A stretch of DNA of 63,911 nucleotides, the filler included, from Dugesia japonica (Eukaryota): NCBI GenBank assembly GCA_001938525.1. It is 6 parts of 6 records of this genome, joined end to end, with 100 filler letters (N's around TTAATTAATTAA, not from the genome) between each part and the next. Parts side by side here need not be neighbours in the genome. Positions count along the whole stretch, not along the records: positions 26,236 to 36,469 come from MQRL01514425.1; 5 more parts are not named here. One strand, 5' to 3'. Made by a program: the position numbers and the translations under genes. The notes below the pieces were generated by a model. That model made no database searches. It saw only the letters and a list, made by a program, of their open reading frames with translations, and had not been told where the DNA came from. Of this stretch, positions 1-63,911 are shown one piece after another. The number at the start of each line of letters is the position of its first letter. The first letter of the stretch is position 1.

Positions 1-525
1 CTGTTTTCTTCTATTAATTAATTCATTTAATTAATTTTTCTTTCATCATATATTAATTCCATGTGATTTTCTTGCCTTTGACTAATGCGATAATGGTTAG
101 TCATTAGTTTCTTGTCGTCCTTCCTTATTTTCTATAACTTCTTTTCTTCTTTGGTTTACTTATTCCTGAGTCGTTTCTTGCTGTGATTTTGGTTATTTCG
201 TAGGTTTTGATTACCAATCTTGATTTTCCTTTCCATTATTTCCTTCTTTTCCATTACTGAATCAGTTCCTTGGCCATAGTTTATTATTTTCGTTATTCGG
301 ATTACTGCTTCTTTACTTGGTTGGCTTTTTTATTTTCTCATTATCTCCTGCTGTTGTTCTAGTTCTTTCATCCTTCGCACCAATTTTGGCTTTCGTCATT
401 CTTCTCTCCAACTAAATTATGCTCTTCTTGGGTCCGATTTCTTCATTTTCTTTTCTTATGTAGATTTTTTGAATTTCGTGTTTACTTACGCCATTTTATT
501 TGCCTTAATCCGGTGTTTCACACCA
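1..525 (-). pseudogene. Decayed coding remnant, possibly an LTR-retrotransposon gag 5' region
   Basis: The minus strand has a PBS-like TGGTGTGAAACACCGG (~510-525), followed by broken K/E/Q-rich reading frames (HEIQKIYIRKENEEIGPKKS...EQQQEIMRK). No diagnostic motif. Confidence 0.25.
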
Positions 526-789
526 ACATTTTTATTTCAACTATGAATGCTGTAAGATTGTTATTATTTATTATTATTAATAAATTAATTATGTAATTTA
601 GAATTTTAACGAAATGAGACATGAAGGTGAAGGATTTAGGATCTTTGTGAATTGAAATTCGCGTAATTTATTTTTAATATTTTTTATACGTTAAATTTTA
701 TTAATATTTTAAAAACTAATATGAAAAACAAATATTCTATATCGCGTTCTATGATATATTCCGTGGTATGTTATGAAGAAGAAATGCTC

Positions 790-1150
790 TATGTGTTTTA
801 ATGAAAAATGTCTATGCTTTTATCATTTTTCTGAGAAATTTGCATCGCTAATATATTTTTTAAAAGAACATTACATCATCAATATAATTTATTTTGGAAA
901 GTTGCATCGCGAATATGTTTTTTATAAGACAAATTGCATTGTCAATATGATTTTCTTTGGAAAATTGCATTGCAAATATTTTTTTATAAGCAAATCGCAT
1001 CGCTAATATGAGTTATTTTGGAAAATTGCAACGTTAATGATATTTTTTATTAAACCTTGATTTACTAATGTGATTTTCTTATTGAAAATTTCCACTCTTA
1101 TATGTCTTTTTATGGAAAAATATCATAGCTTTTTTTTTTAAAGAAAAAAT
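790..1150. repeat. Degenerate ~30-bp tandem repeat (Maverick subterminal-type)
   Basis: Recurring GAAAATTGCATCGCTAATAT..TTTTT units. Related arrays occur at 3300-3760 and 57020-57330. Confidence 0.6.
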
Positions 1151-1410
1151 GTTATTATAATCTTTATGTTACTATTATATGATTATATGAGTCACAATAG
1201 TGACTGCCATAGTATCGGTTTTATTGAAAAAATTATTTTGTGTATCCTAATTGTAAGGTATTAGGTTAAGGTGACTACTTAAATTTTTATAAGACGCATA
1301 AGAAACACTTATCTTGTTTTAGTAAAAGTAAAAAGAATATATTAAAATCAATATTAGATATACAGATATATAGTGAGGTTTATGAAGCACCAGTAAATAA
1401 GAGAATTAAG

Positions 1411-2533
1411 ATGAAAGAAATAACAGTTAATGATGAACAAGTTGAAATAATTGTTATTGAAGATAATGTTGAAGAAATAATAATCAAGGATGGACCGGTT
1501 AAAATAATTGAATATGTTGTTGATGAAATCATCAATTTAGAACCGTACGAAAAAACAACAAATATTGTACAAGAAGAAGACGCAATCAATATTAAATCAG
1601 ATGATTGGAACAGTTTTGAAGTACTTGATGAACTCGATGAAGAAGATATCGCGTTACAACCATTTATAGAATCAGAAGAAGCGGAAAACAATAATTAAGT
1701 TGGTGGATTGATAATAAATAGTGGTGACGATATTATATTACAACAATTTACGGATGCAGATAATCTGAGAACTAATAATCAAGTTAGTGGATCAGCAAAT
1801 AATACTGTAGATGATGGAGTAATTTTAAAATCAGATTTGTATCGCTATGTTAGGGTACTTAAAACAGATGTTTCAAGATGGAATTGTCATGAAATAATGT
1901 TACCAGAATCAATAGTTGCAAAATTATTTCAGACAGTAGAAGAAATGAAATAGGTTGAAATTCAATTTGGAGTACATGTTGAGTTCAAAATAACGACCAA
2001 CAGATGATGGAGAAGAAGAGAGCTTAAATCCTGTAGGATATCAAATAGAGCCGTTGATATCTTTTTTGAAGATAGGATAAACCAATTAAATGAAAAAATA
2101 ACAATAAGAAGCAAACCAGGCTTCAGTTGGATATTGAATCGAATACTGGAAATTAATTTTAAGATTACAAAGGTTTTAGATATTTTTAGACTTTCGAAAA
2201 AAAGTTTTTTCCAGCACCAAAAGATCTAGAAAAGAAAAAGCCATTCTAAGCATTAAAAACAATGATAATTACTGTTTTATTTACATTATTCTTGCTGTCA
2301 CCAAAAGTAATCAAGTTGAACAAAGAGAAAAAAGCCACGTTGCATTATATAAAATATTCATGTTGAATCAGTGGAGGATGAAGAAGATGACGTAGTAATG
2401 AAAAATCAAATTTGGATATAATACACAGATTAAAAGTGATAGATGGAGAGAAAACAATGTACAAAAACATTTGTGAACGTATAACTGATCCTCTTTAGGA
2501 CCAAAACTGTACATTGTTGTATACTGATGAATA
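1411..2533 (+). pseudogene. Maverick/Polinton protein-primed DNA polymerase B, N-terminal part (internally deleted pseudogene)
   Basis: Acidic ORFs 1411-1953 are followed by PGFSWILNRILEINFKITKV...PAPKDLEKKKA/ILSIKNNDNYCFIYIILAVTK (typical GSGW...IKNxDNxCFxYxILA), then LDIIHRLKVIDG and CTLLYTDE (YxDTD-like). Stops and frameshifts are present. Confidence 0.75.
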
Positions 2534-4478
2534 AAATATGCTATTATTATTTTTTATTTTAGTTTTTTATTAGTTTTTTAAAGTATTATTTATTAAGTTT
2601 TTATTATTACAAACATGTATTAAAGAAGAAAAAAGAAACCTTGTTGTTGTAATAATACAAGCTTCTTATTGTTAATAGTTTTTTAATTATAAATGCAATA
2701 TGTATGCTATAGGGACGCGATAGGAATGCAAAGCACGTTCACTGAAAATCACATAGCCTAGAATGTTTTGTAAAATTAAATTTCACTTAAAATTGTCAAG
2801 TATATTTGACAAATCTCATTGCAAAATATTAAAACCGACCAATGACCAACAATAATATCATGACAGTCCAACTAAAATCGCTAAAATATGACAATGATCT
2901 AAAACATATTCCACCCAGATAGAATATCTATGTAAATAATACAAACAAAATACATGGTAACTATGCAAATAAGCCTTATATTACTCGATTGTTATGTAAC
3001 AAATACAAAGTAACTACACAAATAATATCCACATAAACTTTATATTTCATGGTTAAAATGTAAATAATATACTCATAAACTCTAAAATACAAGGTTAGTA
3101 TGTAAATAATACACACAAAACCCATATATTAAATGGCTGCTATGTAAATAAATACAGCGTAACTATACAAATAATATACACACAAACCTTACACACTCAT
3201 TAACACTATAGATATCAAAATATTTACTTATTAGTCTTTTTTTATATTGGCTTATTAGTTATATGTATATATATGGAAAAGTTATATTTTTATCATTTTG
3301 TATATACAAATTCCCAGCTAATATGTTTTTATGAAAAAAGTTCTGTATAATTTTTAAAGTTCTATAATTTTGTATAGAAAAGGTTCTATATTTTTATCAT
3401 TTTTTATAGACAATGGTCACCACATACATATTTTTATATAACATTGTCACTATTATTAAATTTTTTATAAAAAGTGTTACTAGAATTATGTTTTTTATAG
3501 AAAACCTTCACTAGTAATGTTTTTTTAAAAAGAATTGTCAGTAGTAATATGTTTTTCAAAGAAACTTTATCACTAGTAATATGTTTTTTATAGAATATTC
3601 TCATTAGTAATGTTTTTTTATGAAGAATTGTTACTTGCAATATGTTTTTATAGTAAATTCTCACTAGTAATGTTTTTCATAGAAAATTGTCACTAGTAAT
3701 GTTTTTCAAGAAAGAAAGTTCTGTTTTCTATCATCTTCTAAAGAAAAGTTTTAATTTGAATATTTGTTCATGTAAATATCATACAGACGTTTTTTGATAG
3801 ATATATTTGATAATTGAAATATCTTAAAGACTCCCCTTTTTGGATGTTATCTCATGTTAATTAATTTTTTTAGAATTTTAGACTACCCAATATCTTGCAA
3901 TAATATCAAAATATCAAAAATTAATATCAATTTTTTAATAATAAATGTAATAGGAATGCAATATTAATGTAATTCAACAACAGAATTTTCTAAGCCTAAG
4001 AATTTTCATAAATGCAATCAGCATGCAATTTGGATTCAATAGGAATGCAGTAGTCGTGCAATTAGGTTGAAATAGTAATGCAACTCAGCTGCAAACACAT
4101 TCACTGAAAATCATGCGCCTAAAAATGTTTTAAACTTCCGACGAAAATATAATTTTTAAATTTCCCGCAAAAATTAAAATTTTGAAATTTCTTACCAAAA
4201 ATAAATGCAATAGGTATGCAAAACAGCCACACATGCCTGGTAATTTTAATAAATGCAATAGGCATGAAACACAATTGCAACACACCAACACGTGCCTGAT
4301 AATTTTTAAAACTACTCAAACCACTAAAATAAAGCAATAATCTAAAGAAAATCTCTTCCACGTAGAGTATCTATCCAAATAATACAAACTAGACATGGTA
4401 ACTAGGTAAATACTTGGTACCTAAGTAAATAATAAAATAATTTTTAAAAGTTTATATTTTTTATATTTCAAATTAACC

Positions 4479-4578
4479 TAATTATAATAATTACAATTAT
4501 GATAATAAGAAATTAAATAATCAATATAATTATTGATTAATTAATTTTATATTATCATAATTGTAATTATTATAATTA
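4479..4578. repeat. AT-rich palindrome (hairpin)
   Basis: TAATTATAATAATTACAATTATGATAATA (from 4479) and its exact reverse complement ending at 4578, with an imperfect inner arm. Confidence 0.85.
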
Positions 4579-4780
4579 TGCTAATATGAATTAGCATTCT
4601 TAATTTTAAATGCATTTATTATATTGAAATTTGAAAATTCAATATATTTATTGATTTTTAAATTTTATATTTACTTAATTGCATTTAAATTAAAAATCGA
4701 GAATTCATAATGGAGAATTTAAAAATGGTGAGTTTATTTATTTTTTATGTTAATTTAATGTACATTTAGGTAAATCAAAT

Positions 4781-4935
4781 AAAAAGTTCCATTATTATAT
4801 GGTTTATTATTATTAAAGGTTACATTAATATGGTCAATTATGTTTAAAGGTTCCATAGAAATGTGGTCTATGATATTTAAGGTTCCATAGTAATATGGTC
4901 TATGATATTTAAAGGTTCCATTAATATGGTCAAAG
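4781..4935. repeat. ~30-bp minisatellite
   Basis: About five AAAGGTTCCATTAATATGGTCTATGATATTT-like units. Confidence 0.75.
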
Positions 4936-5519
4936 ATGTCTTATATGTGCTAAATAATATTTTAAAAATTTCATGTATTGAATAAGTAGCAATTGTTTTG
5001 GAATTCCTGAACATTTTGAGGATATGAGTCTAGTCAACTAGCTCATCTCTTGTAAAATATCAAGACTGTTTCATGCTTTGCAAAATAAAATGACTCCCCA
5101 TCTCATACAAAATATAGAGTCTTCTCATGCTAAATATAGAAACCCACTATACCATGCAAAATATAGAGTATCTTCCCATACCATGTATAAATATAGATAA
5201 TCTACATTTCATGCAAAATATAGATACTTCGCATGTAAAATTTCAAGACTGCTCCATCTCATACATAAATATAAAGTCTTCTCAAAAAATTAAAATTCCC
5301 TACCCACTAGCACCAAAAGAAAATATTAAAATTTGAATTATCCGCAAAATAACTATTAATTAAAACAAAAAAAGTCCATTAATTTAAACTAAAAATTCGG
5401 TTAATTAAAACAAAAAATATTTCCTATTACATTATATCGTATATTGGGATGGTTAGAATTATATGTAAAGCTCGGAGGGCACGTGACTGTAGTACATAGA
5501 ACAATTCAGCTCAAACGAA

Positions 5520-5870
5520 AGGAAATTTTTATCAATTATTTTAATGCAAATTCAGTGAGATAAGCTAAGTCAAAATTTAAAAAATGACTTCTACAAACTA
5601 TTAAATAATGTTTTATATGATAAGACTATGGGTATTTTAAAAAAGCGTATGAATCACAGGTTATGTACCAATGAGAAGAAATCTGTAACATACAACAGCA
5701 AAGTTACATTTAAGCAAACAATATATATTGCAGAAGGACTCAAGGCTGTATTATTAGAGAAAGGTACAATGTGTCTCAATATACCGAGTTATATTAGCCA
5801 GGTGGTTCTGGATTTGAGTAACTTGCGAATGTATAGTCTGCAATATGAAGTTGCAAAATTGATACTAGTC
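5520..5870 (+). pseudogene. Maverick pPolB fragment (motif B region)
   Basis: YFNANSVR*AKSKF/KNDFYKLLNNVLYDKTMGILKKRMNHRL...NIPSYISQVVLDLSNLRMYSLQY, matching EKDFFKLMNNxxFGKTMEN...NKPIYVGxxILDLSKxxMYxFHY. Confidence 0.85.
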
Positions 5871-6289
5871 TCTTCAATTTTTTATTTTTCGAATTTACAA
5901 GCGTTAATAATATTTTTTAATATTCTTTTCAAGCTTCCTTTTTAGCTTCGCGCAAATTTACATTATCCCGAAGTAAAAAATTATAACATACGATGGAAAT
6001 GATTGCATATTTTTTTTTATTAAATTTTGATAATTTAATTAAGGCGGTAAAAAACGGAATACTTCTTAATTTTATTTCTATTTCAATAACATATACATAA
6101 CTATAATTTGTTTATAATGATATCAATTTTCTATTCATCATTTTCAGTTTCTTTCCGCTAGTTTTTGCAAGTTTCTAAAACATATTCAATTGCTTTTTTC
6201 TATTCCTTTGCATCTTATGTGATTGCTTCTTATGCAATTTTTTCTAGTACGATTGTTTTTTCTTTTTTTTCATAGCAGCCTGTTTTCGT

Positions 6290-6850
6290 TGTTTAATAAT
6301 TTATTAGTTTTCACTCTATATTTATCGGGATATTGCAGTGTAAAGTCGAGAAATAAATAACCATGGGGTATTCTGTTGCATCCTGAAGTGAATCAATCAG
6401 AAATTGTCTATTATTTGGATATGCTTTTTATGTTAGAAAATCAACAGCAATCTGATATCTCGGGTCTTTGAATAGCACTAAGTATTGCACATTTAAATTG
6501 CGGGTTATATGACTACCTCCTTGATGAAATAGATTTTGAGTAATAAATATCAGTCACAGTACGATACCTCAATATCTTTATGAATAAATTATTAAAATAA
6601 TTTTTCTTATTTTTCTCCTGATATAGATCACCAGCAATAATAACATCACCTGATCTCAATCGTTTGCTCTATTTATAATTTTGATTTTAATGTTAAAAAA
6701 TTCAGATTTAGGCAGTCCATTCTCTTTATCTGCGCTCTTATGCCATTATATGTTTTTAAATTTCGACTTAAATAAATTTGATTTCAATAATTTACATACA
6801 AAAAAATCTTTAACGCTAGTACTAGTCCCAAAAAATTGATATACTACATA
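6290..6850 (-). pseudogene. Maverick/Polinton A32-like packaging ATPase
   Basis: Degenerate Walker A (FGTSTSVK) and Walker B (DVIIAGDL), then IFITQNLFHQGGSHITRNLNVQYLVLFKDPR...AYPNNRQFLIDSLQDATEYP/GYLFLDFT...YRVKTN. Confidence 0.9.
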
Positions 6851-7274
6851 ATTTATTTATTTCTACATTTTAATTTTTTCGAATTATATTTAAGTGCAAA
6901 TATCAGTTAAAGTAAGTTTAAGACGATAACTAAGAAACAAAAGCAAAACCAGAAAAAAAGAAAAATAATTAATAAGTATGTCTAATTTTTTTTTATTTTT
7001 ATTTTAAAGAATCAAATTATTTATTATATTTATTTTATCGAATTAATGATATTAATTCAATCTAAACCCTTATGTTCCTCATTAATTTGTTATTTGTCAT
7101 TAATTTTGATAATCAATATTAATTACAGAAGTAAAGTGTCACAAGACGTTATAAAGAAAATGAGCTTTCTTATAAGCAAACTATGTCAATTCAAAGTCAA
7201 ATGTGATAAGTTTAGAATTATATTCTTCGAATTTAAAAAATGTAAAATAATATGTTGTGAAGAAATTTCTAACT

Positions 7275-8101
7275 CACATTAGCAAAGTTACATTTAAGCA
7301 AACAATGTACATTGCATAATGATTCAAGGCTGTAATATTAGACAAAGATACAATATGTCTCGATAGTCAAAGTGGCCAGGTCGTTCTGGAGGAACTTGAA
7401 AAATATTGAAATCAGTTTGAATGCAAAATTAATATTATTGCTGTAGATACGGATAGGTTTTCTTATCGTGTACCTGAGTAGGTGGGAAATAACTCTTATC
7501 CTAAATAAAATCTCATGATCGGCTGTATACAATCAATTATTTAAAAGATCATTCACTCTATTACAGAAATTTTGCCAATAAAATTTGATTGTTTAATGAC
7601 GAAGATGAAGGTGAAAATTATTCTGAATGGGTATTCCCAAGATAAAAATGTTAGAGTCTGAAGAAAGAAGATTCTAGAACGATAATCAAAGCAAAAGGAA
7701 TCAGTTTAAAAAACAAATATCAATCATCAAAACTATTTAAATGCATTCAATAAAGATGAAGACGAAGAACAACAAACAAACAGGGTTAAACAGACTAGTT
7801 TTCGGTTGATAAATCAACAGGTTTACACAAATGCGTAGTTTTATGCCTGGATGAATAGCGCTTTTGGAGTGAAAGAAATACTAGTATGGTCTATAGTTTT
7901 ATAATTACAATTATTGTGAGAATAATTGTTGGACTTAACCATTGATCGGATTTGAGATTTCATTAAAATAAGATAAGGCTTCGATCAAAACAAAACAAAA
8001 TTTATTTGAACTTTTTTACAAATAAATTTTGTGTTGTTTTGATCGAAGCCTTATCTTATTTTAATGAAATGGTCTATAGTAATTATCAAATTACCAACTA
8101 A
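7275..8101 (+). pseudogene. Maverick pPolB C-terminal region, interrupted near its end
   Basis: SKVTFKQT... (paralogous to 5700), NYLKDHSLY...LFNDEDEGENYSEWVFPR*KC*S...IKAKGIS (DTSNYPxDHPLY...KDExxG...EFVGLRxKxYS...KAKG), and terminal DE*RFWSERNTSMVYSNYQI. Confidence 0.8.
7886..8080. mobile_element. Short Penelope-like (pLTR-derived) insertion with 12-bp target-site duplication and internal hairpin
   Basis: ATGGTCTATAGT at 7886-7897 and 8069-8080. The insert matches sequence next to the hammerhead motifs at 18400-18440 and 34850-34900. An inverted repeat spans 7957-8070. Confidence 0.7.
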
Positions 8102-8599
8102 ATAAAAAGTATCTGTTTGCTATGTTTAATGACCTTTAATTGTCAAAGAACAAGAAGAAAGAAAAGAAGAAGAAACATAAGTGTCTAGAAGAATAAGAAA
8201 AAAAGACGAATATGAAGCCAATTATTATTTGGCAATTTCTTGTAAATTTATGTTAAAATGTTGAAATAATGTTATCTATTTGTTAATTTGTTTTTGTTTA
8301 TTCTTTATGTATATGTTAATAAATTAGGAAATATTTAGTCTTCTGTTTATAATAAAAATTTTAACGACTATTTAGATAAAAAACAAAATTGTAAATAATC
8401 ATAAAAGAAGATCAATAATGATTATAGCAGATATTATGTAAAATGGTTATTGTGTATTGTAATAAAAAATGTTATGAGTATGATTATGTAATATACCAAA
8501 TTACATGCTTGCTATGTGTGTATTATTGTGTACTATATGAAATTTTATTGACAGGTGGCCTCGTGTGTAACTATCCTCCTACTGGTAATAAACAATTTA

Positions 8600-10073
8600 A
8601 CGGTAAAATTTTCAGAAAAAGTGAGCATAATTTCAGCTGGATACTGCGCAGTATTTTGAAGTGTATTTCAAAATAACTTAGGTGGAAATTATTAGCAGAC
8701 TGTCAGGATATAGTTATTTACTGACATTGTCGAATTTGGAAAAAAAGGTGCAAATCTTAACATTTAACATAGAGATAATAAATACTTTATTTATATCATT
8801 TTAGCTATAAGCAAGTATGACCAAATACAAACAAATGTATGTAAACCTTTAAAATATCAAAATTATATGTCAAAATAGAAAATTATATGTAGAAAATAGA
8901 ATGCGGCTGGATAATATCAGAAATATTGAAAGAAAAAATACAGAAATTTCTATCAATGTTTTTTATGTTGTTCACATCATTTGGAAGATATTGATCAAGA
9001 TGTTTTCAAACATCCCAATTTAAATATCATCCATAGGTCCAAGGTGGTTGATAGAAAGAAGATTTATTTGTTGATGTTAGAAAATAGTAACAAATACCAT
9101 TACAGAACTGTAATTAACTTGAACAGGTTAATGAATAGATATGATAAAACAATGACACAAGAATCCAATTAATATATCCAAATAGTATCCAAATTGCTTA
9201 AACGGATTTATAAAGGAAATAGATTTTGAGAAGCATCAAATAATTCGTGAGAAGATTCAAACCAGAACAACATTATACCATTCCAAATTTATAATAGAGA
9301 TTTATTTAAGACATTGTCACGACCATTCGTTATAATACATATAATTAACACAACAAAATCACTTAAATACACATAATATACCCTATATTCAAATAATACT
9401 TTTAATACATGACATAATGTCTTATAATACATACAATGTACTCAATAATGTCATATAATGCACACAAATAACCCAATAAAGTCAATTAAATACATACCAA
9501 CGGATGACATATGTTTGCAAAGACATATGTCGGTTTCAGCAGGACTTTTTTAAAATAATTTGACTAACAAAACATCGTATTTACTGTTTTTTGGATATAA
9601 CCGTATGTATGATTTCCTTAAGTAAATTCGAGAAGTAAATAAATAATTAAAAAGGATTATAAAAAGTACACATTAAATGCACCAATTCAGGATAATAATC
9701 ACTTTACTGATCAGTATTTGGGCGCAATATGCTGTAAATGTAATTTTAGTTGAAGTGTGAAAATGCAACTACTTCTTTTATTTCACAATTTAAGAGGGTA
9801 TGATTTACTTATTATGCTTTATTTCTTAACTTGAAATATGGATTAAATAAATTTTCTCAATTGAGCCCGCATTGTTTTCCAACAACATCGAAAATGTTTC
9901 ATTGCTTCATAGTGCATGAAACTAAATTACCAGTAATTAAGTTTATAGATTCATACCATTTTTTAAACTCTTCTCTAAATACAGCGGTAAATTCCTTAAA
10001 AGAGAGAATTTTGACATTAAAGGAATTTAAAGATAGAAGAATTACGTCGTCAAAGGGGGTATTTCCATATTAA
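8600..10073 (+). pseudogene. Maverick pPolB N-terminal/exonuclease region, second copy
   Basis: FSWILRSIL, HRDNKYFIYIILAISK, ISINVF, IYLLMLENSNKYHY, NHFTDQYLGAICCKCNF (DHxHxTGxYRGAAHxxCN-like), FHNLRGYD, KFIDSYHFLNSSL, KGVFPY. Confidence 0.9.
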
Positions 10074-10341
10074 TTTTAACCCTTCCACACTACCCACTAG
10101 CCTTTAACCACAAACCCTCCAAAATATCAAACAATAACCCAGAAAATCAATACTTTCTAAAGCCTCATCATTTTTCCCCACTCAATGTCTTTTCAAAATT
10201 ACAACTTCCATCCAAATCCAACAAAAGCGCTACAGGAGCTAGAACATCAAAACATTCAAAAATACACACACACCTTCTCATTGTGTTTGGTTGATGATAC
10301 GTCTTTGTCTCTGCAATTTTCTTCTATTCTAGCTCTCACCA

Positions 10342-10515
10342 CTACCAATTAATGGTAATTCTTCGCCTTTGGTTTCCCCTTGTATTTAGATAATTCTTCA
10401 ATTTCATCTTTGTCGTCATTGTTATATTCCTGGGGTTAAATTTGTTTAAATTAATCGGCATTAATTATTAAATCAATTTTCTTTTAAGTGTTCATTTTCG
10501 GGTTTTTTATGCCAA

Positions 10516-10583
<68 letters not shown>

Positions 10584-10772
10584 NNNNNNNNNNNNNNNNN
10601 NNNNNNNNNNNNNNNNNNNNNNNNNNNNNNNNNNNNNNNNNNNNNNNNNNNNNNNNNNNNNNNNNNNNNNNNNNNNNNNNNNNNNNNNNNNNNNNNNNNN
10701 NNNNNNNNNNNNNNNNNNNNNNNNNNNNNNNNNNNNNNNNNNNNNNNNNNNNNNNNNNNNNNNNNNNNNNNN

Positions 10773-10840
<68 letters not shown>

Positions 10841-11048
10841 CATTTTGATATTTACTCTGCTGTTTTCACAATTGAAGTAGCTTTGTCTTTAAAAGAGCTC
10901 TTAAAAGAAATGAATTTATCTTTTGCATATCCAAAAATCTATAAAATATCTGAATAAAATATTAAATTTAATTATTATTTACTCCTTTTATAATTTCTAT
11001 AGCAGATTTTATAAATCTTTCATTATTCTTTTGTTCGTTTTCATTTAC
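10342..11048 (-). CDS. Candidate 3' exons of an unidentified spliced host gene (11048-10983, 10938-10856, 10429-10342)
   Basis: GT-AG junctions (one intron 44 nt) join in frame: VNENEQKNNERFIKSAIEIIKG/IFGYAKDKFISFKSSFKDKATSIVKTAE/NITMTTKMKLKNYLNTRGNQRRRITINW*. No 5' exon was found and no family was recognised. Confidence 0.4.
10518..10834. repeat. (TTA)n microsatellite with internal gap
   Basis: Pure TTA repeats on both sides of an N run. Confidence 0.97.
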
Positions 11049-12351
11049 CTAAAGAAAATTTAGTTCAAAAAGAAGAATTTTATATTTAAATATTTTTATT
11101 CTAGTTTTCTATTATTAATGAAGAAGTAAATCAACTGATGCCTAAATAATAATTGTTAGAATTCTAGAAAATCGATTGTTCATGCATTATGATTAGATAG
11201 ATCTTATACGTCAAAAAATTCTAAATATTTTATTGAAAATAATGAAAATAAACGATAAATAACTTTTGCTACACGAGACCTTTGTTTAAATTAAAAATTA
11301 TTTTCATTTCATTTACAAATTTGATCTCTTATATTTATATTTATATTTGCAAAATATTCAGTTAAAACTTCAAAAAGAAAAAAGAATAAAATATTTTTAA
11401 AATTAACTTTATTAAATTATAAATTTAAACTTTCTTAAAATTATTAATATAAATACGTAAAATATAATATTTCATTTGATCACTAGATCAAGTTATTTGT
11501 ATAATTATTTAATAGGTAAAATCAAATTGTTTATGTAGTAGGTATAAACTAGCGCACTACCCAACATTTTTGGGGTAGAATTTGATTATTCGCATTCGTG
11601 TTTCCTGTGATTAGACTAGTCGAAAATTTTAGGTGTGATTACATAATCCGGTCCAGTAATACTGCAATTTCATTGATCAAAATTGTGTGTACATAGACGA
11701 CAGCATGATTACATAATGATAATATCATGGTCACGGAATGGTTAGTTAATAATTATTTTTTGTTTTAATTGACGAATTTTAGGATTTATAGTTTTAATGA
11801 GGTGAAATTATTTATTTTTATTTAAATTAAGTGAAATTAATGAATTTTGGTTTAAATGTAAAGAAATTATCAATTCTTTGTTTAAATTAATAGAAACTAA
11901 TTATTTTTTGATCAGTTAAAGGAAATTACTAATTTTTATTAGTTCATTCATGGAAAATCTTTAAAAAAAGATATAATTGTTTAAATTAACCAAAATTGAT
12001 CAAATATAATTTTTTCCCCAGCAACAATAATATTAGCGGGACTAGTTGAGTAACACTTTTGAGTAATTTTGAAAGATTTTGAATGTTGTCTACTTTTGAC
12101 GGCTGTGTTACTATTTTTGATTATTGTGCTACTATTTTTTACTGCTTTTTTTGACTGGTGACTGCAGTTTTGCTAAAGTATCTATGGACTAAATGGTAAC
12201 AATAGCTTCGCTGTGTTAAGTTTGTACCACCGCCGCCACTGCTCCGTTGTTGCTTCATCACACTGATTGAAACAGCGAAGCTGTGCTCAATTTTACTGAT
12301 GATTTTTCTATCATGCTAAATCAACCTTATGATGAACGATTCAAGACCCTT

Positions 12352-12451
12352 NNNNNNNNNNNNNNNNNNNNNNNNNNNNNNNNNNNNNNNNNNNNTTAAT
12401 TAATTAANNNNNNNNNNNNNNNNNNNNNNNNNNNNNNNNNNNNNNNNNNNN
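12352..12451. other. Artificial contig linker N44-TTAATTAATTAA-N44
   Basis: Identical 100-nt linker (stops in all six frames) also at 26136, 36470, 46101 and 55458. Confidence 0.97.
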
Positions 12452-12687
12452 CAACAGAGTGGGCAACGAGAAACTAAAATGTTTGATGTATTATTTTCAG
12501 ATACTATTTTTTTTACTTTTAAAATAGACAGTTATTGTCCAGATATACCCTAACCGTTATTCTATGAAATTCAAACAGCTGTGCGCACGTCTGCAAGGCA
12601 AGATTTAATCGAACAAAACTATTTTTCAAAAACCTTGTTAAAGTGAAACCGTGTTAAGCGAGTATCGTGTTAAGCGAGGGATGGGTG
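12452..12687 (+). mobile_element. End of a Tc1/mariner-superfamily (pogo-like) DNA transposon
   Basis: Repeated CGTGTTAAGCGAG subterminal units ending GGGATGGGTG followed by TA. Confidence 0.45.
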
Positions 12688-14879
12688 TATTTATTATTTA
12701 TTGCCACAAGTTTTGACAGTATATCTTCAGGCGAATTATTTTAACCTATGAGTATAGTATATATATTATAAAGTTCTTCATTGTGTAATCGATTATATAA
12801 CAGTCTTAATAAGATACAATGGAAACACATTTTCTATGAAACAACGTGGATTTTTGTGTTGATTCCAATGGTGCTAATATGTTTATGTAAAAAATTAATA
12901 TTTGATTATTTATGTAAGATTCTTTTTAAAAGCGAATTTAAATTTTTTGTATTTTGAAACGGAATTTATTAAAATCAGATATGTTAAATATTTAAATTAA
13001 ATTATTAAAATAGTTTTATAAAATAAATTTTAAATCTTTATATAATTTAAAGTTAAAAGCAAACGAATTTTAAAATTTATTTTGTTTACAGAAATTGAAA
13101 TTTTAGAATTTTTATTTGTTTTCAGAAAGCGAATTTGATATTTATAATTTGTGTTACATTTAAAATTTGTAATTTGCAGTATATATTAAAAATTTATAAT
13201 TTTAATAATTTGATTGTAGTTTATAAAATTATGAAATTTATAATTTCATTCGAAATAATATTTTTTATGGTATTTTTTACGTTATTTATTAAAATTAAAA
13301 TAAACTGAATTGATGACATATTTTTAAATAAACTGATATTTTTTTAAATTTCCGTTTCGAAATCAATCAATATATCAGTTTCGAATATCAAAAGTATTGC
13401 TTCAAGTTTTCACATCCCTTCCAGCGAGAACAAAGCATTTTATAGACAAGGATGTTTTTAATTTCCAGTAACAAGATTTACTTAATCCGATAAAAAACGG
13501 AGGCTGGGTGAATTTTCAATCTTATATCTTTAATATCAACCTTCAACTGTACCATAAGATCTGTAACGTCATAACATTTCCAACGGTACCATGATGGTTG
13601 AATATCATTATAAGTCTTTGTTGTGCTGTGAACATCGTTCTGGTGAGAACGAAGCATTTTATGGACAGTGTTCTTTAGTCAATGTATAAGTACTATTTTT
13701 CCATTAGAATGATACCAAAGTTGACTTGATACGATCCAAGTTGTAGGCGCAGCAAGTTATCAATATTTGATCCTTAATAACTTTTCACCGTCACGCTTGA
13801 TTGAACCGAGTATAGCACCATGAAATTCTTCATGTCTTTACACATACAATGATACATGTAGGATACTGTCCGGCTTAGGAAATTCAATACCGAAATTTGT
13901 TCAATCATTACCGAGTATACTGGCCACTTATAAGTAGTAATATAAATTTNGGCCAATCAGAATCGAGTATTCAAAGGTCAAACCACCAAATTTCTAAACC
14001 AGGTCAAAGTTGAAACCACTGAATTTCTAATCCACTTTGTTGGCGAAGGGAGGGGTTCAGTGCGCTAGGATTTACTTAGTTAAAGACATTCAATAAAGAT
14101 TTAGAAAAACCAATGTGAAAATTAATTTTTGAATCATTGACAAAATTAAAACATTTTACAACGATTCGTTATTCCAATTATATTTTTTCGTTTTATATGA
14201 AAAATAAAGGGTATAAAGAACCATGAAATAGATACACAATCATTACGTTAAACAAATATGAAAAAAACAAACCAAAAATGACGAGCACCACAGGAATCTC
14301 AGAATAATTTAAAGAAGTATTTTAATATCCATAATGAAAATTGAAATTAAAATAAAATATTTTAAGATAATATTATTATTTAATTTAATAAATATTCTCA
14401 ATTTTTTAAACAGTCAATGAAAATAATTATATACAAATGAACCTAAGTTAAAAATAATATCAAAATCATTATTTCCGGTAAAAGTATTTCCAAATTTTCA
14501 AATTGAAATTATTATGTATTACTGAAGCGAGTGTATTAAAACAAAACTTTTAAATAATAAGTCAAATATGAAATTTACTGCTTAATTTATGATTATTTAA
14601 AGCAAAAAATAAACAAGTATATTGAAACATAAAATTTAAGAAAATAATTAACTTCTTCCACTACTTTTAAATTTTGAAAGTATCATTAAAGATATTACAA
14701 TATACTTAGCTACATAACTACATGCATCGCGAAGTTTCATAAATTAACTTTAATAAGTTGTTAACATTGCTATTGGTTGGTTATTGAATCAATAAAATTA
14801 ACTTGGAATAACTGAGTATATTTCAATAATAATTTAACAATAACAATATGTTGATACAACATAATGACAGTATAATATT

Positions 14880-14880
<1 letters not shown>

Positions 14881-14944
<64 letters not shown>

Positions 14945-15118
14945 NNNNNNNNNNNNNNNNNNNNNNNNNNNNNNNNNNNNNNNNNNNNNNNNNNNNNNNN
15001 NNNNNNNNNNNNNNNNNNNNNNNNNNNNNNNNNNNNNNNNNNNNNNNNNNNNNNNNNNNNNNNNNNNNNNNNNNNNNNNNNNNNNNNNNNNNNNNNNNNN
15101 NNNNNNNNTAATAATAAT
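14881..15118. repeat. (TAA)n microsatellite with internal gap
   Basis: Pure TAA repeats flanking an N run. Confidence 0.97.
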
Positions 15119-16949
15119 ATCAAATAATTAAGTTAAAAAATTGTTTAGGAAATTCATGCAGCCAGTAGTCAAATGCTGTACTTATCCAACCTAATTGTTA
15201 TTATCAATGATTGTTTAACCACTACAATAACATTGATTGACATTTTCAATTACGATTTGTTATACTAAATTTGTTAGCAATTTTGTAATTTTAAGAAAAT
15301 ATTAGAGTGTTTTTTACAATTTTTTCTTAAAATTGACATTAAATAATTATAAATATTATGAAAAAAGTCTTATTAAAAGTATTAAAATTATTTACAAATA
15401 TAAATGAAAATGAATTATTGTTGACAAATGTGTTATATTCTTAAAATAAATTATTTACTGTAATTGAAACTGTGAGATAAGATTAATTTAGTAGTCCAAT
15501 TTTTCGAGATTTTAACATTGATTTTTCTTTTGAAAATTTGAAATTAATAATTTAAGATAATATTTTAAATGTTTAAAGAAGGTTTATTTTTAAACTATTT
15601 AAAATAAATAAGGTAAAACTTTTAGAATAAATATTTAGGTTAAAAAATTAATAAAATTATTACAAATTATAAATATGAAAAATTAAATCGAGATGAATAA
15701 AATTAATGAAAGTTAAATATAAACAATATATTTAAAATTAATTTGATTTAATAAAATAAATTTTAAAATAAAATCGAAATTAATGAAATTATTTTTGTCG
15801 GTGTATACACGACACTTGAGCTCTTTTATCAATTTATCACAATCTAAGATCCGACTGTAATCATATCAGTTGGGTCTCTGTTAATTAATTCTTCCAAAAT
15901 AAATAATAATTACTGTGATTGAATTGAATCAAAATAAATCCTCTCGATAATCAAAATATATTTCAGTCNNNNNNNNNNNNNNNNNNNNNNNNNNNNNNNN
16001 NNNNNNNNNNNNNNNNNNNNNNNNNNNNNNNNNNNNNNNNNNNNNNNNNNNNNNNNNNNNNNNNNNNNNNNNNNNNNNNNNNNNNNNCAAATTAACTTTT
16101 ACAAAATTGTCGAATATTTTTTTAATCAACGAATAGTGCTTCAATCACACCACTGATTTAACTTTTACAAATAAACACCAATAAAATAACTTATCAAATA
16201 AAACTCAAGTATGATTTTCCAATCAAATTATTTGGTTACATCGAAATCCCATTGGTCGCACATCAACTTTTTAATTTTGCTATTGAATGGGATCGAGCCC
16301 CTTAAATTTTAAAATAACTCAATTTTCTCTCAAAATTGTTAGCAATNTATATTTCATGTGTAAAATATTTTATATTCAAATTGATTATTTCATCTAAATT
16401 TAATTATTCAAAGTTTTCATAACGTGCTTTTAACCACCTTCTCATCTACAAAAATAATTTCGTATTACTTACGATGATTTTTAGTGTATAGACTTTATTT
16501 TAAATTATATGTTTACATTTATTATCACATTATTAGATACACCCTTTATTAATATGAATCAATTTTAAATTGATTTGTATTTTTACATAATTAATTTTTA
16601 AAATTTTTCTTTTACAGTATTATATTCATTTAAATTTTACAATTGATATATTTTAATTTATTTAGAGCTTTTGGAATTTCAATTTTATATTTTTATTTTA
16701 TTTTATTTTTTCAACTGTTACATTTTTAATAAAAAATTTTTTAATTTTTTTTTAAAAATTTAGTCTAAAATGGTTAAGCTTATTTAATTTGTTTGAGAAA
16801 AACAACTTCAGATCGTTATCTTATTTTTTAAAAAAAATATTTCATGGATTCAAAAGCTCTTTTAAATTCAACGGTTAACGTCTTAGGTTCACCTAACGAA
16901 ACCAATTGTTTCTTTTTTATTTTTAAATACGAAGCTTCTACAAACAGGC

Positions 16950-18560
16950 TTTAATGGTCGTGCCTTGTTAATTGTTAGTCATTAAATAAATAAAAATTAT
17001 ATGTAGTTAAATTGTTCAGCTTCTAATCACATCTTGTTGTTATTCCTATTGAACAACTTTCAAATATCAAAAGTTTTGCTGAAATTCTAGAATAATACAA
17101 ATGAATTGCAGTATTGAAGTAGTAATATTCGATCTATATACTCCACCAATTATTGTTTTAATTATCCTGTCTCTAAAAATTATTATTTGCGATATTTTTT
17201 GCATCTTAATACGTATTATTTTTATTTTCTTCATATTTTCTACATATTCTTTTGAGTTTGGTTTGTTTTTGTTAGTGTTTATGATATTCCATAGATTAAT
17301 TTTTTATCTTCTTTCAAAAAGGATTTTGTTTGTTGAATATTTGGCTGTTTACTGTATTGTATTTCAAATATCGTATTCTACAAAAGGAAATGTTGATCTC
17401 CAGTTTTTGATTCCCATATAACATGCAACTGCACTTATAATGAGCTTAACTATTGTAAATAATCTTTTTACTAACCCGTCACATAGAAAACTTTTGCTTT
17501 TCATAGTTTATCACCATACTTTTCACAAAATATTCTCCTTGATAACTTATACTAGCATTTTCTACTAAAATCACTTTATTATTTTGGTGATTATAATTAC
17601 TATTATTATGACTCATTTTTCCGATTCCTGAATTCTGACTCATCAATATGGTCAGTTTTTTAATGATTCAGGTGCTATGGGTTTAGATAGAAAATAAATT
17701 TCGATACCTAGTTTATTTATTCCGTCGTTGGCAGTATCCACTAAAACTACTTATTTTTTCATACTTCTTAATCCGATAAATAAATTAGGGAAAATATTCA
17801 GCATGATATCGAATATATGAGCTGTTATTATCAGTGCAATTGCTGCATTAAAATCATGTTACCAAGACAGCGTTTAGTAGTCACATTTGCACTTTAAACT
17901 TTGGTAGCTGAGTAATATATTTTAATGGCGGGATTCTCCTTTTATACACATTGCGAAATTCAACCATGAAGTTTATTTGAAAAATATCGATTGTCTTATC
18001 TTTTATAGTCTTTGGAAGGTAACTGTAGGAATTTAAGCTTAATCGTAATGTTATAGTTAGAAAACAATAAAAATTAATCTTCTGAGTAAAATAATAGCAA
18101 CTTATTTACAATTTTCATGATTTTGATGCGATATTAAAATGCGTACTAAAAAAATGATGTTAGTCGTTGATGAATTAAGTGATAGGGTAACGTGGCTTAG
18201 AAGTATCCCACGAAGAATTACATGCACAGTTCCTAATCTAAACTTCTTGAATAGGTCCGTTGACTTCCAATTTACGATATTCGCTCTTGTTCATTTCATC
18301 CCTTAGCTCAGTTAACATAATTATTAATATTAATAATTTAATCTTCGTCACTATTGCCCTTATATCTTCGCTATCGCATCCAACAATCTTGTTATTGCAA
18401 TTATTACGAGAATACTTGTTGAACGTAACCATTGATCGTTTTTCAGAATTTATTTAAAATAAAAGCTTCAAACATAATTATTGTTTTTTTAGTTTTTTGA
18501 GATTCATTCAATATTTCGACTTTGTCTTTGTCAGAAATTGACTTTTTATAGTGCTCATTA
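16950..18560 (-). mobile_element. Decayed Penelope-like retroelement with 5' pLTR
   Basis: A pLTR-like segment at 18400-18550 is homologous to 34740-34900 and carries a hammerhead motif. Broken coding frames follow on the minus strand. RT and endonuclease motifs are only weakly discernible. Confidence 0.45.
18506..18540 (-). ncRNA. Degenerate minimal type I hammerhead ribozyme
   Basis: Minus strand CAATTT-CTGACAA-AGAC AAA GTC-GAAA-TATT-GAAT. The CUGANGA core carries a G>A change. Confidence 0.55.
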
Positions 18561-19249
18561 TTGAGCTCATCAATTATTTCTTAAATTTACAAGTATTAAT
18601 ATCTTTAAAATCTAGATTTAANNTATTTTGTTATTTAATTATAGAAAATTATCTGCTATTAATAATAATTAATAATTAAAACTACATTAAACTGGAAACA
18701 TTTTTTGCAGTTATCATTACAATTTATTGTTTGTATAGGCAGGTGTTTAATAAAAAAATATAACACATGACTAATTAACGTGGTGGTAAATAAAAAATCC
18801 GAAGTAAGAAGCATCATAAAATATTATTTCATTTTTTCATTAAGGGAGCATAATGACAGAAATTGTTGCACAATTAAATCCTTAAAAATTTACCTTGTAA
18901 ACTTAAAACAGCAGTTTTTAAATTTTAACTAAGAAAAGTGATAAAAAAAAATTGTGAAAATTGCAGATGGTTGTATAGGTTTTCAGAATCTATTTTTAGC
19001 AGCTAATTAAATTGGCTGGTTTTCTAACATTATTACGATACTTTTCTCATATTGCTTCAATTCTTGGAATGCCAAAACTACTGGAGAAGAGTAAACTAAA
19101 AGAATTTGGAGTCGATTTGAATTTGATTTGGAGTCCACAGTAAAATCCTATTGATTGATTTTTTTNNNNNNNNNNNNNNNNNNNNNNNNNNNNNNNNNNN
19201 NNNNNNNNNNNNNNNNNNNNNNAAACCTTCATATAAGGTACACTCTGAT

Positions 19250-19910
19250 GTGAGCCTACTACTATCTATTAAAGATAATTCAAATATGAAAATCTGAATA
19301 TGTTTTATCCGAATATATGATTTTGATATTATTTTTAATTACGGTTTATTTATGGAACATTGTTCTATGAATAATTCAATTCACTGTCTCTGTATTATTT
19401 GGAGAATCTCTAATAAATTGATTGGGATTTTAAAAAAATACAAATTTTATTAAATAATCTGACTCTGAATCTTGTGTTCGTTTAATTGATAAATTATTTA
19501 GTTTATATGAGGATTTACGATTACAATAAACGCGGGTTGATTGTTTGGGAAAACCTTCAGAAATCATTACCAGGAGTATGACGATAATGCTATAGTGGAA
19601 TATCAAAGATTTTTTAAATTAGCTTTTTTTTATGACTGACTTGATTAATTTCAGAATATTTTGGACTAAACTGTAATGTCTCATATCAACTTTAAAGAAA
19701 GATAAACTTTGCATATTCAATTTTGCTAATAATCAAAACATTACTTAGAGATACACAATTTTCCGGTTTATTTGACGATGTGAATGCATTGACTGAATAG
19801 ATCCTTTCAAGATTTAGATATATTGAAAGAAATATTTCGCCCTTCAATATTGTTGACGTCAATTAATCATAGCCACATTTGTTAAACTTTTTCAACCCTC
19901 CCACAAATTT
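19250..19910 (-). mobile_element. Decayed Penelope-like RT C-terminus/GIY-YIG remnant
   Basis: Minus-strand FIN*TNTRFRVR resembles YIGxTxRxFxxR. The upstream frames are only weakly RT-like. Confidence 0.3.
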
Positions 19911-20252
19911 TGTTGATATAATAAACAGACGTCCCCTTATTATAATAAAATTAAAGAATTGTTTAAAAATATTTTTTTTAAATAATTATTACAATAATAA
20001 ATGTTCAGCAGATGAGTTATTTAATTGATAATCAAGCAGTATAAAAATTTGGTCTTGGCTCGAATTGACTGATAAAATTTGGCTCCCGATTATATTCGGC
20101 AATTGGACCCAAAAGAAAATCAATTTTTACAATTTATTACCTAAAATTCATTAAATCTTTCAACTAATTTTCAATTAAATACAAATATATTTATTAGTTA
20201 TTTTTACAATTACAATAAAAAATGTTGAATTTTTTTTTCAAATTTCAAAAAA

Positions 20253-20846
20253 TCATTGAAGATTATTGACATAAATTATAGACTTGAGATTCTCCATTTT
20301 ATGAATATTTTTCTCCATTTTAGCCCGCATTTTTTTCCCATAATAACAATGATTATTCATATTGAAATCTAATTTCGTTAATTTTTCGTTTAATTGTTCT
20401 GATTTCATTTTAACGTCCTTCAACAAATCACGCGAAGTCATAATTTCATTAGTAATTTCAATTTGATTTTGTTGTTGATTATAAAAATAAGAAATTAATT
20501 TATTATTTGTATTATTTAATAATTTTGAATTTTCAATTAGTTTTGGAGTTTCATACAAATTTCTATTGTTAATTTGAAAATTGTTTAATTTTGATTTTAA
20601 GGAAATATTTTCAGTAATTAAATGTCCAAACAGTTCTTCTAATAGTTGAATTTTTACCGATTGTTCAGAATCAGAATGATTTATTAAATCTGTAAATAGG
20701 AATTTTAAATCATCTTGAAAGTTTATGTTTTTCTTAACATTAAAATCCAATAAATAAGAACGAGATAATTTTTCATTACTATTATTAGTATTGGATTTTT
20801 CAATAGAATCTAGTGGATAATTCGTTAACAAATTTTCATTTGACAT
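20253..20846 (-). CDS. Hypothetical N/K/L-rich, probably coiled-coil protein (197 aa)
   Basis: An ATG-started uninterrupted 594-nt ORF is unusually long for this AT content. No recognisable domain. Confidence 0.45.
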   Translation of the reverse strand: MSNENLLTNYPLDSIEKSNTNNSNEKLSRSYLLDFNVKKNINFQDDLKFLFTDLINHSDSEQSVKIQLLEELFGHLITENISLKSKLNNFQINNRNLYETPKLIENSKLLNNTNNKLISYFYNQQQNQIEITNEIMTSRDLLKDVKMKSEQLNEKLTKLDFNMNNHCYYGKKMRAKMEKNIHKMENLKSIIYVNNLQ

Positions 20847-20968
20847 TTACTATATGTTATTAATATTAAAAATTGTAATTGATAAATTTGTATTGATTTC
20901 AAATTTATAAATAATTTCCAGTTATAGATTTTTTATTTATATATTAAAAATAAAAATCTACGTGAGTA

Positions 20969-21363
20969 TCGTCTTTTTCCGAAAATAAGAAACTGTCTTA
21001 CTTTCTTTTTTAGTCCAAATTACGGCTCAATATCGGGGGTATGTCTTATTTTTCAAAATATAGTCTTTTAATATCCATATATAAATATGAATTTCACATA
21101 AATTACTTTTATTTTAGCTAACATGTGTACATTTCTGGGAAATTTGGGTATATGTTTATTTAAATTTCAATTTCTTCAAATACAGTAATGTCATCTTCTG
21201 GAACATCATCATAACTTATAATACAAATGAAAAATTTAAACAAAATGGTTTTATTGATAATTATCTATTTCCCACATTATTTGAACTAGGGCTTATTTGG
21301 GGGGGGTTTCTATTCCGAAAAATCCTGAAAATCACGTTAGCGCTTTTTTTCGGAAAAAGACGG
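20969..21363. mobile_element. Pogo/Tc2-like MITE
   Basis: TIRs (T/C)CGTCTTTTTCCGAAAA...TTTTCGGAAAAAGACGG, flanked by TA on both sides. Confidence 0.75.
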
Positions 21364-22217
21364 TAGATTTTTTTATGAAATACCTTTGATTCATTTCTAA
21401 TATTAAAATGTAAATAGTTGAGAACATAGAGCTAAAAATCTTTGTGCCAAATAAATAAAATAATGACGTTAAATAGTGACGTATTTAACTCAATTTCCAG
21501 AGACAACTAAGGGAAATCTGTCAAAAATAAAATTAATAATAATAGCCAGTAAAAACAAATAGAATACCTACCAAATAGTCTTAGAAACAAGTAGGCCTGT
21601 TAACAGGTATGGTATAAAAGAAAACTAGATTTTTTTTATTTGAAATTGTATCATTATGTATCATCAAACATTCCTAAATAATATCTTATAAAAATAACAA
21701 TATCAATGGACTACAAAGGAAAAAGATAATCTAAATTTAGATCAAGTTTAATGTGTTCATCACTAGATAACAAACCAGATATTTTAAAGATATTAACAAC
21801 ATCCTGGTATACTTCAAATTGAAATTAATCTGGTGATATAGAATTTCAATAATTAAAAACTGCAAATCTTATCGATCACAAGATTATATTATAAAATTAA
21901 ACTGATAAACATAGTTGCGGCAATAAAAAGAACATCAGAAAAATTCTTCTGACCAGCATTATTCATTATTATATAAATAAAGATGTAATCAAATTAAATT
22001 AAAATTTTAAATTATCCAGGAGCACTTGATACAATTTTAAGCTTACTTTTAACGGGTCGAAATTATGAAGAATATAGTGGTTAAATAACTGGATTAATGC
22101 GTGATTTAATAAATTAAAAATAAAGATTATTTAAAAAAATATCTAAACATAAAATAATTTTCCACAAATTGTTTTGTTAAATTTTTTAATATTTAATTTT
22201 TAAAATTTATATATATA

Positions 22218-23470
22218 CAGTAAAACCTCTGAAAGCCGGAACTTATTTAAGGTGGAAAACCTGTATATAACGGAAAATCCAAATTTTTAAAAGTCCCTTT
22301 CAGAAATAATGACTATAAATTAAGTACGGATGCCGGAATACTGCCAGACATGGAAGACGGAACAAATTTTATGAAATTCATTAATTTTCATGAGTATATA
22401 AGCCGGTCAAAAGCGGAATTTCTTTGTTTAAATATTCCTGTTTTTGATAAAAATTTAAAATTTTAGTACAATGTCTTTTATATTTGGAAAAATTAACAAT
22501 TTATCTATGAAACAGAAGAATCAAGCAATCAATATGGTGATAAATGAAAAGAAGAAGGTTAATGAAGTAGCCACATTTTTTAAATGCGGCAAAAGCCAAA
22601 TATACNNNNNNATTAAAAACAAGGATGCAATAATGTAGAGTATGGAGAGTAGTATAAATTCACCAAAGAAAAAATTACGGAAAGAAGTTCATGAAGAATT
22701 AAATGGAGCTATTTTTGAATGGTTTTGTGTTGCAAAATCTAAAAATGTAGCAGTAAGTGATCCAATATTCAAAGAAAAAGCTATGCAACTTGCTGAAGCA
22801 ATGAAAATTACTAATTTTTGTGATTCCAATAGAATGTGAACCATTTCTTGTAGAAGATAACTTGAAAGAACTACAGTCATTAATTGTTGAATCGTTATCA
22901 TTAGTTGTAGATGGTGAATCTCAGTTAATAAAAGCATCTGATTATGTCGATATTGATAATCATGTCTTCACAGAAAGTGACACCGCATATATCGAAGATT
23001 TCGTTCCTATGGAAGAAGATTCGGACGAAGAGATAATCTTTGAAAGATAATTAAAAATGCCAAGTTCAGATGAACTAATTTCATCTTTCAAAATACTCAA
23101 GGATTACTCAAAATTAAAGGGAACTTCCGTATCTTGGATACCATTGAACAATGGCATCTTCAAATTTACGATGATTTGCCAAAAACATCAATATTGAAAT
23201 GACAAACTAAACTCGGGTATTTTTTCTTAAATAAAGAATTAATTGATTACTCTGATATTTTAATTTATTTAATTTTTCTTTTCCTTAATAAAATGTGTGG
23301 AAAAAAGTTATATTCAAAAACTATATTACGGATTGAATTTTATTGAATTTTATTGCGTGACTATTATGCAATGCAAGTAAATTTTTACTTAACTTTTTAA
23401 GCTGGAAAAACTGTTTAACGCTGAAAGAACCAAGTTTTTCGGTCCCTTCCAATTCCGGCTTTCACAGGTT

Positions 23471-23476
<6 letters not shown>
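22218..23476 (+). mobile_element. Internally deleted pogo/Tigger transposon
   Basis: TIRs CAGTAAAACCT.TGAAAGCCGGAA / TTCCGGCTTTCACAGGTTTAACT in TA context. The ORF from 22471 has psq- and CENP-B-type HTH motifs (VATFFKCGKSQIY; ELNGAIFEWF...IFKEKAMQLA). The DDE core is missing. Confidence 0.88.

Positions 23477-23522
<46 letters not shown>
23475..23522. repeat. (TA)n(TG)n compound microsatellite
   Basis: Seen directly. Confidence 0.95.
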
Positions 23523-23990
23523 ACTATATATAACTTAATATAGATATTAACAAATATACTTGACTGTTTACTTACATTAATTTGAATGAAACTAAAATGC
23601 AAATAGATATAAATATACATAAAAAATAAAACTCTAAAACAAAACATTTTAGTCTGAAGGTTTCTTTAAATAATACTGTAATATACTTATTATCAGTAAA
23701 TGAAATGTGATCTAGATCATCTGATGATGAAATGGCATATTCTTGCACGAATATGTTAAAGTTTGCAATGAGCTTGGTGTATCTGCTCAACAAACATTAT
23801 AAACTATATCCAATATTCTGTTTAGCAGTTATGTCAATAACGTAGATTGCGATCTAACCGTCGATTGCGCATGGACTTTCGGCCGATCGTCAAAAAATAA
23901 TAGTTCTTTAAATTCCATTTCAATTTCCAATTCCAACAATTAACACTATAAAATGATATAAACATACATTGTCCCTATAAAACAAAACTA

Positions 23991-25306
23991 CAGTACTCGT
24001 AAAAAGTCTGTTCACCCCCTATAAAAAATCCAACTTTTAATTGGAATGAATACTTTCAGCCACGAAATTTAATAAATAAATAAATAAATGATAGTCTTAA
24101 TATTTAATAGGATATCCTTTTGATTTTTTGACCAATTCTAATCTTTTTGTCATCGAGAATACAATTTTCTTGCATAGATTACGAGAAAGTTTGTACTATT
24201 CGCTTTGGACCTCATTCCATAATTCTTCAGCAGAATTGTGTATCATTGGTCTTACTTTCTGTTTAAGGATACCCAAGATATTTTCTATGGGGTTCAGGTC
24301 AGGAGAATTACCTGAAAAGGGTAAGACATCAATATTTTTATTTTTTAGGAAAGCCTAGGCACTTTTGGCCTTATGTGGTGGAGCCAAATCATGTTGAAAA
24401 ACGAATGCTGCTTTTGGAAAGACTAAGCATTTACCGACTATGTCTATATCACGAAGTATCTCTTTTTGATATTTCTCGGCATTCATATTTCCATTGATTC
24501 TTTTCAGAAGTCCAACTCCATTAATGTTTAAGCAGCCCCAAACATGTATGTATAGACCATGTCGCATAACTGCTTGGATAAAGGTAGGATTGGGATTTTC
24601 CAATGAGGTTCTTTGAATCAATAATTTACTTGATAACGAATATGACTGAAAGATACACTCGTTGCTGAATACAACATTTCCCCATTTATCTGCATCCCAC
24701 CTACTGTAAGTCATGGCCCAGGAAAGTCTTCTGAGACGTTGGTGCAATTTGAAATATGGCTTCTTAATTGCTAAATAACTTCGAAAACCGTATTGTTCAG
24801 AATTTTCTGAACAGTACTAACAGAAACATTTTGGACAGCACTTGTATTGCACATATGCGTGATATTATGAACAGATAATAAGCTATTGGCTTTGCAAATG
24901 CGTGTTATAGCTCGTGAAGCTTGGGGTCTGCCATTTCTCATCTTATCTCGCACGGATCCCATTTTCCGATATTTCTTCCATAGATATTGCATTCCACGTT
25001 TTGTCACTGTCTTGTTGTACTTTTCACGTAATTCACGAGCTGTTTCTGTCCAAGACTTTCCATTATTCTGTAGTATAACGATTACATTTCTTTGAAATTC
25101 TGTTAAATTTCTAGACATTATAATGCTCTAAAACCATGTCATTTTCCATTATTTTACATGTATCAATTAAAAATAAATTATAATAACTTATTTTATTTAA
25201 ATAGTTTATCAATAACTAAATATTTAAACAATTAGTTTAAACTAAATTGAAATGTTTATTAAAGGTTGCATTTTTATAGGGGGTGAATAGACTTTTACGA
25301 GTACTG
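23991..25306 (-). mobile_element. Full-length Tc1 (DD34E-type) transposon with disrupted transposase
   Basis: TIRs CAGTACTCGTAAAA(A)GTCT.TTCACCCCCTATAAAAA at both ends, with TA on the left. The transposase runs from 25118 to ~24110: GRP, WGNVVFSNE, VWGC, FQHDLAPPH, SPDLNPIEN. It has a frameshift, a stop and a catalytic D>N change. Confidence 0.95.
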
Positions 25307-25931
25307 CAATAACTAACAAATGGCAGTAATGCCAGAAATAACCAAATAAAATAAACTTTGGTTAATTTAAGCAAATTTCAAAACACACGTGATTAACAGT
25401 TATTTAACATATGAGTCACACAACCTAATAATAATTTATTTGATTTGAATATTTGCTTTATGAAGTTTACTATATAATAAAAGCAAATATCCGATTAAAT
25501 TTATTTTGGACAAAAGGTTGAAATTTATCTTTTCCCTCAAATTAAGTTTATGCAAACAATTTTTAATTATTATTTATTATATAATATTTCACTTAATTGT
25601 GAAGCCGTGCAATATAATAACAGAGGTAATTAATATTTAAAAAATATGTTACTCATTACGTTTATATAACAAAAAAAATTATTCGTAAAACATTATTTAC
25701 AGCTTGTAAAGATTATAGTTACAATAATATTTTTAAAAAACTTATCTTGTCATTAATTTTAGAAAAACTAGATTGCGAAGGATTTTTACTGACCAAAGTA
25801 GATTTTTACAAAAATTATTTAACACCCTTGCTGTATAGATTGTATTCTTTAGGCCTCGATACTTCTTAAAGATGCAACAGTTGAATTATTGGAAATAACT
25901 ATAAACTCTACCTTTAAAAGAATGTTGCATG

Positions 25932-26119
25932 TGTTGGGTATTTCTACTCAACAAAAGATTTTATGGTTCGTACTAATATAAATAAGAGTTTACGGGTGTT
26001 AAAATTTCTTTGTTTGTTTTTTAATTATATGTCAATACACTACTATATAGATGCAATATAGTATAGATAACTGATATCGTGTAATTATCCTATGTAATAA
26101 ATAAATAAATAAAATAACA
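25932..26119 (+). mobile_element. Short solo-LTR-like repeat
   Basis: Starts TGTTGGGTATTTCTACTCAACA and ends AATAAA...AACA. Related copies at ~34905-35139 (minus) and ~48213-48392. Confidence 0.5.
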
Positions 26120-26135
26120 CACTTTGAATTATTTT

Positions 26136-26235
26136 NNNNNNNNNNNNNNNNNNNNNNNNNNNNNNNNNNNNNNNNNNNNTTAATTAATTAANNNNNNNNN
26201 NNNNNNNNNNNNNNNNNNNNNNNNNNNNNNNNNNN
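26136..26235. other. Artificial contig linker
   Basis: N44-TTAATTAATTAA-N44. Confidence 0.97.
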
Positions 26236-26596
26236 CTTTCAAATAGAAATTAATTCCTCGTAAAAATTTATTCCGTCACCCAAATTATGTTTTAATAATT
26301 TTAATTTTTATTATTATTGATTTTTTAAAATTGTAATTTATTATTAGATAAATTTTGTAAAATATTATCGCTCAATTATATCGACCATTTACCATATTTA
26401 CAAATCATATTGATGTTAAAATAAAATCTGAAATTTGTAAGTCGTGATTGTTAATATTTTCAATACAGTAAATTTTACAGTAATAATTTTCACTTCAATT
26501 AATTCTAAAATCTTATTGGTTGATGTAGTGAGATTTATTACAGTTATTAAACAAAACAAAATACACAACGCAATTACAAGTGATAGTTCATCAATA

Positions 26597-28101
26597 ATGA
26601 TATATATTTACTTCATTTTGGGATTATTGATTATCTTGTACTACTTTTATGGATTTCAAAAGAGAAATTCGATACCAAGAGGACTTAAAGAGACTCCAAT
26701 AGAATATGGACTTCCAATTCTCGGAATAATACACAAGATCAAAGAACCTATGCACAATTATTTATTAAAACTATCAGAAAAACATGGACCAATATTTAGA
26801 ATAAAGTTAGGAATGAGAGAAGTTGTAATCCTTAGTAATTATCAAATAATCAAGAAAGCATTTGTAGATGATGGACTAAACTTTTCCGGACGATGGAGAA
26901 TGAAATTAATTTCACTTATTACTCATGATTCAGGAATAATTTTCAAAGATGGACACGATTGGTCTACACAAAGGTCATTTGTTCTCAAGGTTCTTCGGGA
27001 TTTCGGATTAGGCAAATCTAAATCAGTTGATTTAGTTCAAAATGAATGTTCATTTTTATTGGAAGAATTAGAATCACTTGAAGGGAAAATTATTGATTTT
27101 TCAAAGATTATACCGATTTATACAGCAAATATCATTTCTAAATTTATTATGAATAAAAGATTTGAACGAGAAAATCCGAAAATTGCCAAGATTGAAAAAA
27201 TGTTAAGTGAAGAAATCAAAAAAAAAGACATAATTCAACTGCTGCATATTATGTTTCCAAAATGTGATACATCAGGACTATTTTGTGAATTAATTATCAA
27301 TTTTACGTCAAAATGGAAAGAATTTTTAGAAATTCAAGATTATTTTAAGGAAGAAATTGATGAGCATTTGAAAACAATTGATTTTAATTGTGAAGGTGAA
27401 GATTTGATGGATCGATTTTTAATTAAACAGAATCAATTGAAACAACAAAATGGTGATGTTGCATCTTTCACTGAATGGCAATTAATACGAAATTCAGTAG
27501 AATTATTTATTGCTGGATATGAGACAACATCAACAACTCTTTGTTGGTCGTTTTTATTCATGTCNNNNNNNNNNNNNNNNNNNNNNNNNNNNNNNNNNNN
27601 NNNNNNNNNNNNNNNNNNNNNNNNNNNNNNNNNNNNNNNNNNNNNNNNNNNNNNNNNNNNNNNNNNNNNNNNNNNNNNNNNNNNNNNNNNNNNNNNNNNN
27701 NNNNNNNNNNNNNNNNNNNNNNNNNNNNNNNNNNNNNNNNNNNNNNNNNNNNNNNNNNNNNNNNNNNNNNNNNNNNNNNNNNNNNNNNNNNNCATTTCGA
27801 TCATGATATTTGGGAGAAACCGATGATATTTTATCCTGAACATTTTTTAACTGAAGATGATACTGGGAATGTAAAATACACACCAAGAGATGAATTGATG
27901 CCATTTGGTATTGGTAAACGACAATGTCTAGGAGAATCTCTAGCTAGAATGGAATTCTTTATTTTCTTTACGAGTATTTTACAACGTTTTAAAGTGAAAT
28001 TAGCAAAAGATTTAAATGAGAAAGAATATGAAGAAGCAATTCTCGGAAAAGATGGAATTATTCGAGGATCAATTGTTAATGATTTCATTTTCACTAAATA
28101 A
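26597..28101 (+). CDS. Cytochrome P450, CYP2 clan, apparently intronless (gap 27565-27791)
   Basis: N-terminal membrane anchor MIYIYFILGLLII, LPILG, KHGPIF, WSTQR (WxxxR), LRDFGLGK, I-helix AGYETT, PEHF, and heme motif PFGIGKRQCLG. The gap length roughly fits the missing K-helix segment. Confidence 0.95.
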
Positions 28102-28499
28102 AATTTATATCAGGCATATTGAAAATAAATTATTTAACAAAGTCTGTTGTCTGCTGACTCACTATGCTACTAATTAAATTCTTTTAGATATTAAATGACA
28201 ACCTCAGAGTAAATGTTCTGAGTTTTGATAACAAAATTAGTAACAATCTGATGTTTAAATAAACTCTAGAATTTATGTTAGAACTTATTTTAAAACTTAA
28301 ACTTATTTTTGATATTCAATAATTGAGTTTTCTGGTAGGATTGGAATTCATTCCAGTAGTTGATTAAATTTATATTTGGTGGAGCGAAGAATCGCCTCGA
28401 GGCATACCCACAACTTGAATCCATAAAAATGAAGTGATGCTCTTTGTTTGTGTGGCTGGTGAGGATTTATTTCTTTGAGCTACTTTTTCCGTCTGTGTA

Positions 28500-29000
28500 A
28501 AACGTCCTGTCCTTATTTGCGAAAACTGAGTCAAGTGATTATTGATTCATCTATTTGAGTCAAACATTCTGCATTTCAAAGAATGTAGCATGGAGTCAAA
28601 TGAATGAAATTAGGACGGAGCTAGATCAAGTTAAGTAACACATCCAATTTCTGAGTTGCCAAGCATGTGTGAGGTGTGGCATTGTCATACTGATTTACTA
28701 ATTTTCATCTGTTCGCCAATGTTGGCCTCTTTATCTTGACTCATTCATTCAATTTATATAGTTATTGACAATAAACCTCGGAAATATTAATTTGATTGCT
28801 CCTTGACAGTCCAATCAAACAGAGATAATCACATTCTTTTCTTGGATTTCAGTATTGAATGTTTTGAAGTGATTCATCTGTCTTGTTCTATGACAATTTG
28901 AAACATTTGTTTCTATTAGTAACCAGTTTTCATGATCCGCATAGTTGTTTTCAGGAATGGCTGTTTTTTTCACGTTTTAATAACAGATCGCTGATATAAG
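28500..29000 (-). pseudogene. Mariner (DD34D-type) transposase remnant
   Basis: Minus-strand QYDNATPH and DLAPS*FHSFDSM, matching HDNARPH and YSPDLAPSDYHLFRSM. Confidence 0.7.
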
Positions 29001-31172
29001 TGCGATGAATAAAACCCTTTTCTTTGAGAAAGCTTAGAATGAGAATATCAAACTTTGCGACATAATTAAAATGTTTTTGATGAGTCGAATAAAACAGATT
29101 TCATGTCTTTCTAATGATGGTAATTTTATTTTAATAAAGTCATCAGATTTGATTGATATTCCAGAAAACCTTGATTTTCACCATGAAAGAAGTGCTTTTT
29201 AACAATAGNTCTCTATGCAATGTATATATGAATTTTGATTCACTTTCCGATGAATTGAAACTATCCCCCTTAAAGTCAAGATATTGGTTTAAACCATTTG
29301 TTTTAAATATATCTTCAATGATATGTTTTCTACTTTTAATTCTCTATCGACTGATATCAAGATCTTGACAACTGTATTGGAAATAATTTGATGAAGACCG
29401 TTTTAACAATTTGTTTTTTAAATCGTTTTTTTTACTTTTTACTTTTGTGTTTGACTAATATCTAAACTGCGCCATACTGCTTGCCATAGAATTTTGCATC
29501 AGATTGCCAAAAATTCGTTTTCATAACACCTCTGTTTTAACCGCTATTGAGGAGAGTCTATGTAATATATTTTCGGATTTGTGCGGAAATTAAGGACTTT
29601 ACAGTAGTAGCCTTTTAGGCAATGCATAAGCATATTTTAATTCTCTATCGAATGGTTTAAGTTTTAAGTGAAAAATTTGTGGTTGTATGCTGTTTTTAAA
29701 TTGTAAAATTTTAATAATTTCTTGCCCTTACATTCTATTACATATATAATTATGTTTGAATCTAGCCTAATAGAAACCCTACAAATACATTACAAGCACA
29801 CAAACATATAAAAACATATTCACAAATAAAAAACATTCAACAGTTCATACCCAACGTACTCAATCAGATCAATGCTCATCAATTCATAAATAAGACCAAT
29901 GCAGAAATCAAAGTTCAAAAGTTCAGAATTATATGATATATGACTTTGCGGGTTCCCAAAAGTAGTGAGAAAAAAAGGCGCAAATACAAAAGGTTGGGTC
30001 ACGGTTCACATGGCAACCGTATCAAAACCATGATCGTGACCGTTTCCATGACAACCGGACGAAGTATGGATTTATTGATTTTCCGCGGTAACTAAAGGCA
30101 GAAAATTATTGAGTAATATGTATCTGAGATTGCCGTATCTATGGAAAATGTATCTATGGAAAAAACAAAACTTTTCTTTAGATTTTTGAAAATTTTTAAA
30201 ATGTGAAAAACTTTAGAAAAATATTTTGAGTCTTATGATAACTTTTAGATTTTTTTCTGACCTTGGTTACCAAGAATGGGGCGGTTGTCATGGTAACATG
30301 CAAAGATATTTTCATCGATTTTTCTCAACAACTAAGAGGAATAAAGTAGCGTTAATTGCTGAACTATCTGTACCTTTTGTGCCAGCGTCCAGATCACCTG
30401 ATTTTATGACAGGAAAAACTGAAAATATATCAAGATTTTTGGTTGTTTTTAAAAATTTCTATTTTGAATAATGAAAAGAACTGTCAATCGATGACCAAAC
30501 CCCATTGACGACTCTTTTTGAATAGTATCAAAAAGCATTGCCGATAAAATTAATAGAAAATAATAATCATTGAACTGAACAAGAAATTATGGTCCACAGA
30601 ATGTATATAACAATGAAAAAATACAGGAGATGATGACTGGAATTAACAATAACAACATCAGTTTCATGTAGCTGTACAGATTTCTTTTTGTAATTGTTTT
30701 ATAAATATAATTTTTTTTATTAAATATAGTTTCATTTAAAAAGTTATAAAAAGTTATAAAATTGTAATTAAAAAAATAATAAATTATAAAATATAATAAA
30801 TTTATAATAAATGTTGTTAAATATAGTTTTTATAAAAGTTTAATACAGGCATGATGCAAATGCAATACACACACAATGCAGATACAATACATGTAATAAA
30901 TAATTTAACCATAGCAAATTTTGATCAATAAAATCAATTAAGTAAAATAATATATAAGTAACGGTCATAACTTATTTTATCATAATTGTGAAACGCTGAA
31001 TAAAAACTCTCAGTACATTGCTGTTGATGATGAAAGAAAGCCAGTTGAAGATGCCATGGAAAAACTGCAAACATATACTGAAAGTGGAAGAAAGGTCAAA
31101 TACATACTATGTCTAATGAGCCGATTAAAAGGTATGCTTGATTTTTCTAGTCAATTTGATGAACAATCATGA

Positions 31173-31660
31173 ATGATGCAAAATTCAAGAAAATTAACTT
31201 TTGAAGAAATATTTGGTGAGAAAATACGAAATAATGAAGGTTTTCTTTTGGTATTGTATTACTACTTCATTAATTTTATTTACTTTAAGGAAATTTCAAT
31301 CATACAGTGACATACCGCGGTTATGAAATGGCATTTCTCAAAGAATATAAATCATTTCTTTTACCAGATGCAGTCAAGTTGCAAAATGTTAAATTTGGTT
31401 ATCTAATATTGCAATTGGCAGATAAGAATTTACAATTCTTTAAAGATAAATTGAGTCAATTTAATATGGAAATAGAAATAAACATTCCAATGAAAAGATC
31501 ATTTTACATGAGAGCAACAGATTTTAATTGGTATGATACAACTGGAAAAATACGTATTCATACACAAGTTGGGACGGTTAAAATTAAGCTTTTACTCCAA
31601 GAATACAAAATAAAAAAATGAAATCAAAATTCCCATATGGAGATTGTTAGACGTGTTTGA
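31173..31660 (+). pseudogene. Spliced orphan cargo gene (exon 31173-31239, intron 31240-31289, exon from 31290)
   Basis: Removing a 50-nt GT..AG intron joins MMQNSRKLTFEEIFGEKIRNNEG to NFNHTVTYRGYEMAF...QEYKIKK. A shifted frame continues EIKIPIWRLLDVFDC. Confidence 0.5.
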
Positions 31661-31785
31661 TTGTTAATTATTTTTAGAAAATGTTGTTGTTTTACAAATA
31701 TAGTATTTTGTATATATTTGTTTTTAATAAGCATGTTTTCATAGTAGAGAAAAAATAAATCCAAAATATTTATTAAACAATTTAT

Positions 31786-32045
31786 TTAACAATTATTTGA
31801 ACAATAATCGTTTTCATCATCATCATCATCTGTAATGTTTTTATCATTCACAATGTTTTCTTTAAAATTCATATCATTTTCCTCTTCTTCAAGTGATGCA
31901 AGTTTCAGTACTTCATCAATTATTAGAGTTGCATATTTTTTAATAATGAATAAAATTTGTTTTTCCCCTGCAATATTCATGTTTTCAAAGCATTTTCAAT
32001 CAGTATATTGATTTTGTTTATGGTCAAAAAAGTATAAATAGACCG
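31786..32045 (-). pseudogene. Orphan cargo ORF with acidic tail
   Basis: YLYFFDHKQNQYTD*KCFENMNIAGEKQ...DDDDDENDYCSNNC, divergent from the TBP-like gene. Confidence 0.35.
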
Positions 32046-32071
32046 AAATAAGTCACTTTTATTTTGTAATT

Positions 32072-32368
32072 ATGTTGTCAAATATAAATGATAAAGGTTA
32101 TACCACTGAAAATTTAAATAGTCTTTAATTTAGTTATAAACCAAAACAATGTGTATTAAATTATTCCGATTTAACAATAATTATATTTCCAAATGGAAAA
32201 TGTAGAATAATGGGTTGTAAAATACCATTAGAAAACAAAGAACTTACATTCAATACAATTGTCAAAGAACTAAAATCGGTGACGGTGAACGCTTCCTCAC
32301 AGTTGTCAATAAATTTACAGAAATTGGCTGAAACATCAAATTGCATATATGAACAAGAAATGTATTAG
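32072..32368 (+). pseudogene. Divergent TATA-box-binding-protein (TBP)-like gene
   Basis: MLSNINDKGYTTENLNSL*FSYKPKQCVLNYSDLTIIIFPNGKCRIMGCK...KSVTVNASSQLSINLQKLAETSNCIYEQEMY. By eye this aligns to TBP TALIFSSGKMVCTGAK and NxVGSCDVKFPIRLEGL...SSYEPELF. There is one in-frame stop at 32126. Confidence 0.7.
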
Positions 32369-32607
32369 ATGTAATAAATTAAATGTATTAACCTTTTTGT
32401 TATGTCTTGTTTTATATTTAATAGAATTTATATGTAAATAATTAAATCATGTAATACATATACATGATATATCCAAGACATAAGCAATGTAGATGCAATT
32501 TATACATCAATATTATTGATTAGACAGACTTATATATAAAGAATATATATATATAAAGAATATATATAAAGAAAAGTTATAATTCATTTTTTTATAATTT
32601 TATAACA

Positions 32608-33296
32608 ATGATGAAAATGGATGATTTTGAAAGTAAAATGGTGGAGAAGGAAAAAGAAAATATCTTAAAATTATGTAACCAGCAACAACAACATCAGCGA
32701 GAAACACAAACGACCAGTAAGTATCTATTCCAACTTAACTCAATTCTCGCCAACAATATGGACAAATATCTACGTGATTGTAGATATTTTATTTCTGAAA
32801 AAAATTATAAAAGTGATTCCAGAACATAAATACCATCGAAAGAAATTTGAAAGATTAAGTGACTGGGAAATATTAGAATATAGATATTTATTAGAAAAGG
32901 ATATTGAAAGAGGAATTCGTGCTGTGAATCAAATAAAATAAAATAATGATAATAAATTTAAATATTATTTAACAGGTTCCATTGTTAGCAATGTTGTTAC
33001 AAGAAAGAAAAAAACGAAGAGAACCCCAATTTTCATATCGGATGGGTACCACATAAAANTTATCAAAAATAGTCGAAGGGTTGGACTTTGCGCTCAAACT
33101 TAGTATAATAGAAAATATGTTAAAAAAATCTAATACAGAAAAACCGTACAATCCGCATGAAACAGTTCAACAGCAAAACATATTTAATCTTCAAATAGTA
33201 TCGGGTGCATTACAATCGGTGAAAAGATGCGATTTACTTCGAGATGGAGAAATTAGAGATTTAAGTAATAATATTAATAAAAATAAACAACTTTAA
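32608..33296 (+). pseudogene. Orphan cargo gene, frameshifted and possibly spliced
   Basis: MMKMDDFESKMVEKEKEN.../KYHRKKFERLSDWEILEYRYLLEKDIERGIRAVNQ/ then, after an AACAG acceptor, VPLLAMLLQERKKRREPQFSYRMG...ALKLSIIENMLKK. Confidence 0.4.
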
Positions 33297-34743
33297 TATT
33301 ATTATTATTNNNNNNNNNNNNNNNNGTTTCAATCATTTATTAATTGAAGACAAAGATAGTGAACATCGGCCATCATGTTTTTAATATAAATAAATATTTA
33401 AAATTGTTTTGTTTTTTGAACATTATAATAGAATAGTTTTTAAAATTTTATGGAATAGATTTTAAATAAAAGTAAAATTAATAGTAAATTCAAATTAAAT
33501 TATTTATGTTCTAGTTTTTGGACATTTAAAATAATCAAAAAAAAGAAAATTTCATATTTTTCAAATTTTTTCCAATATTTCTATTGACAAAAAATTGTAG
33601 ATTTTAGAACAAAACAATTTTTAAAAAAACTATATGGCAAAACGCTCAAAAACATTGGAGGACGCGAGGACAGAAATTTTGGAACGTTATATCGTTACCA
33701 TTATTTAAAATAGAAATTTTTTAAAAACGACCAAAAATCTTGATATATTTTTCTCAATTTTTTGACATTTTAAAATATTTTGTAAAATAAAAATTTTTGT
33801 TTTAAATTTTTCAAAAAAGATTTTTTAAAAAATATTAAAAAAAATTTTCTTATCAAAAAATCAGGTGATCTGGATGCTGACACAAAAGGTTCAGATAGTT
33901 CAGCAATTAGCGCGACTTTATTCCTCTTAGTTGTTGAGAAAAATCGATGAAAAAATATCTTTGCACGTTACCATGACAACCGTCATATTCTTGTTAACCA
34001 AGGTCAGAAAAAAATCTATATTCCCTTACAAAAGTATTTCTCAAAAAAATATATGGTAAGTCACCTAAAAACTTTGGAGGACGCGAGGATATGAACTTTG
34101 GAACGTTATATCGTCATCGGTATTCTATAGAAAAATTTCAAAAAATTATAATTAGACTCAAAGTATTTTTCTAAAATTTTTCATATTTTAAAACTTTAAA
34201 AAATCGAAAAAATATTTTTTTTTTCAGAAAAATTTCGAAAAAAAATACAATAAAGTTTTTGGTTGCTATTGCAACAGTTGCCATAGATACGGCCACCTCG
34301 GGTACACATTACACAATAAGTTTTCGCACAACATTTCCCTTAGTTACCGTGCAAAATTGTAAAAAAATTGTAAATAATGCCGAAATCGCAAATCTGATTG
34401 TTTATTTGATAATGAAAATTTTTTTTACTAGATTGTATGTTTTAATGAAAAATTGCATTATGTAATTGTAACCGTTTATTTTATTATGGGAAATTTTAAT
34501 GATATTTTATTTAAATTTTGGAAAAATGGTGTAAATTTAATAAACAATAATTTCAATAATAGATGGCTAACACTAAGCCAACTCATGTTGGATTATTATA
34601 AATGCTAATTACATTTTAGTTTTTTTCATTCAACAGTTTTCCACTGAGACCTTCCCGAAGCTGCTAAATAAATTGTTGTTTTTGTATCTTTATATACCCT
34701 TAATAAAAACGTTTGCTAAAAGGTATTTATTACTTTTAAAAGT

Positions 34744-34780
34744 CAATTCCTGAAGAAAACTAAGTCGAAATATCGAATTG
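34744..34780 (+). ncRNA. Minimal type I hammerhead ribozyme in a Penelope-like pLTR
   Basis: CAATTC-CTGAAGA-AAAC TAA GTC-GAAA-TATC-GAATTG: perfect 6-bp stem I, intact CUGANGA/GAAA core, and stem II with one mismatch. Confidence 0.7.
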
Positions 34781-36469
34781 TTATCAAATATCAATAAAAA
34801 AAACAAAAATTTGATCGAAGCTGTTTTAATAAATGAACTCTGTAAAACGATCAATGGTTATGTGCAACAATTATTCTTACAATAATTGCAATTGTAAAAT
34901 ATTTAATACTTATTTATATAAGATCGAATAGATATATTAGTTATATATAAAACATATTCTTTCTTAATTATATCTTTATATAATATTTGTATCAATACAT
35001 TCACAAGTTAAATCATAAAATCGAAAATACCCTTAAAATAAACTAAATATTATACAGATACTTATCATAGTATAATTTTTTTTTGAAATAGTTTTAAAAT
35101 TCAAAACATAAATATGTTGTTGAGTAGAAATACCCAACAAATACACCATAATGTTTGTCATCGTCTTATAGCCATTCTGTAACTAGACTTTTACCCGTTT
35201 TTTTAAAATTAAAAACTTTAAAAATTTATTTGCTTTTGTTATTGTTATTGAAAAAAGAAACTTGGGTTTACTAAAATTTATTTTAAATCTACACAAATCA
35301 ATTAATATTATTAAAACACATATCCCAGTCTTTAAGATATTCCATTCATATTTTCTAACTAACAGTATAGATTTCGATTCTAAACTTTTATCCTCTTCTA
35401 CCGAGGCGTTAAAATGTTAGTGTTCAAGTGCGGCATTTATAATAAAAGTTAGTTTTTTTTATTTTATGTTAACCTTTAAATGAAATTTTATAAAATGTAT
35501 TAAACTTTTTTTTCCAGAATGTTGTACAAAGTACAAACATTATTGTACAAATCGGACTCATAAAGGCGACTGTCATAGTACTATGGAGAGATACTATGCA
35601 CAATATTTTTATGAGGAAAAGTATTACATATGTTCATCATGTATGTATATAGAAATAGGTTAATATTTAGACTTTTATAGGTTGCATACAGAACATTAGG
35701 GGCAGTTTACAATAAATAAGAAACAATTATTAAGGATGATATTAGATAAAGAGTTAGATGGTCCACCAACGAAAAAAACAAAAAAAAGATGTTATCTAAG
35801 ATGGAGAAATCTCTACTTTCTGTAAACTAAAACCTCAAATTTACGAAAAAGGAAGAGTTTGTTAAAACTAGCTCTTTAGGCAATGTATAAACAGTTTTCA
35901 ATTGTCTGTTAAATGATTTAAGTTGTAAGTTTTTAAATTTTAAAATGACGACTGTAGGCCATTATTAAATTGGAAATCTTTAATAGCTTTTTACTCAATT
36001 GTTCGATTGAAAATTTAACCACAGNATATAGTTTCTCTTTTTAACTCACATCTAAATTTTAAAAAAATTTCAAAAAACAAAAAGTAGAAAAAAAAATCAA
36101 ATTACAAATTTAAACAAAAAGTTGACATTGACCCACTAATGATTGTCATGTAAATAACTTTGACATGTCATTTTTATCTTACCAGAAAGGAGTTTTGTTC
36201 AAGTGTGCTAGGATCTGTCTATTATAATTATTCAAGGTCATGTCGTTTCAATGTGATGTTAATCCCAATTTTACTATAGGTAAACTTTTTACAATAGTTT
36301 CTGAAGAAACGAGTTGGACTTCTAGAAATAATGCAGATTAAATTAATCAAAACTAGAACAACAAAAAGAAATATTTCTTACCAATAAATGTGCATAAAAT
36401 GAAAACAAGAAGCTAAATGTTTGACCTTTCAAACGAAATATTTTCACCTGTAATCAAATTTCAAAATAT

Positions 36470-36569
36470 NNNNNNNNNNNNNNNNNNNNNNNNNNNNNNN
36501 NNNNNNNNNNNNNTTAATTAATTAANNNNNNNNNNNNNNNNNNNNNNNNNNNNNNNNNNNNNNNNNNNN
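36470..36569. other. Artificial contig linker
   Basis: N44-TTAATTAATTAA-N44. Confidence 0.97.
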
Positions 36570-37421
36570 ATATTTGTAAAATATATTTTTAATAAATATA
36601 TTAAATTTGTTTAAGTTTAATATTATTTAAAAATATAAATTGGGAATGTCAAGTTTTGAAATAAGCGTTTAAAAAGCAAGAAGAATTTCAAAGAAGAATT
36701 ATTTGTATTTTAAATAAAGTATTGAATCAAAAGTCATTTTTTAGTTGTTTGAAATGAAGAAAACAAATAAAACTAACACTTTATGTGAAATGTCCGTGTA
36801 TCACATTTCTGACATCGTTGTTTCGATCGTGTTGCATAATAATATATAGAAAACTAACAAAAGTTAAAAGTGAGTATTTCATTAAAATAAGTATTTAAAT
36901 ACCACGTTTACAAATAAAACATTTCTTTAAATTTTATTGCCAAAAATGAAACCTTAAAAATTTAATATTGATAGAAATTATATTTTTAATTAAAAAGAAT
37001 TTTGCCAAAATGCAAAAAATCTGAAATTGAAGCAGACACATCCTGACAAATTAGACTGCTTTGTCAGCTTAATTCTAATTTGAAAGTGCAATTATAAAGC
37101 GATTGTTTATTTTTAAAAAATGTCTTTGATTGTTTTTAAGATTATATTCTTCGAAAATAGAAAAAATAATTTTTCTAGTAAAAAATTAAAAATCTAATAT
37201 ATTATTGTTTAAATACAGAAATTAATAATAGTGAACAAACCATTAACGTTTTGCCTATAAAGATGCAAAATGGAAACAGAAATATAGAATATCTACAAAA
37301 AAACATTCAATTTAGATGGCTTAGATTTATGTAAACGAATTAATTATTTTGATTATTGTGAAAATTACACTTTGTGTAATTATTCACTTTTTACAAATTT
37401 TTAACCATTGATCTGTGAAAT

Positions 37422-37683
37422 AAAAAAATTAAATATTTTCAAAATTTCGAAATAAACTAAGGTGTACATCAAAAATGTTTCTTTTAAAAATTTTTATTAA
37501 AGTAACAAAATCTTTTTCAAAAAACATTTTTTATTTTACCAAATTTTTGATTTTATCTTCTTTAGGAAATCGAAAATTTGGAAAAAATAAAATTTTTTTT
37601 AAATTTAATAAAATTTTTTTGAATTTTTTTTTGATCTACGGGATAGTTTATTTTCGTAATTTTGAAAATATTTAATTTTTTTT
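37422..37683. repeat. ~40-bp inverted repeat pair (foldback/MITE-like)
   Basis: AAAAAAATTAAATATTTTCAAAATTTCGAAATAAACTA ... TAGTTTATTTTCGTAATTTTGAAAATATTTAATTTTTTT. Confidence 0.6.
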
Positions 37684-39686
37684 AAAAGAATTAATATTGA
37701 AATTTTTTTTGAATCAAAACATTTTCCTGGATTTTAAATTTCAAAGTATTTTGAGTATTAATAAATTTTTAAATAAAATAATATTTTGAAACATGACTTA
37801 ACATAAAATTAAATAAAATAAATTGTTAAAATAATTAATAAATATAATGGTGTATATGATAAATTTTGAAAGTTAAACCGTTCAGATAAAGTTCTAAGTT
37901 ATGAAGTTCCCTTAACAATTTTGCTCTAACTTAACATTTTTCAATCTGGGTTTATATGCCCACCAGAGAGGAAAAGAATATTCTAGGAGGCATAAACCAA
38001 AATTCAATTTTGAAGGTTTCATAAGGAACTCTAAGGGAGTCTCGGTCGTAATAAAATAATAAAAATATTACATTTAAATATTATTGAAAAGTTAAAAAGC
38101 TAAAATGTATTATTTATCATTTGAAGATGCGTTTGCATTTCGTAAACACAGAAAGGTCAAATCTTACACGTGTTCACGAAGTGAGTCGAATCATGCACGT
38201 GTTTTTAAAGTTCAGATAAATAAGATTAGATAAACTTCTACAAATCTTAAGTTTTTGTAAAAGTGTTTTTATATTTATTAAATTAAATCTTCTTTGACAT
38301 ATATATACGTATTTCTAAAAAAGTGAGTAAATTCTTAATTTGATAACACATTTTTATTGCAAAATTTGATTAGAATAATTGATGTTTTTTAGATAACTAT
38401 GAACTTATTTTTTTCATTTTTTTCTCAATCAAATATTGAAGGAGGTGGAGAAACGAAAACATATTAAACTGAAAAAGGATGAGAATCGCTGCTTTAAGTG
38501 TTAATTTTTTCTAATAGAAAATAAATTAATGTAAAATACGATAAGGTAATGAAAAAAAAGACTGGAAAGAGTATAACGAGAAAACGAGTGTTGAACCATA
38601 CTAAAATCTATATCATTAATAATATTATTATCATTGGTATTATTATTATTATTATCGTCAAAATAATTATTGTAGTTATTATTACGAGAATTATATAAAA
38701 GAATTGGGCATGGAGGACCCATAAATTGAAAGATAAATTTTGCTTTTCTTGCATTCGAATGTGTTTACGTGTAATGATACTAAAAATACTAATACATTTA
38801 ATATAATAAAAGTAGAAAGACCTCTACGGCTATGAAATTATTATAATAATTATAATTTTTTTTATTATTGATAATTATTGGCTTAATTTTATTTGGAAGT
38901 TCTAAATCTAGAAATAACGGTTAGCCAGTAGCAGCAGCAAACAAGATACAAATACTCACCGAACATGGTGGAGATTTGGTTTCTTAAATAGCACGTCCAC
39001 CAAATTGTTGATGATTATCGGGACACGGCGCCATTCAGTAGGTGATGAGAATGTGTATTGGCCGAGTAGCCAATATGATTTGTAGAGATGATTAATTACC
39101 GTCTCAATTGGTATATAAGCACACAATGAATGTGAATTCAGAATCTCTCTTTCTCTCTCTCTTAATATCTTGAAATTATACGCTAACGAATTGTTTTACT
39201 AACAATCTTATTTTATTTGAATTACACTAAGTTTAAAAAGTTTATAATTCCTTAATTGGTACTAATTTAGTGGAGTAAAAAAAGTAAAATTATGTTATTA
39301 TTTAGAATTATTTTAAAATATTTTTCTTATGATGATCTGGGTAACCCCAAATGATCTTGCTCCAAAAGAGAAGTAATAAACAATTGAATTTATTTTAGTC
39401 AAAGAAAGAAAAGTCGATTAGGAGTTAAAAAAACAAAAGCCGAGTAGAATTTATTTTGTTATTGATAAAAAGAGACGAATATCAGATACATAATATTTAG
39501 TTAGGGAATTATTGTAAGAGCTCCAAAGGAGTCGGACAGGCGAAGATGACTGGTATTATCAGTTATCTTCTCTGGTCCTTGCTCTATGAGTAGTGGAAGA
39601 AACTGTTAGTCCGCAACTGAAAAACTTTGCTATGTCTTATAATAATAGATAGCTTCATTTTATTTTGCTTTGATTATTGTAACAAG

Positions 39687-41861
39687 TAGAGCCACAAACA
39701 GTCAGCTTAAAAAATCAGATTTAATTTTTTGAAAAAATCTCAAACATGTAATTACTATTTTCGTCACCCCTATAAAAGTTATTAGGTCAACCAAAAATCA
39801 ATTTTTCCATATAAGGCCAATAAAGTCAATAACGGCATTTTTATGTCAATTTAAGTAACTTAATGATGATATCTGTTTTTGTAGTGCCCATGGATATGTT
39901 TCAGAATGCATAATTGAGCTTAACAATTTATACATCATAAAAATATGTTGTATACAAAATGTGGGTGAGTTATAAATATGTACATGTTAAATATATGCAG
40001 GTATTGAGTGATTATGACATGTGGTTTTATCTGTATGGCTGTCTACATACTGTAAGATAAATATATACAAATGTTACTACGTGACTATGCTCGTGTTGAC
40101 TACGCGTGATTTCACATCACATGTGCATGCTTAACTTCTTCAAATAGCATAATACAGTTTATTGGCACTGTATGGCAGGTAATTGTGTGATACTCGTGAT
40201 AACATGTTCTGACATATTTTACTGACCCAATATTTTTTACTCACTTTTCTTTTGAGACGTCATGCCTAAAGTTGCTAAGTGCAATTGTTGTAAGATAGAT
40301 ATAATCACACGAAATCATGCACTAGAGTTTACTACAACGCCAAGGAACGAACTTTTTTGCAAATTATGCAACACCATTATGAAACATGAAAAAAATATCT
40401 TTGTTGAAAATATCTTGATACTGACAAGCACAAACATCTGTCCCAACGTTCATCCTCAGCAGTACAACAGTTCCTTAATCCTCCATCAAATGACTTTACA
40501 TAGCATATGGTGAAAACCTTCTTGTCAGCAGATATTCCTTTATGGAAGTTAAGGAATACAAAACTTCACAATCTCTTCGTCACAATCGAGCATCCTCTAC
40601 CATCTGAACAAACATGTAGATCAAGAATTCCTGAATTGTTTGAAGATGAAATGTGTTGTATAAAGTTCTTTGTCACTAGTAAACTTTTATTTATGTTTTA
40701 TGATGAATCAGAAATTTCTAGTTCTAAATTTTTAAATATCCTGGTTGGTGTTATTGAAAATCCTCAAAAAACTTAAATGATGGAGTGTCTTTCCTTGCTC
40801 ACATTTGCTGATTCACAAATTATTGTTCATGCTATTAATGATACAATGACTTTCATCAATATGATTTATGTTTATTATTGACAGATTCTGCTCCGTAAAT
40901 GGTTTCTGTATCATAAACGTGAAATATATTATATCCACGTCTATTTCATATTATCTGTGTAGCTCATTTATTGCATGACTGTGGGATGAAAGTGCGTGCT
41001 AATTTTGGCAATGTTGACTTATTGATCGCTTGCATTAAAGCAGCCACTATTAAACAAAATCAAGACAAAGCCACTTTGGTTCAATTGTATACTCCCCAAG
41101 ATTAATACTTACTCGATGCGCAAGTTGGATTAAGGAGGCTTCATATTATTTTAAAAATCTTTCAGAAGTGAAACATATTGTGCACAGTTGGGATGATAAA
41201 GGCTCTTTATCATAAAGGCTCCTATAACAAGCAAAAGACATAGTGAAAAATGATCAACTTGTCCAAGATCTTTTGTCTATTCAACAAAACTACCATCAAT
41301 TAGCATTATTAGTAATTTCTTACTGAGTACTGAGTGCAACATTAAACAAGCTGTTGAATATTTAAAACCTACAATTTGAAATGTGTTATTGCTCCGTATT
41401 TAAAAAAGCGATGGGATGCCAATGAGATCTTATCAATTGTGAACTGCAGTCGAGAGAAAATTCTTCCATCAATCTTTGCATTATTAAAAAAGTGTCAATG
41501 TACTTCTGCTTCTGTAGAGAGAATTTTTCCAATGCTGAAAAAGATACTGGCAAAAGACTGTTATTGTTCTGCTAAAAACATTAAATCTTATTTAACTGTA
41601 CATTACAATTCAGTGACATTGTAAATTTGTAACTAAAATGAAACTGAATATGATATTGTTGTTTTCTTTTTATAATTCAAATTTATGGGGAAATTGATAA
41701 AAGGGTTTTTAATTTTGTGAGCTATAAAGTTTGGTTTTCATGAAAACGTAAACTAAATAAGATTTATAATAAATGTACGATGCAAAAGATTTATAGGTCC
41801 ATAAAGTCAATTTTTACCATTTTTAAAGTCAACTTTTAAAGTTAATTTTCTTGTGACCCTA
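39687..41861 (+). mobile_element. hAT-superfamily transposon (CGGBP1/DUF659-like transposase pseudogene 40262-41624)
   Basis: TIRs TAGAGCCACAA / TTGTGACCCTA and a degenerate 8-bp TSD GTAACAAG/ATAATAAG. Protein motifs LFCKLCN, FLSADIPLWKL, YDES, CVAHLLH, TSASVERIF. Confidence 0.88.
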
Positions 41862-42269
41862 ATAATAAGAGATGGTGAATAAATAAACGTTAAGATAATT
41901 TGTATTTAATAAATAATCTTTCGGCTAAAAATGTTATGTTTACTCTAAATTAAATTAGAATATTTATTCAAGGAAACAATCTCTATATAAATTTAAATAA
42001 TTTTTAAATAAATATAAAATAAAAAATGCGCGTGAAATTTACATTAGAAAATCATAACTCACGTAATTACGCACAAATATGTGTCGCCTCCTTTTTACAT
42101 TGCAAAATCGTAACTCACTTTTTACCTGTTAATGAAGGAAAGTTGAGCCAGTGTACTCATATCATACTGTATATATACAAGATTTTTGTATTAAAATATT
42201 ATCTACGATGTCAACAAAAGCAAGTGAAAAAACATTTTCATTGAAACCTGTTAGATAAATAATTCATTT

Positions 42270-44398
42270 TCCAAATCACAACTAATATTTTTAGACATTA
42301 TTTATTTCAATACTACAACACATGCTTGATAAGATAAATATCAGTGATTACAATTAATTAAATATTAATATTCAGTTTAATAGATTTTTATTGGATGAAA
42401 TTATTAATTAATAATTATTTCCTTATAACCCCATTCTTAAGAAACTTTCTAAGTTTTCAACATTTCTTTCTAAGCGCTATCCATTTTCTCCTTGTACTAC
42501 ATACCGCATTTTGTGAATTTTCTCAATTATTCGATTAGGTTATTCAAATCTGTCTTGACTTTTATTTCTTGTTTCTACCTTGAGAAGTACAAAATCGCTC
42601 ACTTTGAATTCTCTTTTAGTAATCACGTCAAAAGTGTTTTATTTAGTACTATCTGAAACGTATGACTCATACCACTTTTCTCTGATAATTTTCTTTCCAA
42701 ATAAGATTTAAGCCGAGCTCTTTCTAGTCGTCTTCTGCCTTGTTGCGTTCATTGCAAATTCTATTTTTAGTAAAAGATCTGCCCAATCTGTTCTCTTTCT
42801 TTCCTAAAGTGTTGCATTAATTAAATCTCGAATTGTCCTGAACTGTCTTTCAATTTGTCCGTTTGTATTATGATGATAGGNNNNNNNNNNNNNNNNNNNN
42901 NNNNNNNNNNNNNNNNNNNNNNNNNNNNNNTCTGATAATTTTCTTTCCAAATAAGATTTAAGCCGAGCTCTTTCTAGTCGTCTTCTGCCTTGTTGCGTTC
43001 ATTGTAAATTCTATTTTTAGTAAAAGATTTGCCCAATCTGTTCTCTTTCTTTCCTAAAGTGTTGCACTAATTAAATCTCGAATTTTCCTGAACTGTCTTT
43101 CAATTTGTCCGTTTGTATTATGATGATAGGGTCTCGAAAAGTAAAGTTTAATATCTAGTTTCAGTGTAAACTCTCTCCTAACTCTGGATTCAAAAGCTTT
43201 TCCACAATCTAATCGTATCTCTCTTGGACATCCAAATCTCAATATCCACTTTTCAAAAATAGTTTTTCATATTGTTTCCTCCTCTTGTCTAGGCAACGGT
43301 AAAAGAACCAGATATTTACTGTACTGGTCGATTATTCCAGGAATGTATTTTTTCGCCCACTTGTTCAAAATGGTAGCTTCTAATTTCTTTGTTTTCTCTT
43401 TAGTTGCTGTTTTCACTACTTTGGTTTTCTGACAAATTTCACAATTGCAAACTATCTTATGTATTTGGCTTCACAAATTGTGTGCAAAATATTTGTTTCT
43501 CATATATTTGTACACCTTCTCCACTCCTACATGGCATAATAATTTATGTATTTCTTCGGATCATATTTAAAAAATGACCTCAGGGGTAGAANNNNNNNNN
43601 NNNNNNNNNNNNNNNNNNNNNNNNNNNNNNNNNNNNNNNNNGTCAGCTTTTAAACATATTTAATTATATTATTATTATGTATTTTTTAGTGTAAATTAAT
43701 TTTAGGATCAAACTTTTAATGTATTTTTTGAATGTTTAATTTTAGGTTCATTTTTTAACATGAATTATATACATTAAAATTTTTTTAAAAATATGTATTT
43801 TTAGTGTAAATTTAATTAAGGATTAATTTAATATTTTTATCCATAGTGATGAGTGTAGAGCTTATTATTTTCTTGCTACACTGGAATATGAGCACCTTAC
43901 AGTTAATCATAAAATTAACTTTATTAACCCTCAAACAGGAGCTCATACCTAGAATGTCGAATCATATTGGAATAAAAAAAATATCCCGTTGTAAAAATAT
44001 TCGAGGAATTAGAAAAGAATATTTACAAGATTATCTTAACGAATTTATGTAGTGTGACAATGTCATTTCCGTCAATACTATGTCAATTACTTCATAGTGT
44101 TGATCTTTAATGTTCGTAAATATCAGAATGTCACCAAGATAAACCATGGCTCCATTGATTCTGCCTAGCACTTTCGTCATCATCTGTTGAAATGTACCTG
44201 GTGCCGTGACGATGCCAAATTGCATTCTTTTAAAACCATATTATCCGTGCTTCTTTGAAAACGACGTTTTTTTCTTGATATTGTTCTTCAAGCTCAGCAC
44301 ATGTTTGATAAAATAAATATACAATTAATTAAATATTAATATTCAGTTGAATCGATTTCTATTGGATGAAATTATTAATTAATAATTATTTCCTCACA
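42270..44398 (-). mobile_element. Fragmented Ty3/Gypsy LTR retrotransposon
   Basis: LTR-like direct repeats at ~42318-42427 and ~44296-44398, with PPT-like AAGAATGGGG. RT: MQFGIVTAPGTFQ...VYLGDILIF (44070-44290). Integrase: HKLLCHVG...CEICQ, IIDQYSKY, RFGCP..LDCGKAF, NGQIER. Confidence 0.9.
43840..44060 (+). pseudogene. Merlin/IS1595-like (ISXO2 domain) transposase C-terminal fragment
   Basis: SDECRAYYFLATLEYEHLTVNHKINFINPQTGAHT*NVESYW...RGIRKEYLQDYLNEFM. Confidence 0.85.
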
Positions 44399-45875
44399 AT
44401 AGGTTTGATTTCTTCCTTATCAAGTATATCCAGGTTTGTTTTTTGTAGAAAATCAAAAGTAAACACCAAGACTCCACTTAATATGTAAAATGACATGCTA
44501 ATATTAATAATATTACATAAACACCAGTTAAAACTAAATAAAGATACAAAAAACGTATCTATAGAGTCAGAAATTAAAAAATCATCCTTAAAGATATTGT
44601 TTTAAATGATATACTTTTTATATAAATTAAGAAGTAAATCTTTGAAAATATTGAAAAAAACCTGAAATCACTTTTTATTATGATGGCATTTGGATTCGTT
44701 ACTTCTTATATTTTATTGGACATTCGTTTTACTCACATCTAATAGAATTCCAAATACAAACAAACACACAAACTTTCAACTTAATATAAGATTTTATTAT
44801 TTAATCTATAAACCCAGCATGTATTTATTGCTATCTGTTTCGTAACAGAACCCAACGAAGTTAACAAAAGACAGTTATATAATGTATTTAAGTAATTTTC
44901 ATATTTAAATTGTAAAATATCATCAAGATCTTGTTGAAAATTATTTAAAAATAATAAATTAACTTACATCAAATTGTTTTATTTACCATCTTAATTATTA
45001 GCGTATTGATATGTTATACATGAAGGCTATAATAAAATTATTAATAATATTAATCCTAAAGTGCATGAATTTTTAGTTCAATGTTTTATGAAAAATATGT
45101 GAAATCCTAAAGTAGATAATGATAACTAAAATTGGTATGTTGCCGAATGGAAACACAATGAATCAAAGGGTTAGTATTTTTCATTGCTTAGTTTAGATAT
45201 TTATTAAATTTAATTATTTTTTCGTGTATTTTTAAATGCTAAATATGTATGACAATAAAGAAAACCTTCCCTCATCAATAATGTATTAATTTTCTCATTA
45301 TTAATAATCTTAATAAAGTAATAATTATTTGTATAGGTTCTTCCACATTGTTTGCTTACATATAAATATATAAATTACATTTTGTTAAAGAGAATATTTT
45401 GAGTAAATTTGACTTTTATTAATTGCAAATGTAATAGACAAATAAAATTGAAAATTAGAAACATCTCCACGTTACAAACACATTATCAAATGAAGTAGAA
45501 AGAAAATGTTTATTTGTCTGTCTACTTAAATTATCTAAATTAAGGGAATAATGAAATAAAATATAGATAAGTCAGCAAATCTACAATAAAATTTATTTTT
45601 CTTTTTTTTTAGAACAAAATACACTGCTGTAAATCTTTATATTTAATATTAGTTTTTCAAGTGTTATTTTTGTAAAATATTTATCTGAATAGAATGCACT
45701 TAAGTACATGTAAATTATAGTTATTCTAATTAATTATCTTTTATAATCTTATTGTTTCATTTACAGTTATCTATCTTAAAATCATGTATGAGAAATGTAT
45801 TCTTAATAATTTTTAAAATTTATTAAACTTTAAAAATGTGATTTATGGTTAAATTCATCAATTATTCTAATAATA

Positions 45876-46100
45876 CAGTAAAACCTGCAAAAGCCGGAAT
45901 TGAAAGGGACCGAAAAACCTGTTTTATTCCGCGTTAAACAGTTTTTCCAGCTTAAAAAGTTAAGTAAAAATTTACTTGCATACGTAATAGTTACTCCATA
46001 TTCAACAAAATTCAATCCGTAATATGGTTTTATAATAATACTTTTTACCACACATTTTATTAAGGAAAAGAAAAATTAAATAAATCAAAATATCAGAGTA
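45876..46100 (-). mobile_element. 3' end of a second copy of the pogo/Tigger element
   Basis: Reverse complement of ~23245-23476, including the TIR TA-CAGTAAAACCTGCAAAAGCCGGAA. Confidence 0.9.
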
Positions 46101-46200
46101 NNNNNNNNNNNNNNNNNNNNNNNNNNNNNNNNNNNNNNNNNNNNTTAATTAATTAANNNNNNNNNNNNNNNNNNNNNNNNNNNNNNNNNNNNNNNNNNNN
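46101..46200. other. Artificial contig linker
   Basis: N44-TTAATTAATTAA-N44. Confidence 0.97.
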
Positions 46201-46774
46201 AATTCTATTTTCACAAAGGTGATTATTTTTCATTAATTCATGGTGTAACGATTTCCGACTAGAGAAGAAACAGTAATGGTGGACTCCTCAAATCGTTAAT
46301 TTCAACTAAAGAATCGGCAATCCAAATGTTGTGCTTGCTCCAGATCGGGATCCAGGTTACGTTAGTTTTGTTAATNNNNNNNNNNNNNNNNNNNNNNNNN
46401 NNNNNNNNNNNNNNNNNNNATAATATATTTTTCACTTACAAATTCTTTTGTTTTTCGGAATCGTTAAATAGCTATTAAGATTATAATCAATTATAGGGTA
46501 ACGGAAAATTATTAGCATATAATTGTAACAGCTAATTTTGATTAGAAAATTAAACGAGTATCATGTAAACGAAACCGAACTAAAGGAATGCGAGTCTGTA
46601 CTCGAACTACGAGTCAACGGCTTCATTCCGAAGATCTGGATTTTTGGGGGACACCAGATTCAAATTCATCGCGGGGTTTTACCAGGTCAATTACTCTAGT
46701 TTGACCCCCTTAGATCTAATCATATAAGAAATAAACCCATCTAGGGTAAAACCCCAACAGAGATATAGATAATA

Positions 46775-47068
46775 AAATTGATGATGTAATAAATTTATTT
46801 GCCAATGATGGATAAAGGAAGCTAGATTTTGTAATAAAATAAAATCTAATTATTTATCCTTAATGATTTATCTTTAATAAATGATTTATCATTGATCTTT
46901 AGTTTTTATTACAATAATATATAAGTAATTTTATTGTTATGTACATATAATATGGGTGCAATGTTTTTATATTATAAGTGTAATATTTATTAAGAATGTA
47001 AGCATGTTTCTTGTAAACAAACATGTTCGATAATATTCCCCAATGAAAAATTCCTGGATACGTCGCTG
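46775..47068 (+). mobile_element. hAT (ZMYM/Tip100-like) 3' end
   Basis: IDDVINLFANDG*RKLDF C-terminal signature and terminal AAAAATTCCTGGATACGTCGCTG. Confidence 0.55.
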
Positions 47069-50000
47069 ACTATATCAATGTCACTATTAGTGATCATCAT
47101 TAGTCACCATCAGGGATGCCAGATTTCGAATAAGGTCTTGAGAGGAACAAAAAAGAAAAAAGTTACGATAACTTTTCTTATGAAAATTTTTNCAATTCCC
47201 GCTTTTATATATATTTTTAATGGGAATGGTGTACTGCGAGACACTTTGTAAACACTTAGGTCTTAAATTCCTTGAGTGGTTCGAAAGGATTCTTGCAAAT
47301 GCTTAATACTTTTCGTCACCATTATTAAACAATTCATCTGATCCTGTCAGAAATTTATCAATTTTATGATATTATTTTGTTATTTTACATTATCAGTTTT
47401 TTTAACAACTGATATTTAACTACTTGTACTTTTGACGCGCAAAACATTGTTCTTGTAAGAATGATTCATATATTTAAAATATCTGGGAGATTTTTTAATT
47501 TATATATATAGTATATTAAAATTTACATTCAAATATTTTTCTAAAAAATGTACTTAAGAGATTTTTAAAATATAAAACATTTTTTACATACAAATTAATT
47601 TAAGAAATTTGTATATTTAATATTAGGCAAAATTTTAAAAGTATAAATTATTTTAAAGAAATTTTGTAGAATAATGATTAAAAAATATATGTAAAGTATA
47701 AATGTTTTGTAGAATTAAAATCGATATTTTATAAAATATTTTCATTAAAAATTTCTCAGATTATTTGTTTGAAAACAATGAATTGTTCATCATCATTTTT
47801 ACTTTAATCAAAAAACTTGTAATAATAAATAAAACTTATGGAGAGCTGTGAGGTTTTGAGTTTAACTAATAGCTCTTATATGGGATTTTCCCGCACATAG
47901 CGGGATATTTGTCATTACCAGTCAATATTAGCATTTGACTATTGTAATACACCCTTGTTCATTGTTGACATTACCGACTACCATGGAAGTGACAGTTTTG
48001 ACGATGCACGTTATTATTATTTGAATCTAATTAGGTTTTAAATTTTAGCTTTTGAAATTTAACTTTCTTATTTTATGGATATCTTAATGTTTTTATGGAC
48101 TTCCGCGGACAAGTTACTTTGCTCAAAATTTTTATAGAATGTCCTTAAATTTACGGATTGTTATTAATCCTGATTCGAAATCATTTTATCTTTGAATTTA
48201 ATTCTTCAGATATTGTTGGGTATTTAACTCAACAAAAATAATGGTTCACTTTTAATTGATGTTTGTAACTGCGTCTCTTTATTTGTTTAGTGTTATGTGT
48301 GTAAGTACAATATTATATAAGAAATATATTATCAAAATATAAATACGTTATATATTGTATTCGATCTTATATAAATAAAATGAATAAACAACTTGTAAAT
48401 ATTTATTTTTGGGACTATGTAATCTTACACTAAATCGTTAGAAATTATTAAAAGGAGAAAAGCCACCCAAAGAGAGAGGTTTTCTCAATTTAAAAGTCTA
48501 ACTTTATTGTCAAACTAATCAGTATTTATACTGATTTTTTAGGGTGCACATACATACATATTCAAATATTTATAATTACAGATAATTACATATAAATAAA
48601 ATAAACCTTTTAAATCAATAAATATTGTAAATAAAATTCAACTAAATCAATAAATATTGTAAATAAAATTCAACTAAATTCTCGATCAAAATAAATGTCA
48701 TTGATTTTTGAACGTATTTTTCAATAAAAATAAATGTTGTTAATTATCGGATTTTTGACTCGGATTGGTGTTGCATTGGGTTTGACTCGAATACCGATTG
48801 ATATTGCTCGAATACTGATTGTTGCTATTGCTTGAATTATGTGTTATACATGTTATGTTATGTCTGTTATGCATGCAAACCTCAACAATATGATTAAATC
48901 AAACATAAAGTAGCAGCAATCTCAAAAAAAATTCTTTTAAATTATTTCTTTTCAAATGTAGCTTTCAATTTATTGCTCATTTTATATTTTCTCTAACTCA
49001 GAATTTACTTTGAAAATTTGTATAATTTTCCTTTTATTTTTATTGTAATTATTTAGATTTTATTTTTAATAAATATTTTCTTTCCGAATTTATTAATTAT
49101 TTGTTTCACTTTTATTTTTCATTCTGATAGATCTAGATTTTTATTTTCTTTATTTCTTTTCTTGGTTTAAATAAAAAAATTGTGAATTTGAAATGTTTTC
49201 AACAATCTCTGGTAATTGTACTATATTTTCATTAAGTTTTAACAGGTTTATACTTTTTGTTTAAGTTGAACTATCGTAATCTTTAAATTTTTATTTCAAT
49301 TTACTTAACTTAGTCTGATGATATTGATAAATTTTTTTCAAAATTTTTCTTGTAATCTCTTTTGTCCATGTGCATTCTTTTTTGATTTTTAAATTTTGTT
49401 TTTGAATTATTCGATTTTATACCGATTTTCTCTAGTTTCTAGAAATTATATTCACAATGTTTCATGTGTGTGGTAATATTAGATTTTATATTTTCATGAA
49501 ATTTTGTTTAATTGAGATAATAAACTATTGATTTCTCTTGACTCACTTATTTTTCCTTTTTGATTGTTTTTAATTATTGAACGTAATGATTCGTTATTTT
49601 TGTTACTGCTACCTAAATGGATTTGTAATTTTTCACTGATGTACAGTTTTAAACTGAGTTTCTTTCATTCGTCGTATTCTTGACCGATAATTTCCATGTT
49701 TATTATCAATGTTCAGGTTTTTATTGTTACTGATTACTATTAATATTTCTTTTTGTTTAGCATAAATCTCTATATACTCGCGTTTTTATGTTCCCTGACT
49801 AATTTTCATCTTGCTTGGTGTTTCCAGGTTGTTGGTGCTGACATTGTTTCGTATATATGGAATAACTTGCTATGATTAAAAAGTCAATAGTTAAACAATC
49901 ATGTAATATCATAATTTACAATAATCCTTGACGAAGAATAATTTCTATAATTGATCAAAATTTAATAAATACAATTCGACGTTAATTTTTCCCGCTAACG

Positions 50001-50413
50001 ATAAAATATTGTTTTTACAAAGAGTGAATGTTTTATAGCACTTTTACTGGAATCTATTTATTTAATTAAAAATTAAATACATTCGATAAGTATTTAAAAT
50101 TTAAACCAGAAAAAATGCTTCTTTATACAGTTTCTTTATATGCTAATTTAAAATTTTAAATGCAAATTTATTTCAATCGTATTTGCTGTTTTCAAATTAA
50201 TTATAAAAATATAAATTTTTTTAAAATTTCCTCATTAATTTATATAAAAATTAGAAAATAATAAAACGTTGAATTTTTTCATTTTTCTATATATGGTATA
50301 AATTTTTTAATGTTACCCGAATATTCGAAATATTTTAGTTGTTTTAACGCATCAGTGAAATCACTTATTTATAAACAAAATAGTTTATAACCTCCATTTA
50401 TTTCATTAATATA

Positions 50414-52123
50414 ATGGCTGATAGAGAAGAGAATGTATATCGTGCCAAACTTGCTGAGCAAGCTGAACGATACGATGGTAAAAAATGTTTATTTCTAGAA
50501 GTTTGGTTTCAAATTTTGGATTTTAGAAATGGTAAAATCAATGAAATGTGTTGCTGCATCAGATTGCGAATTATCTGTTGAAGAAAGAAATTTATTATCA
50601 GTAGCTTTTAAAAATGTCATTGGATCTAGAAGAGCAAGTTGGAGAATTCTCAGTACAATCGAACAAAGAGAAGAAGCCAAAGGTAGTAGTCAAATGAGAA
50701 TAGAGTTAGCCAAAGCCTATAGAAAACAGGTTGAAAAAGAATTAGCAGAAGTCTGTGATGAAGTGGTGAAAGTTTTGGATACGCAGCTTTTGCCGAAAGC
50801 ATCAAATATTGAATCCCAAGTATTTTACTTGAAAATGTAACTTAATACGAATTTCAATTGCATCATTATGTAATATTTATAGGAAAGGCGATTATTATAG
50901 ATATCGAGCTGAATTTGCCATTGAAAAAGAACGTGAAGAGGTTGCCCAAAAAAGTTTAGGGGCCTATGAATCTGCAATGACCCAGGCTGAAAGTTTGAGC
51001 GCAACTCATCCCATTCGATTAGGATTAGCTTTGAATTTTTCTGTTTTCTATTTTGAAATTATGGGTAATCCTGAAAAGGCATGCTCATTAGCGAAAACTG
51101 CTTTCGATCAAGCAATAGGAGAATTGGATAACTTAACTGAAGAGGAAAATTACAAGGATTCTACATTAATAATGCAATTGCTTAGAGATAATTTGACTTT
51201 GTGGAATTCTGGGGAAGAAGATGGTAAGTGACTTATTGAAGGCTATTTTTTATTGATTTATAATTTTTGAGTACTTATCCGATGAATTTGTGTTCGAAAT
51301 TATTGATAATTCATCTAAATTTAACCATAAACTTTATATAATTATATATATAGATGATATAGAAATGATAGTCAAAATTTAATTTTAATAATAAAACAAG
51401 TTTTTATTACTTGTTTAAAGATAAAATTTTTCAATATTAAAAATAATTAATTGTTTTTATAAATATCAGGTTAATTATTTTAAAATTTGCATTCTTTCTG
51501 CATAAACATAATCCATGTGAAAAGGAAGTCTAGTTGCTATTTATAGAATTCTTGATGACTAATATCACTAATGGCTGTTAGCAACAGACGTGAAAGCAAA
51601 TTATGTTATGATTTATTAAATTATTTTCGTAACAAATCAGTGTGTACGTAAAATAATAAAATTACTTGAAAGGAATTTCAATTTGAGCATTTTTAATCAC
51701 GATAAATTAAAATTTCAAATATTTCGAATTTAAAATTTTAAATTCAATATTTAAAATTGACATAAAAATATATTTTATTTAATATTTTTAAATAAAATTT
51801 CCATATTTTTAAATGGCGTAAATTTAAAAGTAAAAATTTAAACCAAATAAAGTTTTCCAGTTTTATTAACTCAGCAGTTGATCTAATTGAAGTATCAAAT
51901 TACGACTGACTGCTAGAAAATGTTTGAAATTTGTTATTTATTATGTGACAGCATTAATGCGAAATGCGAATATCAAATATGCTGTACAAATATAAGGTAA
52001 TAATATTTTATTGGTGAATTTATTATCGATTCTATGTTTTTCTTTGAATTACAATAATTATTATTGTTAATTATTTTAGACAACAAACAAAACGAGACAA
52101 ATGCTGAAGGTGGAGATCAATAA
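50414..52123 (+). CDS. 14-3-3: 14-3-3 protein; exons 50414-50477, 50527-50836, 50883-51223, 52080-52123
   Basis: [86 protein letters not shown] introns of 49, 46 and 856 nt. The last exon [14 protein letters not shown] is less certain than the rest. Confidence 0.97.
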
Positions 52124-55100
52124 AACTTTACTGATTATAAGAGGGAAAATGATATTTATATTGTTTATTAATTGTATTGGATTAAATACTGTATGTGGGT
52201 GCAATCTTGAATGTAGAATGGCATGAATATACTTATGGTTTGTTTTGCAGGGATAACTTAATGAAATAATTAGTTTAGATTATATATGTAAATCTAGGTG
52301 TTTTATGTTTTGTAGTTTCCTCGGTTTCTCGATTCTTGTTTTTTTTGTAATGAAAGCGGGTGGTCAGATTTTAACAAAAAAATGTATGTGAGTTTATATA
52401 GTATGATTTTTGTAGTAGATCGTTGAATTTATTTTTTGCACTGCTAGTCGAATCTACGTAATATTCTATAAATGTTAAGTTTTTCCTGATATATATTAAT
52501 ATACATACTTGAATATATCTGCGATAATAAATTTCTTTTGGATTTATGTGTACGTTTTGTTTATAATATAATTTTCAATTGATGAAATCTGTCATCTATG
52601 TCTGTAAATAAAATTCAAATTAAAAATAGATTTAATGCAAGTTTCGGTTAAATAATATTTGAATAATTCCATCCTGGTTAATATATTGATGTTTAATACA
52701 TTAGGGTTGTATTGTGTGGGGCATAAATTATGAGTTACCTTAATTCATTATTTGTTGAGCTGGCTTGTTGAATTATATTTAGGAAATATTTTTTTCATTG
52801 AGATGGTTGTTTTGCGGGGTTTATCTCTAATTGCTTTTTAAAATTTATTTTCGAGACTTGAATATCTTGTAATTTTATATAATACATTATTTGTGCAACC
52901 AAATTTTTCCGAGTTTTATTTGTTGAATAGTTTAATATTAAGTATGGCAATTCAGTTTTGTGAAAAGTTTTGAGTTCGCACGTTGATTCCTTTCTTGTAA
53001 ACTTTGTTTTACGTAAAATAAACTGCCTTTGAATAAAAGTTTGACTAATTTTATTTTGAGTTTAGTATGGTTATTTTGTATAAAATTGATGAATTTTAGT
53101 TTGTCAAAGTATAATTTAGAAATTTAATTGTCTTAAATTCAAAAGTTTTCTCTTATTTTCAAATTGAATTCCGCTTTGAAGTTAAATGTAAACACTTCAA
53201 ATTGTAATTATAGTTGAAAATAAGAGATAATGTTGGAGGAAACTAAAACGGAGGCATTAGATGTCACAAGATAATCGAAGGTCAGAATTATTGATGTCCT
53301 CTTAACAATATGACGAATAAACAATCATGTGCCAAAATTGTTTGCACTTAAAACGTAAAAGTCAAATATCTGTGTGTGGCTAATATCATCTGACGAGTGT
53401 TAAAGCATTTTACACTGAAATAGAAGCAAAATAGGTTAAAATATGTAAATATTGATTTTAGAAAGAAATTAAACTTAATAACTGACAGTTAAAAGATTAA
53501 ATTTTTAGAAATATGCGCAATTTTGCGGTGATATGAAAATTTTAGAAAGTCAAATTAGTCATGAATGGAGTGTATAAATCAGATGTAAGCAAAATTTTTT
53601 ATGAGGTGGGGCAAATTTAATTCTACTTAATTCCCATGCCTCGTTTGTTATTGAATTTTCTTAATTTAAAGAGTGGTTCTGCTTTTGTTAAATATAAAGT
53701 TAAAATTTATCGCCATAATAATAAGAATAACCAAAAGTTCTTTAATGTAATATTTGTTGCTGGATAGAATTTAATTCCATTTTGATATGCGTGATGTTAA
53801 AACGCAAATTAAGAAAGTTGTCCAAAGATAATTATTTTACAAGAACACACTAATCAATAAAATTCCGAGACACCTTTAACAAAAATGTAACAATCCAATG
53901 ATTTATTTTTCTATTTAAAATTATTTTAACCAATTTATTGCTTGACAATTTGAATTTAATTATAATACATCACATACTATTTATGATTTTTGTTACCCAT
54001 AATATAATTGGGATCCAATCTAGATCGCTCGATTTAAATTTATGTCTAAGATAATACCCCTAGTGAAACCCCAAGAAGAATTTGATCTAGTATTCTCGTT
54101 CTAGATTTTTGGAATAGAGCCGGTGATTCGCAACCCGTAGTTCCAGTGGATACTCGTATTCCTGGGTTAGGGCTCTTATTTCTTCGAAAGTCACTTTAGT
54201 TCGTGAGATAATTCTAACCCTTACTTTAGGGGTTTCCTGTATTGATGATTGGTTATAATGACAGCTTCTTTAATTTTAATCATGCGATCATGTCCGGTTT
54301 TCATTACTCGAGACCTTATAACCCAGTCCATAGTTTACAACTTCGTGATCCCGGTGGTCAGGGTGAATATTAAGGTTTTATATTATTGCATTATTATTAT
54401 ATTGCAACAAGAATCATTACTTTATTGCAATTATCATCATTATTGGTATTTAGTTTTAAAAGAGTTTAATATGTGTAAAAAATAGAGAATTTCCTAGGTT
54501 TGTCGCGAAGGAAGTCAGGTAAATAAACAATGGAATCTTTAGTTTGTCAGAGAGACATATAATTCATTATTATTTTTATAATAATAATAATTATTATTTA
54601 TTAGCGCAAACATTAATACTCAGTCATACTGTATACATCCCTTATACGTTAACATTATCATCATCATTATCCTTACCCCTATCCTCATTAATTATGTTAA
54701 TTATTATCACTATTACTCATTATTATTATTAATTATCCATATGATTAGTAAGGCGTATAATATCACTTATTATTAATCATTATCATTATTAATTATCATC
54801 TTTATTAACTATTAATCCTTAAAGTCTAATTCGCGATCCATTGTTAACAAGAATCAGTAATTACAAATTAAAATAATCATTACTATTAATTAAGAGTTGA
54901 AATATCTGCAACTCAAATATCAGTTAACTACAGAAAAGTAAGCAACTGATTACATTACATTATTACATTGTATTATTACATTTTTAAGCAATGGTAAAAT
55001 TGTACAAATTAACTTACATGGATAGGAGCATTCAACCGAAACAAAGCACAGTGCGTTGTTTTATCGATTCCAATCCTCATCTGAGCTCACCAGCATATGT

Positions 55101-55457
55101 ATTCTACCAAGCGTAAAGCAACTAATTTCAGTACATCTCCAACCAAGCGTGAAAAACCGATTTCACAGTACACTCCAAGTAAGTATATAGAAGGTCTGAC
55201 AGATTAATTAGTTTTGTATTTCAACCTAACATATATGAAACATGAGGGAGTCATCATTTAGAGTACCAAATATATTAGTGCTTTAAATATTATAGAAAAT
55301 AAATTAAAAAGAATATCATGTGATGATAGAAGATATGAAATCATCTTTGTTAACTAAATAAAGTTCTCCCTAAGAATCAGAGATCCATGACAACTGTGAT
55401 TTCGGCCGGTTATTAATCAAAATAACAAGAACTACAGTTGTCATTACAAGATTACAG

Positions 55458-55557
55458 NNNNNNNNNNNNNNNNNNNNNNNNNNNNNNNNNNNNNNNNNNN
55501 NTTAATTAATTAANNNNNNNNNNNNNNNNNNNNNNNNNNNNNNNNNNNNNNNNNNNN
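55458..55557. other. Artificial contig linker
   Basis: N44-TTAATTAATTAA-N44. Confidence 0.97.
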
Positions 55558-55959
55558 TTTAAGATTTATTTAAAATTTTGTATATTTTGATTCTAAATTT
55601 TAATTGATTGAATAAAATTTCTTTGAAAATTAAATTAATTAATTAAGGTAAATATTAGGTTAATGATTAATTCATTAGAATTTCAATGAATGAAAGAATA
55701 AATTTATATTACAAGTTGATGAGTAATTGGCTAATAATGCACATTTGAAGGTTCATTGTCAAAGAAATTTTCTATATTAAGATGAAAATATTTGAATAAT
55801 TAACCGGTTATTAATTGTAAACTATATATTCAGTGTGAATTTTAGGGTTGACTTTAAGATATAAGTGATGAACAGATTAAACCATTAACTGAATAATCAA
55901 TAGGTAAATGATGATGATAGCGGGTATTGTGTATGTTAATACTTGATGAAATATTTCTC

Positions 55960-56165
55960 GACTAGTGTGCAATTTCATAAAATAATTTGTGACTACTGTG
56001 CAAATTCATAAAACAATTTATGACTACTGTGCAATTTCATAAAATAATATGTGACTACTGTGCAATTTCATAAAACACTTTATGACTACTGTGCAATTTC
56101 ATAAAATAATTTATGACTACTATGAAATTTCAGATAAATATCATCGATTACTGTGCAATTTTAGA
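55960..56165. repeat. 31-bp minisatellite (~6 copies)
   Basis: GACTACTGTGCAATTTCATAAAATAATTTAT units. Confidence 0.9.
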
Positions 56166-57019
56166 ATAAATCTCACGAGTTTTGGTTAATCTGATCCTGC
56201 CCACTCTTATCCTTACTTGTCATTTTTCTAACTTAAAGCAAAGAAACATATTAAAGAATAAAGTAAAACCTAGTTTGGATAAAAATAATTGGATAAGTAT
56301 TACTTGCTTGTCCCTGTGTTGGTCTAAGGTTAAAAATATAAATAAATTCTAATGTAGTATATTGAATATATCTAATGTAATGGTCTTATATTCAATGATA
56401 AAACCAATATTTTCATGATAAACCCCATCTTTTCAATAGTGAGACCATAACTTTATCTATTGATATTAATATTATCAATCTTGAGATCAACATTTCTGAT
56501 AGTAAGATCTATATTTTCTCTTATTTTCTAAAACAATTTATCTGAATATTTGCTATCAAAAGGAAAAAGTAATCCCATATAACCAAAGAGCAAGTAGGGT
56601 TTCCAAGGAACAAGCAAAGAAGCAGAAGGATAATAAGATGATTAAAATATACTGAAATAGTTATATTATTATAAATAAAAAGCATATCATACTAGGTCTC
56701 ACTCAGTCTTATTATCTTTTTTTATTAATATATGACACTTTTTAAAGATTATTGAAGTAAGGCCTTTGAAAATATGAAGTGGAAATATCCATTAAGACAC
56801 AATAGAAAATAGAGAAATATAGCTAAATAGTGGTAAATGACGGGAAATTGTGGGAAATAAGGGGAAATGTAGCTAAATGTGGCTACATAGTGGTAAATGT
56901 TGGTAAATGACTAAAATTATGGCAAAATATGGTAAAAGTGACACATTGTGTAAAAATTAAACATATTAAATGACTATGTATATAATAAATGCAGTATAAT
57001 TATTGACTAGATTTACTCT

Positions 57020-58952
57020 ATTAAATATTTCCTAGCTAATATATTTTTTATGAAAGGTTGTCACTACTAATATGTTTTTTTATTTAAAAATTAACTCGCA
57101 ATTTTTATAAGAAAATTACCTCATTACTATGTTTACTTATGAAAAAGTATTAGTAGTAATATGTTTTATGAAAAAAAGTCACAATTAATGTTTTTTATAG
57201 AAAAAATGTCACAGGTCATATGTTTTTTATTGAAAATTTCCTAGCTAATGTTTTTTTATGAAAAAGTTCTATGTTTTTATCATTTTGTAAAGAAAAGTTG
57301 TAATTTCAATATTTTATCATGTAAATACCACACAGACTCCCCTCTTTGAAGTTTTTTTGATAGACATATTTATCATGTTAATTAAATTTAAATTTCAGGC
57401 TGTCCAATTTCTTGCAATAATATCAAGATTGCTCAATGTCTTGCAATAATATTAAAATATCAAGACTGTCTAATATTATACATAAATATCAAGACTTCAA
57501 AAAAATTCCACACTAGCCAATCTCTTGCAAAAATATCAAGACTGTCTCATTTGATACAAAATATAAATAGTACCCCAGTTATTTTTAATAATGAATGCAA
57601 TACAGCAACACGTGCCTGGGAATTTATATTAATTTTTTTAATGAATTAAGTTGGTAGGCAACTCAGATGCAACCCAACTGCAACACATATACACTGACAA
57701 TCACGTTCCTGGGAATTTTTATTGATTTTTAAAAATTTTTTTTAATATATGAAACTCAATTGCCACACGAATACAACACGAATGCAACACATATACACTG
57801 AAATCACGTGCCTGGGAATTTTAAACTGCCCTAATCTCTTACAAAAATATCAAGACTGCCCCATCCCATGCAAAATATAGAGACACCCCATCTAATGTTA
57901 AACATAGACTACCCCATGCTAAATATAGAAACACCCCATGCTAAATATAGAAACCCTTCGTGCTAAATATAGAAACTTTCCCATACCATGCAAAATATAA
58001 AGTCTGTGCAAACAAATTTCCCCCCACCGAAAAAAATTTTTAAATTTCCCGCCAAAAAATATTTCTCTCAAAAAATCTTAAAGCTACCCTCTTCCTCTTC
58101 AAAAAAATATAAAAAACACTCCTTCCCATTCAAAAATACAAAAAATACTCAAAAATACATCATTTTTACAAAAATACCATTTTTTCAACTATTTCCTCAT
58201 TTTTAGCAAAATACTGCAGTTTTACACAAAATTAAGTTTTCAAAAAATTATTATGCCCCATCCACCCAGCAGAAAAATTTCACATAAATCTTAACGAATC
58301 CGTTAATTAATTTTCTTTCAACCCATCACAATTTCCCCCTCCCGAAAATGTTTTTTAACACACTTATACCACTTTCAAACAAAAACCAATCAAATTCAAC
58401 CACAACCAAACAGAAATTAAAGCACAATCAACATCCTACATCCTTCTTTTCACATTACCTTTCCAAAAACCCATCAAGCACTAAAATCCAACCACCCCCT
58501 ACAAAACTACTCCCTCCCAAAAAACACCCCACGATAACTCATACGCCTGTGCCGTTGTAGACCAAGCCATCTATCCCACCCCATAAGTCCTTTAGACAAC
58601 GTATAAACAGAATTTTTGTCCAACCACAACCAAATCTTAAACACCACCAAAAAATTCTATCCAAGATTTCCAGCACTTCCTCGAGTCCAAATTCACTCTT
58701 TCACACAAACACACACACAAACTCAACTTGACCCAATTTAAATTAACCCCCTTATCAACCCAAACACACATAAATTTTAATGTTAAAAATACACACACAC
58801 ACTTTCAGGATCAAAAATACTTATCCGATCAAAGAAAATTGATTTGATCAAAACTTTTTTATCCTAAAGATCATAGCACAAATTCTTAGCACCAACGGAG
58901 CCCCCTGGGGGAGTGGATCTAAATTGTGCCGTGGCGCCACTATCCCTCTACT
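57020..58952 (+). mobile_element. Right end (TIR and subterminal repeats) of a Maverick-like element
   Basis: The same repeat arrays as 3300-5300, then a C/A-rich tract ending GGCGCCACTATCCCTCTACT (reverse complement AGTAGAGGGATAGTGGCGCC). Confidence 0.65.
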
Positions 58953-58979
58953 GATTGGACGAAAATCGGTGCAAGAGAT

Positions 58980-59340
58980 TAAAATTAGGTGATGTAATTA
59001 TTTTCGATGAGATATGCCAGAAAGCAAACAAGGAAAAGGATTTTGACAATTGATTTACAAAGATATCAATACACTGTAATGTGATAATGACGATCATTAC
59101 AAAAAAATATCTTTCACTATGGTGGTGATTATAGAACTTAAATTTTTAATATTTGGTTATATTGATAAATTTAAGAGATCAAACTGTTGTTGATTTTTTA
59201 GCATGATAAGCATATATAAATAATTGACAATTTCTATTGGATTCATTTTAAGAAGCAACAATATATTTTAATGAATATATATTTCCAAGATTTTACACAA
59301 CAATGTTAAGATTAACGTCGAGTTCAAATTGATAGTTTCA
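58980..59340 (+). pseudogene. Maverick packaging ATPase, second decayed copy (5'-truncated)
   Basis: GDVIIFDEICQ...FTKISIHCNV..IIT/NIFHYGG...YLVILINLRDQTVVDFLA**AY.NN*QFLLDSF*EAT, homologous to 6290-6850. Confidence 0.8.
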
Positions 59341-59444
59341 ATCCAAAAGGTGTCATAGTAAATATAATTTAATAAATATAATAAATAACAATAATAACAA
59401 TAATAACAATAATAAATAACAATAAATATAATTTAATATTTGAC

Positions 59445-59990
59445 TAATGACAATATTTGCTAAAATTTTATTTGATCCCAAAAGGATTAATCAAGCCAAC
59501 AAGTATTATAACTATATCAATTGATACAGTATTTCAAATGATGTCGATTTAATAATGAAATTGATAAAGGGAACGATAAAGAAATCAATAAATAAAAAAT
59601 CAGAGATTATAAACAAGAAGCAATCTAAAGTTGACACTACTAGGCAATCATCAGATGTAAATAAAAAGTCAGCAAGATTGAGAAAAAGATTCAATCATAT
59701 GGAAAATAAATTAAGCTATAAATAGTATGCACGTTTGAGAGACCTCTAGTCTCATAAAGAAATGAGGATGGAAATTTTCAATTCATTTCCAACGTTTGTT
59801 TTAGATGATTTACTAGAAAATATTGTAAATATTGTTCGCAGTAATGTTACTTTAAGTAAATATAGAAAACAAGTAATATAGAATCAAAAAAGTATGCTTT
59901 CACTTGTAAATAGTGAGAACAAAGAATTTGTGAGAAAAAATAATATATAAACAAAATGGTAGATTTATTTGAAATAAATTTTAAAAGATT
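59445..59990 (+). pseudogene. Small basic Maverick accessory ORF remnants downstream of the ATPase
   Basis: FVLDDLLENIVNIVRSNVTLSKYRKQVI resembles the NILKGNVPL-type small Maverick ORF, and it lies next to the ATPase. Confidence 0.45.
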
Positions 59991-60399
59991 GAACAAACGT
60001 GAACTTTCTTAAGACGTTGACCTGGAGCCCAACATAGTTAAGGTCTGAGTCATTTCTAACACACCACGATCCAAGAGATTTTCTCAAGGTAAGCAGTCCA
60101 ACCTGGTAGGCTTTTCATGATGTCTTCCTTGAGTATTGTTTATTTCCTGACGTTGTAGTTCGTAGCCAGTTTAATTTTGCTAGGGGTGTTATAATGAATT
60201 TTTACACCCAGTAATAATAAAGTGTATATAATGGTATACTCTATTGACCTCACAAGTGGGGGGTCTGGAGCAGTAAGTTCACATCATACTATTCGGACTT
60301 TCTGAATTTGGTAAATAAGATTGCTTGCTGATGGTTTAAATCAGCGCTGTCAAACTTCTTTCGATGTGTGGGCCAATTTCTTTTTCAACAAGGCTTAAT

Positions 60400-61490
60400 A
60401 GTAGGTAGATAGTGGCGCAAATACCCTCTTGATTTTATCCCTAAAAAGTCCCCCCGTCGACGATAGAAAAATTTGGAATAAATTTTTAAAAAGGGGATAA
60501 ATTTTTTAAAATAAATTAAAAAAGGGGAGAAATTAAATAAATTTATTAAATAATTAAATTAATTAATTTAAATAAATTAAAATTAGGGATAAATTTAAAA
60601 AATCAATTTAAGTCGGATTAATTTAATTAATTAATTAAATAATTTAAGTAATTAAATAAATTAAAAGAGAGGACAAATATTTTTTAAAAATAAATTAAAA
60701 AGGTTTTTAAAAATTAAAAGTGGTGTTTAAATTTTTCCTGTGTGTTTAGTTAGGAATTTATTCGGTGAGGTGGAATGAGGTCAATTTTTGATTTGTTCAG
60801 GTGAATTTGGTCGGAAATTTTCTCGGTGAGATCAAATGTGGTCGATTTTTGACTGGTTCGGGTGAAATTGGTCAAATTTTTCCTCGGCTTTGGTCAGTTT
60901 GGGTAACTTTGTGGGTGAAGTGGTCTAATTTTTCCTGAAGATTGTCAGTTTTGGATGATTTGATCAAATATTTCCTCTGCATTCATAGTTTTTGGGTAAT
61001 TTGGTCTAATATTTCCTCCAGATCGATCATTTTGGTTAATTTTTGTGTGGTTTAGGTGAAACTGGTTAAAAAATGTCTTGGTGAGGTTTAATCTGGTCAA
61101 ACTTGGTTTGTTTTAGGGTTATTTGGTCAAATATATCCTCGGGAATGATTAATTTGAGTAAATTTTGGGTGGTTTGGTTAATTATTTCCTCGGGAACGGA
61201 CAGTTTAAGTAATTTTTGGGTGACTTGGTCAAATTTTTCGTCGTGATTGGTAATTTTTTGGGTGGTTTAGGTGAAATTGGTTGAAAATTTNNNNNNNNNN
61301 NNNNNNNNNNNNNNNNNNNNNNNNNNNNAGATGAATTCAATCAAATTTTTCCTCGGGAATTGTTAATTATTTGCTCACAAGGGTAATTTTTAGGTGAATT
61401 CGGTCAATTATTTTCTCGAGTTTTGACAATTTGGTCATAGTTTTAGGTGAATTTGAGTGATCATTTCCTCGGGTTTTATCAGCTTGGGTT
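60400..61490 (+). mobile_element. Left end of another Maverick-like element with G/T-rich subterminal repeats
   Basis: Starts AGTAGGTAGATAGTGGCGCAAATAC, followed by degenerate GGTGAAATTGGTCAAATTTTTCCTCGG repeats (60720-61490). Confidence 0.6.
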
Positions 61491-63911
61491 GAATTTTAAG
61501 CAAATTCATGATAAAAGTCGAATTTGTTTAAATTTTAAAGTTTTTAAAAAATTTTTATCGGAGTTTTTTATAGAAATCCTGGCAAACCGTTTATGTTGTT
61601 TAAATATGAAAATTTAAAATTTTTTAAATGAAATTTTTATGGGAGTCTGGGGGAACAGTCTAAATTTCAAAAGAATATGTTCTATATCTAAGATTTCAAG
61701 GATTTTTATAGCAAATTTTTGAGAATTTTACGGCCAACATTTCTCACAAATAAAAGTTTTTTTGAATTAATTTTTCTTCTCAAATAAGTTAAGAAAGTAA
61801 ATATTAGTTAAAGAATTTTTCGCTGATTCCAAATCTGTTAACCTAAATCGCCAAAGTCAATACTCGATGAAATAAATAGGGTTTTGTGGTGAAAAATCTC
61901 AAATTTTGACTTTTTGTACTCAATTTTCTCTGCTTACATAATTCGTATGATTTCAAATTTGGTATTATTTTACTCAGGAGAAAAAAGTGACTGTAAAAAG
62001 TTAAAATATCGTCTCGGGAAAAAGGCTTCCTAACGAAAATGTGCAGCCGTCCTCTTGGATTTGTTAACATATTTTGAATATATCAAAGGTAACTCAAAAT
62101 TCGCCAAAAAGGTACCCTTTTGATAGAGAATTTTATGTTGAGTAAGAAAAACATGGTTAAAAATAACTAATATTTATAATTGATTAAATAAATTGAAAAA
62201 GCTAGTACTTAATATTAGTTGATCCCTGAGAAAATTTGTAAATATGAAATTTAAATTGATAACATTAAATTTGAAATTAATTAATTATTTTTATTAAACT
62301 TATCATCAAAAGTTTAATTCATCATTAATAAATAGTCATTAAGTTAATCGTCAAGGAAACAATAAAATCATAATTAAAGTCATATAAATTCAAATTTCAC
62401 CAGTTAAATTATGTGAAAAGTATACATTTTTAGTAATAATTAAAATAAACGATGAACATTTAATAAAATCATCAAATGCCACCTGATTTCATTACACTTT
62501 TCATGTAATTCTTAAACTCAGGAGCATAATTCTTGTTTTTTTATTGGTCAAGTTGGATGGTTGGTGAAAATCTAATGAAATCCAAGAAAAGTTATGGAAC
62601 TTAGTATAATTATTCAACTTTTCTTTAAATATATTAAAATTCTAAGTAACTTAAAGAAAATTTACACATATTTTAAAACTTTATTTTGTATTTGTAATTT
62701 GTAAACCAAGTCAAATTTATTTTTGAAATTTGAAAAGTTAACATTTATTGCAAACAATCAATTTAAACAAGATTTTTTTAAAAATGTTAATATAATTAAC
62801 TATTAAGTTTAAAGTTTTAATTAAAATACATACATCATTCATATTATTTGACCATTAATTCAAATTAAAATCATAANNNNNNNNNNNNNNNNNNNNNNNN
62901 NNNNNNNNNNNNNNNNNNNNNNNNNNNNNNNNNNNNNNNNNNNNNNNTTTCATAATTCAATTATTTTCAATCTTCATCATAATATTTGGGTGAATATTTC
63001 ATTTTTCTAAACATTTAAATTTAAAGTTTATACAAAAATTAAAGAAGTCACTTATTGTTTCTGAATTTTAAAATTGTGACAAAATAAAACGTGTTCATAT
63101 ACACACATATACACACATGTTTTTAAATTAATTTGATGTGATTAAACAAACATAAAATTCATTAATATTAGTATAATAATTGTCAAAAATTATTCTTAAT
63201 GAAATAAATCAAAAGCAAATACTTCCTATAGGTTGCTTTTTAGTAATATTAATTAATTTATTATTTCGAAAAGTATTAATTTTAACATTAGATGCTCACA
63301 TTCAAAATTAATATCGAACCAGGTCTACTTTTTGACTGGATTTGACTCATTTATGTGATCATTTACTCTTGATTGGTATTTTCTCACAATTCACTAGTCC
63401 TCAGTTATCAAAGCTCTGTTTGCTAGTCTTCAGACATCAATGTTCAGTCTGTGTACCGATCTTCAGTAATCTTAGCTCTGCTCACTGTTCACTGTCATTT
63501 AGTCATCAGAGCTTTAATCGCTATGGACTGATCTTAAGTTATCAATGGTTTTCTCGCTCTTCACAGGTTTTCACTCTTTACTAATTTTTTAACTATTTGC
63601 TAGTCTCGCTTTTCATTGGTGATAAATATACTGTTTGCTTAATTTTAAAACTTCATAAATATTTCATTAATTATTTTACTTTGATTGAATAAAAGTCTAT
63701 TTCAGGATTTAATTAATTAATTTGAAACGTTATTAATAGGTTTATAAATAATTTGTTAGAATTATAATGATTGAATAAATTTAAATATTACAATCAGATA
63801 TTTAATGGGTAAATTAATTGATAAGAGGGTCTGTTTGCAAAGGAGTTATATATATTAAGTTCAAAATATGTGAACAATTAACCAGTTATTGGTTGTAAGG
63901 TATATATTCAG

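Follow-up and report, generated by a model that had tools for sequence, protein, structure and literature searches.

A dead compact TBP gene of the Maverick/Polinton lineage in Dugesia japonica and a candidate promoter word of its intact relatives

The evidence assembled here indicates that a gene at positions 32072–32400 of a 63,911-nt stretch of Dugesia japonica DNA (the window, six joined parts of assembly GCA_001938525.1) is a dead gene for a compact TBP of the Maverick/Polinton lineage, that it lies in a gutted element, and that its intact relatives probably use the encoded protein as their own promoter reader. We hold the identity of the gene as a compact Maverick-type TBP with high confidence. 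The window copy is a fossil, of value because it points to the family.

The original prediction described an open reading frame at 32072 broken by a TAA at 32126, and this frame is confirmed: codons 1–98 occupy 32072–32365 on the plus strand and encode lobe 1 and the first part of lobe 2, with the nonsense stop at 32126–32128. An intron that removes this stop was considered and rejected, because the residues on either side of it align in frame with the family. The damage had been put at this single TAA, which is real, but the estimate was too low, as three further stops follow codon 98 (32366, 32372, and 32375) and the last third is unconvincing. Of the family protein, the final ~50 residues are unrecovered in the window copy: adding the decayed tail (32366–32400, plus strand) leaves the profile score no higher, 57 of 60 shuffles of the tail score as well as the real one, and a frameshifted continuation is absent from the other two frames. 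The tail retains, from 32384, five residues of a conserved lobe-2 strand, which 39 of 20,000 shuffles of the 90-nt stretch match. The window copy is dead and cannot act.

With X at the stop, the window open reading frame matches Pfam TBP (PF00352) in two stretches (E 1.2e-5, 25.5 bits), above the curated cut-off of 22.9 bits, so that the predicted TBP-likeness holds. Against a profile built from 34 intact relatives, the window copy itself excluded, it reaches 91 bits, and its top match in a search of solved structures is an archaeal TBP (E 5.6e-5). Both TFIIB-contact glutamates are present, and the motif earlier given as YEPE in fact reads YEQE. A canonical-type TATA box at 32033–32040 (plus strand), 39 nt upstream of the start codon, is by its sequence a likely host-TBP promoter for the gene.

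A search of 1.84 billion representatives with the window open reading frame gave 48 matches at E ≤ 0.001, and 12 of these reach 1e-10 or better. Three (P0011, P0016, and P0048) were dropped as repetitive proteins, and the remaining 45 form one family of ~150 residues. A profile built from 34 full-length members matched 357 proteins among 4,210 candidates. The residue statistics below come from 155 distinct proteins, including the 45 from the window query, and the relatives thus number at least 155, with 120 of the 357 profile matches listed. The median length of the compact family is 152 aa, and no longer relative (173–2000 aa) was found among 37 candidates, although this is weak evidence. The lack of an N-terminal extension, which had been noted before, is therefore correct as an observation but reflects a family trait and not decay. 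Among 18 intact family genes pN is below pS in all 153 pairs, with pS near saturation; the check for selection among copies thus shows the intact relatives to be under purifying selection. One compact TBP gene (L024:243-726) is apparently split by an intron in lobe 1.

The fold was assessed on the intact relative P0007 instead of the broken copy. Its model (pLDDT 95.8) has the full TBP fold and superposes over its whole length on archaeal TBP (Z 13.8, rmsd 2.2, 146 aligned) as well as on human TBP (Z 13.2, rmsd 2.8), and Foldseek matches it to solved TBP at E 1e-9; on Pfam TBP, intact relatives score 56–60 bits. An atlas look-up of P0007 yielded nothing but TBP clusters, the "Archaea" label there resting on one record. 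A library of predicted structures of viral proteins holds distant TBPs only, at 20% identity or below, and a viral-contig collection gave no family member with the window open reading frame as the query and four TBP loci of only 27–28% identity with the family profile. A search of sequencing runs listed at least nine partial matches, from five studies, with no RNA run among those listed.

The spacing between the lobes has a median of 46 in the compact family (140 of 142 measured), compared with 59–61 in 20 cellular or giant-virus-like reference TBPs and 52–56 in intermediate forms, and the P0007 model has no helix between strands 45–51 and 65–78. The intact relatives are thus predicted to form a two-lobed TBP saddle from which the long helix of the N lobe (H2) appears to have been deleted. 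In the accessible part of PMC7221094, this helix is described as carrying the basic patch bound by TFIIA, Mot1/BTAF1, TAF1, and Brf. The C-lobe TFIIB-contact glutamates are kept in 146 and 147 of the 155 proteins, where six gaps are due to short sequences, and in 39 and 37 of the 45 window-query proteins, six of which end before the motif. A filter for the motif E-P-E-x-F keeps 142 of the 155; the residue counts given here are unfiltered. Of the four intercalating phenylalanines, three are conserved (153, 148, and 146 of 155) and the first of the N lobe is, in the alignment, absent from the compact family. The DNA face carries new invariant Asn, Arg, and Ser residues, and several other residues there are altered.

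Phylogenetic analysis against eukaryotic and giant-virus-like TBPs places the window copy inside the compact family. In a 56-row tree the window copy and the compact family are joined at 98/94, and compact and intermediate forms group together (100/99) apart from cellular, giant-virus-like, and full-length Maverick TBPs, the root being arbitrary. An AU test on a 33-row quick tree rejects the grouping of the window copy with eight eukaryotic TBPs (p-AU 2e-68), from protists and fungi by appearance. The separation in the tree and the AU test bear out the earlier view that the gene is too divergent to be the host TBP. It could still be argued that the gene is simply a processed pseudogene derived from host TBP or TRF2, since it is broken, sits in the host genome near a host P450 gene, and was compared in trees without the animal sequences. 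We consider this extremely improbable: in addition to the AU result, the window copy is 35–65% identical to most compact relatives, compared with 18–26% between the family and solved cellular TBPs, it shares the helix deletion and the family motifs, and its neighbor is a Maverick SSB-type gene. The evidence supports an element-borne gene that is not host-derived. In this respect the original prediction was right, but the link that it drew to TBPs of the NCLDV type was not, as the gene is instead a specific, helix-deleted TBP of Mavericks.

The genes around the compact TBPs are core genes of Mavericks/Polintons. Of 194 loci confirmed in a metagenome scan, 80 were kept, and 24 of these (L005–L028, at 36–52% identity) are family members. 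A Maverick core gene is present at 9 of these 24 loci and at 6 of the 9 loci of at least 3 kb; the 15 loci without one are mostly contigs of 1–3 kb. By Pfam, the 18-kb intermediate-type L027 carries pPolB, integrase, ATPase, and PLA2, while L005 and L018 carry an adenain-type protease and L007 and L024 an A32-like ATPase or integrase. A search of the viral-contig collection for the Maverick ATPase gave none. A scan baited with the ATPase recovered seven Maverick-like contigs (L085–L091) from bacterial genome bins, a single bin holding four of the seven; the contigs likely represent eukaryotic or viral contamination of the bins. Three of the seven carry TBP genes, namely, an intermediate form in L085, a full-length form in L087, and one beside a TFIIB gene in L090; absence from the other four says little because they are pieces of only 3–8 kb. 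Among the distant matches, L061 and L066 are two more Mavericks with a full-length TBP. In L061 a PC4-like gene lies beside the TBP gene. The adjacent TBP and TFIIB-like genes of L090 (L090:4714-5828; Pfam TFIIB E 7e-7, zinc ribbon E 3e-6) adjoin integrase and capsid-like genes.

The L090 pair raises the question of whether compact TBPs, too, have a partner encoded by the element, TFIIB-like or not, and form with it a closed system that dispenses with host TFIIB. Most viruses with a TBP also encode TFIIB, according to the part of PMC7221094 available, and there is room for an element-encoded TFIIB because the compact-type elements are seen only in part, their contigs all being partial and at most 7.2 kb long. 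However, the open reading frames of L005–L028 and L085 contain no TFIIB match (best E 0.044), none was found in the 18-kb L027, and the glutamates are near-invariant here, as opposed to ~40% conservation of these TFIIB-binding residues in viral TBPs, which mostly pair and co-evolve with a viral TFIIB (PMC7221094, same part). We therefore regard a closed system as improbable and favor the use of host TFIIB by the compact TBP.

In the window, the TBP copy is preceded by a decayed Maverick gene (31289–31618, plus strand) for a predicted T7 gp2.5-type SSB with an OB fold, which starts directly after a likely splice acceptor, matches a profile built without the window row at E 1.7e-9, and adjoins TBP in six relatives. 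The model of a relative has an OB fold, with T7 gp2.5, Enc34 SSB, DUF2815, and ASFV CP312R as top matches (Z 6.7–7.4); the match to T7 gp2.5 (Z 7.4, rmsd 2.9, 105 aligned) is middling in Z, and the SSB-type profile has no significant match among solved sequences. Two short open stretches at 30951–31307 (plus strand), with no Pfam or PHROG family, are possibly upstream exon(s) of this gene. On the other side of the TBP copy lie a likely two-exon small open reading frame (32589–32938, plus strand; donor-like GT at 32717 and acceptor-like AG at 32812–32813, as read from the sequence) and broken pieces of open reading frame beside an assembly gap (32942–33296, plus strand), neither with a family found. 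A PHROGs search of nine window open reading frames gave nothing useful.

Long terminal inverted repeats bound the 4.3-kb segment that holds the TBP copy. The imperfect left arm (30086–30473, plus strand) may reach out to an AGTAGT at 29961, 125 nt outside it and one of 14 in the window, and the right arm (33699–34349, minus strand) is internally duplicated. A 14-mer palindrome is common to both arms and to the stretch between the left arm and the AGTAGT. Repeated palindromic 14-mers of this kind occur at 30004–30297 and 33967–33980, no comparable cluster is present in the fetched Maverick loci, and they resemble the RFX X-box consensus. AGTAGT is the common 5′ end motif of vertebrate Mavericks in the accessible text of PMC8097293. 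No ACTACT right end exists between 31261 and 43415, so that no target-site duplication can be assigned. No Maverick core gene, pPolB and integrase included, is matched between 29.5 and 34.8 kb, and no YATAAAC (the promoter word discussed below) precedes the genes of the segment. The segment at 30–34.3 kb is a remnant and not an intact element.

The repeats themselves are open to a second reading, in which TBP and SSB genes of Maverick origin came to be flanked by the repeats of a different transposon that captured this fragment, or by two unconnected copies of a repeat. The identity of the arms is uneven (91–94% in the inner and 66–78% in the outer parts), the right end has no ACTACT, and the arms show no DNA match to any family locus. 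Against this, the AGTAGT lies just 125 nt outside the left arm, and the stretch between the two shares its palindromic 14-mer with both arms. We find this reading rather unlikely, although it can hold together with our preferred explanation, since it concerns how the fragment was packaged and not what the genes are.

Further Maverick remnants tie the family to a core-gene-bearing Maverick within the same genome, that of an AT-rich eukaryote. A second, more decayed compact TBP remnant (7106–7330, plus strand) matches the family profile at E 5.4e-10 (35 bits), and in the tree it falls with the compact TBPs at the end of a long branch. Head-to-head with it lies a Maverick packaging ATPase remnant (6365–6856, minus strand; tblastn E 2e-37, 45% identity to the L013 ATPase), and both are flanked on either side by remnants of Maverick pPolB (5568–5849 and 7523–7897, plus strand; tblastn E 8e-10 and 5e-6 to the L027 pPolB).

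Other features of the window can be noted in their own right. At 58958–59926 (plus strand) there is another Maverick ATPase remnant together with the small gene that follows the ATPase in relatives, and nearby tandem-repeat arrays at 57–58 kb resemble those at 3.4–5.2 kb; this region may represent yet another decayed element of the lineage. Decayed Maverick pPolB-like pieces are found at 2180–2392, 8930–10070, and 14417–14497. By eye, we also recognized a host cytochrome P450-like gene (26441–28101, plus strand) that is apparently intronless and has an assembly gap inside, a two-exon host 14-3-3-like gene (50499–51231, plus strand), and decayed transposons of the Tc1/mariner-like and pogo/CENP-B-like types with short inverted repeats (24000–25300, minus strand, and 22200–23200, plus strand).

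The genes of the elements that carry these TBPs are often preceded by a positioned word. In an unbiased count of 6-mers upstream of predicted starts, ATAAAC occurs 27 times, compared with 3.3 expected, peaks 25–50 nt before the ATG, and is sense-only there; GTAAAC is not enriched, and of 41 upstream occurrences of TATAAA, 23 continue with a C. YATAAAC lies 25–56 nt before 27 of 90 genes of TBP-carrying elements where ~1.4 are expected, as counted from −60 to −15 with dinucleotide shuffles and with first-ATG guesses as the starts. At compact loci, with L006 left out as a near-copy of L005, it precedes 18 of 66 genes at 10 of 20 loci (antisense 0; shuffles 1.1, maximum 3), and at three intermediate loci it precedes 9 of 24 genes (antisense 0; shuffles 0.3). 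The corresponding counts are 2 of 256 for control genes, 1 of 21 for L061 and L066 and 0 of 12 for L090, all with full-length TBP, and 0 of 26 for the AT-rich Maverick loci L086, L087, L089, and L091. The word was discovered and counted on the same related loci; in the held-out intermediate locus L085 its strict form precedes one of six genes and ATAAAC is strand-biased 8 to 0. The TBP genes of the relatives are preceded by YATAAAC in none of 22 cases and by a TATAWAW box in 7. Of the YATAAAC sites, 19 of 28 are intergenic and 9 overlap the upstream coding region. The word stands before four of six ATPase, one of three major capsid, and two of four minor-capsid-like genes, as well as one SSB-type gene, and is found beyond the virion genes. 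Before compact-type genes there is no enrichment of the poxvirus-type TAAATG, the herpesvirus-type TATTWAA, or the ATAAG word. In L061 and L066, a different word, CGTAAG(A), precedes 5 of 21 genes (0.3 expected).

From these observations we infer a two-stage scheme in which the TBP gene would first be transcribed by host factors from its ordinary TATA promoter. The compact TBP might then bind YATAAAC through its remodeled, more polar DNA face and use the conserved glutamates of its C lobe to bring in host TFIIB and Pol II. Without the basic helix of the N lobe, it could escape Mot1/BTAF1, TAF1, TFIIA, and Brf, and the outcome would be a second transcription wave of packaging, capsid-related, and other element genes. 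Likely splice sites in the element genes, seen in their sequences, fit nuclear Pol II transcription. The original suggestion of an element-encoded basal factor gains support from the conserved glutamates and the positioned word, even though the window copy itself is inactive; that such a factor redirects the host polymerase is our inference. Several points count against a promoter reader, among them that YATAAAC precedes only 27 of the 90 genes, not all of them virion genes, and in its strict form only one of six in the held-out L085; in addition, the aligned sequences suggest that the compact TBP has lost the first N-lobe phenylalanine and changed several DNA-face residues.

The main rival holds that host TBP, or a host forkhead factor, reads YATAAAC, whereas the compact TBP is a decoy or repressor that, for example, holds TFIIB or blocks promoters. 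In its C(-25) variant, the adenovirus major late TATA box is a word of the YATAAAC type. The solved structure 1qn3 is, by its title, a cellular TBP on that variant, and host TBP could thus read YATAAAC. The loss of one of the four intercalating phenylalanines also fits a decoy, and ATAAACA matches the forkhead consensus. However, YATAAAC is strictly sense and positioned and GTAAAC is unenriched, unlike an orientation-free forkhead site. Furthermore, the preference for C after TATAAA and the rarity of the word in full-length-TBP Mavericks and in the four AT-rich loci speak against a word read by host TBP, and the new invariant polar residues on the DNA face suggest a selected DNA contact. We thus judge the decoy unlikely and prefer the reading of the compact TBP as a promoter reader.

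More broadly, and only tentatively, animal Mavericks may run lineage-specific pairs of TBP and promoter, with a helix-deleted TBP and YATAAAC in one lineage, a full-length TBP and CGTAAG(A) in another (L061 and L066), and TBP plus TFIIB in a third (L090). The compact form could then be the smallest known Pol II promoter-specificity factor, one that uses host TFIIB, has escaped the regulators, and drives a virus-like staged transcription. How animal Mavericks switch on their capsid and packaging genes bears on whether virions are made. A conserved element TBP and a matching promoter word are directly testable and could serve to recognize active elements in RNA data. The compact TBP is also a natural experiment, that is, a TBP saddle with an altered DNA face and no N-lobe regulatory helix.

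A TBP in a Maverick-type element is not wholly unreported: Starrett et al. mark "TBP" in figure legends for MELD viruses (PMC8502044 Fig. 5; bioRxiv 697771), with no family, structure, or promoter analysis in the accessible parts of these sources, and one of their supplements gave no match for TBP. We found no description of the compact family, or of YATAAAC/TATAAAC in Mavericks, in a literature search that covered subscription journals and Repbase thinly. The available part of PMC7221094 makes no mention of Polintons or transposons; the main texts of a 2026 PLV preprint, PMC11161782, PMC11131425, and PMC10748475 are without TBP or TATA, and in PMC12220804 these appear in the reference list only.

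The relatives resemble Mavericks, Polintons, and adintoviruses, as far as these are described in the accessible text of PMC8502044 and PMC8097293, in their pPolB, chromodomain rve integrase, A32-like ATPase, adenain-type protease, capsid-like genes, and PLA2; the same text does not list TBP among the Maverick core genes. The window segment is like Mavericks in its long inverted repeats and AGTAGT and unlike them in having lost all core genes. The compact TBP also recalls the TBPs of giant viruses and herpesviruses such as KSHV ORF24 in being a virus-type element's own TBP with a lost host-regulator surface, a polar DNA face, and a variant TATA word (PMC7221094, PMC7498053, and PMC12529657, each in part). 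In the portions of these papers available, ORF24 likewise has a polar DNA face (PMC12529657) and reads TATTWAA (PMC7498053, PMC12529657), but it is without the TFIIB glutamates, uses an additional domain to bind Pol II, and depends on five partners. In the literature as accessible, giant viruses pair their TBP with their own TFIIB, whereas the compact TBP consists of the bare core, retains the glutamates, and is encoded at loci where no TFIIB is seen. Finally, the compact TBP shares with cellular and archaeal TBPs (PF00352; PDB 1cdw, 2z8u) the saddle fold (Z 13–14), the C-lobe E-x-E stirrup, and three of the four phenylalanines, but differs from them in its ~150-aa length with no N-terminal extension, in the apparent deletion of the N-lobe helix and loss of the first N-lobe phenylalanine, in the invariant Asn, Arg, and Ser of its DNA face, in its low sequence identity to them, and in being encoded by a mobile element.
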